Shown here one piece after another: positions 1 through 29,086 of a DNA stretch of 29,086 nucleotides. Where the stretch lies: the NCBI GenBank assembly GCA_048622595.1, contig JBMCUM010000001.1, forward strand, positions 1-29,086. The letters are read 5' to 3'. Made by a program: the position numbers and the translations under genes. Numbering within the stretch: the first letter of the stretch is position 1; every line of letters begins with the position of its first letter. Source of the stretch: Planctomycetota bacterium. GTDB taxonomy: Bacteria > Planctomycetota > Phycisphaerae > SM23-33. The notes beneath the pieces were generated by a model that worked only from the letters and a program-made list of their open reading frames with translations, did not search any database and was not told where the DNA came from.

Positions 1-22
1 CAGTCGCTACCGTTGCATCCAT
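1..22 (-). CDS. Possible 5' end of a gene running off the window edge (MDATVAT...)
   Basis: ATG at 22-20 preceded by GGGAGA with 7-nt spacing; only 7 codons visible. Confidence 0.3.
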
Positions 23-98
23 TGTCGATTCTCCCAGCCGGGACGTCCTTGTCCCAATAGGAGAGTCATCGGCAAAACTTAAAGCGCGACTGTAGTAT

Positions 99-283
99 TA
101 GAGCAGTTTCACCTTTTCTGCAGCGTCCGGCCTGCCTGAAGCGTCGCTAGGCAGCGTCCGCTCATACGAGCGGACGTATGCTCGCCTGCATCACCGATGC
201 GAAGGCATCGCCTGCTTCGGCGTCCTTGCCTGCCTTGTCCTCGGCGACGGCCGATCCGCTACATAAAAACTTAAACTGCTCTA
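99..283. mobile_element. MITE-like element with 11-bp terminal inverted repeats and TA ends
   Basis: TAGAGCAGTTT (99-109) is the exact reverse complement of AAACTGCTCTA (273-283). Internal hairpins: 155-176 (9-bp perfect stem), 195-210 (6 bp), 132-154 (6 bp). No credible ORF. Confidence 0.7.
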
Positions 284-2659
284 CTCGATCGTCACCGCGA
301 CCGACGCGTGGGCGACGTTGCCGTACAGGTCCACCGCCTTGACCGCGATGCGGTGGGCGCCGACGGCGAGGTCGTTCAGCTTGAAGGCGAACTGCTCGTC
401 GGCGTCGTCGCAGATTCCGTCGGTCGGAAGCAGCGCCACCCACTCGTCGGCACTGTCCACCGCGTAGTGCAGTGCCACGATCCGGCAGGCGGCGTCCCGG
501 GCGCGCCCGCGGACCGTCACCACGCCGTCGGCGACGTTTGCGACCAGCCGGACGATCACCGGGCGGGTGTTGTCGACCACGAACCGCTCGGAGATCCGCG
601 TCGAACGCAACGCCGTATCCGGCGGGTTGTCCGGCGTGTCGCAGGCCGTCACGCGGAACACATACTCCCCGTCGGGAACGGTGCGGGTGTCCCAGGCGTA
701 CTGCGGCTCGGTCAGCTCGTCCGTCAGCTCGATCCAGGTCTCGCTGTCGGCCTGTCGGACGTGAACAGTGAACTCGAGCGAGTCGCCGTTGGCGTCGTCG
801 GCCTGGATCATCAGCAGGCGAAATGCGCGCGGTCCGGCGTCGTCGCCGCCGCGTCCGGGCCCGTTCCCGCCCGGCTGGGGCGCGGCTTTGACCGCCACGG
901 CTGAAACGGTCGGAGCGAGGTTGCCCACCTGGTAGACCGCTTCGACGCCGCGGATGACGGGACCGCCCGCATCGTCGCCCGTCAGCGACAGGCGGTACTG
1001 CAGGAACCGCGCGGCCGGGCTGTGGATGCGGAGGAAGTCGTCCTTGACCGGACGTGGCGCCGACCAGTCGCTCCACGTCTTCTCGTCCGGCTCGGACACG
1101 TTTCCGCTGCGCGTGGCGACGGTGAGCTTGGCGCCGCGACCGGTGGCGTGGCGCAGGCGCAGCGTGCCCCAGCGGGCGACCTGCTCGGCGTCCAGGACCG
1201 GGGAGGTAAACGTGCCCGTCTCGGCGGTTGCGGCGGCGATGCGCCCCAGCGAGCCCCCGTTGGCCGTGGCGAAGTACGCCCCGCCGTCGCGCGCCGCCGC
1301 CAGGGCGGTTACCTGGGACGACTCGGTATCGGCAAGCTGGGCGACCTCGTCGCCGCCGGGGGTGACGGTGAAGATCTGCCCCTCGTCCCCGGTGCCCAGC
1401 AGCAGGCGCTCATCCAGGCGGATCATCGCGTGGATCACCACCGGGCGACGGAAGATCGTCTCGACCAGCCCGTCGGCGTGGATGTAGTACACCGCGTTGC
1501 CCGACGCGCCGGGCGCCCCGCCGCGAACCACCCGCGCCGGGGGGCGCAGGGGAAGCTCGTCCGCCTCGGCCGGGCTCGTGGCGGGAACGGGGCGGGGACG
1601 TTCGTCACCCGGCTTGCTCGCGGGCAGAACGAGCACCTCGCCGGGCGTCGGCGTCGGTGCGTCCGCCGGCGCGGTGGAGGCGGGCCCCTCGGGGACGGCC
1701 TCGCCGTCGGCAGGAGCGTCCTCGCCGTCGGCAGGAGCGTTCTCGCCGCCGGCAGGGGCGTCCGCGTCGCCGGAAGGGGCTTCGGCGGCGTTCGCCGGAC
1801 GTGTCGACGGTGCCGGCGGCGGCGGCGGGGCGGGCGGCATGACGCCGCCGGGCGGCGCCGCCTCAGGACGGGCGTCGGCCCCGGCGGCGCTGAGCCGGGC
1901 GGCGTCGGACGTCGCCGCGTAGAGCCCGCCCTCGCCTGCGGCGACCAGCGCGGCGATCTCCGCCTCCTCGGCGTCGAGCACCACCCGACTGGTCCGCTCG
2001 ACCGGGTCGATCTCCACCACCAGCCCGTTCTTGTCGGTCCCGGCGTACAGCAGCCCCCGCTGCGTGAGCACCAGGCACAGCACGTTGTCGGCCAGCTCGC
2101 CCGCCGCGTACAGCTCCCTGCCGCGACCCTCGCCGTCCACGGCGAAGACCTTTCCCTGCGGTCCGGTGGCGGCGTACAGCCCGCCGTCGGGACGGGGAAC
2201 GATCGCCCAGACGTACCGCACGGCCTCGTCGGTCCACACCCGCGCGACCTCGCCGTCGGCGTCGATGCGGTAGATACCCGCTTCCTCGCCACCGGTGCCC
2301 GCCAGCAGCCCGTCGTCCGTTTGCAGCAGGGCGGTGATCATCGCCCCGGGCGGGGAGGCCAGAAGCTCGGCTGCCCCGTCGGCGACGCGATAGACCTTCG
2401 CGGCCGTGGCCGCGCCGGCGTAGACGGCGTCCGGGCCGACCGCAACGGTCGAAATCACCGGCGGCGCGTCGGCGGCCGTCAGCAGGACCTCCAGGCGCGG
2501 CGCGAGGCGCAGCTCCCCGCGCGACGTCGCCATGACGCCGTCGAGCTCGCCGGCGGCGAAGTCCTCCGCCGTGGTGTGCCGCCACTGCCCCGGCTCCACG
2601 CCCAGCGCCGCGGCGGAGACGATGCTTACCGTCGCAACCACCCAGCTCCATCGCTTCAT
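281..2659 (-). CDS. Secreted beta-propeller-repeat protein with Pro/Ala-rich linker and C-terminal FN3/Ig-like domains (~792 aa)
   Basis: C-terminal part of the 1449-aa ORF. Start MKRWSWVVATVSIVSAAALG is signal-peptide-like; repeated propeller-type strands (LLAGTGGEEAGIYRI, LYAATGPQGKVFAV, LYAGTDKNGLVVEI, LLLGTGDEGQIFTV); C-terminal WDTRTVPDGEYVFRVTACD and GAHRIAVKAVD. ATGA overlap with the upstream S55 gene. Confidence 0.8.
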   Translation of the reverse strand: MKRWSWVVATVSIVSAAALGVEPGQWRHTTAEDFAAGELDGVMATSRGELRLAPRLEVLLTAADAPPVISTVAVGPDAVYAGAATAAKVYRVADGAAELLASPPGAMITALLQTDDGLLAGTGGEEAGIYRIDADGEVARVWTDEAVRYVWAIVPRPDGGLYAATGPQGKVFAVDGEGRGRELYAAGELADNVLCLVLTQRGLLYAGTDKNGLVVEIDPVERTSRVVLDAEEAEIAALVAAGEGGLYAATSDAARLSAAGADARPEAAPPGGVMPPAPPPPPAPSTRPANAAEAPSGDADAPAGGENAPADGEDAPADGEAVPEGPASTAPADAPTPTPGEVLVLPASKPGDERPRPVPATSPAEADELPLRPPARVVRGGAPGASGNAVYYIHADGLVETIFRRPVVIHAMIRLDERLLLGTGDEGQIFTVTPGGDEVAQLADTESSQVTALAAARDGGAYFATANGGSLGRIAAATAETGTFTSPVLDAEQVARWGTLRLRHATGRGAKLTVATRSGNVSEPDEKTWSDWSAPRPVKDDFLRIHSPAARFLQYRLSLTGDDAGGPVIRGVEAVYQVGNLAPTVSAVAVKAAPQPGGNGPGRGGDDAGPRAFRLLMIQADDANGDSLEFTVHVRQADSETWIELTDELTEPQYAWDTRTVPDGEYVFRVTACDTPDNPPDTALRSTRISERFVVDNTRPVIVRLVANVADGVVTVRGRARDAACRIVALHYAVDSADEWVALLPTDGICDDADEQFAFKLNDLAVGAHRIAVKAVDLYGNVAHASVAVTIE
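1699..1761. repeat. 3 x 21-bp in-frame tandem repeat in the linker
   Basis: CCTCGCCGTCGGCAGGAGCGT twice exactly (1699-1740) plus an 18/21 copy (1741-1761); encodes APAGGEN-APADGED-APADGEA. Confidence 0.9.
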
Positions 2660-4617
2660 GAGCCCGGGTCCTCCGCAAGGCGCAGGCGGGTCTCGGCGGG
2701 GCGCTTGCGCACCCGGAAGCTCGCCGAGACCGACCCGCTGATGTCGTAGCTCGTCTCCAGCGTGTGCGTCACGGACCTGCCGAACAGGTGCGTATCCTCC
2801 CGTCGCGCCTGGGCGATCACCCGCGCCTTGCTGGGCGGAAGCAGCGGAAGCTCCCGCCGGTCCAGCGCCAGCCCGCCGGTCGGCAGAGCGGCGCGGAGGT
2901 ATACGTGCGTCGCGCGGGTCGCCACGACGCGACGGACGGCGTCGAACAGCTCGCGCGGCGTTTCGGGGGCGTACCGGTGCGGACGCTGCGCCTGCCGCGC
3001 CGCCACCGCCCGGAGGTAGTCCATCGCCTCCAGCGTGTACTCGCCCTCGGGCATGTCGTCCGGCAGGGCGAAACGGACCGGCATCGTCGTGCGCGGCGCG
3101 CGGAACGGACGCAACAGGAGCTTTCCGGTGACCGTCTCCCCCGGGCGGTACGTGCGCCCGTCCAGCCGCAGCGCCAACAGCGACGCCCGGCGGTTCGTCG
3201 GTTGAATCGTCATCCGCACGTCGATGCGCTCCAGCTCGGCGGGCGGGCCCAGCGGGTTGTCCAGCATCGCCGCCAGCGGGCGGGACACGTCGCTGATCAG
3301 CTCGGTGACGTTCTCCCCGCCGGCGACGTTTTCCACCCGGTAGACCGGAAGGTCCGCGAAGCGGATCTCGACCGCGTAGCGCACCGTGTGCTCCGGCGGC
3401 AGGCCATGCCAGCCCCACGCCGCCGCCTGCAGGAGCATCCGCGCCAGCGCCACCGTCAGCAGCCGGTGGCGGGCGATGTTGAACGTGTAGACCTGCTTGC
3501 GCCCCGTCCGGGTCCACTCCACGGCGATGCGCATGGGCACGAGGGACGGCTTGGGCCCGAGGCGTCCGGAGACGCCGACGGCCTGGTCGCGCTGCACCGT
3601 CCCGTCGATCCGCACCGTCGAGCCGAGCTTGAAGCTGCCCAGAAGACTGGAGACCACCGTGTGGACGTACCCGGAGCCCATGGGCAGGTCGACGTCGCCC
3701 TCGGCCTGGAAGGCGTGTCCGAACCCAAGCACGCGCCCCTCGACCACGTCGGTCACCGTCCCGATCGCCACCCAGTCGGCGTCCCCGGTGACCATCGGAA
3801 CGGCCATCGCCGCCCCGGGTTCCAGGCGCACGTCGCCGACTGCGGCGCGGTCGGCCTGGCCCAGTCCGCCGCCGGCCAGCGGGACCAGCCCAAGCGGGCT
3901 CAGCAGCTCTCGCGCCGCGCGCATGGCCCGGTGCGGCATGCCGGACAGAACCAGCGGCGTTTGCAGCGGCATCAGCCGCCCGGGCTCTGCGCGGCGCGCG
4001 CCGGCGCGTCCGGCGGCCTGGGCGCTGAGCCACGCGGCGAAGTCGCGCTTCGACGGGTCGAGCAGGGCCGCGACGTACGCCTCGGGGTCGCGTCCGGCGG
4101 CGCCGGTCCACGCGCCGCCGTCCGGCGCGGCGTCCTCGTCCCCGCCGCCGACGCCGGCCGAGGCGAGCATCTGCGTAATCGGCTGGACGCCGCACTGCGG
4201 ACGCTTCTGGGCGGTCCACCCGTAAGCGACCGCGCCGATGATTTTCTCCTTCCCGTCCCGGGGGTCGCGGATGAACACCGGCGAGCCGCTCATCCCCGAG
4301 ACCAGCCCGCTCTCGGACAGGTCCACCCCCCCGCACGTGCCGCTGACCCGCGCCAGAATCACGTCCTGGTGCGGACCCCAATCGTCCATGACCGAGACGA
4401 TCTCCACGTCGAAGCGTCCCAGCTCGGTCCCGCGCATCACGGTCAGCCCGTAGCCCGTCATCCCGCGCTCGAGGCGGCTGTGGTGGAGGTAGCGGTCCGA
4501 ACCCTCCACGTAGCGGCGCGCCGCGGCGATCGCCGAGTCGCCGGCGTCGGCCGCATCGACCGCCGGCGCGCCCGCGGCCAGCAGTAGGCATATCGCTGTC
4601 GCCGGATGACACATCAT
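2656..4617 (-). CDS. SpoIVB-type peptidase S55 domain protein, secreted (~653 aa)
   Basis: C-terminal part of the 1053-aa ORF. GMTGYGLTVMRG..F.VEIVSV, DVILAR, catalytic-Ser motif SGMSGSPV, IIGAVAYGW, GFGHAF; signal-like N-terminus; GGAG upstream of ATG 4617 (alternative start 4653). Confidence 0.85.
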   Translation of the reverse strand: MMCHPATAICLLLAAGAPAVDAADAGDSAIAAARRYVEGSDRYLHHSRLERGMTGYGLTVMRGTELGRFDVEIVSVMDDWGPHQDVILARVSGTCGGVDLSESGLVSGMSGSPVFIRDPRDGKEKIIGAVAYGWTAQKRPQCGVQPITQMLASAGVGGGDEDAAPDGGAWTGAAGRDPEAYVAALLDPSKRDFAAWLSAQAAGRAGARRAEPGRLMPLQTPLVLSGMPHRAMRAARELLSPLGLVPLAGGGLGQADRAAVGDVRLEPGAAMAVPMVTGDADWVAIGTVTDVVEGRVLGFGHAFQAEGDVDLPMGSGYVHTVVSSLLGSFKLGSTVRIDGTVQRDQAVGVSGRLGPKPSLVPMRIAVEWTRTGRKQVYTFNIARHRLLTVALARMLLQAAAWGWHGLPPEHTVRYAVEIRFADLPVYRVENVAGGENVTELISDVSRPLAAMLDNPLGPPAELERIDVRMTIQPTNRRASLLALRLDGRTYRPGETVTGKLLLRPFRAPRTTMPVRFALPDDMPEGEYTLEAMDYLRAVAARQAQRPHRYAPETPRELFDAVRRVVATRATHVYLRAALPTGGLALDRRELPLLPPSKARVIAQARREDTHLFGRSVTHTLETSYDISGSVSASFRVRKRPAETRLRLAEDPGS

Positions 4618-4747
4618 GGAGGCTCTCCACCGCATTCGGTGTTGGCTCGCCATGCTACGCCGCGCCACGCGAGCGGACAAGCGAAAACGACCCGGCGTCG
4701 CGGGTCGGTCCCGCCGACGAAACGCTGGTGCCCCTGCCCGTCGCCTG

Positions 4748-4756
4748 TGGTATGAT
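4748..4756 (+). promoter_or_regulatory. Extended -10 promoter element
   Basis: TG-G-TATGAT at 4748-4756, upstream of AGGAGG (4784-4789) and ATG 4795. Confidence 0.45.
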
Positions 4757-4794
4757 GCATTGAGGATGACGGACCTACAGGCGAGGAGGCAGAC

Positions 4795-5754
4795 ATGACC
4801 CGCATGCGTATGGCGTGGCTGGCCGCGGGCGCGGTGCTGGCGATGTCGGTCACGGCGCCGGGCGCGGACGACGGAATCGGCCAGGCCGAGCTGGACAAGC
4901 TGGTCGCGCAGGTCGAGGCCAACGCCGAACGCTGGGCGGAGCGGAAAGGCGAGGACCGCTCGGTCGACGAGGCCCTGGAGCATGTGACCTACGGGGCGGA
5001 CTCGGTGGCGCCGTTGCGGCGTGCGATGGCGACTCCGCGAAAGGAGCCGCTGGACCTGTACGTCGCCAACAAGCTGCTCCAGCCCCTGCTGCGCGCCCCG
5101 TCGGAGGTGGTGGCGCAGGTCATCCCGTCCGTGCAGACCCTTCTGGCGAAAAGTCGCCTCACGCCGTTTCCGAACTACCCCGAGAGCTTCCTGAACCAGT
5201 TGAAGCTTCCGGCGAAGCCGGACATGCCCGCCGAGCAGGTCATGGCCCGGGTGGCGGAAATCGAGCGGCGGCGGAAACAGAAGGTGGAGAAGGACCGGAA
5301 GATCGCGATGCACAACGCGGCGGCGGCGCGGCTGATACGGACGGGGGGCAAGCTCCTGCTGTACGCCGACCAGCCGCGGTACGATACGGAGTTCGTCAAG
5401 CTGATCGCCCAGCAGGCCAAACAGAAGTCCAGAAGCTTCGCGGTCCTGCTGGAGGCCCTCAAGGCGGAGGTCCCCAAGCTGCCCCTGCGGCGGGCCCGGG
5501 TTTACTACGGAGCGTTGAAGGAGCTGGGCATGCGCCTGCGATTCCATCGCTTCGAGTACCGGGACTTCACCAAGCCGCACATCCGTGTCGCCGCCAACAG
5601 CAGCTACGGTCGGCAGCGCGGCAAGCCCCAGTGGCGCTACCCGGGCATCGAACTGCTGGAGGTGGTCAACCTTCTGGCGCCCAAGGCCAGCCAGCCCGGG
5701 CTGAACATCCCCTCCAAGGCCGACGTCGACAAACGAGACCCGGACGAGAAATAG
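4795..5754 (+). CDS. Secreted, mostly alpha-helical hypothetical protein (319 aa)
   Basis: Strong RBS AGGAGG; signal peptide MTRMRMAWLAAGAVLAMSVTAPGA; GC3-rich codon usage; no family recognised. Confidence 0.75.
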   Translation: MTRMRMAWLAAGAVLAMSVTAPGADDGIGQAELDKLVAQVEANAERWAERKGEDRSVDEALEHVTYGADSVAPLRRAMATPRKEPLDLYVANKLLQPLLRAPSEVVAQVIPSVQTLLAKSRLTPFPNYPESFLNQLKLPAKPDMPAEQVMARVAEIERRRKQKVEKDRKIAMHNAAAARLIRTGGKLLLYADQPRYDTEFVKLIAQQAKQKSRSFAVLLEALKAEVPKLPLRRARVYYGALKELGMRLRFHRFEYRDFTKPHIRVAANSSYGRQRGKPQWRYPGIELLEVVNLLAPKASQPGLNIPSKADVDKRDPDEK

Positions 5755-5777
5755 GCGAGTAGCGACCGGCTGAGCTC

Positions 5778-7298
5778 GTGTCCCAGTCCCCACGCGATAC
5801 CCTCCTGATCTGTGCACTGACCGCCGCCGATGCCGGCGAGATGCGGCGGCAGATGGACGCAGCGGCCGCAGGCGGCGCCGACGCCGTCGAGTGCCGCCTG
5901 GACCTGCTGTCCGTCCCCCCGGACGATGCGGCGCTGCGTCGGCTGCTCCATGATGCGCCCCTTCCGGTCATCGCCACCAACCGCGCCCAGAGCCAGGGCG
6001 GGCGCTTCGCCGGCGACGAGCGCCGACGACTGGGAATCCTCCACCGTGCGATCGAGCTCGGCGCGACGTACGTCGACATCGAGGCCGAGGCCGACGCGCC
6101 GTCCGTGCCCCCGCAGCAGACCATCCGAAGCTACCACGACTTCGCCCGCTGCCCGGCGTGCCTCGACAAGCTCGTCGCCGACCTGGACGCCGGACCGGCG
6201 GCGGTGAACAAGGTGGCGTTCGCGGCCGGAACGTGCAACGAGTCGTTCCGCGCCCTGGACGTGCTGCGCCGTTGCCGCAAGCCCACGATCGCCCTGGCGA
6301 TGGGCGAGGCGGGCATCGCCAGCCGGATCCTGGCGCGGAAGCTCGGGGCGTTCGGAAGCTTCGCCAGTCTCGCCGCCGGTGCGGAGTCCGCCCCCGGTCA
6401 GCCCACGCTGGAGCAGTTCCGCCGCCGGTTCCGCTGGGATGCTCTCGGTGCCGAGACGCGCGTCTACGGGGTGATCGGTTTTCCCGTGGGGCACTCGATG
6501 AGCCCCGACATCCACAACGCCGCCTTCGAGGCCGTCGGGCACGACGGCGTGTACGTGCCGCTGCTGGTCCGCCCCGGGGCGCCGTGCTTCGACGCGACGG
6601 TGGACGCCATCCGCCGACGGGACTGGCTTGACTGGCGCGGGCTGAGCGTGACGCTGCCGCACAAGGAGAACGCCCTTGCCTATGTGGGCCCGTCGCAGTG
6701 CGACGAGCTCACCGTGCAGATCGGCGCGGTCAACACGATCGCCTTCGGCGACGACGGGCAGCTGTACGGGACCAACACCGACTACGCCGCCGCCCTCGAT
6801 GCCCTCTGCGCCGCGATGGGCATCGCGCGGGAGGATCTGCGCGGCCGGGGCGTCGCCGTGCTCGGCGCCGGCGGGGTGGCACGGGCAATCGTGGCCGCCC
6901 TGGCGCACTACGGCGCCGAGGTCACCGTCTACAACCGGACCGTGCAGCGCGCCCAACGTCTGGCGGCCGAGTTCTCCCTGCGCCACGGCGCGCTGGACGA
7001 CGCCGTCGCCGCCGATGCGGAGATCGTCATCAACTGCACGCCGCTCGGGATGCACCCCGAGTCGGACGCCACGCCGCTTCGGCGTCTGCCCGGCACGGCC
7101 CGCGTCGTGTTTGACACCATCTACAACCCCGTCGAGACCCGCCTGCTGCGCCAGGCGGCGCAGGCGGGCTGCCGCACCGTTTCAGGGCTGGACATGTTCG
7201 TCAACCAGGCGGCGGCGCAGTTCGAGAGCTGGCTGCCGCACCCGGCCCCGCGTGATGCCATGCGCCGTGTCGTCCTTGAACGCCTCGGGGCGTCCTGA
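5778..7298 (+). CDS. aroE: Bifunctional type I 3-dehydroquinate dehydratase / shikimate dehydrogenase (AroD-AroE fusion)
   Basis: DHQase I: AVECRLD, IATNR, SYHDF, NKVA, IALAMGEAGIASR, APGQ. SDH: GHSMSP, LSVTLPHK, GAVNT, NTD, LGAGG, INCTPLGM, FDTIYNP, GLDMFVNQA. Confidence 0.95.
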   Translation: MSQSPRDTLLICALTAADAGEMRRQMDAAAAGGADAVECRLDLLSVPPDDAALRRLLHDAPLPVIATNRAQSQGGRFAGDERRRLGILHRAIELGATYVDIEAEADAPSVPPQQTIRSYHDFARCPACLDKLVADLDAGPAAVNKVAFAAGTCNESFRALDVLRRCRKPTIALAMGEAGIASRILARKLGAFGSFASLAAGAESAPGQPTLEQFRRRFRWDALGAETRVYGVIGFPVGHSMSPDIHNAAFEAVGHDGVYVPLLVRPGAPCFDATVDAIRRRDWLDWRGLSVTLPHKENALAYVGPSQCDELTVQIGAVNTIAFGDDGQLYGTNTDYAAALDALCAAMGIAREDLRGRGVAVLGAGGVARAIVAALAHYGAEVTVYNRTVQRAQRLAAEFSLRHGALDDAVAADAEIVINCTPLGMHPESDATPLRRLPGTARVVFDTIYNPVETRLLRQAAQAGCRTVSGLDMFVNQAAAQFESWLPHPAPRDAMRRVVLERLGAS

Positions 7299-7340
7299 AA
7301 TCGTCCAGCAGCCATCGCGCGACAAATCCGCGATCCTGCC

Positions 7341-7356
7341 AAGCCGCTAGCGGCTT
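7341..7356. terminator. Perfect 16-bp palindrome between convergent aroDE and ispE; possible bidirectional hairpin
   Basis: AAGCCGCTAGCGGCTT is self-complementary; no U-tract, so terminator function is uncertain. Confidence 0.3.
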
Positions 7357-7424
7357 CGCAGAGGCGTACACGCGCCAGCGACGCGGTACGACGCTATTCA
7401 CTGACAACCGACCAGCGCTTCGGG

Positions 7425-8342
7425 TCACCACGGATTGCGACGGACGAGAACGCTGCGCGCGGCGACGTCGTCGTCCAGTTCGCCCCAGACGGCGCGCGCC
7501 TCGGTCGTGTCATCGCAGGGAACGAACAGGGCGCTGCCGCTTCCGGAGACGCACACCGGCTGCTCCAGGCGCGCTGCAATCCGCCCGCGCAGGTGACCCA
7601 ACGCCGGGCAGACGCGCTGGGCCGGAGCGGCCAGATCGTTGACCAGCGACTCGCGCCACCGCGACGGCGGGTCGTCGCCGACCGCCACCGGCGTCCGCGA
7701 CGGCGGGGGCGACGAGCCACCGGCGTCGAACGCCCGGTACACCTCTTCGGTGGGGCACGTCAGCTCCGGCAGCACCAGCACGACCGGGAAATCCCGCAGG
7801 TCGACCTGCTCAACCTGTTCGCCGCGTCCCGTAATGCGGCATGCCGGACCGTTGAGAAACAGCGGCACGTCGCTTCCCAGCTCCGCGCCCAGCGCCGACA
7901 GCTCGGCGTGCGACAGGCCCAGCTCCCACAGGGCGTTGAGCCCCATGAGCGTCGCCGCGGCATCCGACGAGCCGCCGCCCAGACCCGCGCTCGGGGGGAT
8001 GTGCTTGCTCAGGCGGATATCCGCCCCGCCCCCGGCGGGACGGCGGCGGCGCAGCAACTCCGCCGCCCGGCAGGTCAGATTCCGCTCATCCGGACCGCAG
8101 TCGGCCCCGTCGCACGCGAACGTGAGCCGTCCGTCGCCGCGGGCGGCGAGGTGCAGCTCGTCGTACAGTGTGACCTTGACGACCAGCGAGTCGATCCCGT
8201 GGAACCCGTCTTCGCGGCGCGGACCCACCCGGAGGTCCAAGTTGATCTTCGCCGGGGCGCGCAGCGTCAGGACCCCGGCATCGTGCATCGACGTGCGGGC
8301 CCGCGGAGGCAGGACGGTCATCGTGCGATCGGCCTCGGCCAT
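7425..8342 (-). CDS. ispE: 4-diphosphocytidyl-2-C-methyl-D-erythritol kinase
   Basis: APAKINL, HIPPSAGLGGGSSDAA (GHMP ATP loop), LGSDVP, VSGSGSA. Start 8342 chosen from promoter position; 8321 and 8288 are alternatives. Confidence 0.93.
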   Translation of the reverse strand: MAEADRTMTVLPPRARTSMHDAGVLTLRAPAKINLDLRVGPRREDGFHGIDSLVVKVTLYDELHLAARGDGRLTFACDGADCGPDERNLTCRAAELLRRRRPAGGGADIRLSKHIPPSAGLGGGSSDAAATLMGLNALWELGLSHAELSALGAELGSDVPLFLNGPACRITGRGEQVEQVDLRDFPVVLVLPELTCPTEEVYRAFDAGGSSPPPSRTPVAVGDDPPSRWRESLVNDLAAPAQRVCPALGHLRGRIAARLEQPVCVSGSGSALFVPCDDTTEARAVWGELDDDVAARSVLVRRNPW

Positions 8343-8349
8343 GACCCAA

Positions 8350-8378
8350 AGTGTGCGTAAGGCGCACGCGCCCTGCAA
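8350..8378 (-). promoter_or_regulatory. sigma70-like promoter for ispE
   Basis: TTGCAG-N17-CACACT, then 7 nt to ATG 8342. Confidence 0.5.
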
Positions 8379-8447
8379 GCCGCTGCTGCTCGGCAGCGGC
8401 GCCGTCCCCCGCATCCCGGGCGCCGGCACCCGCCGTGTGAATCTCTT

Positions 8448-8630
8448 TCAGGCCTGGTGGAGGCCCTGGCGATTGTACGAGCTGTCGCCGTCGCCCAGGT
8501 GCGTCTCGAACAGGGGCAACCCCTTGCGGGCGCGTCGAGCGTAGGCGCGCACGCGGGTTTCCCTGTATTGCTGGGCGACTTCTTCCGGCTGGTCATTGGA
8601 CCCGTAACGACTCGGACGAAATCCTCGCAC
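8448..8630 (-). CDS. Small basic hypothetical protein (~60 aa, ...RVRAYARRARKGLPLFE...)
   Basis: Distal half has strong GC3 codon bias; GTG 8630 follows GAGGTG; start uncertain. Confidence 0.45.
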   Translation of the reverse strand: MRGFRPSRYGSNDQPEEVAQQYRETRVRAYARRARKGLPLFETHLGDGDSSYNRQGLHQA

Positions 8631-8903
8631 TTGCCCACCTCGCTTCGTACTGCAACATGTGCACGACCGCTCCTTCACAGCCACGCAAGATGAACCGCCG
8701 GACCTCCATGCCCGAAAGGCTACCGCTGTATTATTCTTGCCCCCATGACCCTCCGGGGCAAGGAAAAACTGCATTTTTTTGCATCCCTCCCGGTCGCCAC
8801 GAGAACCGTTTCAACGCCGCCCAAAACCGCGGGCCCGAGCCATGCGCCGCCCGGGGCGGCGCTCAAGCGCCGGGGCGCGCCGACCCCGCGACGGGGCTGT
8901 CGC

Positions 8904-9167
8904 CTATTGGTCGTTCCGGCGGCACGCGAGCGGCATGTCGCACTCGGCCGCCATGTCCAGCAGCTCGCGGTGCTCCAGGTCGTCGAGACGCTTGCCCCGC
9001 TCGTCGAGCTTCTCGTTGAACTTGATGCACTTCTCCTGCATGGACTCGTGCGTCTGCTGCGAGCCGCCGAGCAGGTGGAAGTTCTTTCCGCTGGTCAGGC
9101 GGACCTCGCCGTCTTCGTTGTCCAGCCCGAGCCCCAGCAATCGACGTCTGCGCCGTTCCTGTACCAC
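8904..9167 (-). CDS. Small hypothetical protein (~87 aa)
   Basis: LLGLGLDNEDGEVRLTSGKNFHLLGGSQQTHESMQEKCIKFNEKL resembles a small uncharacterised family recalled from PVC bacteria (not searched); GTG start with GGGAG 7 nt upstream. Confidence 0.7.
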   Translation of the reverse strand: MVQERRRRRLLGLGLDNEDGEVRLTSGKNFHLLGGSQQTHESMQEKCIKFNEKLDERGKRLDDLEHRELLDMAAECDMPLACRRNDQ

Positions 9168-9339
9168 CGCATCGCTCCCGTTCCACGCGTTCCCGACACC
9201 GATGAGCTTACCACACAACCCGCGGCCTGACACCCCCGTAATGGGGCGAACCCCGCCTTCCGACGGTCGGGCGGCGCCGACAACCGCCAAGCCGTGGCAG
9301 GCAGGGACGCCGCACGGCTCCTTTCGCCCGCGCACGAGG

Positions 9340-9367
9340 TGGACGCGGCCGCAGCAACTCCTATAAT
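9340..9367 (+). promoter_or_regulatory. sigma70-like promoter for the phosphatase gene
   Basis: TGGACG-N16-TATAAT (perfect -10 at 9362-9367), then 8 nt to ATG 9376; no SD. Confidence 0.55.
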
Positions 9368-9375
9368 GTCCGGCC

Positions 9376-10037
9376 ATGACAGAATCCGAGGACAACCCGA
9401 GCGACCGTCCGGCGCGGCCCCGTCGCCGGTGGCGCAAGCACCTGATCCGCACGGCGATCATCGCGCCGCTCGTCGCGGCCGCGGTGTGTTACATCGGCGT
9501 CAAGGACCGCTGGTTCAAGCCCCCGTATCCGGATGCCGGCAAGGCCGTCTGCTGGCTCATCGGCGGGCAGGAGGAGGCGTACAACTTCGACGAGGTCGTC
9601 GCCGGCCGCGTCTACCGCAGCGGTCGACCGGACGAGCGCCTCTACCGCTACGCCGCCGAGAAGTACGGCGTCCGGAAGGTCGTGCGCCTATGCGGTCCGG
9701 AGCACACGGACTTCATCCCCCTGCCCCCCGACGACCTGAACATGGACGTGACGATCCTCTCGTGGGAGTCGAGCATCATCCCCCCCCCGACGAGCTGCGG
9801 GGGGTGCTGGACATCTTCGACGACGACACCCCGGCGCTGGTGCACTGCTCGGCGGGCGTTCACCGCACCGGATACGCCGTCGGCGCCTACCGCGTGCTGC
9901 GGCAGGGCTGGTCGGCCGAGCGGGCACGCGAGGAAATGCAGCGGTTCAGTTGGAAGGACCTGTCGGAAAACGAGTTGTACATCCACCTGGGGCGACTGGC
10001 CCGCCGGCGCGACGGCGCGGCTCAGGCCTCCAGGTAG
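9376..10037 (+). pseudogene. Membrane-anchored PTP/dual-specificity-type phosphatase split by a frameshift at a C9 tract
   Basis: Frame from 9376: TM helix, YNFDEVVAGRVYRSGRP, VRKVVRL. Frame of 9789: DEL...ALVHCSAGVHRTG (HCx5R signature)...EEMQRF, stop 10035-10037. Switch falls in the C9 run at 9780-9788. Confidence 0.85.
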
Positions 10038-12673
10038 CACAGCACGCGCTGGTCCAGCACATTGGCGTTGATCTGCGGCCTGCCGCTCAGAGCGTCCGGC
10101 TCGAGGACGCGGACGGCGTCGGCCCAGGCACCGGCCTCCGGCGCCAGCTCGGTCAGCTTGTTCGCCCCGCCGGCCAGCAGGTCCGTATTGAGCCGGTTGC
10201 CCTCGCGGTCGCCGAACAGGGCGAAGTAGAGGATGTCCAGCTCGACGAGTTGGCTGAAGAAGTGCGTCCCCATCGACACGTCCGGGGTGACGTTCTCGCC
10301 CATCGCTACCAGCTCGCACATGATTGAGACGGTGGAGATGTCCGCGAACTGCACGGGAATGCCCAGCGACGGCGTGGTCGTGCCCCACCGACCCGGGCCG
10401 ATCAGCATGTACGTCCGCCCGGCCTCTGCGCCGTCGACCGAGGCGCCCGCGCCGGGCTCGGGGTGCGTCAGCCGTCCGATCAGCCGCGCCACGGCGTAGC
10501 GGTCCGGGATGGGCAGCTTATCGTACACCGACGGGACGACGTAGATGATCCGGTCGATGTGTCCGCTACGGCTTCGACCCAGCACGGCGCCACGGGCCTC
10601 CAGAAGACACTTCTCGTCCGGCAGGTTCTCCGGCGGCGGTTCGATCGCCCCGCCCTCGCGGACCTGCAAGGGGCGGCACTGAAGCATGTTGATCCTGTAC
10701 CCGCCTTCGGGGGTCGACTCCCCGCTCGCGGCGTCGACGAGATTGACGCTGAACTCGATGTCCACCGGGTATTCGTAGGCCCGCTGGAGCGTCGCGAGCA
10801 TCTCCCGCATGTCCGCGACGAAGTCCGTACGGGAAAACAGATTGTCGAACGTCAGTACCAGTGCAGCCGGGTCGTCCAGCCCGACGCGCCGGGCGACCTG
10901 CTGGTCGCGCGTGGCGAACATGTCGATCGGCAGCCCCTCGCTGCGGGCGACGACGTCGGTGAACCGTTTGGAAACCAGCCGGTTGGCCTCCAAGTCCAGC
11001 ACGTCCACCTTGCGCTGTGAGTACTGGCGGATCTGGTCGAAGTCGCCTTCGGGCCTGCGGTCCGGGGCGTTCAGCGCGACCAGGCGGGTGTAGTCGTCGT
11101 CGCTCCGCTCGACGGCGCGCGTCCCCAGCCCGAAGGCGAGCCGCAACACGCCGGCGGCGGGGTCGATCTGAGGACTCCAGACGTAGGGGTTGAACGAGAA
11201 CCCCACCCCCGCCGCCTGCGGGTAGTACAACTGCCGCCCGTACATCGCCCCGCTGACGCGCTGGACCAGCAATGCCATCTGCTCGTCCCGGTCCAGCAGC
11301 CCGCGCTCGGCGCGGTAGCGCAGGGCCCGCTCGGACATGCTGGAGGCGTAGATGGCGCGGACCGCGGCGAGGAAGTTGTCCAGCCGCGCCTGGCGCGGTC
11401 CCTGATTCACGCAGAAGACGCTGTCGTACTTTCCCGCGAAGGCGTTGCCGAAGTTGTCCTCCAGCAGGCTCGAGGAGCGCACGATGATCGGCGACTGCCC
11501 AAAGTAATCGAGCATGTCCTCGAACTGCTGGCGGACGTAGTCGGGGAATTCGCCGGTGAGCATCCGCTGGCGGGCCTGCTCGGCGCCTTCCAGGAAGCTT
11601 CCCGGGTCGCGCTGCTTGGCGCGGGTCCACCACAGCCCGTTGCGAACGAGATACGTGTAGAACACGTCCGACCCGACGTAGAACGAGTCGTGACGCTCCA
11701 GCAGGCGGTTCCAGCGCGGGTCGGCCTGGGCGAGAATCGCCCGCGCCAGCAGCATGCCCACGCTCTTGCCCCCGATCAGCCCCGTCCCGACCATCCGCCG
11801 CCCGATCGCCAGCACGTCGGTCAGCGAGAAGTACCGCTCGGCCAGGGCGAGCACGCGCTCGTCGCGCGAAACGGCCATCCGCAGCAGACGACGGAGGATC
11901 GATGCGGCTTCCTCGCTGCCGGCAGCGCCCCGGGGGGGTTCCTCGATCGCGCGCTCGCCGGCGACGAACGTCCGGTCCCACAGCCCGGTCGGGAAGGTCG
12001 CCGCGTCCTGACGCAGCCAGGGGTTCTGTGTGAGAATCTCCGCGATGACCGTGCTGTGTGTGATCGTGCGGAAGTTCTCGCCGTCGCGCTCGTGGAGCAT
12101 GTGCATCGTCGGCGAGTGACGCCCCTGGACCTTCCACGGATGAACGTACTGCCTGCCCTCGTGACGGTAAACGTCCATCAGAATCTGTGCCGTCTCGGCA
12201 ATGGTCGCCGTCGTGTGCGCCGCGTGCGTCTGACGCATCAGCAGGAAGTACGCCAACGCCCCGACGTCGTAGATGTACGGGCAGGTCAACATGAAGAAAT
12301 TCGCCAGCATCTGGTCGCTGTACCAGTCGGCCGCCAGGTCGCTGAGGCAGTCGAAGACGTAGTACGCCCGCGCCCCGTTGTCGGCGATGACATGGTGGAT
12401 CTCGCCGAGGAACGCCTCGAACCCCGCCGTCGCATCCAGCGGGAAGACCCGGACGCCGTCGCCGGGCTCCATCAGCGGCGGGTGCTTGGCGAAGCGAAAG
12501 TAGACGCACGGATACCCCAGCCGCCGCGCCGCGGACGCGTACGCCGGCAGAAAGGCGCGATAGTCTTCCACCGACTCCACGTGCCAGACCACGTTGTCCC
12601 CGGCCATCAGCCCGCGAACCACGTCGTCCAGCCCGGTCAGGCCCGTGCTCAGTTGCGTATCCATCTGGGGCAT
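10022..12673 (-). CDS. PEP/pyruvate-binding (PPDK_N ATP-grasp) domain protein with a degenerate KaiC/RecA-like N-terminus (883 aa)
   Basis: LSTGLTGLDDVVRGL N-terminus without a Walker A; IIVRSSSLLED..FAGKYDS, MALLVQRV, FGLGTRAV, VDIEF, LQCRP; C-terminal GPGRWG..LGIPV..SMGTHFF; RBS GGAGAG. Confidence 0.85.
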   Translation of the reverse strand: MPQMDTQLSTGLTGLDDVVRGLMAGDNVVWHVESVEDYRAFLPAYASAARRLGYPCVYFRFAKHPPLMEPGDGVRVFPLDATAGFEAFLGEIHHVIADNGARAYYVFDCLSDLAADWYSDQMLANFFMLTCPYIYDVGALAYFLLMRQTHAAHTTATIAETAQILMDVYRHEGRQYVHPWKVQGRHSPTMHMLHERDGENFRTITHSTVIAEILTQNPWLRQDAATFPTGLWDRTFVAGERAIEEPPRGAAGSEEAASILRRLLRMAVSRDERVLALAERYFSLTDVLAIGRRMVGTGLIGGKSVGMLLARAILAQADPRWNRLLERHDSFYVGSDVFYTYLVRNGLWWTRAKQRDPGSFLEGAEQARQRMLTGEFPDYVRQQFEDMLDYFGQSPIIVRSSSLLEDNFGNAFAGKYDSVFCVNQGPRQARLDNFLAAVRAIYASSMSERALRYRAERGLLDRDEQMALLVQRVSGAMYGRQLYYPQAAGVGFSFNPYVWSPQIDPAAGVLRLAFGLGTRAVERSDDDYTRLVALNAPDRRPEGDFDQIRQYSQRKVDVLDLEANRLVSKRFTDVVARSEGLPIDMFATRDQQVARRVGLDDPAALVLTFDNLFSRTDFVADMREMLATLQRAYEYPVDIEFSVNLVDAASGESTPEGGYRINMLQCRPLQVREGGAIEPPPENLPDEKCLLEARGAVLGRSRSGHIDRIIYVVPSVYDKLPIPDRYAVARLIGRLTHPEPGAGASVDGAEAGRTYMLIGPGRWGTTTPSLGIPVQFADISTVSIMCELVAMGENVTPDVSMGTHFFSQLVELDILYFALFGDREGNRLNTDLLAGGANKLTELAPEAGAWADAVRVLEPDALSGRPQINANVLDQRVLCYLEA

Positions 12674-12876
12674 CGGTACACTCTCCGTTCGGCGCGCCCG
12701 CTGTTGCTATCATACTGCCGGGGCGGCCCCATAAGCGGCGATGGACGGTTCTATTGCGACTTCTTATGAACGTCCGGCGGCTCGGGGCCCTACAATCCGG
12801 GACTTGGCGTGCATCATACCCGGCGCAGGAGCCCGGCGAAGCGCCCTGCACAGCGAGACTTCTGAGGAATTTCTGA

Positions 12877-14229
<1,353 letters not shown>

Positions 14230-14272
14230 TCGACGCCGGACAATCTGCGATTGCCCGTATCCCGAGTCGGGC

Positions 14273-14511
14273 CCCGAAGGGCCGGAGGTTGGTGCCCGGG
14301 GCGGAGGCCGACGCGCCTTGTACCCCGGCCCGAAGGGCCGGAGGTTTGTAGCCGGGGGCTTTCAGCCCCCGGAAGCAGCGGCTGGAGCCATGCCGGGGCG
14401 GAGGTCCGGCAGGAAACCCACTCGCCCCGTCGAGGCGAGATCGGTTTGGCCTGTTCCGGGGGCTTGGCTTCGCCCGCGCCCCCGGCTAACGACCTGCCGG
14501 GCCTTCGGCCC
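14273..14511. repeat. REP/REPIN-like palindromic element between convergent genes
   Basis: 18-bp direct repeat CCCGAAGGGCCGGAGGTT at 14273 and 14329; perfect 9-bp hairpin at 14352-14372; imperfect ~32-bp terminal inverted repeats at 14327-14358 and 14479-14511. Confidence 0.75.
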
Positions 14512-14545
14512 GTTGGGCAATCGCTATGTACTTACTGGACACTGC

Positions 14546-15121
14546 TTAGCGCGCAGGCGGCTTGCGGACCGACGCGACGAAGTAATCGACCAGCGAGGCG
14601 CCCGTGACCGCCACGACGAGACCGACCAGTCCCCCACGCAGCAGCGCCACGTCGCCCCACGCCGCCAGGGGCCCGACGGCCAGCGTGCAGGCCAGGGCGA
14701 CGGCGGCGGCGCCCTGGACAATGGCCTTGAGCTTGCCCGTGGCGCGCGCGGCGACCTTGCGCCCCCCCAGGATGCACGTGATGCGGATGTAGGCGACGGA
14801 GACGTCGCGGATCGCCAGGACGAGCAGCACCCACCAGGGGCTGACGCCCGCCGCGGCCAGGCCCGCGTAGGTCACCAGGCGCGAGATCGAGTCGCAATAC
14901 GGGTCGAGCAGCTCGCCGAAGCGGCTGGTCACCTCCCACCGCCGCGCCAGCAGCCCGTCGGTCAGGTCGCTGACCTCGACGCTCACCAGCAGCGCCACGG
15001 CCGCCCACGCCGCGACCGACGCGGCGCCCGCACCGGCCAGCAGACCCGCACCCGCGCCCGCCAGCGGGACGCGGACCACCGTCACGGCCACGACCAGCGA
15101 TCGGCGGGCGGCGCGGGTCAT
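14546..15121 (-). CDS. CDP-alcohol phosphatidyltransferase family protein (PgsA-like)
   Basis: Signature DLTDGLLARRWEVTSRFGELLDPYCD; GKLKA; several hydrophobic helices. Confidence 0.88.
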   Translation of the reverse strand: MTRAARRSLVVAVTVVRVPLAGAGAGLLAGAGAASVAAWAAVALLVSVEVSDLTDGLLARRWEVTSRFGELLDPYCDSISRLVTYAGLAAAGVSPWWVLLVLAIRDVSVAYIRITCILGGRKVAARATGKLKAIVQGAAAVALACTLAVGPLAAWGDVALLRGGLVGLVVAVTGASLVDYFVASVRKPPAR

Positions 15122-15125
15122 GGCG

Positions 15126-15431
15126 TTACTTGTCGCCCTCGATGCGCGTGATCATCAGCTCCCAGCCGTTGGCGGTCTGCGGCTCATCGGCGCCGGGGGC
15201 GGTGAGCGTCTGGCCGGGCTCGACGGTCGCCACATCGACGGCGGCGTCGGCGAACCGCCCGCTGTCGTCGGCCTCGAAGGCGTGCTCGAAGCTGTGGGCG
15301 AGGAAGTCGGCGGAGACGCCGTGCAGCGCCCCGACGGTCATCTCGATGCGGGTGACGCGCCGGAAGCCCTGGTTCTCGGCGACCTGGCGCACCTGCGGCC
15401 AGAGCTCCTTAGCCAGTCCGTGTTCGTGCAT
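15126..15431 (-). CDS. hypA: HypA/HybF-like nickel metallochaperone lacking the Zn-finger cysteines (101 aa)
   Basis: N-terminal MHE motif, VTRIEMTVGALHGVSADFLAHSFE, C-terminal G.ELMITRIE; GAGG RBS before ATG 15431; no Cys in the protein. Confidence 0.75.
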   Translation of the reverse strand: MHEHGLAKELWPQVRQVAENQGFRRVTRIEMTVGALHGVSADFLAHSFEHAFEADDSGRFADAAVDVATVEPGQTLTAPGADEPQTANGWELMITRIEGDK

Positions 15432-15450
15432 GCTTCGCCTCACTCTTCAA

Positions 15451-15648
15451 AAACAGCAGGAATTCATGGGATACAGGGGATACAGCTTGCTTTTATAGCG
15501 GGGATGAACACGCCCGGACGGGTGCCCGTATGGGCAGATCAACGCGGATGAACTATATTGTTTTCCCTCTGCGTTCATCGGCGTTCATCCCCGCTATTTT
15601 GACGAGGAGAAGTCGTTATCCCCTGCATCCCCTGCATCCCTGCTATTT
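15451..15648. repeat. Nested inverted-repeat element built from 9- and 10-bp tandem units, with no ORF of its own
   Basis: Outer IR 15451-15482 vs 15617-15648 (27/32); inner perfect 15-bp IR 15495-15509 vs 15583-15597; 9-mer ATCCCCTGC units at 15618-15643; 10-mer units at 15568-15587; hairpin at 15523-15536. Confidence 0.85.
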
Positions 15649-16133
15649 GGTTTTGTCGTCTTCGCCGAGCGCAGGACGTCCTCGACGAGTCGGACCCCCG
15701 CGGCGGTCAGGTCGTCCAGCGCGGCGGCGAGCTCGTCGCTGAGCGTCCGCCCGTAATCGACGACCTTCGGCTGGATCGCCAGCACGCGGACCTCCGCGGG
15801 ACGGTGGAAGAACCGCGCCACGAGTGTCAGCGTCTCGTTGAACGGCGCGTCGTGCATGCTGGCGCGGTGCTCGGCGGGCAGGTCGCAGAGCTGCTGCGGC
15901 GTGACGGCGCGGTGCTCGCCGGGGGCGAGCTTCATCTCGGCCGAGTCGAACACGACCAGCCGCGTCGCGTCCTCGATCACGTTGATGAGGTTCAGCCCCC
16001 CGGCGCCGCCGTCGACGAATTCGACGACCTTGGGCCAGTCGCGCGCCTGCTGCACGCGCTGGAGCACGCGCACGCCGACACCGTCGTCGCGCATCAGGAC
16101 GTTTCCGATTCCCAGGACGGTCAGGTCGCTCAT
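15594..16133 (-). CDS. [NiFe]-hydrogenase maturation protease (HyaD/HybD/HycI family)
   Basis: LGIGNVLMRDDGVG, FVDGG, VFDSA, SMHD, LAIQP; C-terminal tail encoded by the repeat element. Confidence 0.9.
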   Translation of the reverse strand: MSDLTVLGIGNVLMRDDGVGVRVLQRVQQARDWPKVVEFVDGGAGGLNLINVIEDATRLVVFDSAEMKLAPGEHRAVTPQQLCDLPAEHRASMHDAPFNETLTLVARFFHRPAEVRVLAIQPKVVDYGRTLSDELAAALDDLTAAGVRLVEDVLRSAKTTKPNSRDAGDAGDNDFSSSK

Positions 16134-16182
16134 CGGCGCTCACTGTACCGCGCGGTTCGGGCGCGCACCAGCGGCAGGTCGG

Positions 16183-16776
16183 TTACAGCGAGCCCTTGGT
16201 GGAGGGGACCTCGCCGCCGCGGTCGGGGTCGACGCCCTTGGCCTGGCGCAGCGCCTGAGCGAGCGCCTTGAAGATCGCCTCGGCGACGTGGTGGTCGTTG
16301 ACGCCGTAGGGGACGTTGACGTGGACGTTCATGCCCGCCGTGGCGGCCAGGCGGCGGATGAACTCCTCGACGAGCTGCGTGTCGAACGTTCCGATCTTGT
16401 CGCCGGCGAAGCGGACGTTGTACACGACCGCGGCGCGTCCCGACAGGTCCACCGAGACATTCGCCAGCGCCTCCTCCATGGGCACGCTGGCCGAGCCGTA
16501 GCGGGTCAGACCCGCCTTGTCGCCCAGAGCCTCGTCCAGCGCCTCGCCGAGGCAGATGGCGACGTCCTCGGCCGTGTGATGGTCGTCCACCTCCAGGTCG
16601 CCGGTCGCCTTGACGGTCAGGTCCGACAGGGAGTGCTTGGCGAGATGGTCGAGCATGTGGTCGAGGAAGCCGATGCCGGTGGCGACCTCGGACGTGCCCG
16701 ACCCGTCCAGATCCAGCGTCAGCTCGATCCGGGTCTCTTTCGTCTTGCGGGTGATTGTCGCTTTTCGGTCGTTCAT
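16183..16776 (-). CDS. hisB: Imidazoleglycerol-phosphate dehydratase
   Basis: RKTKETRI, TGIGFLDHML, DDHHTAEDVAI, NDHHVAEAIFKA; ATG 16776 (the ORF-track extension reads through repeats). Confidence 0.96.
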   Translation of the reverse strand: MNDRKATITRKTKETRIELTLDLDGSGTSEVATGIGFLDHMLDHLAKHSLSDLTVKATGDLEVDDHHTAEDVAICLGEALDEALGDKAGLTRYGSASVPMEEALANVSVDLSGRAAVVYNVRFAGDKIGTFDTQLVEEFIRRLAATAGMNVHVNVPYGVNDHHVAEAIFKALAQALRQAKGVDPDRGGEVPSTKGSL

Positions 16777-16781
16777 TTTTG

Positions 16782-16823
16782 TGTTCGACGTTTGGGGTTC
16801 GACGTTCGGGGTTCGACGTTCGA
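16782..16823. repeat. Heptamer tandem array, 6 x NGTTCGR (3' arm of cassette A)
   Basis: TGTTCGA CGTTTGG GGTTCGA CGTTCGG GGTTCGA CGTTCGA. Confidence 0.92.
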
Positions 16824-16874
16824 CGCTGCACATTAGGCAACGATGCTCAATGATCGACGCTTTGAGGTTGCCGG

Positions 16875-17291
16875 TCAACTGTTCGGGGATGTTTGTTGGG
16901 GGCAATTGCTGCCCACGCCAATCTGGCGATTGCGGCGCAGGCTCGCAACGAGACCTTTCGTCAGCCCGCGAACGCGATCACCTAGATCGTATGCTCGGCA
17001 TACATGGTCATGTTCCAGATAGCCAAGTTTCTCCGCGGCGATCAATTGCGTCTCCGTTTCGTTAAGAGACCCCAACGCCATGTCAAGAAAACGAAGAAAA
17101 TCGGCCTTGCTGGAGCGGCCATGACCTTCGGCGATGTTGCTGGCGACGCCGACCACCGCCCTTCGGACTTGGGCCCGAAGGCCGAATCGCTCGTCGGGGG
17201 GAAAGGATCGGGTCAGCTTGTAGACTTCGAGCAGCAGATCCATGGCCGCCTGCCATGCTCGCAAGTCCCGATATGACTTGATGGCGGCCAA
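16875..17291 (-). CDS. Four-helix-bundle protein (23S rRNA IVS protein family, PF05635/TIGR02436-like), copy A
   Basis: SYRDLRAWQAAM, YKLT..FPPDERFGL.AQVRRA, SNIAEGHGR, FLRFLDMALGSLNETETQL; probable TTG start at 17291 with GGGAG 7 nt upstream; ~56% GC in sampled lines. Confidence 0.92.
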   Translation of the reverse strand: MAAIKSYRDLRAWQAAMDLLLEVYKLTRSFPPDERFGLRAQVRRAVVGVASNIAEGHGRSSKADFLRFLDMALGSLNETETQLIAAEKLGYLEHDHVCRAYDLGDRVRGLTKGLVASLRRNRQIGVGSNCPQQTSPNS

Positions 17292-17368
17292 TCCGCGCTC
17301 CCCAAGATGTTCGGCGACCTTCCTGGCGCTCGTTCCGGCCTCAAACACTCCACGCCGCCCGTCACCCG

Positions 17369-17403
17369 TCGAACATCGAACGTCGAACACCGAACGTCGA
17401 ACG
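17369..17403. repeat. Heptamer tandem array, 5 x YCGAACR (5' arm of cassette A, inverted relative to 16782-16823)
   Basis: TCGAACA TCGAACG TCGAACA CCGAACG TCGAACG; begins 2 nt after the hisC stop on the minus strand. Confidence 0.92.
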
Positions 17404-17405
17404 TT

Positions 17406-18443
17406 TTACATCAGCGCCTTCAGCAGCGCGGCGTTCTGCTCGTCGGTCCCGACGGTGATCCGCAGCTTGTCGTCGAGGCGCGGGGCTTGGAAGTATCGAA
17501 CCAGAATGCCGGAATCCTTGAGCATCGCGTGGACCGCGGCGGCGTCGCCTCCGCCGGGTCGGGCCAGCACGAAGTTCGCCTGCGAGTCCCACACCCGCCA
17601 GCCCATCGCCCGCAGCCCTGCCGTCAGCTCCGCCCGGGCGGCGCGGACCCGCTCGACGTTGGCGTCCTTCCAGTCCGCGTCGCGCAGCGCCGCTGCGCCC
17701 AGGGCGGCCGGCAGGGCGCCGACGTTGTAGATCTGCTTGGTTTTGCACAGCGCCTCCAGCAGCGCCGGACGGGCGACGGCGAAGCCGACGCGCAGCCCGG
17801 CCAGCGAGTAGCCCTTCGACAGCGTCCGCAGGACGATGACGTTGTCACAGCGCTCGACCAGCCCCAGGGCGGTCTCGTCGGCGAAGTCCACGTACGCCTC
17901 GTCGACGACCAGCAGCCCCGAAAGCCGTTCGGCCAACTCGCCCAGTTGCTCCGTCGGCGCCGCCGTGCCCGACGGGCTGTTCGGGTTGGCCACGAACGTC
18001 ACGGCCGCGCCGGACTCGGCGAGCGCGTCGACGGGAAGGGCGTAGTCCTCGCCGTAGGGCACCTCCAGGGGACCGGCGGTCTCGACCTGCGCCTGGGTGC
18101 GATAGTAGGTGAACGTCGGGACGGGGCAGGCGACGAGCCGCCGGGGCGCGCACGCGGCGCGGGCGATCATCATGATCGCATCGTCGCTCCCGTTGCCCGG
18201 AAGGATCCACCCGGGCGGAACGTCCATCGCCTCGGCCGCCGCTTGGCGGAGCACACCGGCCGTGGCGTCCGGGTAGACCCGCAGCGTCTCGGCGTCGAAC
18301 GTGGCCAGGGCCTCGGCGACCCGCGGCGAGGGGGGGTACGGATTCTCGTTGGTGTTGAGCTTGATGACCTCGGCGCCGGCGGGCGGCTGGGCACCGGGGA
18401 CGTAGGCGGCCATCTGCTCGATATTGTCGCGGAAGAAAGACAT
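17406..18443 (-). CDS. hisC: Histidinol-phosphate aminotransferase
   Basis: KLNTNENPYPP, NGSDD, NPNSPSG, VVDEAY, RTLSKGYSLAGLRVG (PLP lysine). Confidence 0.95.
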   Translation of the reverse strand: MSFFRDNIEQMAAYVPGAQPPAGAEVIKLNTNENPYPPSPRVAEALATFDAETLRVYPDATAGVLRQAAAEAMDVPPGWILPGNGSDDAIMMIARAACAPRRLVACPVPTFTYYRTQAQVETAGPLEVPYGEDYALPVDALAESGAAVTFVANPNSPSGTAAPTEQLGELAERLSGLLVVDEAYVDFADETALGLVERCDNVIVLRTLSKGYSLAGLRVGFAVARPALLEALCKTKQIYNVGALPAALGAAALRDADWKDANVERVRAARAELTAGLRAMGWRVWDSQANFVLARPGGGDAAAVHAMLKDSGILVRYFQAPRLDDKLRITVGTDEQNAALLKALM

Positions 18444-18452
18444 AACGGCGGG

Positions 18453-18507
18453 TCTTAGGTCTTAGGTCTTAGTGATAGGGCTGAGGCCTGAGAACTGAGG
18501 GCTGAGG
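18453..18507. repeat. Heptamer arrays 3 x TCTTAGG and 4 x NCTGAGR (3' arm of cassette B)
   Basis: TCTTAGG TCTTAGG TCTTAGT (18453-18473); GCTGAGG CCTGAGA ACTGAGG GCTGAGG (18480-18507), abutting the four-helix-bundle stop codon. Confidence 0.92.
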
Positions 18508-18891
18508 TTACCGAGGCGGCGTTTTACCCTCGAGTTTCATAATCAGGCCCTTGACGATCCTTTGCACTTCGTCGGCAATTGTGATCAGTTTCGCTGTCTT
18601 GTCGGCACTGGCGAATCCCAGTTGTTGGGCCAAGATGATCTGGGTCTCCACTTCGCTGGCGGATGCCCTCGCAATATCGAGAAACCTTACATAGTCGTGC
18701 TTGGATCTGCGTCCATGTCCTTCGGCGATGTTGCTGGGAACACTCACCGCCGCGCGACGGACTTGCGCAGTTAGCCCGAAGCGTTCGGCGCTTGGGAAAG
18801 CCGCCGTCAGTTTATAGGTTTCACAGGCCAGCTCCATTGCCCGTGGCCAGGCTATCAGCCCTTTGAAGCCGCTGTTTTGCCCCACACTCAT
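18508..18891 (-). CDS. Four-helix-bundle protein (23S rRNA IVS protein family), copy B (127 aa)
   Basis: LIAWPRAMEL, YKLTAAFPSAERFGLTAQVRRAAVSVPSNIAEGHGR, RFLDIARAS..EVETQ; purine-rich RBS; ~53% GC in sampled lines. Confidence 0.93.
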   Translation of the reverse strand: MSVGQNSGFKGLIAWPRAMELACETYKLTAAFPSAERFGLTAQVRRAAVSVPSNIAEGHGRRSKHDYVRFLDIARASASEVETQIILAQQLGFASADKTAKLITIADEVQRIVKGLIMKLEGKTPPR

Positions 18892-18899
18892 GGACCTTT

Positions 18900-18927
18900 C
18901 CTCTGCCCTCAGCCCTCAGTCCTCCGC
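18900..18927. repeat. Heptamer array, 4 x CCTCNGY (5' arm of cassette B), overlapping the hisD stop
   Basis: CCTCTGC CCTCAGC CCTCAGT CCTCCGC; the hisD TGA is at 18909-18911. Confidence 0.88.
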
Positions 18928-20246
18928 TCGACCGCCGCGGCGTGGGCGGTCAGCCCCTCCCGGCGGGCGAAGTCGGCCACGTCCGCCGCGTCGGCGGCCA
19001 GAGCGTCGGCGTCGTAGCGGACCACGCTGGAGGCCTTGAGGAAGTCGTTGCAGCTCAGCGGACCGGAGAACCGCGCCGTCGTGCCCGTGGGAAGCACGTG
19101 CGACGGTCCCGCGTAGTAATCGCCCACCGGAACGGGCGTGTGGGCGCCGACGAAGATCGCCCCGGCGTTGCGGATTCTCGCCAGGGCGCCCTCGTCGTCG
19201 GCCGTGATGATCTGAAGGTGCTCCGGGGCGAAGGCGTTGGCGACGTCCGCCGCGGCGTCCAGGTCGGGCGCGACGATGACGACCGAGTACTTGTCGATGC
19301 CGTGGCGTGCGGCGTCGGCCCGACCCAGTGCGTCGAGCTGCCTGTCGATCTCGGCGGCGACGGCGCCGGCCAGTCCGGGCGAGGTCGTCACCAGCACGGC
19401 CGATCCGGGGTCGTGTTCCGTCTGGGCGAGCATGTCGACGGCGACCCAGGCCGGCTCGGCGGTCTCGTCGGCGACGATGAGCACCTCGCTGGGCCCGGCG
19501 ATGGCGTCAATGCCGACGCGTCCGAACAACTGGCGTTTGGCCTCGGCGATATAGGCGTTGCCCGGCCCGACGATCTTGTCCACCCGGGGGATGTCGTCGG
19601 TGCCCACCGCCGCGGCCGCCAAGCCCGCAACGCCGCTGACGCGATACACCGTCCGCACGCCCAGCAGCTCGGCCACCGCCGCGATCATCGGATGCACCGA
19701 GCCGGCGTGCGTCGGCGGGGAGATCATCACGACCTCGCCCACGCCGGCGACCTGCGCGGGAATCACCGTCATCAGCACGGAGGACGGATAGACCGCCCGC
19801 CCGCCGGGCACGTAGACGGCCGCGCGATCGACCGGCGTGTAGCGCACGGCCAGTTTCCGCCCGTCGCGGGACAGCTCCGGCGGGTCGGCGATGCGGATGT
19901 GCTCCTGGTACGCGCGGATGTTGGCGGTCGCCCGCTCGATCAGCCCGATGAACCGCCCGTCGCGCTTGCGGAAGTCGTCCAGGGCGCCCGCCATCTCGTC
20001 GCCCGGTACGCGAATCCCGTCCGGCGTGAGCGTCACGTCGTGCAGGCGCGCGGTCTGCTCGATGACGGCGTCCGTTCCGTCCCGCTCGACGGCCTCGATC
20101 GCCTCGGCCACCGTCTGACGCACCGCGGCGCGGTCGCGGCGCTGTGCGCCCGAGGCGGTCAGGTTCCCTTCGGTCAGCCGCTCGATGGCGCGAAGCACGC
20201 GCGCATCCTCCAGCGGTCTGTCGGACTGGATGATCTCGACGGGCAT
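18909..20246 (-). CDS. hisD: Histidinol dehydrogenase (~445 aa)
   Basis: YVPGG, GPGNAYIAEAK, IAGPSEV, AQTEH, APEHL, GDYYAGPSHVLPT; start MPVEII at 20246. Confidence 0.96.
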   Translation of the reverse strand: MPVEIIQSDRPLEDARVLRAIERLTEGNLTASGAQRRDRAAVRQTVAEAIEAVERDGTDAVIEQTARLHDVTLTPDGIRVPGDEMAGALDDFRKRDGRFIGLIERATANIRAYQEHIRIADPPELSRDGRKLAVRYTPVDRAAVYVPGGRAVYPSSVLMTVIPAQVAGVGEVVMISPPTHAGSVHPMIAAVAELLGVRTVYRVSGVAGLAAAAVGTDDIPRVDKIVGPGNAYIAEAKRQLFGRVGIDAIAGPSEVLIVADETAEPAWVAVDMLAQTEHDPGSAVLVTTSPGLAGAVAAEIDRQLDALGRADAARHGIDKYSVVIVAPDLDAAADVANAFAPEHLQIITADDEGALARIRNAGAIFVGAHTPVPVGDYYAGPSHVLPTGTTARFSGPLSCNDFLKASSVVRYDADALAADAADVADFARREGLTAHAAAVERRTEG

Positions 20247-20255
20247 GGCGAGCGT

Positions 20256-20284
20256 ACTGTAGGCGCGGGCGGGCGCTTTTGCAA
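20256..20284 (-). promoter_or_regulatory. sigma70-like promoter of the his run
   Basis: TTGCAA-N17-TACAGT, then 9 nt to the hisD ATG; no SD. Confidence 0.6.
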
Positions 20285-20305
20285 CGCCGGCGGGCGCGGC
20301 GGGCA

Positions 20306-20334
20306 TTGCGGCGCCGCCCTCGAGGGGGCATAAT
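20306..20334 (+). promoter_or_regulatory. sigma70-like promoter, divergent from hisD
   Basis: TTGCGG-N17-CATAAT. Confidence 0.45.
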
Positions 20335-20450
20335 GCAGGCGGGCACCCCGCCGAGATCGCACGGGAACTTCGCCGCGCGTGGCGCATCGAACAGGAAACG
20401 CGCCACGACGTGCCTCCGCGAGGGCGCCGGGCAGCGCGGGAGGACGGTCG

Positions 20451-22544
20451 ATGAAGCGTGCCAGCCAATGTGGACGAATGACGCGCCTTGCGGCGGGGCT
20501 CCTTGCGCCGCTGCTCGGCGCGGCGACGCTGTTGGGGCTCGCGGCGGGACCGGCCCGCGGCGAGAAGCCCATCGCAGTCCTGGGGCTCGTCCGCGCCGCC
20601 GGACGGGTGACCCCGGCCGCGGGCGGCGAGACCGTCAAGGGCCTGCACCTGTCCCCCCAGCGCCGCGTGGGCCTGGCGCACGTCCTGACCGACGGCGCGG
20701 GCTTCCGCTGGGACATCCAGCAGTACGGAACCGTCGGAAACGGGACGAACAACGCCTACGGGCACGGGATGTTCTGCCAAATCAGCGGCAACACCGTCCG
20801 CGCCTCGGACGGACAGGCGCGCCTCAGCGCCGACGGCCGCGAGATCGAGATCGGCCCGCACCAGGACAACACCGGGCTCCGCGTCTATCGGCGGGTCCGC
20901 GTCTACGAGGACCGGGCGCTGGCCCGCTGGCTGGACATCTTCGAGAACCCCACGGGCAAGCCGATACGGGTTCCCGTCGAGATTCGCAGCAACATCCCGT
21001 ACGGGATCGGCAAACGCGTGGGCAGCGAAGGCCGCGCCGTGGACCGCGACGCTTGGGCGTTCATGACCGAAAGCGGTCGTCCCGAACGCTCCCCGGCGCT
21101 TCTGCACGTGGTCCGTGGGGAGCACTCGAAGCTCAAACCGCAGATCACGTTCCGGGGCAACAGCATCCACGTACAGTGGCAGCTCGAGATCCCGGCGCGG
21201 TCCAGCGTCGTGCTGTGCACGTTCCAGTCGCAGGACCACAAGCTGAACGCCCACCGCCGCCGGTTGCGCGGCTTCCGCGTCAGCGACCTGCTCCGCGACC
21301 TGCCGGCGGCGGCGCGGCGGCGCATCGTCAACTTCCGCGTGGGCACGTTCGTCGCCGACGTCTCGCTGGACCGGTCGGAGCGGGCCGACGTTCTGGTCAC
21401 CGCCGACGGCGACCCCATGCACGGGCAGGTGCTCAACGAAGCGTTCACGCTGTCGACGTTTTTCGGCTCGATGAAGCTGCCGGCCGACCGCGTGATCGGC
21501 ATGGCGGTCGCCGAGGACGGCGTCCGGGTGCTGACGACCGACGGGCAGGTGGTCTCGGGGACGCTGGCGGACCAGCCGATCCGCATCGACCTGCCGGACG
21601 GGCGGGGCGAGCTGGCGCTGCCCGTCGCGAAGATCTCCCAGTGGTCCTACCGCATCAGCGAGGACCGCCCGTTGGAGATTCCGTTTTCCGGCCCTGCGGT
21701 GGAACTGCGCAGCGGGGACCGCCTGGCGTTCGCCGCCGAGGCGACGGCGCTTTCGCTGCGGACGCGGCACGGGACGGTCGCCCTGGACGCCGCCGCGATG
21801 CACGAGGTTCGCCTGGACAACGAGGACAACGGCGTGCACCGGGCGGTCTTCGTCAGCGGCAGCGAGCTGGCGGGCTTCCTCGAGCCGGATGACTTGACGT
21901 TCGAGCTGAAGCTGGGTCCGCAGTTGTCCGTGTCGCGCGACATGCTGGTGCGGGTTCTGTTCGACCCCGACGTGCGGGACGACCCGACGCTGACCCGCGT
22001 GACGCTGACCAACGGTGACGAGATCCGCGGGCGACTCGAAGACGCGCCGCTGCTCGTGGACACCGGGTACGGTTCCGTGAAGCTCGATCCCCGCGACGTG
22101 CGGATCCTGGCGCTGGAGCCCGATCAGCCCGGCCGGGCCGTGGTTCAGCTCTTCGATGAGTCCGTTCTCCGCGGCGAACTGACCAACGAGACCCTGGGCG
22201 TCAAGATGCTGCCCGGTCCCGAGCTGCGCATACAGACCGTGCTGGTCCGCGGAGTGACGCGCAGCCAGCCCATGTCGCCCGAGGAGATTCGCACCCGCGC
22301 CCGCGACTTGGTGGTGCGCCTCGGCGCCGAGAGCTACGCCGACCGCGAGGCCGCCACGAAGGAGCTGGTCGAGCTCGGGGCGGTGATCCTGCCGATGGTG
22401 CGCTCGTATCTGGACGTCAATGACCCGGAGGTCCGCCAGCGCCTCGAGCGGGTCGTCGAGCAGATCACAGGCGGTCAGAGCCCGGACGCCGCGGCGCCGG
22501 CGCCCGGCGCGCTCCGCACGCTGCTCGAGCGGGGCGGACGTTGA
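20451..22544 (+). CDS. Secreted multi-domain protein with tandem beta-rich repeats and a C-terminal HEAT-like helical domain (~697 aa)
   Basis: RBS GGGAGGA; signal peptide; GFRWDI..GTNNAY domain; three repeats of (xLxxGDx.xG...xTxYGxxxL); C-terminal LVVRLGAESYADREAATKEL..DPEVRQRL. Confidence 0.8.
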   Translation: MKRASQCGRMTRLAAGLLAPLLGAATLLGLAAGPARGEKPIAVLGLVRAAGRVTPAAGGETVKGLHLSPQRRVGLAHVLTDGAGFRWDIQQYGTVGNGTNNAYGHGMFCQISGNTVRASDGQARLSADGREIEIGPHQDNTGLRVYRRVRVYEDRALARWLDIFENPTGKPIRVPVEIRSNIPYGIGKRVGSEGRAVDRDAWAFMTESGRPERSPALLHVVRGEHSKLKPQITFRGNSIHVQWQLEIPARSSVVLCTFQSQDHKLNAHRRRLRGFRVSDLLRDLPAAARRRIVNFRVGTFVADVSLDRSERADVLVTADGDPMHGQVLNEAFTLSTFFGSMKLPADRVIGMAVAEDGVRVLTTDGQVVSGTLADQPIRIDLPDGRGELALPVAKISQWSYRISEDRPLEIPFSGPAVELRSGDRLAFAAEATALSLRTRHGTVALDAAAMHEVRLDNEDNGVHRAVFVSGSELAGFLEPDDLTFELKLGPQLSVSRDMLVRVLFDPDVRDDPTLTRVTLTNGDEIRGRLEDAPLLVDTGYGSVKLDPRDVRILALEPDQPGRAVVQLFDESVLRGELTNETLGVKMLPGPELRIQTVLVRGVTRSQPMSPEEIRTRARDLVVRLGAESYADREAATKELVELGAVILPMVRSYLDVNDPEVRQRLERVVEQITGGQSPDAAAPAPGALRTLLERGGR

Positions 22545-22559
22545 GCGAAGGAACGGTCG

Positions 22560-22709
22560 ATGGGAAACCCGATACCCCCGGGGCGCACGGCGCGGCTCGC
22601 GGGCGCGGGCGTCGCAGCCGCTTTGGGCGCTGCGGCGCTGCTCGGCGCCGGCCGCGCCGCCCTCATCCGGGAACCGATTGAAGCAGGCAGCCGGCAGGAA
22701 GGATCGTGA
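22560..22709 (+). CDS. Small hydrophobic ORF (49 aa) below the ORF-track cutoff
   Basis: GAAGGA-N7-ATG; MGNPIPPGRTARLAGAGVAAALGAAALLGAGRAALIREPIEAGSRQEGS; its TGA overlaps the next ATG (TGATG). Confidence 0.45.
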   Translation: MGNPIPPGRTARLAGAGVAAALGAAALLGAGRAALIREPIEAGSRQEGS

Positions 22710-24631
22710 TGCGCAATCTGATTCTCGTGAGTATCGCCGCGGCGGGCGTGGGGTCGTACCTGGCGAGTCCCGTCGCCCGCGCCCAGGGCGTCCATCTTCC
22801 GGAGGACCGCGAGACGTCGTTTACGTGGCAGGTGAACGACGCGGCGGGGTTCCGGTGGGACATCTCGAACAACGCCCACGTCAACGACGGGACGAACGAC
22901 GCGTACGACGGCGGGATGCGGCTGAAGGTCAACGGCACGTTCGTCGGCGCCTGGGGCAGCGCCCGGCTCAGCGAGGACGGCAACGAGGTCGAGGCCGGTC
23001 CGTGGAAGCACGAGTCCCTTCGCGTCTGGCGGCGGGTGTACGTGGACCGGGGCAAGGACGCCGTCGGATACTGCCGGTGGATCGACATTTTCGAGAACGT
23101 CGGCAAAGAGGCGCGGACCGTCGACGTCGAGTATTTCTCGGACATGGGCAACTCGGTGCAGCACACGTACACGACCAGCGGCGGGACGCGCCCCGGAAAG
23201 GAGGACTGGGGCATCGTCACATCGGATACCGCCGGCAGCTCGTCGCGTCCGGCGGTGGTTCACGTCTTCGCGAGCAAGGGGTCGCGCCACATCCCGCAGT
23301 TCACCTGGGAAAGCGACGACCTGCACTGCCGCACAACGCTGGAGATCCCGCCCGGGCGCACGGTGGCGCTGTGCATGATCGAGGCGCAGCGCGGCAGCTT
23401 CGCCGCGGGCAAGGAATTCCTCGACGAATTCGACGTGCGGCGCGAGCTGCGGAAGGTTCCGCCCGCGCTGCGCAAGCTGGTGGTCAACATGCAGGGCTCG
23501 CTGCTGGCGGTGGGCGCGCTGGAGGTGCCCCGTCACGGCGACCACGACCTGCTGATCCCCACCAGCGGCGACAGCGTGCCCGGGCGCGTCGTCAACGAGC
23601 GGTTCACCGTGGCGACCCCGTTCGGCGAGTTGACCTTCCCGGCCGAACGGGTCATGGGCATCCAGTCCCTCGGCGCCGCGTCCCGCGTTCGCGTGGGGCT
23701 GGTCGACGGGCAGGTCGTCGTCGGGGAGCTGACCTCCGGGGCGGTGCGGTTCCGCCCCGCGACCGGGGACCAACTGACGGTCCCCCCGGCGGACCTTGCG
23801 ACGGTGGGCTACCGGGTCTCGCCCGACAAGCCCGAGGAAGTGCGCCTCGCCGAGCCCGTCATCGTCCTGCGATCCGGCGCGCGTCTGGGGTTCTCGCCGG
23901 CCGATTTCCCCGGGGCGTTCCTGACCGAGTACGGGCGTCTGAAGCTGGATGCGGACCACCTGCAGAGCGTGGAGCTGACGGGCGTCGACGGGGGGCTCCA
24001 CCGGGCGATATTCCGCAACGGAACGGTCCTGTCGGGGCTGCTGCTGGACGAGCAAATCGACCTGCCGGTCAAGCTGGGCCTGTCCGTTCGCGTGGGCCGC
24101 GGGCGCGTGCGGCGGTTCGTCCTCCCCGCCGAGCAGATCGACAAGCCCTGCGTGGAGCTGACCTTGCGCAACGATGACGTCCTGCGCGGCTACATCGTCG
24201 ACGAGACGCTGACCGTGCGGACGCGCTACGGGCGGATCGATGCCCGCCCGGACAAGCTCAAATCCCTGTCGCTGGACCCGGCCCGGGGGGTGGGCTACGT
24301 CCGCCTCGAACTGCACGATGGGACCAGCGTCTCCGGGCGACTGGTCGGGCGCAGCATCCGCTTCCGCGTCACGCCCGGACCCGTGCTGGACGTCTTCGTG
24401 GGCCACATCCAGAACATCTCCTGTCCCGCCGAAGGGCTGACGGGTCCGCCCAAACCGACCTCCCAGCCGGCGTCGCACCCCGCGCCGGACGCGACGACCC
24501 GGCCGACGACCCGGCCGGGGCGGCACGCGCTTCGCCTGCGACGATCCCGGGACACTTCGGTCATCAGTGTCGCCGCGCCGCGCGAGGCCGGACGGTCCGC
24601 CGCGGGCGCCGCTGAACCGCATGATCGCTGA
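22709..24631 (+). CDS. Secreted paralog of 20451-22544 (~640 aa)
   Basis: Signal peptide; GFRWDISNNAHVNDGTNDAYDGG; RVWRRVYV..RWIDIFEN; same three beta-repeats; Pro/Thr-rich tail instead of the HEAT-like domain. Confidence 0.8.
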   Translation: MRNLILVSIAAAGVGSYLASPVARAQGVHLPEDRETSFTWQVNDAAGFRWDISNNAHVNDGTNDAYDGGMRLKVNGTFVGAWGSARLSEDGNEVEAGPWKHESLRVWRRVYVDRGKDAVGYCRWIDIFENVGKEARTVDVEYFSDMGNSVQHTYTTSGGTRPGKEDWGIVTSDTAGSSSRPAVVHVFASKGSRHIPQFTWESDDLHCRTTLEIPPGRTVALCMIEAQRGSFAAGKEFLDEFDVRRELRKVPPALRKLVVNMQGSLLAVGALEVPRHGDHDLLIPTSGDSVPGRVVNERFTVATPFGELTFPAERVMGIQSLGAASRVRVGLVDGQVVVGELTSGAVRFRPATGDQLTVPPADLATVGYRVSPDKPEEVRLAEPVIVLRSGARLGFSPADFPGAFLTEYGRLKLDADHLQSVELTGVDGGLHRAIFRNGTVLSGLLLDEQIDLPVKLGLSVRVGRGRVRRFVLPAEQIDKPCVELTLRNDDVLRGYIVDETLTVRTRYGRIDARPDKLKSLSLDPARGVGYVRLELHDGTSVSGRLVGRSIRFRVTPGPVLDVFVGHIQNISCPAEGLTGPPKPTSQPASHPAPDATTRPTTRPGRHALRLRRSRDTSVISVAAPREAGRSAAGAAEPHDR

Positions 24632-24789
24632 GTGTGCGGGAAAGACGCCGCAGTCGGACGGCGGTCCACGCGGTGTCGCACGCGGTCCGGGTCCCCGCCG
24701 CTTCGGTTGCCGCGGACGCCGGGATGCTTATGATGGACGCCCGGCGGGGACGCGTCGCGGCGCCGGGGACGTCAAGGAGCGATGAACTC

Positions 24790-26442
24790 GTGCGAATCGC
24801 GCTGGCACAGATCAATCCGGTGGTCGGCGACATCGAGGGCAATCGCGACCGCATCGCCGAGGCGATCGACCGCGGAGCCGACGCCGGCGCCGACCTGGTC
24901 GTCTTCGGCGAGCTGTCCGTCGTGGGCTATCCCCCGCGCGACCTGCTTCGCAAGGAGCAGTTCGTCGCCGACAGCGTCGCGGCGGTGGAGAACCTGGCGC
25001 GTCACTGCACGGACACGGCCGCGCTGGTGGGCTTCGTCCGCCCCGCGCCGGATGAGACGCACCGGCCGCTGCAGAACGCCGCGGCGCTGCTGTCCGACGG
25101 CGCCGTCCGCCGCGTCCACGCCAAGCGCCTGCTGCCCACGTACGACGTGTTCGACGAGGCGCGATACTTCCAGCCGGGTGCCGACAGCGGGTGCTTCGAT
25201 CTCGGCGGCGTGCGCATCGGGCTGACCATCTGCGAGGACCTGTGGGACCCGGCGGCACTGGGGCGCGACCTGTACGCGACCGACCCCGTCGGACGCCTCG
25301 CCGCCGGCGGCGCCCGGATCATCATCAACATGGCCGCCAGCCCGTTCGAGACGCACAAGGCGGCCGTGCGCGACGGCGTCTTCCGGCGTCAGGCCGACCG
25401 CGCCGACGCCGCCATCGTCTACGTCAACCAGGTCGGCGGAAACGATGAGCTGATCTTCGACGGCGGAAGCTGCGTCGTCGCCGCTGACGGGACGGTCCAG
25501 GCCCGCGCCGCCAGCTTCGCCGAGGACCTGCTCGTCGTCGACGTCGGCGCCGGCGCCGCGGCCACGCGCTGCGAGCCGGTCGGCGAGCCGATGGCGCGTC
25601 TGATGGCCGCACTGAAGCTCGGACTGCGGGACTACGTCGCCAAGTGCGGGTTCTCCTCGGTCGTGCTTGGCCTGTCCGGAGGGATCGATTCGGCCGTCAC
25701 CGCGACCCTCGCCGCCGACGCCCTCGGTCCAGAGAATGTCCTGGCGCTGGCGATGCCCAGCCGGTACAGCTCGCAGCACAGTCTCGACGACGCCGAGGCG
25801 CTGGCGGACAACCTCGGCATCGAGCTGAAGGTGGTGCCCATCGAGCAGGTGCACGGGGCCTTCGAGCAGGTGCTCGCCGAGCCGCTGCGCGGCGGGAACC
25901 TGGAGCTGGCCGACGAGAACGTCCAGGCGCGGATACGCGGGGTGCTGGTGATGGCGGTCAGCAACGCCTTCGGACGCCTGGCGCTGGCGACGGGCAACAA
26001 GTCCGAGATGTCGGTGGGGTACTGCACGCTGTACGGGGACATGGCCGGTGGGCTGGCGCCGCTGGGGGACCTGTTGAAGACCACGGTGTTCGATCTGGCC
26101 CGACAGGTGAACGCCGAGGCCGGTTGGGCGCGAATCCCCGAGAGCACCCTGACCAAGCCGCCCAGCGCGGAGCTCAAGCCCGCACAGACGGACCAGGACA
26201 AGTTGCCCGCCTACGACGTGCTCGATGCGATTCTCTCGCGCTACATCGAGGCGGACCAGACGGCGGAGATGATCATCTCCGAGGGCTTCGATGCGGCGAC
26301 GGTGCGGCGCGTGGTGCGAATGGTCGACGGCGCGGAGCACAAGCGCCGCCAGGCGGCGCCGGTGTTGAAGGTCACGTCTCGCGCGTTCGGCACGGGGCGG
26401 CGCATGCCCATCGCCCAGCGATACCTTCGCCGGGAGGATTAG
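24790..26442 (+). CDS. nadE: Glutamine-dependent NAD+ synthetase
   Basis: RIALAQINPVVGD, nitrilase triad contexts (GEL..GYPP.DLL, KRLLPTYDVFDE, ICEDLW), GLSGGIDS, ENVQARIRG, TGNKSE, YCTLYGD, PSAEL; GTG start after AAGGAG. Confidence 0.96.
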   Translation: MRIALAQINPVVGDIEGNRDRIAEAIDRGADAGADLVVFGELSVVGYPPRDLLRKEQFVADSVAAVENLARHCTDTAALVGFVRPAPDETHRPLQNAAALLSDGAVRRVHAKRLLPTYDVFDEARYFQPGADSGCFDLGGVRIGLTICEDLWDPAALGRDLYATDPVGRLAAGGARIIINMAASPFETHKAAVRDGVFRRQADRADAAIVYVNQVGGNDELIFDGGSCVVAADGTVQARAASFAEDLLVVDVGAGAAATRCEPVGEPMARLMAALKLGLRDYVAKCGFSSVVLGLSGGIDSAVTATLAADALGPENVLALAMPSRYSSQHSLDDAEALADNLGIELKVVPIEQVHGAFEQVLAEPLRGGNLELADENVQARIRGVLVMAVSNAFGRLALATGNKSEMSVGYCTLYGDMAGGLAPLGDLLKTTVFDLARQVNAEAGWARIPESTLTKPPSAELKPAQTDQDKLPAYDVLDAILSRYIEADQTAEMIISEGFDAATVRRVVRMVDGAEHKRRQAAPVLKVTSRAFGTGRRMPIAQRYLRRED

Positions 26443-26445
26443 CTC

Positions 26446-27861
26446 GTGCAGGTACGCTGCGGACAATGCGGAACGCTGTTCCGGACCGACCGTCCGCTCG
26501 CCGAGTCCGCCTGCCCGAACTGCGGTCATCCTGTCGCCGCCGACCCGGAGGCGACCCGGACGGAGCCAGCGCCCGAACAGGACGCCGGCGCGGGCTTTGC
26601 CGAGATCGCCCGCAAGCACCTCGGCCAGGCGCTGCACATCACCTGCGGAAAGTGCGGCAGGCATCTGACGGTCGGCGCCCGCCGCGCCGGGCACGAGGGA
26701 CGCTGCCCGTCCTGCGGCGGACGCATCCGCATCCCCCGTCCGCAGGCCGAAGGCGAAGACGAGCCCGCCCTGCCGCAGACAGCGCCCGACGCCCCCGAAC
26801 GCCTTCGCATGGACCTCGCCGGCGATTGGGAGATCGTCGCGGCCGACCATCCCGCGCGCGTGGAGGTGGTCCGTCGTCGCCGGCCCCTGGTCGTGATTCT
26901 GGCGTCGCTGGTCGTCGCCGGCGCGGGCGTGGGGCTGTGGATCGGCCTGGGAGTGCTGGGCGGGCCCGCCTCCGACGAGGCGCCGCGCGCCCCGGTCGCC
27001 ACGGACGGGCAGCGCCCGGTGCAGCACGACGACGGGGGCGCGGACGCGCCGCCCACGCCGCCGCGGAGGCCGGAACCGTCCGAACCGCCGGACCCGACTG
27101 CCGCCCCGCCCAAACCGCCGAAGCCGCCCGAGACCGCACCGCAATCCCGGCCCGCGCCGGCGAAGTGCGCGCTGGTCGCCACGGAAGCCGCGCTGTTCGC
27201 CGCCGACGGGTACCGTCCCGCGCCGCCAGGGCGGGCCTACTGGCGAGCGACGGTACGCCTGACGGCGGGGGACGAGCCGTGGACGCTGCACGCAAAGGGC
27301 GGCGACGTGCGGCTCAAGTCCAGCGAAGGGGTGCTTCGGGCTCTGGGCCTGGCGACGGAAGATCCCCTGCGCGACGGTCCGGCGCGGGCGGGGCGAATTT
27401 CGGTCCCCCCCGGGGGCGACCAGACCGTAACGTTCGTCTTCGAAGGCCCCGAGGCCCCCGGCGAATCCCGCCTGGAGGTCCGCCGGGCGACACCGGTGGC
27501 GCTGGGGACGCTGGCGATGCGCGGGCGAACCGCGCCGCGGGAGCTGCCGGCGACGTTCGTGGAGCGCGGCCCGCGGAATCTCCGGCCCGGTCTGCGCGAC
27601 CCGGTGATGGCGGCGTTGCAGTCGACGGGCAGGCACGAGCTGCGCCTGGCGCGCGACGGCGAGGCGCTGAAGGTGAGCATCCCCGCTGCGGAGGTCGCCG
27701 GGCGGGCGACGCGCCGCCGCCCGGGCCTGTGGGACGCGACGCTGCGGGTCGGGTCCGAGGAGCTGGACTGCGCCCTGCGGTTCTTCGCCGACGGGCGCAG
27801 GGCGATCCTGTACCTGTCGGCCGCGCCGTTCCACCAGCTCAGCTACGAGCGAAGGCAATAG
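26446..27861 (+). CDS. Double zinc-ribbon, single-TM membrane protein with a Pro-rich linker and C-terminal beta domains (471 aa)
   Basis: CGQC..CPNC and CGKC..CPSC; hydrophobic LVVILASLVVAGAGVGLWIGLGVLG; PTPPRRPEP..PKPPKPP; starts 3 nt after the nadE stop. Confidence 0.75.
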   Translation: MQVRCGQCGTLFRTDRPLAESACPNCGHPVAADPEATRTEPAPEQDAGAGFAEIARKHLGQALHITCGKCGRHLTVGARRAGHEGRCPSCGGRIRIPRPQAEGEDEPALPQTAPDAPERLRMDLAGDWEIVAADHPARVEVVRRRRPLVVILASLVVAGAGVGLWIGLGVLGGPASDEAPRAPVATDGQRPVQHDDGGADAPPTPPRRPEPSEPPDPTAAPPKPPKPPETAPQSRPAPAKCALVATEAALFAADGYRPAPPGRAYWRATVRLTAGDEPWTLHAKGGDVRLKSSEGVLRALGLATEDPLRDGPARAGRISVPPGGDQTVTFVFEGPEAPGESRLEVRRATPVALGTLAMRGRTAPRELPATFVERGPRNLRPGLRDPVMAALQSTGRHELRLARDGEALKVSIPAAEVAGRATRRRPGLWDATLRVGSEELDCALRFFADGRRAILYLSAAPFHQLSYERRQ

Positions 27862-27876
27862 CGCGCCAAGCGCGTC

Positions 27877-28659
27877 TCACAGTCTGCGCAGGTGGAAGCC
27901 CCCGTCGACGTTGATGACCTCCCCGGTGGAGAAGCTCAGCAGCCCCTCGGCGACGGCGGCGACGGCGCGGGCGACGTCGCCCGCCCGTCCCCACCGGCGC
28001 AGGGGCGTCAGCCCTTCGGCGATCAGGTCGTCGTAGGTCTCGTGCGCCGGGTCGCCCGCCCCGCCGCTGATCATCCCCACGCGGACCTCGTACACGCCGA
28101 TGCCGTGCTCGCCCAGACGGTCGGCCAGGAGCTTCGTCCACATCGCCAGCGCCGCCCGCGCCACGCAGTGCGGGCCGTGATCCCCGCTGGTCGTGTACGC
28201 CGCGATCGAGTTGATCGTCACGATCCGCGGGTTCTCGACCAGCGCGGACTCGACCTGGCGGACCATCTCCCGCGCCACGAGCTGCGTGAGCATCGCGGTC
28301 GGCGTCATCGTCGCCTCCACTGCCTCCAGCAGGTCCGCCCCGTCGAGCTCCAGCAGGTCCGCCGGACGCCCCGCCCGTCCCATCGACGCCGCGACGAGAA
28401 GGTCTACCCGCCCGAAGGCGTCCAGCACGTTCTCGACGAGCTGCTCGCGTCGCTCGGCGTCGGACAGGTCCGCGCCGAAGGCCTCGGCTCGCGCGTCACC
28501 GGCATTCTGCTCGGCCGCCTGTTGCGCGGCATGTGCGGCCGCGCCCGCGTCGCTCTGGGCGGCGGCCTGGCAGGCGACGAACCAGTCGCGGCGGGCGAGC
28601 TCGACCGCGACGGCCGCTCCAAGCCCGTCCGTGCCCGTGCACAACAGCCGTGGCTCCAT
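27877..28659 (-). CDS. Degenerate short-chain dehydrogenase/reductase (3-ketoacyl-ACP-reductase-like); 5' end uncertain
   Basis: GLGAAVAVELA, ADLSD, FGRVDLLV, RIVTINS, GIGVYEVR, TPLRRWG, STGEVINVDGG; NNAG and YxxxK motifs are altered. Confidence 0.8.
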   Translation of the reverse strand: MEPRLLCTGTDGLGAAVAVELARRDWFVACQAAAQSDAGAAAHAAQQAAEQNAGDARAEAFGADLSDAERREQLVENVLDAFGRVDLLVAASMGRAGRPADLLELDGADLLEAVEATMTPTAMLTQLVAREMVRQVESALVENPRIVTINSIAAYTTSGDHGPHCVARAALAMWTKLLADRLGEHGIGVYEVRVGMISGGAGDPAHETYDDLIAEGLTPLRRWGRAGDVARAVAAVAEGLLSFSTGEVINVDGGFHLRRL

Positions 28660-29086
28660 CGCCTCCTGCCTGCGGGCCATCCACGAGCAGCGCTCCCTTG
28701 ACTCATCAAAGCCGGAGATCATAGTGGTTGACGACGGCTCCAGCGACGGGAGCGCGGCAGAGGCAAAGGGCCTGTGCGACCGGCTCATAAGGCTCGATAA
28801 GAACTCGGGTGCTGCCGTGGCCAGGAACAGGGGCGCGGCCGAGGCCTCCGCGGAGCTCCTGGTGTTCGTGGACTCGGACGTCATCCTCTTGCCGGACGCG
28901 CTCGGAAAGGTCCGAGAGCTCTTCGTTCGGCGGCCGGACACTGACGCCGCGGTGGGCCGCTACACTGAAACGCCGGCGCGCGCGGGCCTGGTGAACGCAT
29001 ATCACAACTCATTCACCCGCTTCCACCACGACCTTTCACCGGAGGAGATTGACTGGTTCTGGGGCGCGCTGGGAGCGGTGAAGAGG
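28631..29086 (+). CDS. Glycosyltransferase family 2, partial (5' end apparently truncated, runs off the window)
   Basis: Not in the ORF track. Translation from 28631: VPVHNSRGSIASCLRAIHEQ...EIIVVDDGSSDGS...KNSGAAVARNRG..LLVFVDSDV (DxD)...AAVGRY; no stop before 29086. Confidence 0.88.
   Translation, partial: MPVHNSRGSIASCLRAIHEQRSLDSSKPEIIVVDDGSSDGSAAEAKGLCDRLIRLDKNSGAAVARNRGAAEASAELLVFVDSDVILLPDALGKVRELFVRRPDTDAAVGRYTETPARAGLVNAYHNSFTRFHHDLSPEEIDWFWGALGAVKR

Follow-up and report, generated by a model that had tools for sequence, protein, structure and literature searches.

The segment between a hydrogenase maturation protease gene and a hypA-like gene described here is probably one copy of a mobile hairpin repeat, non-autonomous and devoid of genes, a nested composite that inserted at the 3' end of the protease gene. 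In this reading, an empty inner element with arms of the GGATGAACGC family would sit in the loop of an empty outer element with arms of the GGGGATGCA family, and in other genomes these arm families bracket one clade of GxxExxY genes (PDDEXK_3, PD-(D/E)XK-like). The composite would have entered the his-protease-hypA-pgsA gene run at the end of the protease gene, replacing its last codons and its stop codon. It would have been moved in trans by an enzyme encoded outside the element, through a mechanism that leaves no target duplication. At this junction it would be selfish or near-neutral and would serve as no host device. The repeat family appears to be undescribed; literature searches for the arm sequences and for GxxExxY cassettes found no paper.

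The window, that is, the whole stretch of 29,086 nt analysed, is contig C1 of a Phycisphaerae MAG (1.92 Mb, 64% complete, about 70% GC) that was obtained from a hypersaline microbial-mat metagenome. Its minus strand carries hisC, a four-helix-bundle cassette, hisB, a HycI/HyaD-type maturation protease gene, the hypA-like gene and a CDP-alcohol phosphatidyltransferase gene (pgsA); upstream of hisC there is another cassette of the four-helix-bundle kind. One congener has the same order, hisC-(cassette)-hisB-protease-hypA-pgsA, and genomes of three other genera retain most of it. A four-helix-bundle gene is found between hisC and hisB in the MAG (16875-17390), in congener G002 (L010, about 2724-3101; 47% identity) and in G008, from another genus (L015, about 2709-3056; 53%); G005 has none at this position. 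This gene is either an old shared cassette or the occupant of a recurrent landing site.

The element between the protease and hypA genes is no assembly artefact, because a 4.9-kb contig from the source run spans it and a second sample yielded an identical 219-nt contig covering 15559-15777. No empty allele was seen in the reads at a likeness of at least 85%. A contig from a salt-lake metagenome (run X2) matches hypA and the initial 20 nt of the left arm at about 97% identity and departs at 15470 into unrelated A/T-rich sequence. It may come from a strain with a different variant of the element at the same site, and could be an outer-only case.

The element spans about 15444-15655 (212 nt, with ends set by family-wide flank statistics), and its GC content is 0.52 versus about 0.70 for the genome. 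Its parts and the two bordering genes are as follows, with the strand given for coding features.

15126-15431, minus strand: hypA-like gene with its ATG at 15431 (Pfam PF01155, 1.8e-9; orthologues)
15444-15456: left terminal extension, A-rich on the plus strand, ending 2 nt from the hypA Shine-Dalgarno sequence (flank complementarity, 66 family members)
15457-15482: left outer arm, three degenerate 9-mer units of GGGGATGCA type (inverted repeat; matches the family terminus in at least 118 stretches)
15495-15509: left terminus of the nested inner element, TAGCGGGGATGAAC type (15/15 inverted repeat; also bounds independent elements elsewhere)
15510-15536: central segment with a small hairpin, interrupting the inner left array and common to the copy on contig C158 (alignment; fold)
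15537-15589: innermost hairpin, in which the 10-mer units GATCAACGC-GGATGAAC pair with GTTCATCGGCGTTCATC around a 19-nt loop (inverted repeat of 17 nt, 88%)
15583-15597: right terminus of the inner element, holding the protease stop codon (TAG, minus strand, 15594-15596; inverted repeat, ORF)
15617-15642: right outer arm, three near-consensus 9-mer units (inverted repeat; zero mismatches to the family pattern)
15643-15655: right terminal extension, T-rich on the plus strand (flank statistics)
15597-15656, minus strand: protease codons 160-179, element-derived, TKPNSRDAGDAGDNDFSSSK (orthologue alignment)
15594-16133, minus strand: HycI/HyaD-type hydrogenase maturation protease gene, 179 aa as assembled (Pfam PF01750, 2e-21; TIGR00072, 1e-34)

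An earlier sequence-only reading of this DNA had proposed an outer inverted repeat, an inner one and a central hairpin, and all three were recovered. The outer repeat pairs 15451-15482 with 15617-15648 (32 nt, 27/32 complementary, 84%), the inner repeat pairs 15495-15509 with 15583-15597 (15/15), and in addition to the small central hairpin there is an inverted repeat of 17 nt (15537-15553 with 15573-15589, 88%). The stem-within-stem expected from these repeats was also obtained in the computed RNA fold: over 15425-15665, the minus (mRNA-sense) strand folds into one long structure of this kind at -106.8 kcal/mol (z = -7.42), and none of 200 shuffled controls folded as well. RNA of the plus strand folds at -98.7 kcal/mol (z = -5.49). 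Three of the five mismatches in the outer stem are G-U-compatible only on the mRNA-sense strand, which folds 8 kcal/mol better. This strand bias is weak evidence because it comes from one locus and is not repeated in the C158 copy, in which the single transition mismatch of the outer arms favours the opposite strand. The hypA gene had been described as keeping its Shine-Dalgarno sequence free; its ATG at 15431 is 19 nt beyond 15451 and the GAGG at 15438-15441 is outside the stem. The start and ribosome-binding site of hypA are left intact just outside the hairpin.

The search of Rfam at gathering and permissive thresholds gave no match except a chance miRNA hit, and no ORF conserved between element copies was found. 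A small-peptide reading was rejected, since the 42-43-aa ORFs have no conserved start between copies; their residue similarity exists because the arms are conserved. The promoter and terminator scan, for which long nested stems are beyond the scoring, returned a single match in the element, a weak sigma-70-like promoter site (9/12) at 15531-15559 on the plus strand, directed antisense into the protease gene.

The element is an insertion, because the gene order around it is conserved in four relatives but their junctions are short. The gap between protease and hypA measures 26 nt in congener G002 and 0, 20 and 53 nt in the three other genera; in the MAG, 163 nt separate the present protease stop from hypA. 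The junctions of all four same-order relatives are without the element, so that orthologous junctions do not share its sequence. Congener G002 is only about 79% identical and has a resembling CCAAAAC...TAGC string at its empty site, so the insertion point is approximate. The protease frame behaves as the sequence-only reading had described, crossing the outer arm and ending in ...KPNSRDAGDAGDNDFSSSK at a TAG (15594-15596) inside the inner right arm. The further proposal that the element rewrites the protease C-terminus agrees with the alignment of orthologues, which are 156-165 aa long and alignable only to residue 159 or so. Because the orthologues align no further, and because the element ends about 13 nt outside the conserved arms, residues 160-179 are repeat-derived. 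The element supplies the last 20 residues and the stop codon of the protease in place of the native C-terminus.

The nested structure recurs in the same genome. Contig C158 has a full copy, 71% identical along its whole length, and C38 has a half copy; there are also inner-type elements, on C7 and C140, as well as arms that stand alone. The C158 copy (1781-2000) lies between purB and a Fer2/FAD/NAD oxidoreductase gene. In congener G002 these two genes abut, with stop and start overlapping, and in congener G001 (L306, 2344-3651) they are separated by a gene that we take to be of flavodiiron type. The half copy on C38 (L003, about 10691-10778) consists of left arms only and supplies the TAG stop of murD. 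In the alignment, the C1, C158 and C38 copies have spacers in common, and C1 and C158 also share the central insert. Because spacers and centre are common to the copies, the composite spread as one unit and was not put together at the protease junction. The sequence-only reading of two successive insertions of different repeat families is therefore not upheld for this site, although it may describe how the composite originated. The composite arose once in the lineage and afterwards reached at least three sites of the MAG in one piece.

The composite arm (outer array, spacer and inner terminus) was found in 2 of 99 genomes of the order, at three loci in the MAG and, with a different spacer, at three loci in G006, a genome of the same family. 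G006 also shows the reverse nesting at 12 loci or more (L225-L238), with GGATGAACGC arms outside and GGGGATGCA arms inside at a fixed offset of 36 nt, and several of these loci have a longer upstream repeat in common. A scan of the metagenome collection for the central segment of the composite gave 0 matches. Matches to the composite arm pattern in metagenomes were rejected, as they comprised only CRISPR I-E repeats and chance matches in genes. The type I-E CRISPR repeats (L239, L244, L247, L249 and L251) contain GCGGGGATGAAC, a string that is also the inner-arm terminus; this overlap is taken to be a coincidence.

Both repeat families have other copies, for which the sequence-only reading had suggested a search. 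With up to 3 mismatches allowed, the MAG itself has 6 outer and 8 inner arms, G006 has 149 outer and 112 inner arms, and the two congeners have no outer arm and, each, a single marginal match to the inner one; with the patterns reversed as a control, 0 matches were obtained. The species-representative collection has exact outer-arm matches in more than 118 stretches, mostly from MAGs of Phycisphaerae and Planctomycetales. Outside Planctomycetota, there are such matches in Geobacterales: in Geomonas oryzae S43, in a Geobacteraceae MAG and in a Desulfuromonadales MAG. In Planctomycetota, outer and inner arms alike form the ends of the elements in large repeat families. On the fetched loci there are 78 distinct paired outer-arm elements, of which 67 are gene-less and 68-300 nt long, and inner-type arms likewise bound short gene-less elements. 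The outer and inner families have a common terminus, TAGC(A/G)GGGATG. At L060 (G024, contig C5, 14200-15600), five outer-type arms stand in direct orientation at a spacing of about 80 nt within polypurine/polypyrimidine tracts, an array that is a tandem amplification of arm and flank with no paired element. The scan of viral contigs was uninformative: for the outer arm it gave two isolated strings resembling an arm, and for the inner arm nothing.

The ends of the outer elements were defined from 66 members. The two flanks are complementary at 0.41-0.59 for the 13 nt that adjoin the conserved arm, and at no more than background from 14 nt outward. The base adjoining the arm is G in 61/66, followed outward by A (47/66), T (42/66) and T or A, so that WTAG abuts the stem. 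Each terminus thus has an extension of about 13 nt, with an A-run on one side and the mirror T-run on the other, and comes to about 40 nt in total; in terminal inverted repeats, size and lack of coding sequence the elements are MITE-like. The interiors are A/T-rich and without palindromy beyond the arms, and a whole-length foldback reading was discarded because interior self-complementarity (0.22, versus 0.16 in between-element controls) shows no excess. Among the 66 elements, no direct repeat of 2-9 nt at any offset rose above permutation controls. A cut-and-paste parent of DDE type is made less likely by this lack of target duplication. Longer elements with the same arms hold GxxExxY genes, one REPtron and unassigned ORFs, and none was seen to encode a DDE transposase. 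A comparison of two arm-rich congeners for empty sites found none; at 75-80% identity these genomes are too diverged and rearranged.

Whether other copies enclose small genes was a question raised by the sequence-only reading; some do, and these genes are of the GxxExxY type. All four outer-arm elements with a single cargo gene identifiable by Pfam carry GxxExxY/PDDEXK_3/TIGR04256 (L034, L039, L128 and L133). Among the other long outer-arm elements, one holds a complete REPtron and one an unassigned ORF of 233 aa. Inner arms bracket GxxExxY genes at L049/L285 and at L056; the cassettes at L049 and L056 are directly upstream of what is presumably ftsY, in two genera (G006 and G021). The GxxExxY proteins that come with one or the other arm type, six in number and from six genomes, group in a single clade (support 98/95), apart from those GxxExxY proteins in these genomes that are flanked by other arms. 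We know of no function for this protein family.

The four-helix-bundle (PF05635) genes have different surroundings. In four relatives, 16 of 17 such genes have heptamer or other arms, mostly heptamers, and all five in the MAG are flanked by other arrays, again mostly heptamers; no GGGGATGCA or GGATGAACGC arms were found around the MAG's five or the 17 in the four relatives. Because of these arm types around the cargo, the element belongs with GxxExxY-type cassettes and not with its four-helix-bundle neighbours. The design attributed to it earlier, that of the four-helix-bundle cassettes, is thus right as regards short tandem units arranged as inverted arrays, located at a gene boundary and lacking cargo, but the arm relatives carry GxxExxY/PDDEXK_3. 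Of the suggestion that it is a non-autonomous or emptied form, the first part stands; the second finds no support, because the interior shows no trace of a former gene and the great majority of the family's copies are gene-less. No PDDEXK_3 (PF13366) gene was matched in the 64%-complete MAG. G006 has four PDDEXK_3 genes against about 260 arms, and none of the four has outer arms.

What moves the element is a more valuable question than the single instance. We tentatively consider, as a possibility that falls well short of probable, that a small GxxExxY protein of the PD-(D/E)XK type, and no known transposase, mobilises hairpin cassettes with ends of 9-10-nt units. These cassettes would form an undescribed class of prokaryotic mobile DNA without target duplication, with a preference for operon junctions and with processing of the stem as in rRNA intervening sequences (IVS), and the element would be a non-autonomous rider. 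The match between the protein clade and the TAGC(A/G)GGGATG terminus would then reflect specificity of an enzyme for its substrate. The pairing of arms with GxxExxY proteins would fit such recognition and would fit equally well cassettes that travel as units. It is much less likely that the element is REPIN-like and mobilised by a RAYT or TIRYT tyrosine transposase. The missing target duplication agrees with such an enzyme, the conserved WTAG adjoining the stem recalls the GTAG tag of REPs (PMC3733652), each relative has 6-16 matches to Y1 transposases, and in L051 one RAYT (NF047646, 81 bits) lies between outer arms. However, the L051 case is a single instance, and its RAYT carries its own classical GTAG-REPs inside the arms, which makes it a nested REPtron and no partner. 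The remaining Y1 genes are flanked by classical REPs unlike these arms, and the arms are tandem arrays, not self-palindromic REPs. The REPtron occupies L051:1500-2420 (the same as L105 and L266) and comprises the RAYT, three tandem REP copies of 51 nt upstream and an inverted GTAG-REP downstream. This RAYT was rejected as the mobiliser, having its own GTAG-REPs and no close second copy in the five genomes searched. We also find it improbable that an inner-family element landed in an outer-family element already present at the site, as two independent insertions. Both tiers do have complete termini of their own family, nesting is seen in both orders in a relative (e.g. L225), and it happens elsewhere, a second-tier inverted repeat, often again of tandem units, being present in about one third of the 110-350-nt elements. 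Against this, the same composite occurs on C158 and C38 with homologous spacers and the same central insert, its arm pattern was found in only two of the order's 99 genomes, each of which has its own lineage-specific spacer, and one nesting event followed by spread of the composite is the simpler account.

In the transcript of the gene run, the inserted composite would form an outer stem of about 30 bp and an inner stem of 15 bp, followed by U5 and the ribosome-binding site of hypA. By analogy with the IVS of 23S rRNA and with Correia elements, the outer stem may be cut by RNase III or may act as a terminator or attenuator. IVS stems in 23S rRNA are RNase III substrates (PMC4990558), and the terminal inverted repeats of Correia elements are cut by RNase III (PMC10969869, PMC2649163). 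Of 12 relatives, 11 have RNase III; in the MAG assembly itself (64% complete) it was not found. Cleavage or partial termination would uncouple hypA and pgsA from the upstream genes. It is unlikely, however, that the element is a host-selected cis-regulatory RNA that sets the protease:hypA:pgsA ratio through processing, stabilisation or attenuation, with the family as a portable toolkit of terminators and processing sites. The family consensus of A-run, long stem and T-run has the layout of a bidirectional intrinsic terminator, the copies are mostly located directly after stop codons between co-directional genes, the outer stem has the G-U and folding bias toward the mRNA-sense strand, and cyanobacterial STRR hairpins between hydrogenase genes have been discussed likewise (PMC2670836). 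But location after stop codons is also expected from purifying selection on random insertions, the mismatch in the C158 copy favours the other strand, and all four relatives of the same gene order do without the element. In addition, the protease loses its native C-terminus, and arm numbers range from 0 to about 150 across related genomes. Least credible, to the point of being negligible, is that the arrays are G-quadruplex simple-sequence repeats acting via G4, like the GGGNATC arrays of Xanthomonas and Nostoc. The units contain GGG or GGGG tracts at 9-nt spacing, and Rehm et al. described paired convergent heptamer arrays between aligned ORFs, mostly transcribed (PMC4692102). However, the family consensus has only three G-tracts per arm, and the fourth is here 29 nt away on the mRNA-sense strand or 19 nt on the plus strand. 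The inner family (GGATGAACGC) is not G4-prone, and strict arm pairing and the strong duplex energy favour a hairpin.

With an occupied site to set against empty ones, the composite shows that hairpin repeats built of tandem units are inserted DNA in high-GC genomes, and that such repeats can enter operons and remodel protein C-termini while neighbouring genes are left undestroyed. It links the GxxExxY proteins to a large group of inverted tandem arrays in intergenic DNA that has so far lacked an explanation. Geomonas oryzae S43, which carries two outer-arm elements on contig NZ_RAHW01000006.1 (L099), is in culture, so that mobility and RNA processing would be accessible to experiment there. 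Annotation should treat as repeat-derived, and not as native sequence, the 20 C-terminal residues of the protease and stop codons like the one of murD on C38.

Among known systems, the closest relatives of the element are the gene-less forms of GxxExxY (TIGR04256/PDDEXK_3) hairpin cassettes. These cassettes have inverted arms of 9-10-nt tandem units that at other loci enclose a small GxxExxY gene, are mostly empty and lie at gene junctions. The element differs from them in being a two-tier nested composite of two sister arm families, in overwriting a protein C-terminus, and in that no GxxExxY gene was found in its own, incomplete genome. With the IVS of 23S rRNA (Coxiella, Leptospira, Salmonella; PMC4990558) it shares a low-GC insert with a terminal inverted-repeat stem of about 28 bp inside a transcribed unit and a sporadic, horizontal distribution, and the IVS stem is a substrate of RNase III. 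Unlike an IVS, it lies between protein-coding genes in a window without rRNA by Rfam, and it has no S23p/four-helix-bundle ORF.

Correia/nemis elements of Neisseria and the MITEs ERIC, RUP and Nezha (PMC2649163, PMC10969869) are likewise gene-less, 100-300 bp long, bounded by terminal inverted repeats and co-transcribed; their hairpins are cut by RNase III or alter mRNA stability, and they can create gene fusions. In contrast to them, the element has no TA or other target duplication and its terminal inverted repeats are tandem-unit arrays, and, unlike a classical MITE, it has no transposase-bearing parent IS with the same termini among those found. Other readings of gene-less inverted tandem arrays have been published: those of cyanobacteria were taken for STRR hairpins (PMC2670836), those of Xanthomonas and Nostoc for G-quadruplex repeats (PMC4692102) and those of Geobacter metallireducens for 'global regulator sites' (PMC2700814). 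The STRR, the GGGAATC pairs of Xanthomonas and the G. metallireducens sites are also gene-less pairs of opposite-strand arrays, transcribed, between co-directional genes. These arrays differ in having 7-8-nt units and in being read as G4 or protein-binding sites, with neither mobility nor a cargo-bearing form proposed. The palindromic elements of Rickettsia, as described in PMC10969869, are also palindromic selfish DNA that becomes coding sequence; they insert internally and in frame, whereas the element here replaces a C-terminal tail and adds a stop.

The closest mechanistic models are REPs, REPINs and TIRtrons (PMC3116915, PMC3733652). REP/REPIN-RAYT systems and the TIRtron resemble the element in hairpin doublets, absence of target duplication, xTAG at the stem and genome-specific bursts that are absent in close relatives, but the arms here are not self-palindromic, and the sole RAYT inside such arms has its own REPs. 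The element is thus a lineage-specific, MITE/REPIN-like insertion of the GxxExxY-cassette type and represents no new category.

Follow-up and report, generated by a model that had tools for sequence, protein, structure and literature searches.

Results

Every gene between 14.5 and 20.3 kb of the window, by which I mean the whole stretch of 29,086 nucleotides that was analysed, lies on the minus strand; the host is a Phycisphaerae-like MAG that is 64% complete. In the order of transcription the operon holds hisD (histidinol dehydrogenase, 18909..20210 with an approximate start, PF00815, E = 4.9e-139), hisC (histidinol-phosphate aminotransferase, 17406..18443, PF00155, 1.5e-57), hisB (imidazoleglycerol-phosphate dehydratase, 16183..16776, PF00475, 1.1e-63), the gene of a HycI-type hydrogenase maturation protease (15594..16133 in the correct frame, PF01750, 2e-21), a hypA-like gene (15126..15443, likely starting at the ATG at 15431, PF01155, 1.8e-9, N-terminal half only) and, as a further member, a CDP-alcohol phosphatidyltransferase gene (pgsA-like). 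The coding strand yielded no terminator-like site. Inverted arrays of short tandem repeats occupy three junctions, with a PF05635 gene between the arrays at hisD/hisC and hisC/hisB and no gene between those at hycI/hypA, while the hisB/hycI and hypA/pgsA-like junctions are without arrays. The sequence agrees at 100% identity over 3510 nt with an independently made Logan assembly of run SRR21542050.

The hisD/hisC junction contains a cassette (cassette B, 18444-18927, minus strand) in which inverted CTGAGGN arrays surround the PF05635 gene. In the sense of the mRNA, the 5' arm (18900-18927) consists of G-rich CTGAGGN units, the last of which supplies a GAGG upstream of the ATG of the enclosed gene, and the 3' arm (18477-18507) consists of C-rich CCTCAGN units. 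The arms are complementary over 28 nt at 82%, with an 18-nt core at 94%. Beyond the 3' arm lies an orphan array of three GGTCTTA units (18451-18472, minus strand), which has no partner in the window; in G002, a genome of the same genus, the cassette at this junction has paired arms that match it. In cassette A at the hisC/hisB junction (16777-17405, minus strand) the units are GTTCGAC; the 5' arm (17360-17404) starts 2 nt past the TAA of hisC, the 3' arm (16783-16825) ends 6 nt ahead of the ATG of hisB, and the two are 84% complementary over 43 nt and 96% over a 27-nt core.

The gene-less element at hycI/hypA (15451-15648, minus strand) is a hairpin of three nested arm pairs: an outer pair of 9-mers (15617-15648 and 15451-15482, 32 nt, 84%), a perfect inner pair (15583-15597 and 15495-15509, 15/15) and a central pair (15573-15589 and 15537-15553, 17 nt, 88%), with the G-rich side at the 5' end in the mRNA. 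When folded as sense RNA, all three elements show arm-to-arm pairing in both the minimum free energy and the centroid structure; the empty element reaches -104.8 kcal/mol (z = -8.4), and cassette A has a z of -6.5. This confirms what a sequence-only reading of this DNA had described, namely discrete cassettes at operon junctions, two filled and one empty. They are oriented with the operon. That reading had also stated that no host gene is broken. This holds, yet the final five codons and the TGA stop of hisD (18909-18926) are built of CTGAGGN units, and about 18 C-terminal codons and the TAG of the HycI gene lie within the empty element, the PF01750 domain having stopped at residue 144 of 179. 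Its assignment of a different repeat family to each array is correct within the window, but each family recurs at other loci of the genome and of relatives.

Both enclosed genes encode basic four-helix-bundle proteins. The first (18508..18891, minus strand, 127 aa, pI 9.8) matches PF05635 (2e-36, 124.9 bits), TIGR02436 (1.7e-35, 121.5 bits) and the structure 2GSC (6.7e-27). The second (16875..~17285, minus strand, pI 9.4) matches PF05635 (1.5e-33, 115.7 bits) and TIGR02436 (111.4 bits); its start is uncertain, the gene caller having picked the ATG at 17243 and the TTG at 17285 retaining helix 1. The curated cut-offs are 33.8 bits for PF05635 and 24 for TIGR02436. In the structure entries of the solved relatives, 2GSC and 2RLD, the chain occurs in five identical copies. 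The two proteins share 59 of 112 residues (53%), which replaces an earlier hand count of 52/81 core residues and makes them the closest such pair in the genome. The low GC content first noticed by eye is real: GC3 is 0.63 and 0.64 in the first and second gene, far under the host (0.63 vs 0.92).

The armed layout is general. All five PF05635 genes of the MAG are flanked by arrays, and gene-less hairpins and single arrays of these unit families also occur elsewhere in the same genome. I call a gene armed when its stem score exceeds 11, the 99th percentile of shuffled sequences. Among related genes from several phyla 60 of 78 are armed, and 21 of 29 within the bacterial family. A chance origin of the arms is excluded, because shuffles reach at most 13 and only 8 of 320 pseudo-cassette controls exceed 11. 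The gene upstream is co-oriented in 42 of 50 cases. Both the array enrichment and the preference for sites behind a co-oriented gene are strong, which favours the earlier reading. The same few repeat 'words' recur across several loci per genome; G001 and G002, for instance, have CTGAGGN arrays at about 6-9 loci each, and such arrays are found in three further genera, against none with reversed-pattern controls. The enclosed ORFs are mostly intact, with stops in about 8 of roughly 100.

The G-rich and AGG-rich arm is nearly always located 5' of the enclosed gene and of the host transcript. G exceeds C in the 5' arm in 51 cases (vs. 8), AGG occurs in 28 of 49 5' units (14.3 expected) and in 2 of 49 3' units, and in the gene-less copies at his junctions the G-rich arm again comes first in the transcript (14 vs. 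4). Arm-unit similarity follows protein identity only above about 60%; below that it vanishes, and the cross-phylum correlation is nil.

The genomes compared show that inserts have been gained and lost repeatedly at identical junctions within one bacterial order. At each his junction at least seven changes between presence and absence are counted over 30 genomes of the order, and the states comprise a short spacer of 11-40 nt (in many close relatives, which have no element at all), an empty hairpin, a four-helix-bundle gene and a GxxExxY nuclease gene. Inserts also nest or stack, shed their cargo and decay, leaving an empty hairpin or a single array. At a further junction, three species of the window's genus show three unit types that differ from one another. 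At the V-ATPase B/D junction in this genus, G000 is filled, G001 retains the 5' array only, G005 has none, and G002 is empty with an ATTGCGG/CCGCAAT unit and a 3' boundary identical to those of the filled G000. In G001 neither cargo gene at the his junctions is intact, and both have drifted up in GC3, to 0.74-0.78 (intact copies 0.61-0.65, host about 0.9).

No target-site duplication was seen at the cassette boundaries, no recombinase or transposase was found with the cassettes, and no near-identical second copy was found in the genome, the cassette interiors being single-copy; movement itself is therefore not observed. The elements have the inverted arms of a MITE or classical transposon without the duplication and the near-identical copies.

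Discussion

In this study I show that inserts of a little-described kind settle between ordinary genes as well, as relatives display their repeated gain, emptying and loss. The elements are probably DNA inserts comparable to the ORF-bearing intervening sequences (IVSs) of 23S rRNA, living as selfish or near-neutral passengers between cistrons, and decaying. Such an insert is a long palindrome: tandem 7-mers (sometimes 8- to 10-mers), arrayed in opposite orientations, make up its two arms, and the loop is either short ('empty') or holds one small promoter-less gene. The product of that gene is here a basic four-helix-bundle protein of PF05635, and at the same junction in relatives a GxxExxY PD-(D/E)XK nuclease. 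This build equals that of the rRNA inserts of Coxiella and Leptospira, placed in intercistronic spacers. The inserts may be tolerated since they occupy only the spacer from a stop to the next ribosome-binding site, and read-through would account for their transcription. Once transcribed, the arms could form a stem of 20-45 bp, a natural substrate of RNase III as in rRNA; cleavage would yield stem-capped pieces of operon mRNA and no splicing, and the cargo might be translated mainly on nascent RNA, ahead of the synthesis of the 3' arm. Several observations count against this explanation. Target-site duplication, recombinase and near-identical copies were all sought and not found, as set out above. 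An RNase III gene was not found in the 64%-complete MAG (rnc genes are found in genomes of the same genus), and the his cassettes occupy the same two junctions within the genus, which indicates vertical retention. The sequence-only reading had named vertical inheritance with host-like GC as evidence against itself, of which the former is seen within the genus and the latter is not. The low proportion of cargo genes with stops argues for some selected function over pure junk, and the strict polarity and AGG enrichment suggest a constraint at the level of RNA or translation, for which a parasite acting on DNA alone would have no need.

A broader version is possible, though I would not lean towards it: the heptamer-armed cassettes, with either kind of cargo, may all belong to a single widespread element that spreads itself with no classical transposase and enters hairpin loops and stop-proximal transcribed spacers. 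It may also be the source of the ORF-bearing rRNA IVSs and of the unexplained heptamer arrays dispersed in many bacteria (STRR, GGGAATC), with an Avd-like pentamer or a nuclease acting on the arms during spread.

Alternatively, the elements could be intervening sequences at the RNA level, as the sequence-only reading proposed, with arm pairing selected to keep the insert non-polar by loop-out or excision and each four-helix-bundle protein recognising its own stem. This I consider rather unlikely, although the RNA-centred interpretation is partly supported. The arms pair in the predicted folds, the cassettes are co-oriented with host transcription, the G-rich arm leads the transcript in gene-less his copies too, the proteins are basic, and Avd relatives are reported to act with RNA. 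Mismatches in the sense strand of the his-junction set are likewise skewed, with 25 G·U vs. 11 A·C. However, in a larger and more independent sample the ratio is 64 to 58 (p = 0.65), and without a G·U excess pairing seems not to be maintained by selection on mRNA alone. The proposed co-variation of repeat type with protein phylogeny stands above about 60% identity and fails below it, where the arm units are unrelated, so that a cognate match of protein and repeat is not seen. Moreover, empty copies persist without any protein, and cleavage of an mRNA stem separates cistrons without rejoining them. Nor does the insert have to be looped out to be non-polar, as bacterial cistrons are translated independently and no site resembling a terminator was found on the coding strand.

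It is improbable that the arrays are regulatory or RNA-processing devices of the host (stems that stabilise operon segments to different levels, sites of a global regulator, G-quadruplexes) next to which the small genes are incidental. Published arrays have been read in this way, as regulator sites in Geobacter (PMC2700814) and, for Xanthomonas and Nostoc, as G-quadruplex repeats that follow stops and precede starts (PMC4692102), and the polarity bias would be compatible. On the other hand, the units vary from locus to locus within one genome and, at one junction, from species to species, many close relatives manage with element-free spacers, the elements decay, and a single gene family shows a 30-fold enrichment of arrays around it. 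It is very improbable that a Y1 (RAYT/IS200-type) transposase from another locus moves the arrays in trans as REP-like sequences: Y1_Tnp genes occur in the MAG (weak matches) and in relatives (1-13 per genome), and the arrays as hairpins dispersed between co-oriented genes are REP/BIME-like overall, but none of eight Y1 loci in three relatives has an array of period 7-10, GC-rich REP-type hairpins being found instead, and the cargo genes are not Y1 transposases.

I found no published description of such cassettes outside rRNA. The finding joins three subjects that are separate in print, namely rRNA IVSs with their orphan 'S23p' ORF, the PF05635 and GxxExxY families, both large and uncharacterised, and the intergenic excess of heptamer tandem repeats in bacteria. 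If all of them belong to one class of element, ordinary operons offer a place to test how rRNA IVSs arose. For annotation, the small cargo genes should not be read as operon members, because the inserts rewrite C-termini and stop codons of the host (hisD and HycI here). Long stems of the RNase III type in essential operons may shape mRNA processing. The window offers a good natural experiment, since one operon provides three junctions and relatives show the filled, empty, half-decayed and absent states.

Comparison with known systems

Correia (nemis) elements of Neisseria are inverted-repeat inserts co-transcribed with their neighbours, and RNase III cuts their hairpins and alters mRNA stability; they are MITEs of about 100-150 bp that have a TA duplication but neither an ORF nor arms of tandem repeats. 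An integron gene cassette has one attC at its 3' end and is arrayed next to an integrase and attI, while the present genes have arms on both sides. REP/BIME sequences with their RAYTs are likewise short palindromic intergenic repeats with few gene-bearing among many gene-less copies. They differ from the present elements, which have no Y1 cargo and whose arms are variable tandem arrays rather than one conserved hairpin; the RAYT genes of these genomes have their own, different REP hairpins. The Avd protein of DGRs has a homologous four-helix-bundle fold and is also basic, yet the equivalog model NF033474 scores 24.6 bits, far under its cut-off of 80, and the genes adjoining the cassettes (hisD, hisC, hisB, HycI, hypA-like) all have other Pfam assignments.

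Tandem heptamers are dispersed in other genomes too, including the STRR of cyanobacteria. The GGGAATC/GGGGAYT repeats of Xanthomonas and Nostoc (PMC4692102) and the paired heptamers and octamers of Geobacter (PMC2700814) are often convergent pairs and are transcribed. They separate co-oriented ORFs, the G-rich strand directly following the stop and the C-rich strand directly preceding the start. Those papers tie the arrays to no gene and propose G-quadruplexes or regulator binding, whereas the present arrays are arms of PF05635/GxxExxY cassettes.

The 23S rRNA IVSs are sited in helix 45 (or 25 or 9), and excision by RNase III leaves a working, fragmented rRNA (PMC4990558). In contrast, the present cassettes have no rRNA match and are flanked by hisD, hisC, hisB, hycI and hypA; they lie between protein-coding cistrons and overlap host stops, an operon may have two or three of them, they can be stacked or nested, and they alternate with empty copies and with GxxExxY cargo. 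The likeness is nevertheless close. In Coxiella burnetii and Leptospira, too, long terminal inverted repeats form a stem whose loop contains a PF05635 ORF, the arm upstream of this ORF contains tandem heptamers of variable copy number, and the promoter-less ORF is prone to decay, with a GC content under that of the host and a proposed horizontal origin (PMC4990558). The Coxiella IVS combines a 28-bp stem, three tandem GACAGAT heptamers and a decaying S23p ORF, and is cut by RNase III at mid-stem (PMC4990558).

Repeat-armed cassettes at the junctions of a his operon

Along the minus strand within the window, which is contig C1 of a 1.92-Mb, 64%-complete metagenome-assembled genome (MAG) of 70% GC, the genes run in the order hisD, hisC, hisB, with one PF05635 gene in each of the two gaps between them, and then come a HycI-type protease (15594-16133, minus strand, in the correct frame), a block of repeats that holds no gene, a hypA-like gene and a CDP-alcohol phosphatidyltransferase gene. 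Both PF05635 genes, whose nearest named relatives are in Phycisphaerae/Planctomycetota MAGs, are enclosed by inverted tandem 7-mer arrays: CTGAGGN at 18477-18507 and 18900-18927 between hisD and hisC (cassette B), and GTTCGAC at 16783-16825 and 17360-17404 between hisC and hisB (cassette A), all on the minus strand. An extra array on the same strand, three GGTCTTA units at 18451-18472, is partnerless, and the gene-less block (15451-15648, minus strand) forms a nested palindrome with three layers, built of 9- and 10-mers. Upon folding of the sense RNA, the arms of all three elements are paired in both the minimum free energy and the centroid structure, with a z-score of -8.4 in the empty element; for cassette A it is -6.5. 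The last five codons and the stop of hisD consist of repeat units, cassette A begins 2 nt past the hisC stop, with its other end 6 nt ahead of the hisB ATG, and roughly 18 codons of the HycI reading frame lie in the empty element. An independent Logan assembly of SRR21542050, the DNA run that carries this contig, is identical here over 3510 nt, and the claim of the sequence-only reading that repeat-armed cassettes sit at operon junctions is confirmed. The hypA-like gene looks truncated, with a model match confined to its N-terminal half; together with the protease (15126-16133) it forms an unusual, co-oriented appendix of the his operon behind hisB.

Generality of the armed architecture

Each of the MAG's five PF05635 genes has heptamer arrays, with a unit that differs from gene to gene. 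In species-representative genomes from Planctomycetota, Acidobacteriota, Gemmatimonadota, Pseudomonadota, Cyanobacteriota and others, sampled for the PF05635 subfamily closest to the window's proteins rather than for the whole Pfam family, 60 of 78 relatives have an arm score above the 99th percentile of shuffles, which is attained by 8 of 320 pseudo-cassettes set in the sequence flanking these loci. A period of 7 is found in at least one arm in 47 of these 60, and a period of 8 in both arms in 11. PF05635 genes, 1-10 per genome, occur in 23 of 25 genomes of the window's bacterial family, where 29 loci were inspected and 21 proved to be armed. All compared genomes are MAGs, the gene boundaries of the relatives were set by tblastn and simple rules for ORFs, and rows inside the order are not independent. 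Inverted arrays flank most of these genes; the armed PF05635 cassette is a general architecture, and chance is ruled out. On contig C58 of the window's MAG (8613-9188), a PF05635 gene begins exactly where an N6-methylase-like frame ends, after which CTCAAAT-type arrays reach the contig end; this cassette may lie inside or behind a restriction-modification gene.

Turnover at the his and other junctions

The order hisD-hisC-hisB is kept in 29 relatives, and their two junctions take every state: a spacer without insert, an empty heptamer hairpin (L006, L011, L012, L022), a four-helix-bundle cargo (L002, L003, L007, L010, L016) or a GxxExxY/PF13366 nuclease cargo between heptamer-type arms (L010, L018, L028). 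Empty orthologous junctions, which the sequence-only reading had proposed to look for, were thus found as gene-less heptamer hairpins and as bare spacers of 11-40 nt, and at least 7 presence/absence changes are needed per junction on the HisD+HisC+HisB tree. Both same-genus genomes (G001 and G002) have cargo at both his junctions; the cargo proteins are 47-62% identical to those of the window and the his proteins 71-87%, and the G001 cargo copies are disrupted by a stop and a frameshift. Part of the arm sequence is common to the genus: the orphan GGTCTTA array of the window matches the paired arms of G002, and the outer end of the 3' arm of cassette A reappears outside the GGTCGAA arms of G001. 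From these comparisons I infer that the his junctions formerly held two stacked or adjacent cassettes, of which each lineage would have lost different parts. Two hisC|hisB junctions (L013, L028) hold small zinc-ribbon and transmembrane ORFs, in two tandem copies at L013, flanked by GC-rich palindromes and no heptamer arrays; they would make up a third type of cargo at junctions. In a genome of another genus (G011), a PF05635 gene lies just 3' of hisB on the hisC contig (C371:25205-25525), so that a third junction of the his operon is also used.

The V-ATPase B/D junction is a filled site in the window's MAG; G002 has an empty hairpin there that shares its ATTGCGG/CCGCAAT unit and its 3' boundary with the filled site, G001 has the 5' array followed by unrelated sequence, and in another genus the array is absent. 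At a third junction, three unit types occur in three species of the window's genus. CTGAGGN arrays are found at 4 loci in the MAG, at about 6-9 loci each in G001 and G002 and also in three other genera, with zero hits for reversed-pattern controls, and the window's unit types recur on other contigs of the MAG, as single arrays or in hairpins that hold no gene. Two gene-less hairpins, of about 350 nt (C7:8920-9270) and 160 nt (C10:4000-4160), consist of nested layers of differing 7-/8-mer arrays, among them CTCGTGAA, GGTCAAC and others, which suggests that older loops were inserted into repeatedly. No interior was found in multiple copies within the MAG, nor any recent duplicate.

Some further observations concern other sequences. 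An abundant REP-like family, separate from the heptamer arrays and not related to them, is represented by a repeat of about 40-55 nt (C105:3940-3990) whose copies, 87-94% identical, lie on over 40 of the MAG's contigs. A 111-nt sequence beside a CTGAGGN plus GGTCTTA array (C69:1040-1150) is MITE-like, with copies 88-97% identical on C154, C226, C150 and C152. In G002 (C73:9342-10964), an Fe-S protein gene is reported to have two in-frame TAG codons; its ortholog lies upstream of the C144 cassette.

Mobility and composition

Y1/RAYT transposase genes occur in these genomes, flanked by ordinary GC-rich REP hairpins; heptamer arrays were found at 0 of 8 such loci, and none fits RAYT as the mobiliser. 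Three loci (L141 in G001, partly N-masked, L142 in G018 and L145 in G013), with Y1/RAYT-type genes amid tandem GC-rich REP hairpins, show the classical REPtron layout within the order.

The GC3 of the cargo genes is 0.61-0.65 versus 0.89-0.93 for the host genes, and it has risen to 0.74-0.78 in the two broken G001 copies. A fixed 'foreign' composition is ruled out, as cargo GC follows host GC (slope 0.88, r = 0.85, 79 loci) at a mean distance of 7 points, being lower than the host in 75 of the 79. A GC that tracks the host yet stays lower is what a resident mobile gene usually shows, which these cargoes would then be, and not what a recent arrival from another phylum does. One Phycisphaerae locus and four Acidobacteriota loci have common AGTTGYC arms and proteins 61-65% identical, which looks like cross-phylum transfer of the whole unit, with a binning error of the MAG as a possible alternative.

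Arm polarity and the RNA level

Of the two arms, the one 5' of the cargo is G-rich in 51 cases versus 8 (p = 9e-9), and AGG is present in 28 of 49 5' units (14.3 expected) versus 2 of 49 3' units. Incoming transcription meets the G-rich arm first at 14 of the 18 his junctions that bear arrays, gene-less hairpins included. As palindrome arms look the same when inverted, this polarity links the direction of the cargo to its arms, and because the upstream gene is co-oriented in 42 of 50 cases (by crude ORF calls), both are linked to host transcription. The polarity might stem from a Shine-Dalgarno-like sequence serving a promoter-less cargo, or from avoidance of a C-rich, unpaired and Rho-attracting leader directly behind the upstream stop.

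No terminator-like site was found on the coding strand, and a role of the arms as intrinsic terminators was rejected. The idea that a 7-mer array with a stop codon serves to stop all three frames is not supported (stops in 21 of 49 units versus 17.7 ± 2.8 expected). If selection on the mRNA maintained the stem, the mismatches tolerated on the sense strand would be expected to be G·U and not A·C, but no such excess is observed in 60 cassettes (64:58, p = 0.65); the his-junction subset gives 25:11, in related rows, and I dropped this sign of sense-RNA selection as nothing consistent emerged. The arms look as if they are complementary at birth and decay afterwards. A search of Rfam families gave no match, apart from a single sub-threshold glutamine-II hit inside hisC.

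The sequence-only reading further held that the arms pair and loop out the cargo as an mRNA-level intervening sequence, and that the protein may recognise its own stem. This RNA-level mechanism is supported in part: the stem and co-transcription with the host genes are both likely, and cutting of the stem by RNase III is plausible. The same-genus genomes encode RNase III, and no gene for it was found in the window's MAG, which is 64% complete. Looping-out as what makes the inserts tolerated finds no support here, any excision would be hypothetical, and recognition of a cognate stem is not supported either. Arm units resemble each other at a mean of 5.6-6.5 of 7 positions where the proteins are more than 60% identical, and at a background of 3.8 of 7 below; co-variation with the protein phylogeny, as had been proposed, is limited to identities above about 60% (Mantel r = 0.10) and nil for cross-phylum pairs; over the long term, protein clade and repeat word are not paired. 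The four-helix-bundle proteins of the window are basic (pI 9.8 and 9.4; sample median 9.05), and their nearest solved relatives, 2GSC (Xanthomonas XCC0516) and 2RLD, are uncharacterised, with five identical chains per entry.

Comparison with known systems

Full-text literature searches did not find PF05635 or GxxExxY cassettes described at operon junctions. Convergent pairs of heptamer arrays between co-oriented ORFs, G-rich behind stops and C-rich ahead of starts, are known without a gene link from Xanthomonas and Nostoc (PMC4692102), and heptamer arrays in Geobacter were read as 'regulator sites', also without a gene link (PMC2700814). In the intervening sequence (IVS) of the Coxiella burnetii 23S rRNA, RNase III cleaves a 28-bp terminal stem in the middle, and three tandem GACAGAT heptamers, variable in number, stand ahead of an S23p (PF05635) ORF that is decaying and apparently untranslated; a mobile origin of this IVS was proposed long ago (PMC4990558). 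The elements described here are palindromic cassettes of this rRNA-IVS type that colonise intercistronic spacers, where they are repeatedly gained and lost, stack, and end as empty hairpins through decay; the cassettes of the window share every structural feature of the Coxiella IVS except the location in rRNA, which is the defining one for an IVS.

Follow-up and report, generated by a model that had tools for sequence, protein, structure and literature searches.

A 0.6-kb cassette between hisC and hisB in a Planctomycetota genome adds a new locus to a class of IVS-like cassettes that live at operon junctions. This insert (cassette A) consists of a PF05635 gene with its own putative SD motif, enclosed in inverted arrays of a heptamer private to this copy, and its insertion site would be an originally overlapping, translationally coupled hisC-hisB junction. 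The reading that we prefer, with a probability of roughly 60%, is that an IVS-type cassette has entered a formerly coupled junction, where RNase III processing may be followed by an independent, SD-less start of hisB. By this reading, an imperfect stem of 45 to 60 bp would form in the his mRNA and would be cut by RNase III, as in the ORF-bearing IVSs of 23S rRNA, freeing the cassette RNA; hisB would then initiate independently on a 20-nt leader that is unstructured, very A-rich, and SD-less. Because the insert is a hairpin whose two ends lie within a few nucleotides of the flanking codons, the hisC stop and the hisB start, folding of the polycistronic RNA would bring the two genes side by side. 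This juxtaposition is a generic by-product of the cassette class, not a device specific to hisB, and is probably a condition under which such cassettes are tolerated.

Structure and gene content of cassette A

The 29,086-nt stretch of DNA analyzed here (the window) belongs to a 1.9-Mb MAG (64% complete, 70% GC) from a microbial-mat metagenome. Genes on the minus strand are ordered hisD, cassette B, hisC, cassette A, hisB, a HycI-type protease gene, and hypA, with hisD corresponding to the C-terminal 410 aa of an ORF at 18909-21839. hisC (17406-18443, minus strand; stop codon UAA at 17408-17406) encodes histidinol-phosphate aminotransferase (TIGR01141, 301.9 bits, and PF00155). hisB (16183-16776, minus strand; AUG at 16776-16774) encodes imidazoleglycerol-phosphate dehydratase (PF00475 and NF002109). 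The minus-strand spacer between them is 629 nt long, and the GC content of cassettes A and B is 52 to 62%, versus 69 to 75% for the flanking genes. Cassette A lies between hisC and hisB and not within a 23S rRNA gene at helix 25 or 45; no rRNA match was detected at positions 15000 to 19500. No Rfam family scored above threshold for the cassette. The sole subthreshold match, to the Glutamine-II riboswitch within hisC (18071-18118, minus strand; 19.5 bits versus a gathering score of 33; E = 0.15), is probably due to chance. An intrinsic terminator was not found on the minus strand, and since no U-tract follows 3' of the stem, read-through to hisB is expected.

As had been noticed from the sequence alone, the arms of cassette A lie close to the codons that flank it. 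The mRNA 5' arm (17360-17403, minus strand) begins 2 nt past the hisC UAA: after AA come five tandem CGUUCGA-type heptamers (17403-17369) and a 9-nt inner extension. The mRNA 3' arm (16782-16846, minus strand) contains six CGAACNN-type heptamers (16825-16783) with an inner extension to 16846 that is paired in the MFE fold, and it stops 5 to 6 nt short of the hisB AUG (arm end at 16782/16783). An inverted-repeat search recovered arms of 43 nt at 16783-16825 and 17360-17402 that are 84% complementary, with core arms of 27 nt (16797-16823 and 17376-17402) at 96%; 534 to 552 nt separate the arms of the 43-nt and core repeats. These are the top two inverted repeats in the entire window. The motif GTTCGAC occurs 16 times against 6.0 ± 2.4 expected (2.7-fold), with 7 of the 16 copies in the arms, and period-7 self-identity of the two arms is 0.79 and 0.66.

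The 651-nt RNA folds at -279.9 kcal/mol, compared with -243.5 ± 7.0 kcal/mol for shuffled sequences (z = -5.2), and the outer stem is retained in the centroid structure. The terminal inverted repeats of cassette A are thus predicted to form a long enclosing stem, as in IVSs, and this stem would place the hisC stop and the hisB start at the base of one helix, in agreement with the earlier note. Together, these data confirm that the hairpin-type structure of cassette A is real and nonrandom.

Two pairing registers had been named, with 26 of 28 and 30 of 35 positions paired, and both are present (i + j = 34199 and 34185, respectively). An ungapped scan revealed further registers at i + j = 34192, 34206, and 34178, that is, one per 7 nt and five in all. 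Multiple registers arise here because both arms are tandem arrays; they are a by-product, and no two of them are special. The MFE structure (-290.8 kcal/mol) is register 34199, extended inward to 76 long-range pairs, whereas forcing register 34185 yielded -288.3 kcal/mol, 2.5 kcal/mol worse than the best fold and about 2% of the ensemble. The latter register was said to leave only 7 unpaired nt between stop and start; the register exists, but its outermost pair is a C.A mismatch, leaving about 9 nt unpaired. The dominant register places 20 nt, predicted to be mostly unpaired, between the stem and the hisB AUG. Accordingly, the stop-to-start gap of 629 nt in the linear sequence is predicted to shrink on folding to ∼22 nt in the dominant and ∼9 nt in the minor register. 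The hisB AUG itself is predicted to be unpaired in both.

Sliding between two registers 14 nt apart might toggle hisB expression in the manner of a riboswitch, as the earlier note proposed, and at 2.5 kcal/mol apart the two are nearly isoenergetic. However, registers occur at every 7-nt step, an outcome common to all paired tandem arrays; the juxtaposing register is minor, and the AUG is free in either one. Neither a ligand- or protein-binding element nor an Rfam match accompanies the arms. Even the species of one genus differ in arm sequence, unit number, and spacer, and we did not find two mutually exclusive structures conserved in relatives. Given the 7-nt spacing of the registers and this lack of conservation, a register switch was rejected and is highly improbable. 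Variation in arm unit number between strains was not seen; the sole other contig carrying this hisB is 100% identical.

The loop holds the four-helix-bundle gene recognized earlier, which proved to be a PF05635 ORF (E = 1.5e-33). This gene, ivpA (16875-17291, minus strand; maximal ORF to 17390), belongs to the PF05635 23S_rRNA_IVP family (115.7 bits, cutoff 33.8) and to TIGR02436 (110.3 bits, cutoff 24). Its alignment has the family motifs intact, with the core FGL..Q.RRA..S..SNIAEG.GR present. By alignment, translation likely starts at TTG 17291, yielding a protein of ∼138 aa, 6 nt downstream of a putative SD-like motif, GGGGAG (17298-17303, minus strand); the public gene call from ATG 17243 removes the conserved YRDLxAWQ motif. 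The stem of the MFE fold extends inward beyond the arrays (17299-17335 with 16852-16889), and in this fold the ivpA SD pairs with 16883-16889, near the gene's own stop codon.

Other kinds of element were considered for the cassette. IvpA resembles Avd, the accessory protein of diversity-generating retroelements, in the distant homology of a four-helix-bundle protein, but its score against the Avd equivalog NF033474 (23.7 bits, E = 4e-5) is far below the cutoff of 80. Because of this score, and because no reverse transcriptase match (RVT_1) was found in the MAG (64% complete), a diversity-generating retroelement was ruled out. A transposon or MITE was likewise rejected: neither a transposase nor a target-site duplication was found for the cassette, whose sole ORF is the PF05635 gene, the four complete copies in the genome are not consistently flanked by a direct repeat, and no two genome copies share arms.

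The cassette class and the hisC/hisB junction in relatives

The MAG contains five PF05635 genes, four of which have inverted heptamer arms, each built from a different heptamer: CGTTCGA in cassette A, CTGAGGN in cassette B, GGATTGC in a copy between the V-ATPase B and D genes, and a CGAAAAT-type unit in a copy after an RnfB-like gene. In the V-ATPase and RnfB-like copies, the arms span the interval from the stop codon to 1 to 8 nt before the next ATG. Cassette B occupies the space between hisD and hisC (18444-18927, minus strand), with a PF05635 ORF at 18508-18891 and arms at 18477-18507 and 18900-18927. Its gene has a good SD (GAGGAAAGG), its arms consist of CUGAGGN-type heptamers, and an extra, unpaired array of three GGTCTTA units (18453-18473) lies directly 5' of the hisC AUG, another start without an SD. 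The fifth copy (L003, G000 contig C58, 1480-2061) abuts or overlaps the 3' part of an N6-adenine methylase-like ORF. TCTCAAA-type heptamers follow this gene and a 5' arm was not found, the contig ending there; arms were also not found in the scan for its close relatives L053 and L054.

Across 24 Phycisphaerae relatives and the window's own genome, inverted heptamer arms were present at about 22 of the 33 PF05635 copies examined. A scan of species-representative genomes using an 8-sequence alignment detected at least 599 relatives, with the best matches in Phycisphaerae and Planctomycetota MAGs, in keeping with the microbial-mat origin of the window. Among the 75 best loci with enough flank, 63 had an arm score of at least 15, nearly all with period 7 and from at least 12 phyla; this threshold is descriptive only, because the null (flanks paired across loci) is inflated by similar G-rich heptamers among cassettes, and the fraction applies to the closest subfamily only. 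More than half of these armed cassettes (38 of 63) are co-directional with both neighbors. The distance from the upstream stop to the 5' arm has a median of 0 nt (interquartile range [IQR], -8 to +6.5; n = 51), and that from the 3' arm to the downstream start a median of 13.5 nt (IQR, 4 to 35; n = 42). Since the arms abut stop and start across the class, stop/start juxtaposition is a property of the class. Cassette A has the features of this class, namely, a PF05635 gene between inverted period-7 arrays, a private heptamer, and co-directional neighbors. Our literature search found no paper describing heptamer-armed PF05635 cassettes. Two copies about 3.3 kb apart on one contig (L039 and L061, G004 contig C18) encode sister proteins (support 100/99) with AGCCAAT-type and GTGACAA-type arms, respectively; therefore, arms diverge faster than the gene or are remade.

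We surveyed the hisC/hisB junction in 29 relatives whose locus includes both genes. Where the junction is free of cassettes, hisC and hisB overlap by ATGA or GTGA in seven relatives and are separated by a 1- to 2-nt spacer in two, and most of these nine have GGAG, AAGGA, or GAGGAG within the last 15 nt of hisC. Judged by these sequence features, the cassette-free junction has the hallmarks of classical translational coupling. How hisB is now initiated is a real question because cassette-free relatives have this coupled junction.

Five of the 29 relatives (G001, G002, G008, G018, and G024) carry a PF05635 cassette at hisC/hisB with other heptamers, and a sixth, G027, has a heptamer hairpin without a gene at the same site. 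Unrelated inserts also occur at hisC/hisB: one of 1,028 nt (L012, in G013) starts with repeated nested hairpins, and one of 435 nt (L013, in G010) has no PF05635 match. In the genus of the window's organism, all three species have cassettes at both hisD/hisC and hisC/hisB. The same-genus cassette proteins are 47 to 52% identical to IvpA, and the HisB proteins are 82 to 87% identical. Neither arm sequence nor unit number nor spacer is conserved among these three species or the other four occupied junctions. In the tree, the cassettes of his operons all fall in one Phycisphaerae clade (100/82) and are not grouped by junction.

Decay and replacement are visible at individual junctions. In G001, the hisC/hisB ORF (L009, 1038-1411) has a frameshift near residue 40 and the hisD/hisC ORF (L046) an in-frame TAG; despite the decayed ORFs, the arms of these copies are intact, those at hisC/hisB with more than 20 consecutive pairs. 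The 3' array of the same cassette, ∼70 nt 5' of hisB, is composite: the 5' arm pairs with inner units of CTTCGAC type, and outer units (CCCCGAACGTCGAACAC) are identical to arm units of the window and have no 5' partner, suggesting that an older cassette was replaced by, or took in, a later one. The 5' arm of the G002 cassette lies within the last hisC codons, and in G008, the hisC UAG stop pairs with CUA immediately before the hisB AUG. Rather than a conserved regulatory structure, this junction is a hot spot where inserts turn over.

Initiation of hisB and the role of the arms

The earlier note observed that hisB lacks an SD, and indeed the 24 nt 5' of its AUG contain no GGAG, GAGG, or AGGA. 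The idea that a missing SD implies a special mechanism did not survive comparison with the rest of the genome: 73% of 466 well-defined starts have no SD core, and SD-less starts are therefore usual in this organism. SD cores are present at the other 27%, versus 13% in the control, with a positional peak at -13 to -10. The hisB leader (16777-16796, minus strand) is A-rich, and in the dominant register most of it is predicted to be unpaired. At positions -12 to -1 (16777-16788) it is 58% A, the highest of the 466 starts (mean, 20%) in this genome of 70% GC. By composition and predicted fold, the leader looks like an SD-independent, unstructured initiation region, and its A-richness was possibly selected once coupling had gone. 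The simpler reading is that hisB initiates independently and without an SD, and its A-rich start is compatible with the way in which genes of this organism ordinarily initiate. The hisB of G018, which lies behind an unrelated cassette, has an A-rich spacer too (AAAACAACAAA). As a feature of the class, however, A-rich spacers were rejected, the ratio of 1.31 (p = 0.07) being like that of ordinary starts.

Alternatively, the ancestral coupling could be kept across the 0.6-kb insert. If the stem is left uncut or its stubs stay paired, ribosomes ending at the hisC UAA would melt the first turns of the helix and reinitiate on the hisB AUG, which lies at the same end of the helix but on its opposite strand. 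Several observations fit such coupling in three dimensions: the ancestral junction is an ATGA/GTGA overlap, mostly with an SD motif in hisC; the arms abut stop and start class-wide, to the point that the G008 stop codon itself is paired; and an SD core precedes only 5 of 40 genes 3' of cassettes, compared with 26 of 63 cassette genes overall (16 of 26 in this lineage). The near absence of SDs behind cassettes would also fit dependence on upstream termination, and SD cores show a weak excess at the ends of upstream genes (12/36 versus 5/36 in the control). These class-wide counts are compatible with coupling without demanding it. Against it, the juxtaposing register makes up only ∼2% of the ensemble, and the dominant one leaves hisB with a free 20-nt leader whose exceptional A-richness looks like compensation for lost coupling. 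Moreover, SD-less starts are the norm in the genome, and tight flanks are expected for any insert into a spacer of 0 to 2 nt. The hisC 3' end also lacks an SD core, its GAAGG lying ∼20 nt from the AUG through the stem base; a split ribosome binding site, in which an SD at the end of hisC is brought to the hisB AUG, was rejected on these grounds. On balance, we consider coupling across the stem unlikely.

More doubtful again is a version in which the stubs act as an RNA splint that joins the hisC 3' end to the hisB 5' end, with reinitiation across the helix end whether or not the loop is cut. If true, a selfish insert of 0.6 kb would be invisible to operon translation, an mRNA counterpart of 23S rRNA that is fragmented but functional, and this would explain why, in many phyla, coupled stop/start junctions are precisely where the class occurs.

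A different alternative places the role of the arms at the level of DNA, where they would form hairpin or cruciform ends with which the cassette is inserted, copied, or recombined, the RNA stem being incidental. The pattern of mismatches is consistent with this idea. In 89 stems, sense-strand G.U mismatches number 69 versus 89 A.C (p = 0.13), and with flanks included the counts are 247 and 245; because G.U is not in excess over A.C, selection on a sense-RNA stem is not detectable. Each copy has a private heptamer and yet complementary arms, as fits one arm having been templated from the other. A gene-less hairpin (G027) and decayed ORFs with intact arms (G001) persist, and the composite 3' array of G001 suggests serial replacement at one site. 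Other evidence speaks against a role in DNA alone. Polarity is strong: in 75 of 85 cassettes, the sense strand of the arm 5' of the PF05635 gene is G-rich (p = 2e-13). The sense orientation within operons is preferred (38/63 co-directional with both neighbors). No recombinase or transposase is associated with the cassettes, and the stem of the published rRNA element functions as RNA (PMC4990558). Thus, the wobble test and the polarity test point in opposite directions, and we consider an exclusively DNA-level role rather unlikely. In 36 of 89 cassettes (L001-L143), the 5' arm has stop codons in every frame, as must happen once three units of period 7 are in place.

The preferred reading, RNase III cleavage followed by independent initiation of hisB, would call on an enzyme whose gene, rnc, was found in 19 of 20 relatives, both same-genus genomes among them; a search of the 64%-complete MAG of the window did not find it. 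The lack of a G.U excess in the stems, which an RNA duplex under selection should show, also counts against this reading. The states found at this one junction form a natural series, from ATGA-coupled genes through an intact cassette and cassettes with decayed ORFs to a gene-less hairpin. This series makes testable how an operon functions after a gene-sized insertion, whether the stem acts as RNA (by way of RNase III or of ribosome reinitiation) or as DNA, and what the PF05635 protein does.

Comparison with known systems

Long-range pairing or unmasking couples translation in the coat-replicase system of RNA phage MS2 and in the split ribosome binding site of phage T4 gene 38. In these systems, as proposed here, secondary structure sets the proximity or accessibility of a downstream start to ribosomes of the upstream cistron. 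The phage structures are tens of nucleotides long and demonstrated experimentally, whereas cassette A has a gene-bearing loop of 0.55 kb between its arms and is a predicted fold.

Intergenic heptamer arrays have been described in several bacteria. They include GGGAATC arrays in Xanthomonas and Nostoc, with 70 convergent pairs in Xcc (Rehm et al. 2015, PMC4692102), TAACTGA arrays that replace the SD and give stops in all frames in Beggiatoaceae (MacGregor 2015, PMC4679880), and GGGACCG and MTYCTGA arrays in Geobacter metallireducens (PMC2700814). These arrays share with ours a period of 7, a location between co-directional ORFs, less than ∼50 nt from stops or starts, and often an arrangement in convergent pairs; in the passages searched, the papers name no enclosed gene and do not link the arrays to PF05635. 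Unlike those arrays, the ones described here are the arms of a gene cassette, with a private heptamer for each copy. The IVSs of rRNA and the excess of tandem heptamer repeats in bacteria are both old, unexplained observations, and this locus ties both to one protein family.

The closest likeness is to the ORF-bearing IVSs of 23S rRNA in Coxiella burnetii, Leptospira, Brucella, and Xanthomonas, whose S23p protein belongs to the same family, PF05635 (PMC4990558). The Coxiella IVS has an S23p ORF that is decaying, a 28-bp stem cut in the middle by RNase III, and GACAGAT heptamers that vary in number between strains (Warrier et al. 2016, PMC4990558). Common to both are an insert of ∼0.4 to 0.6 kb, inverted repeats forming a stem of ∼28 to 45 bp, tandem heptamers in the ORF-adjacent arm, and an ORF that can decay while the stem stays. 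RNase III processing is documented for the rRNA elements, whereas cassette A is known from its sequence and predicted fold. The two also differ in that the host of cassette A is the mRNA of an amino acid biosynthesis operon rather than helix 25 or 45 of 23S rRNA, that its arms are almost wholly heptamer arrays, and that it is inserted exactly between a stop codon and a start codon.

Follow-up and report, generated by a model that had tools for sequence, protein, structure and literature searches.

What is a small gene, closed in exactly by an inverted repeat, doing between hisD and hisC of a planctomycete, and why is the end of hisD itself written in units of that repeat? The locus lies in a stretch of 29,086 nucleotides that was analysed as a whole (the window), and in the part of it that carries hisD, the enclosed gene (the cargo) and hisC all genes are on the minus strand. 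An earlier note on this DNA had described the enclosed gene and its repeats as a cassette, here called cassette B, and had offered a reading of how it works. In the present analysis the anatomy of the cassette was checked, the same junction and the same protein family were followed through related genomes, and the possible roles of the repeats at the level of RNA and DNA were weighed.

Anatomy of cassette B

The features of the locus are the following, in the order in which they are transcribed.

18909..20246, minus strand: hisD (histidinol dehydrogenase; PF00815, 4.7e-139; TIGR00069, 1.6e-132), the start near 20246 being approximate
18900..18927, minus strand: upstream (5') arm, with units GCGGAGG, ACTGAGG, GCTGAGG and GCAGAGG in the mRNA sense; perfect part 18907-18920, RNA helix part 18907-18924
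18892..18906, minus strand: leader of 15 nt from the perfect arm to the cargo ATG, with the SD-like GAGGAAAGG (direct sequence reading)
18508..18891, minus strand: cargo ORF of 384 nt including the stop, 127 aa (PF05635, TIGR02436)
18480..18507, minus strand: downstream (3') arm, with units CCTCAGC, CCTCAGT, TCTCAGG and CCTCAGC in the mRNA sense; perfect part 18494-18507, helix part 18490-18507
18451..18473, minus strand: unpartnered array of three TAAGACC units (TCTTAGG on the plus strand), found by TRF
17406..18443, minus strand: hisC (histidinol-phosphate aminotransferase), the downstream host gene (TIGR01141, 4.9e-90; PF00155, 1.5e-57)

The spacer between hisD and hisC is 465 nt long and holds one ORF. 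The plus strand reads ACTGAGGGCTGAGG at 18494-18507 and its exact reverse complement at 18907-18920, which confirms the perfect 14-bp inverted repeat described earlier. The repeat encloses 18508-18906, and these 399 nt are exactly the 384-nt ORF and the 15-nt leader, as had been claimed. A repeat search extends the complementarity to 18 nt at 94% and to 28 nt at 82%. In the predicted RNA fold 18 continuous pairs (17 Watson-Crick and one G-U) are present in both the MFE and the centroid structures, with a fold z-score of only -1.84 for the whole 506-nt region. Both arms were found by TRF to be built with period 7, with 3.6 copies at 18900-18924 upstream and 4.4 copies at 18477-18507 downstream, and a separate perfect array of 3.1 copies occupies 18451-18472. 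Within 16600-19100 no Rfam family or rRNA was found; a sub-threshold riboswitch match inside hisC was taken as chance.

The end of hisD (CGG AGG ACT GAG GGC TGA) does consist of repeat units. The first unit of the upstream arm is formed by the conserved hisD codons E-R-R, and the last three codons (ACT GAG GGC) together with the TGA stop, which lies at 18911-18909 within the arm, are heptamer units; the hisD tail after the conserved AVERR is TEG*. At the other end, the downstream arm begins immediately past the cargo TAA. The unpartnered TAAGACC array ends 9 nt ahead of the hisC ATG and provides TAA in all three frames. Comparison with the arm units of the congener G002, described below, shows that the last bases of the leader, AGGTCC, resemble one unit of this second heptamer kind.

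One part of the earlier description has to be corrected. It was held that the last repeat unit supplies the GAGG of the cargo ribosome-binding site; the GAGG of the last perfect unit, however, is 15 nt from the ATG, and the well-spaced GAGG (18900-18903), 8 nt ahead of the ATG, is part of a degenerate fourth unit, GCAGAGG, which the perfect repeat does not include.

Could the inverted repeat be an accident? A bare 14-bp perfect inverted repeat with such a loop is not rare in this genome of 70% GC: 73 with loops of 200-700 nt were found, against about 29 expected from composition. Heptamer repeats are moreover over-represented in several bacteria, according to passages of a survey of such repeats (PMC4692102). 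Slippage-prone microsatellites flanking a small gene, pairing by chance and serving no function, would account for both observations. This is nevertheless very improbable. The arms abut the ORF exactly; of 62 genes in a single protein family 48 have this layout, which is seen also in the PF05635 intervening sequences of rRNA; and when the window was searched with the 13-mer unit pair, allowing at most two mismatches, all six matches fell in the two arms, with 1.04 expected. We regard the inverted repeat of cassette B as non-random because its arms abut the ends of the ORF, are built with period 7 and recur in the family.

The cargo, its family and its known relatives

The cargo matches PF05635 (2e-36; 124.9 bits with a cut-off of 33.8; profile positions 3-105 of 106) and TIGR02436 (1.7e-35; 121.5 bits with a cut-off of 24), and these profiles place it among the four-helix bundles of the "23S rRNA intervening-sequence protein" family. 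Among solved structures XCC0516 (PDB 2GSC; 6.7e-27), a pentameric four-helix bundle, comes nearest to it. The ORF is intact and the RxxxSxxxNxxE core is present, read as R-AAV-S-VPS-N-IA-E, from which the protein is probably still functional in its own genome. It may be added that an intact gene with a conserved core fits a protein under selection and not pure junk, an observation that speaks against seeing the gene as a passenger only. The closest protein among 5.8 billion is 61% identical. Homologues carry Planctomycetota or Phycisphaerae names, and a hypersaline microbial mat appears to be the source.

In its third codon positions the cargo has a foreign character as compared to the his genes. 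GC3 is 0.63 for the cargo of cassette B, 0.63 for cassette A and 0.64 for the cargo of G002, against 0.91-0.93 for hisC and hisB; in the cargo pseudogene of the congener G001 it has drifted up to 0.74. Avd, the DGR accessory protein, is likewise small and belongs to the same Pfam family or superfamily (PMC10053308). The hallmarks of such an accessory gene are, however, absent beside the cargo, the immediate neighbours of which are hisD and hisC, with no reverse transcriptase or template/variable repeat.

In the organism's own genome, assembled to 1.9 Mb and 64% complete, there are five PF05635 genes, all of which have heptamer arrays nearby. Four of the five carry clear inverted heptamer arms, with a different unit in each, and the fifth has downstream arrays only. 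Gene-less heptamer hairpins exist in the same genome as well, both intergenic and within long ORFs. Over 14 related genomes the 48 armed genes among 62 have inverted arms of period 7, rarely of 6-10. Armed genes number 19 of 25 in the own genome and G001, G002, G008 and G018, and 29 of 37 in nine further genomes of the family or order, where 26 are of period 7. In-frame stops occur in four of the 62. Cassette B is thus one member of a recurrent design, in which a PF05635 gene, set in inverted heptamer arrays, fills a junction of co-directional genes. Its arms are the shortest among the armed copies of the first five genomes, and apart from short arrays they are unique to this locus.

The arms are not alike in composition. 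Of 48 cassettes, 38 have a 5' arm rich in purines (p ~1e-5), and SD-core 4-mers number 50 in 5' arms as compared to 4 in 3' arms; the two biases are confounded, and related copies are not independent. Stop triplets are also more numerous in the 5' arms (99 vs 58; 26 cassettes vs 5), a supply of stop codons that was dropped as a separate result as it is confounded with purine richness.

As to mobility, neither a near-identical copy nor a direct repeat flanking the arms was found, by which a MITE or transposon would be recognised. Likewise no movement or target duplication was seen, which is an observation against a selfish element.

The closest known relative of cassette B is the RNase III-excised intervening sequence (IVS) of Coxiella and Leptospira. 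The S23p IVS of Coxiella burnetii contains a PF05635 ORF, a 28-bp terminal stem and GACAGAT heptamers ahead of the ORF; it is excised by RNase III, and the cut removes the SD, the protein apparently not being made (PMC4990558). It is the only member of the design with experimental data. ORF-bearing IVSs of 23S rRNA are also mentioned, in parts of the same source, for Leptospira, Brucella and Xanthomonas (PMC4990558; Ralph & McClelland 1993 as cited there), and their origin and function have been open for about 30 years (PMC4990558).

The likeness is a detailed one. In both, the element is some 430-490 nt long with a PF05635 gene as its sole ORF, a long stem of terminal inverted repeats closes round the ORF (of 28 bp in Coxiella, and here of 18 continuous or 28 imperfect pairs), the 5' end carries a variable number of tandem heptamers just ahead of the start codon, and the ORF decays in some lineages (strain AuQ01 in Coxiella, G001 here). 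On the other hand, cassette B lies between hisD and hisC and not in helix 25 or 45 of 23S rRNA, both of its arms are wholly heptamer arrays with a second, unpartnered array of another unit, and its upstream arm encodes the last codons and the stop of a host gene. Excision by RNase III has been demonstrated in Coxiella, whereas here we infer it. Cassette B is thus built like an IVS, and would work like one, but is without the defining location in 23S rRNA, and is best filed as a variant and not as a member.

The repeats themselves resemble those of published heptamer surveys, passages of which describe period-7 arrays of 2-26 units, mostly intergenic and near the end of the upstream ORF, differing in length and sequence between close relatives (PMC4692102, PMC2700814, PMC4679880). 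The units named in these passages are GGGAATC in Xanthomonas (PMC4692102), GGGACCG in Geobacter metallireducens (PMC2700814), and STRR in cyanobacteria and TAACTGA in Beggiatoaceae (PMC4679880), with 70-75 convergent (inverted) heptamer pairs per Xanthomonas genome (PMC4692102). As described there, one unit dominates each genome; here, by contrast, the unit differs from cassette to cassette in nearly every case; and the passages of the three surveys contain no tie between heptamer arrays and an enclosed gene family. A literature search for the PF05635 family tied to heptamers or tandem repeats gave nothing on point.

Genes of the family, under the name 23S_rRNA_IVP, are found inside operons in other settings too, such as CRISPR-Cas loci, where cmr3 and cmr2 can be their neighbours (Zhang & Ye, PMC3936711). 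As described in passages of that paper, the gene there is likewise flanked by two genes of an unrelated operon that run in the same direction, its RxxxSxxxNxxE core is conserved, and it is suggested to be functionally tied to the operon; here, in contrast, the operon is that of the his genes and the insert differs between congeners. Flanking repeats or a hairpin are not described in those passages.

The hisD-hisC junction in related genomes

The hisD-hisC junction was compared in 26 genomes of the family or order, 23 of them outside the genus. Ancestral-looking junctions are a 4-nt overlap (ATGA or GTGA) or a spacer of less than 60 nt. Among the 26 genomes a PF05635 gene occurs at this junction only in the three members of the genus (the own genome, G001 and G002), and CTGAGG-type arrays occur there in the same three only. 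The earlier note had tied the hisD tail and the arrays to the presence of the cargo, and in keeping with this none of the 23 cargo-less relatives has a TEG* tail or CTGAGG arrays. hisD tails beyond the conserved AV.RR differ in length and sequence, and in several genomes (L010, L023) they look as if built from local repeats. Near 80 distant metagenomic hisC loci no PF05635 gene was found. Scans of metagenomes and genome contigs with hisC for closer relatives gave nothing above 58% identity, and in four DNA read sets there was no clean empty-site joint for cassette B, the sets yielding the probable source contig across the cassette and fragments of other organisms. Because all three species of the genus carry the PF05635 gene and CTGAGG units at this place, the cassette can be traced to their common ancestor.

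By the identity of hisC and hisD the own species and G002 are sisters and G001 is the outgroup. In G002 the cargo at the junction (L007) has seven GGTCTTA-type units on its upstream side and five of TAAGACC type on its downstream side. The arm unit of G002 is the unit of the unpartnered array in the window, including the preceding CAC, and the TAAGACC array of the window and the 3' arm of this G002 cassette are homologous. Two ACTGAGG units without a partner stand directly past the hisD stop of G002. In G001 there is a long CTGAGG array on the 5' side, a 3' arm of only about two units and a cargo interrupted by an in-frame TAG; the hisC-hisB junction of G001 has a truncated cargo too. A tree of the cargos pairs those of the own cassette B and of G001 only weakly (80/82), and a single clade for all three cargos of the genus was not rejected by the AU test (p 0.41). 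For G002, either the gene was kept while its arms were changed or a new cassette was acquired; the tree and the test are compatible with either.

These comparisons bear on the orphan array next to hisC, which had been noted to have no partner arm nearby and had been interpreted as the possible scar of an earlier cassette. Indeed, no partner of at least two units (with at most two mismatches) exists anywhere on the contig. A genome-wide search for TCTTAGG/CCTAAGA arrays, which the note had proposed, found them at two loci. One (C69) has an A-B half-arm of both heptamer kinds, A and B standing for the two, and at the other (C186) the TCTTAGG unit alone forms an empty hairpin; CTGAGG-type units occur at C54, C67 and C69. 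In G002 the TCTTAGG pattern has 24 matches, as compared to none for a control, and at one locus (C39) the two kinds are nested (A-B ... B'-A') round an antisense ORF of 88 aa. That G002 uses the TCTTAGG unit for both arms broadly supports the idea of a scar: the array does preserve another state of the junction, and is what survives of a second arm pair, one half of it. The simple history, however, fails. A simple nested ancestor (A B cargo B' A') or one with tandem hairpins was rejected, the window order of A, cargo, A', B' needing extra events. The scar of an earlier cassette is thus too simple a description, because both heptamer kinds form composite arms elsewhere and the order in the window does not fit.

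Outside the genus the same junction is filled in other ways. G009 and G010 have a GxxExxY gene (TIGR04256, 1e-35 to 3e-38) between inverted CGCGAATTA-type arrays at hisD-hisC. As in cassette B a single small gene is set in inverted arrays that abut the host genes, but with a PD-(D/E)XK-like cargo instead of a four-helix bundle and with arms of a period of about 8-9; a search for a paper on such GxxExxY hairpin cassettes found none. Gene-less repeat hairpins occupy the junction in G006, G011, G017 and G021, a direct array in G016 and a 296-nt palindrome in G004. The empty hairpin of G006 shares its units with a filled cassette elsewhere in that genome. The repeated use of the junction that had been suspected earlier is borne out by the G002 arms, the GxxExxY cassettes and the gene-less hairpins of other genera, and repeated colonisation of it appears well supported by the sequences. 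What is new here is that G002 has arrays of the TCTTAGG unit for both of its arms at this junction, that G001 has a decaying copy, and that other genera have other inserts.

RNA, DNA and the role of the arms

The explanation that we prefer, and which we consider moderately probable, is that cassette B is an insert of recurrent design in the his operon, a tolerated passenger, selfish or neutral, that is most likely co-transcribed and may be cleaved by RNase III. The cassette was at hisD-hisC already in the ancestor of the three species of the genus, and since then its arms have turned over between two heptamer kinds and one copy has been decaying. Its GC3, the in-frame stops, the lack of recent copying and the absence at distant hisC loci point to an old tolerated insert without a role in histidine synthesis.

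Most likely the cassette is transcribed within the his mRNA. It contains no sigma-70-like promoter site and no intrinsic-terminator-like site (0 of each), and with neither signal found the simplest assumption is that it is transcribed together with the his genes. In the transcript the arms would pair as a helix of 18 bp, or imperfectly of 28 bp, and would fold the 399-nt insert out as a closed loop. RNase III would then cut the insert out of the hisD-hisC transcript, or split the transcript. The upstream arm serves at the same time as the tail and stop of hisD, and through the arrays on the 3' side every frame meets a stop ahead of hisC.

Cleavage of the arm helix by RNase III is put forward tentatively, as the single most likely event at the RNA level, because PF05635 intervening sequences in 23S rRNA offer an analogy. 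Each of the five near-complete relatives that were tested (G001, G002, G008, G017 and G018, both congeners included) has a gene for RNase III (TIGR02191), which was not found in the own genome, an assembly that is 64% complete. The substrates of this enzyme usually have about two helical turns, and 18 continuous pairs are slightly short of this.

If the arms were selected for pairing as RNA, mismatches read on the sense strand should show an excess of G-U over A-C. Such an excess was seen in the first five genomes (G-U:A-C 47:21; 13 cassettes favouring G-U vs 1). It was not reproduced in nine further genomes (55:54; 9 cassettes vs 12), and the combined p of ~0.05, with a sign test of 0.18, led us to reject it as evidence for selection on RNA. 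In the absence of a reproducible excess the pairing could therefore be maintained at the DNA level.

This leads to the possibility that the arms act on DNA, as hairpins or sites of homology by which cassettes are copied into junctions with the same repeat, or that they are kept complementary by template switching, the RNA helix being a by-product. The same heptamer kinds do occur at several loci per genome, in gene-less hairpins as well as in armed cassettes; the abundance of TCTTAGG-type matches in G002 and the empty hairpin of G006, with the units of its filled counterpart, are of this kind. The symmetry of G-U and A-C mismatches in the replication set would be expected, and orthologous cassettes differ in their arms while complementarity is kept. 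We nevertheless consider this account unlikely. The analysis turned up no recombinase, no target duplication and no recent copy, the array order of the window is not predicted by a simple insertion into a nested hairpin, and the direction of the gene with respect to the purine-rich arm is far from random, a sign of a strand-specific constraint at the level of RNA or expression.

Another reading concerns translation. The earlier note had proposed that ribosomes finishing hisD melt the stem and so expose the ribosome-binding site of the cargo. A closed helix on untranslated mRNA would hinder initiation at the cargo, and a ribosome ending at the UGA within the arm would melt the helix, to be followed by re-initiation or the loading of a 30S subunit. 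The geometry is suitable, with the hisD stop inside the arm, 17 nt from the cargo ATG, and a GAGG at the proper distance. In the 19 armed cassettes of the five related genomes the host stop abuts or lies within the 5' arm in at least 13 of 18 (0-6 nt ahead of the arm in 9, within it in 4-5), and the 5' arms are rich in purines and SD cores, as given above. Against this, the helix ends 15 nt upstream of the ATG with the well-spaced GAGG outside it, and in the predicted fold this GAGG pairs locally in the loop and not with the 3' arm. Leaders from arm to start are 8-109 nt in most other cassettes, too long for strict termination-reinitiation, and the confounding and the relatedness of copies weaken the composition argument. 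Coupling of cargo translation to hisD is accordingly regarded as rather unlikely, and a tolerated, co-transcribed insert is still preferred.

A wider possibility, doubtful at present but with larger consequences, is that heptamer-armed cassettes are a real class of mobile or exchangeable modules of which the arms are the working part. If so, the scattered arrays, that is, the empty hairpins, the half-arms and the composite A-B arms, would be landing pads, and recombination guided by the arms, or template switching, would copy cargos such as PF05635, GxxExxY and others into and out of them. The arms would also make the insert harmless by stops in all frames, by SD-like purine runs and by folding or cutting it out of the mRNA, and at hisD-hisC the three congeners would show a single succession of arms at consecutive stages.

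It should be noted for annotation that the C-terminal residues and stops of host genes beside such cassettes are derived from the repeats. The hisD-hisC junction provides a time series at one place, with an intact copy, a sister species with another pair of arms, a third copy that is decaying, and other genera with a different cargo or empty hairpins. Through this series the turnover of arms, the exchange of cargo and the link of heptamer repeats to a protein family are made directly testable. A gene in a heptamer hairpin can stand as a module in an ordinary biosynthetic operon, and is thus not a peculiarity of rRNA.

Cassette A and the cargo of cassette B

A second gene of the PF05635 family (four-helix-bundle 23S rRNA IVS proteins) lies at the hisC-hisB junction.

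Window 16777-17405: cassette A, the second PF05635 gene, between inverted GTTCGAC arms of 36 nt.

Orthologous cassettes in two other species of the genus (G001, G002) and in the more distant relative G008 carry AGGTCGA-type arms, and it was observed that the 3' arm of cassette A in its own genome (CGTCGAA units) is similar to the 5' arm of these orthologues. It looks as if the arm polarity has been switched between this genome and its relatives. Both cassette A arrays (window 16826/17367) were also found joined in one salt-lake metagenome contig of a different study (run X2, depth 22.6), with just 12 other letters between them. Because its shorter side is just 28 nt, this contig may represent an empty hairpin of the cassette A unit in another organism and not an empty site.

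In cassette B, the PF05635 gene at hisD-hisC, residue 15 of the cargo (window 18846-18848) is Pro, within an AWPRAM stretch; most of the relatives compared have Gln at this position (AWQKAM or AWQRAM). This Pro may be taken as a mild hint that helix 1 is under relaxed constraint.

Arrays in open frames, nested arms and a truncated domain

Repeat arrays of this kind also occur inside long open frames of the same genome.

C54:5179-5265 and 5709-5739: CTGAGG-type hairpin without a gene and a CTCCGAA array, inside a 1316-aa open frame.
C199:1659-1720: AGGTCGA/TCGACGT arrays, inside a 1013-aa open frame.

The C54 hairpin and array leave the 1316-aa frame open and would be translated within it, giving peptide such as ...RRAEAREPRTEDKTAAAESSALSPRFSAL....

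G002, contig C39 (locus L059), 850-1560: nested composite arms enclosing about 600 nt.

On one side of the enclosed stretch the order is ACTGAGG units, then AGGTCYC units; on the other it is GGGACCT units, then CCTCAGY units. The sole sizeable ORF inside them is antisense, encodes 88 aa and is not PF05635; by eye, its product appears to resemble a carbohydrate-binding (CBM48-like) domain.

C58:8628-8873 of the own genome and G002 C45:2254-2499: PF05635 domain ending at profile position 82.

The two truncated copies are near-identical, and each overlaps a larger upstream ORF where that ORF ends. Behind them come ATCTCAA heptamer arrays and a repeat tail rich in proline and alanine. Neither copy has an upstream arm.

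Other occupants of the hisD-hisC junction

G006 (locus L015): empty hairpin of GGTGAGA/GGTTAGA units at hisD-hisC.
G009 (locus L020), 1090-1500, and G010 (locus L028): GxxExxY (TIGR04256) gene at hisD-hisC, between inverted CGCGAATTA-type arrays.

The units of the empty G006 hairpin also form the arms of filled PF05635 cassettes on G006 contig C16 and G011 contig C22. In two other genera (G009, G010) the junction is filled by the GxxExxY cassette. GxxExxY is a second cargo class, packaged like the PF05635 cassettes.
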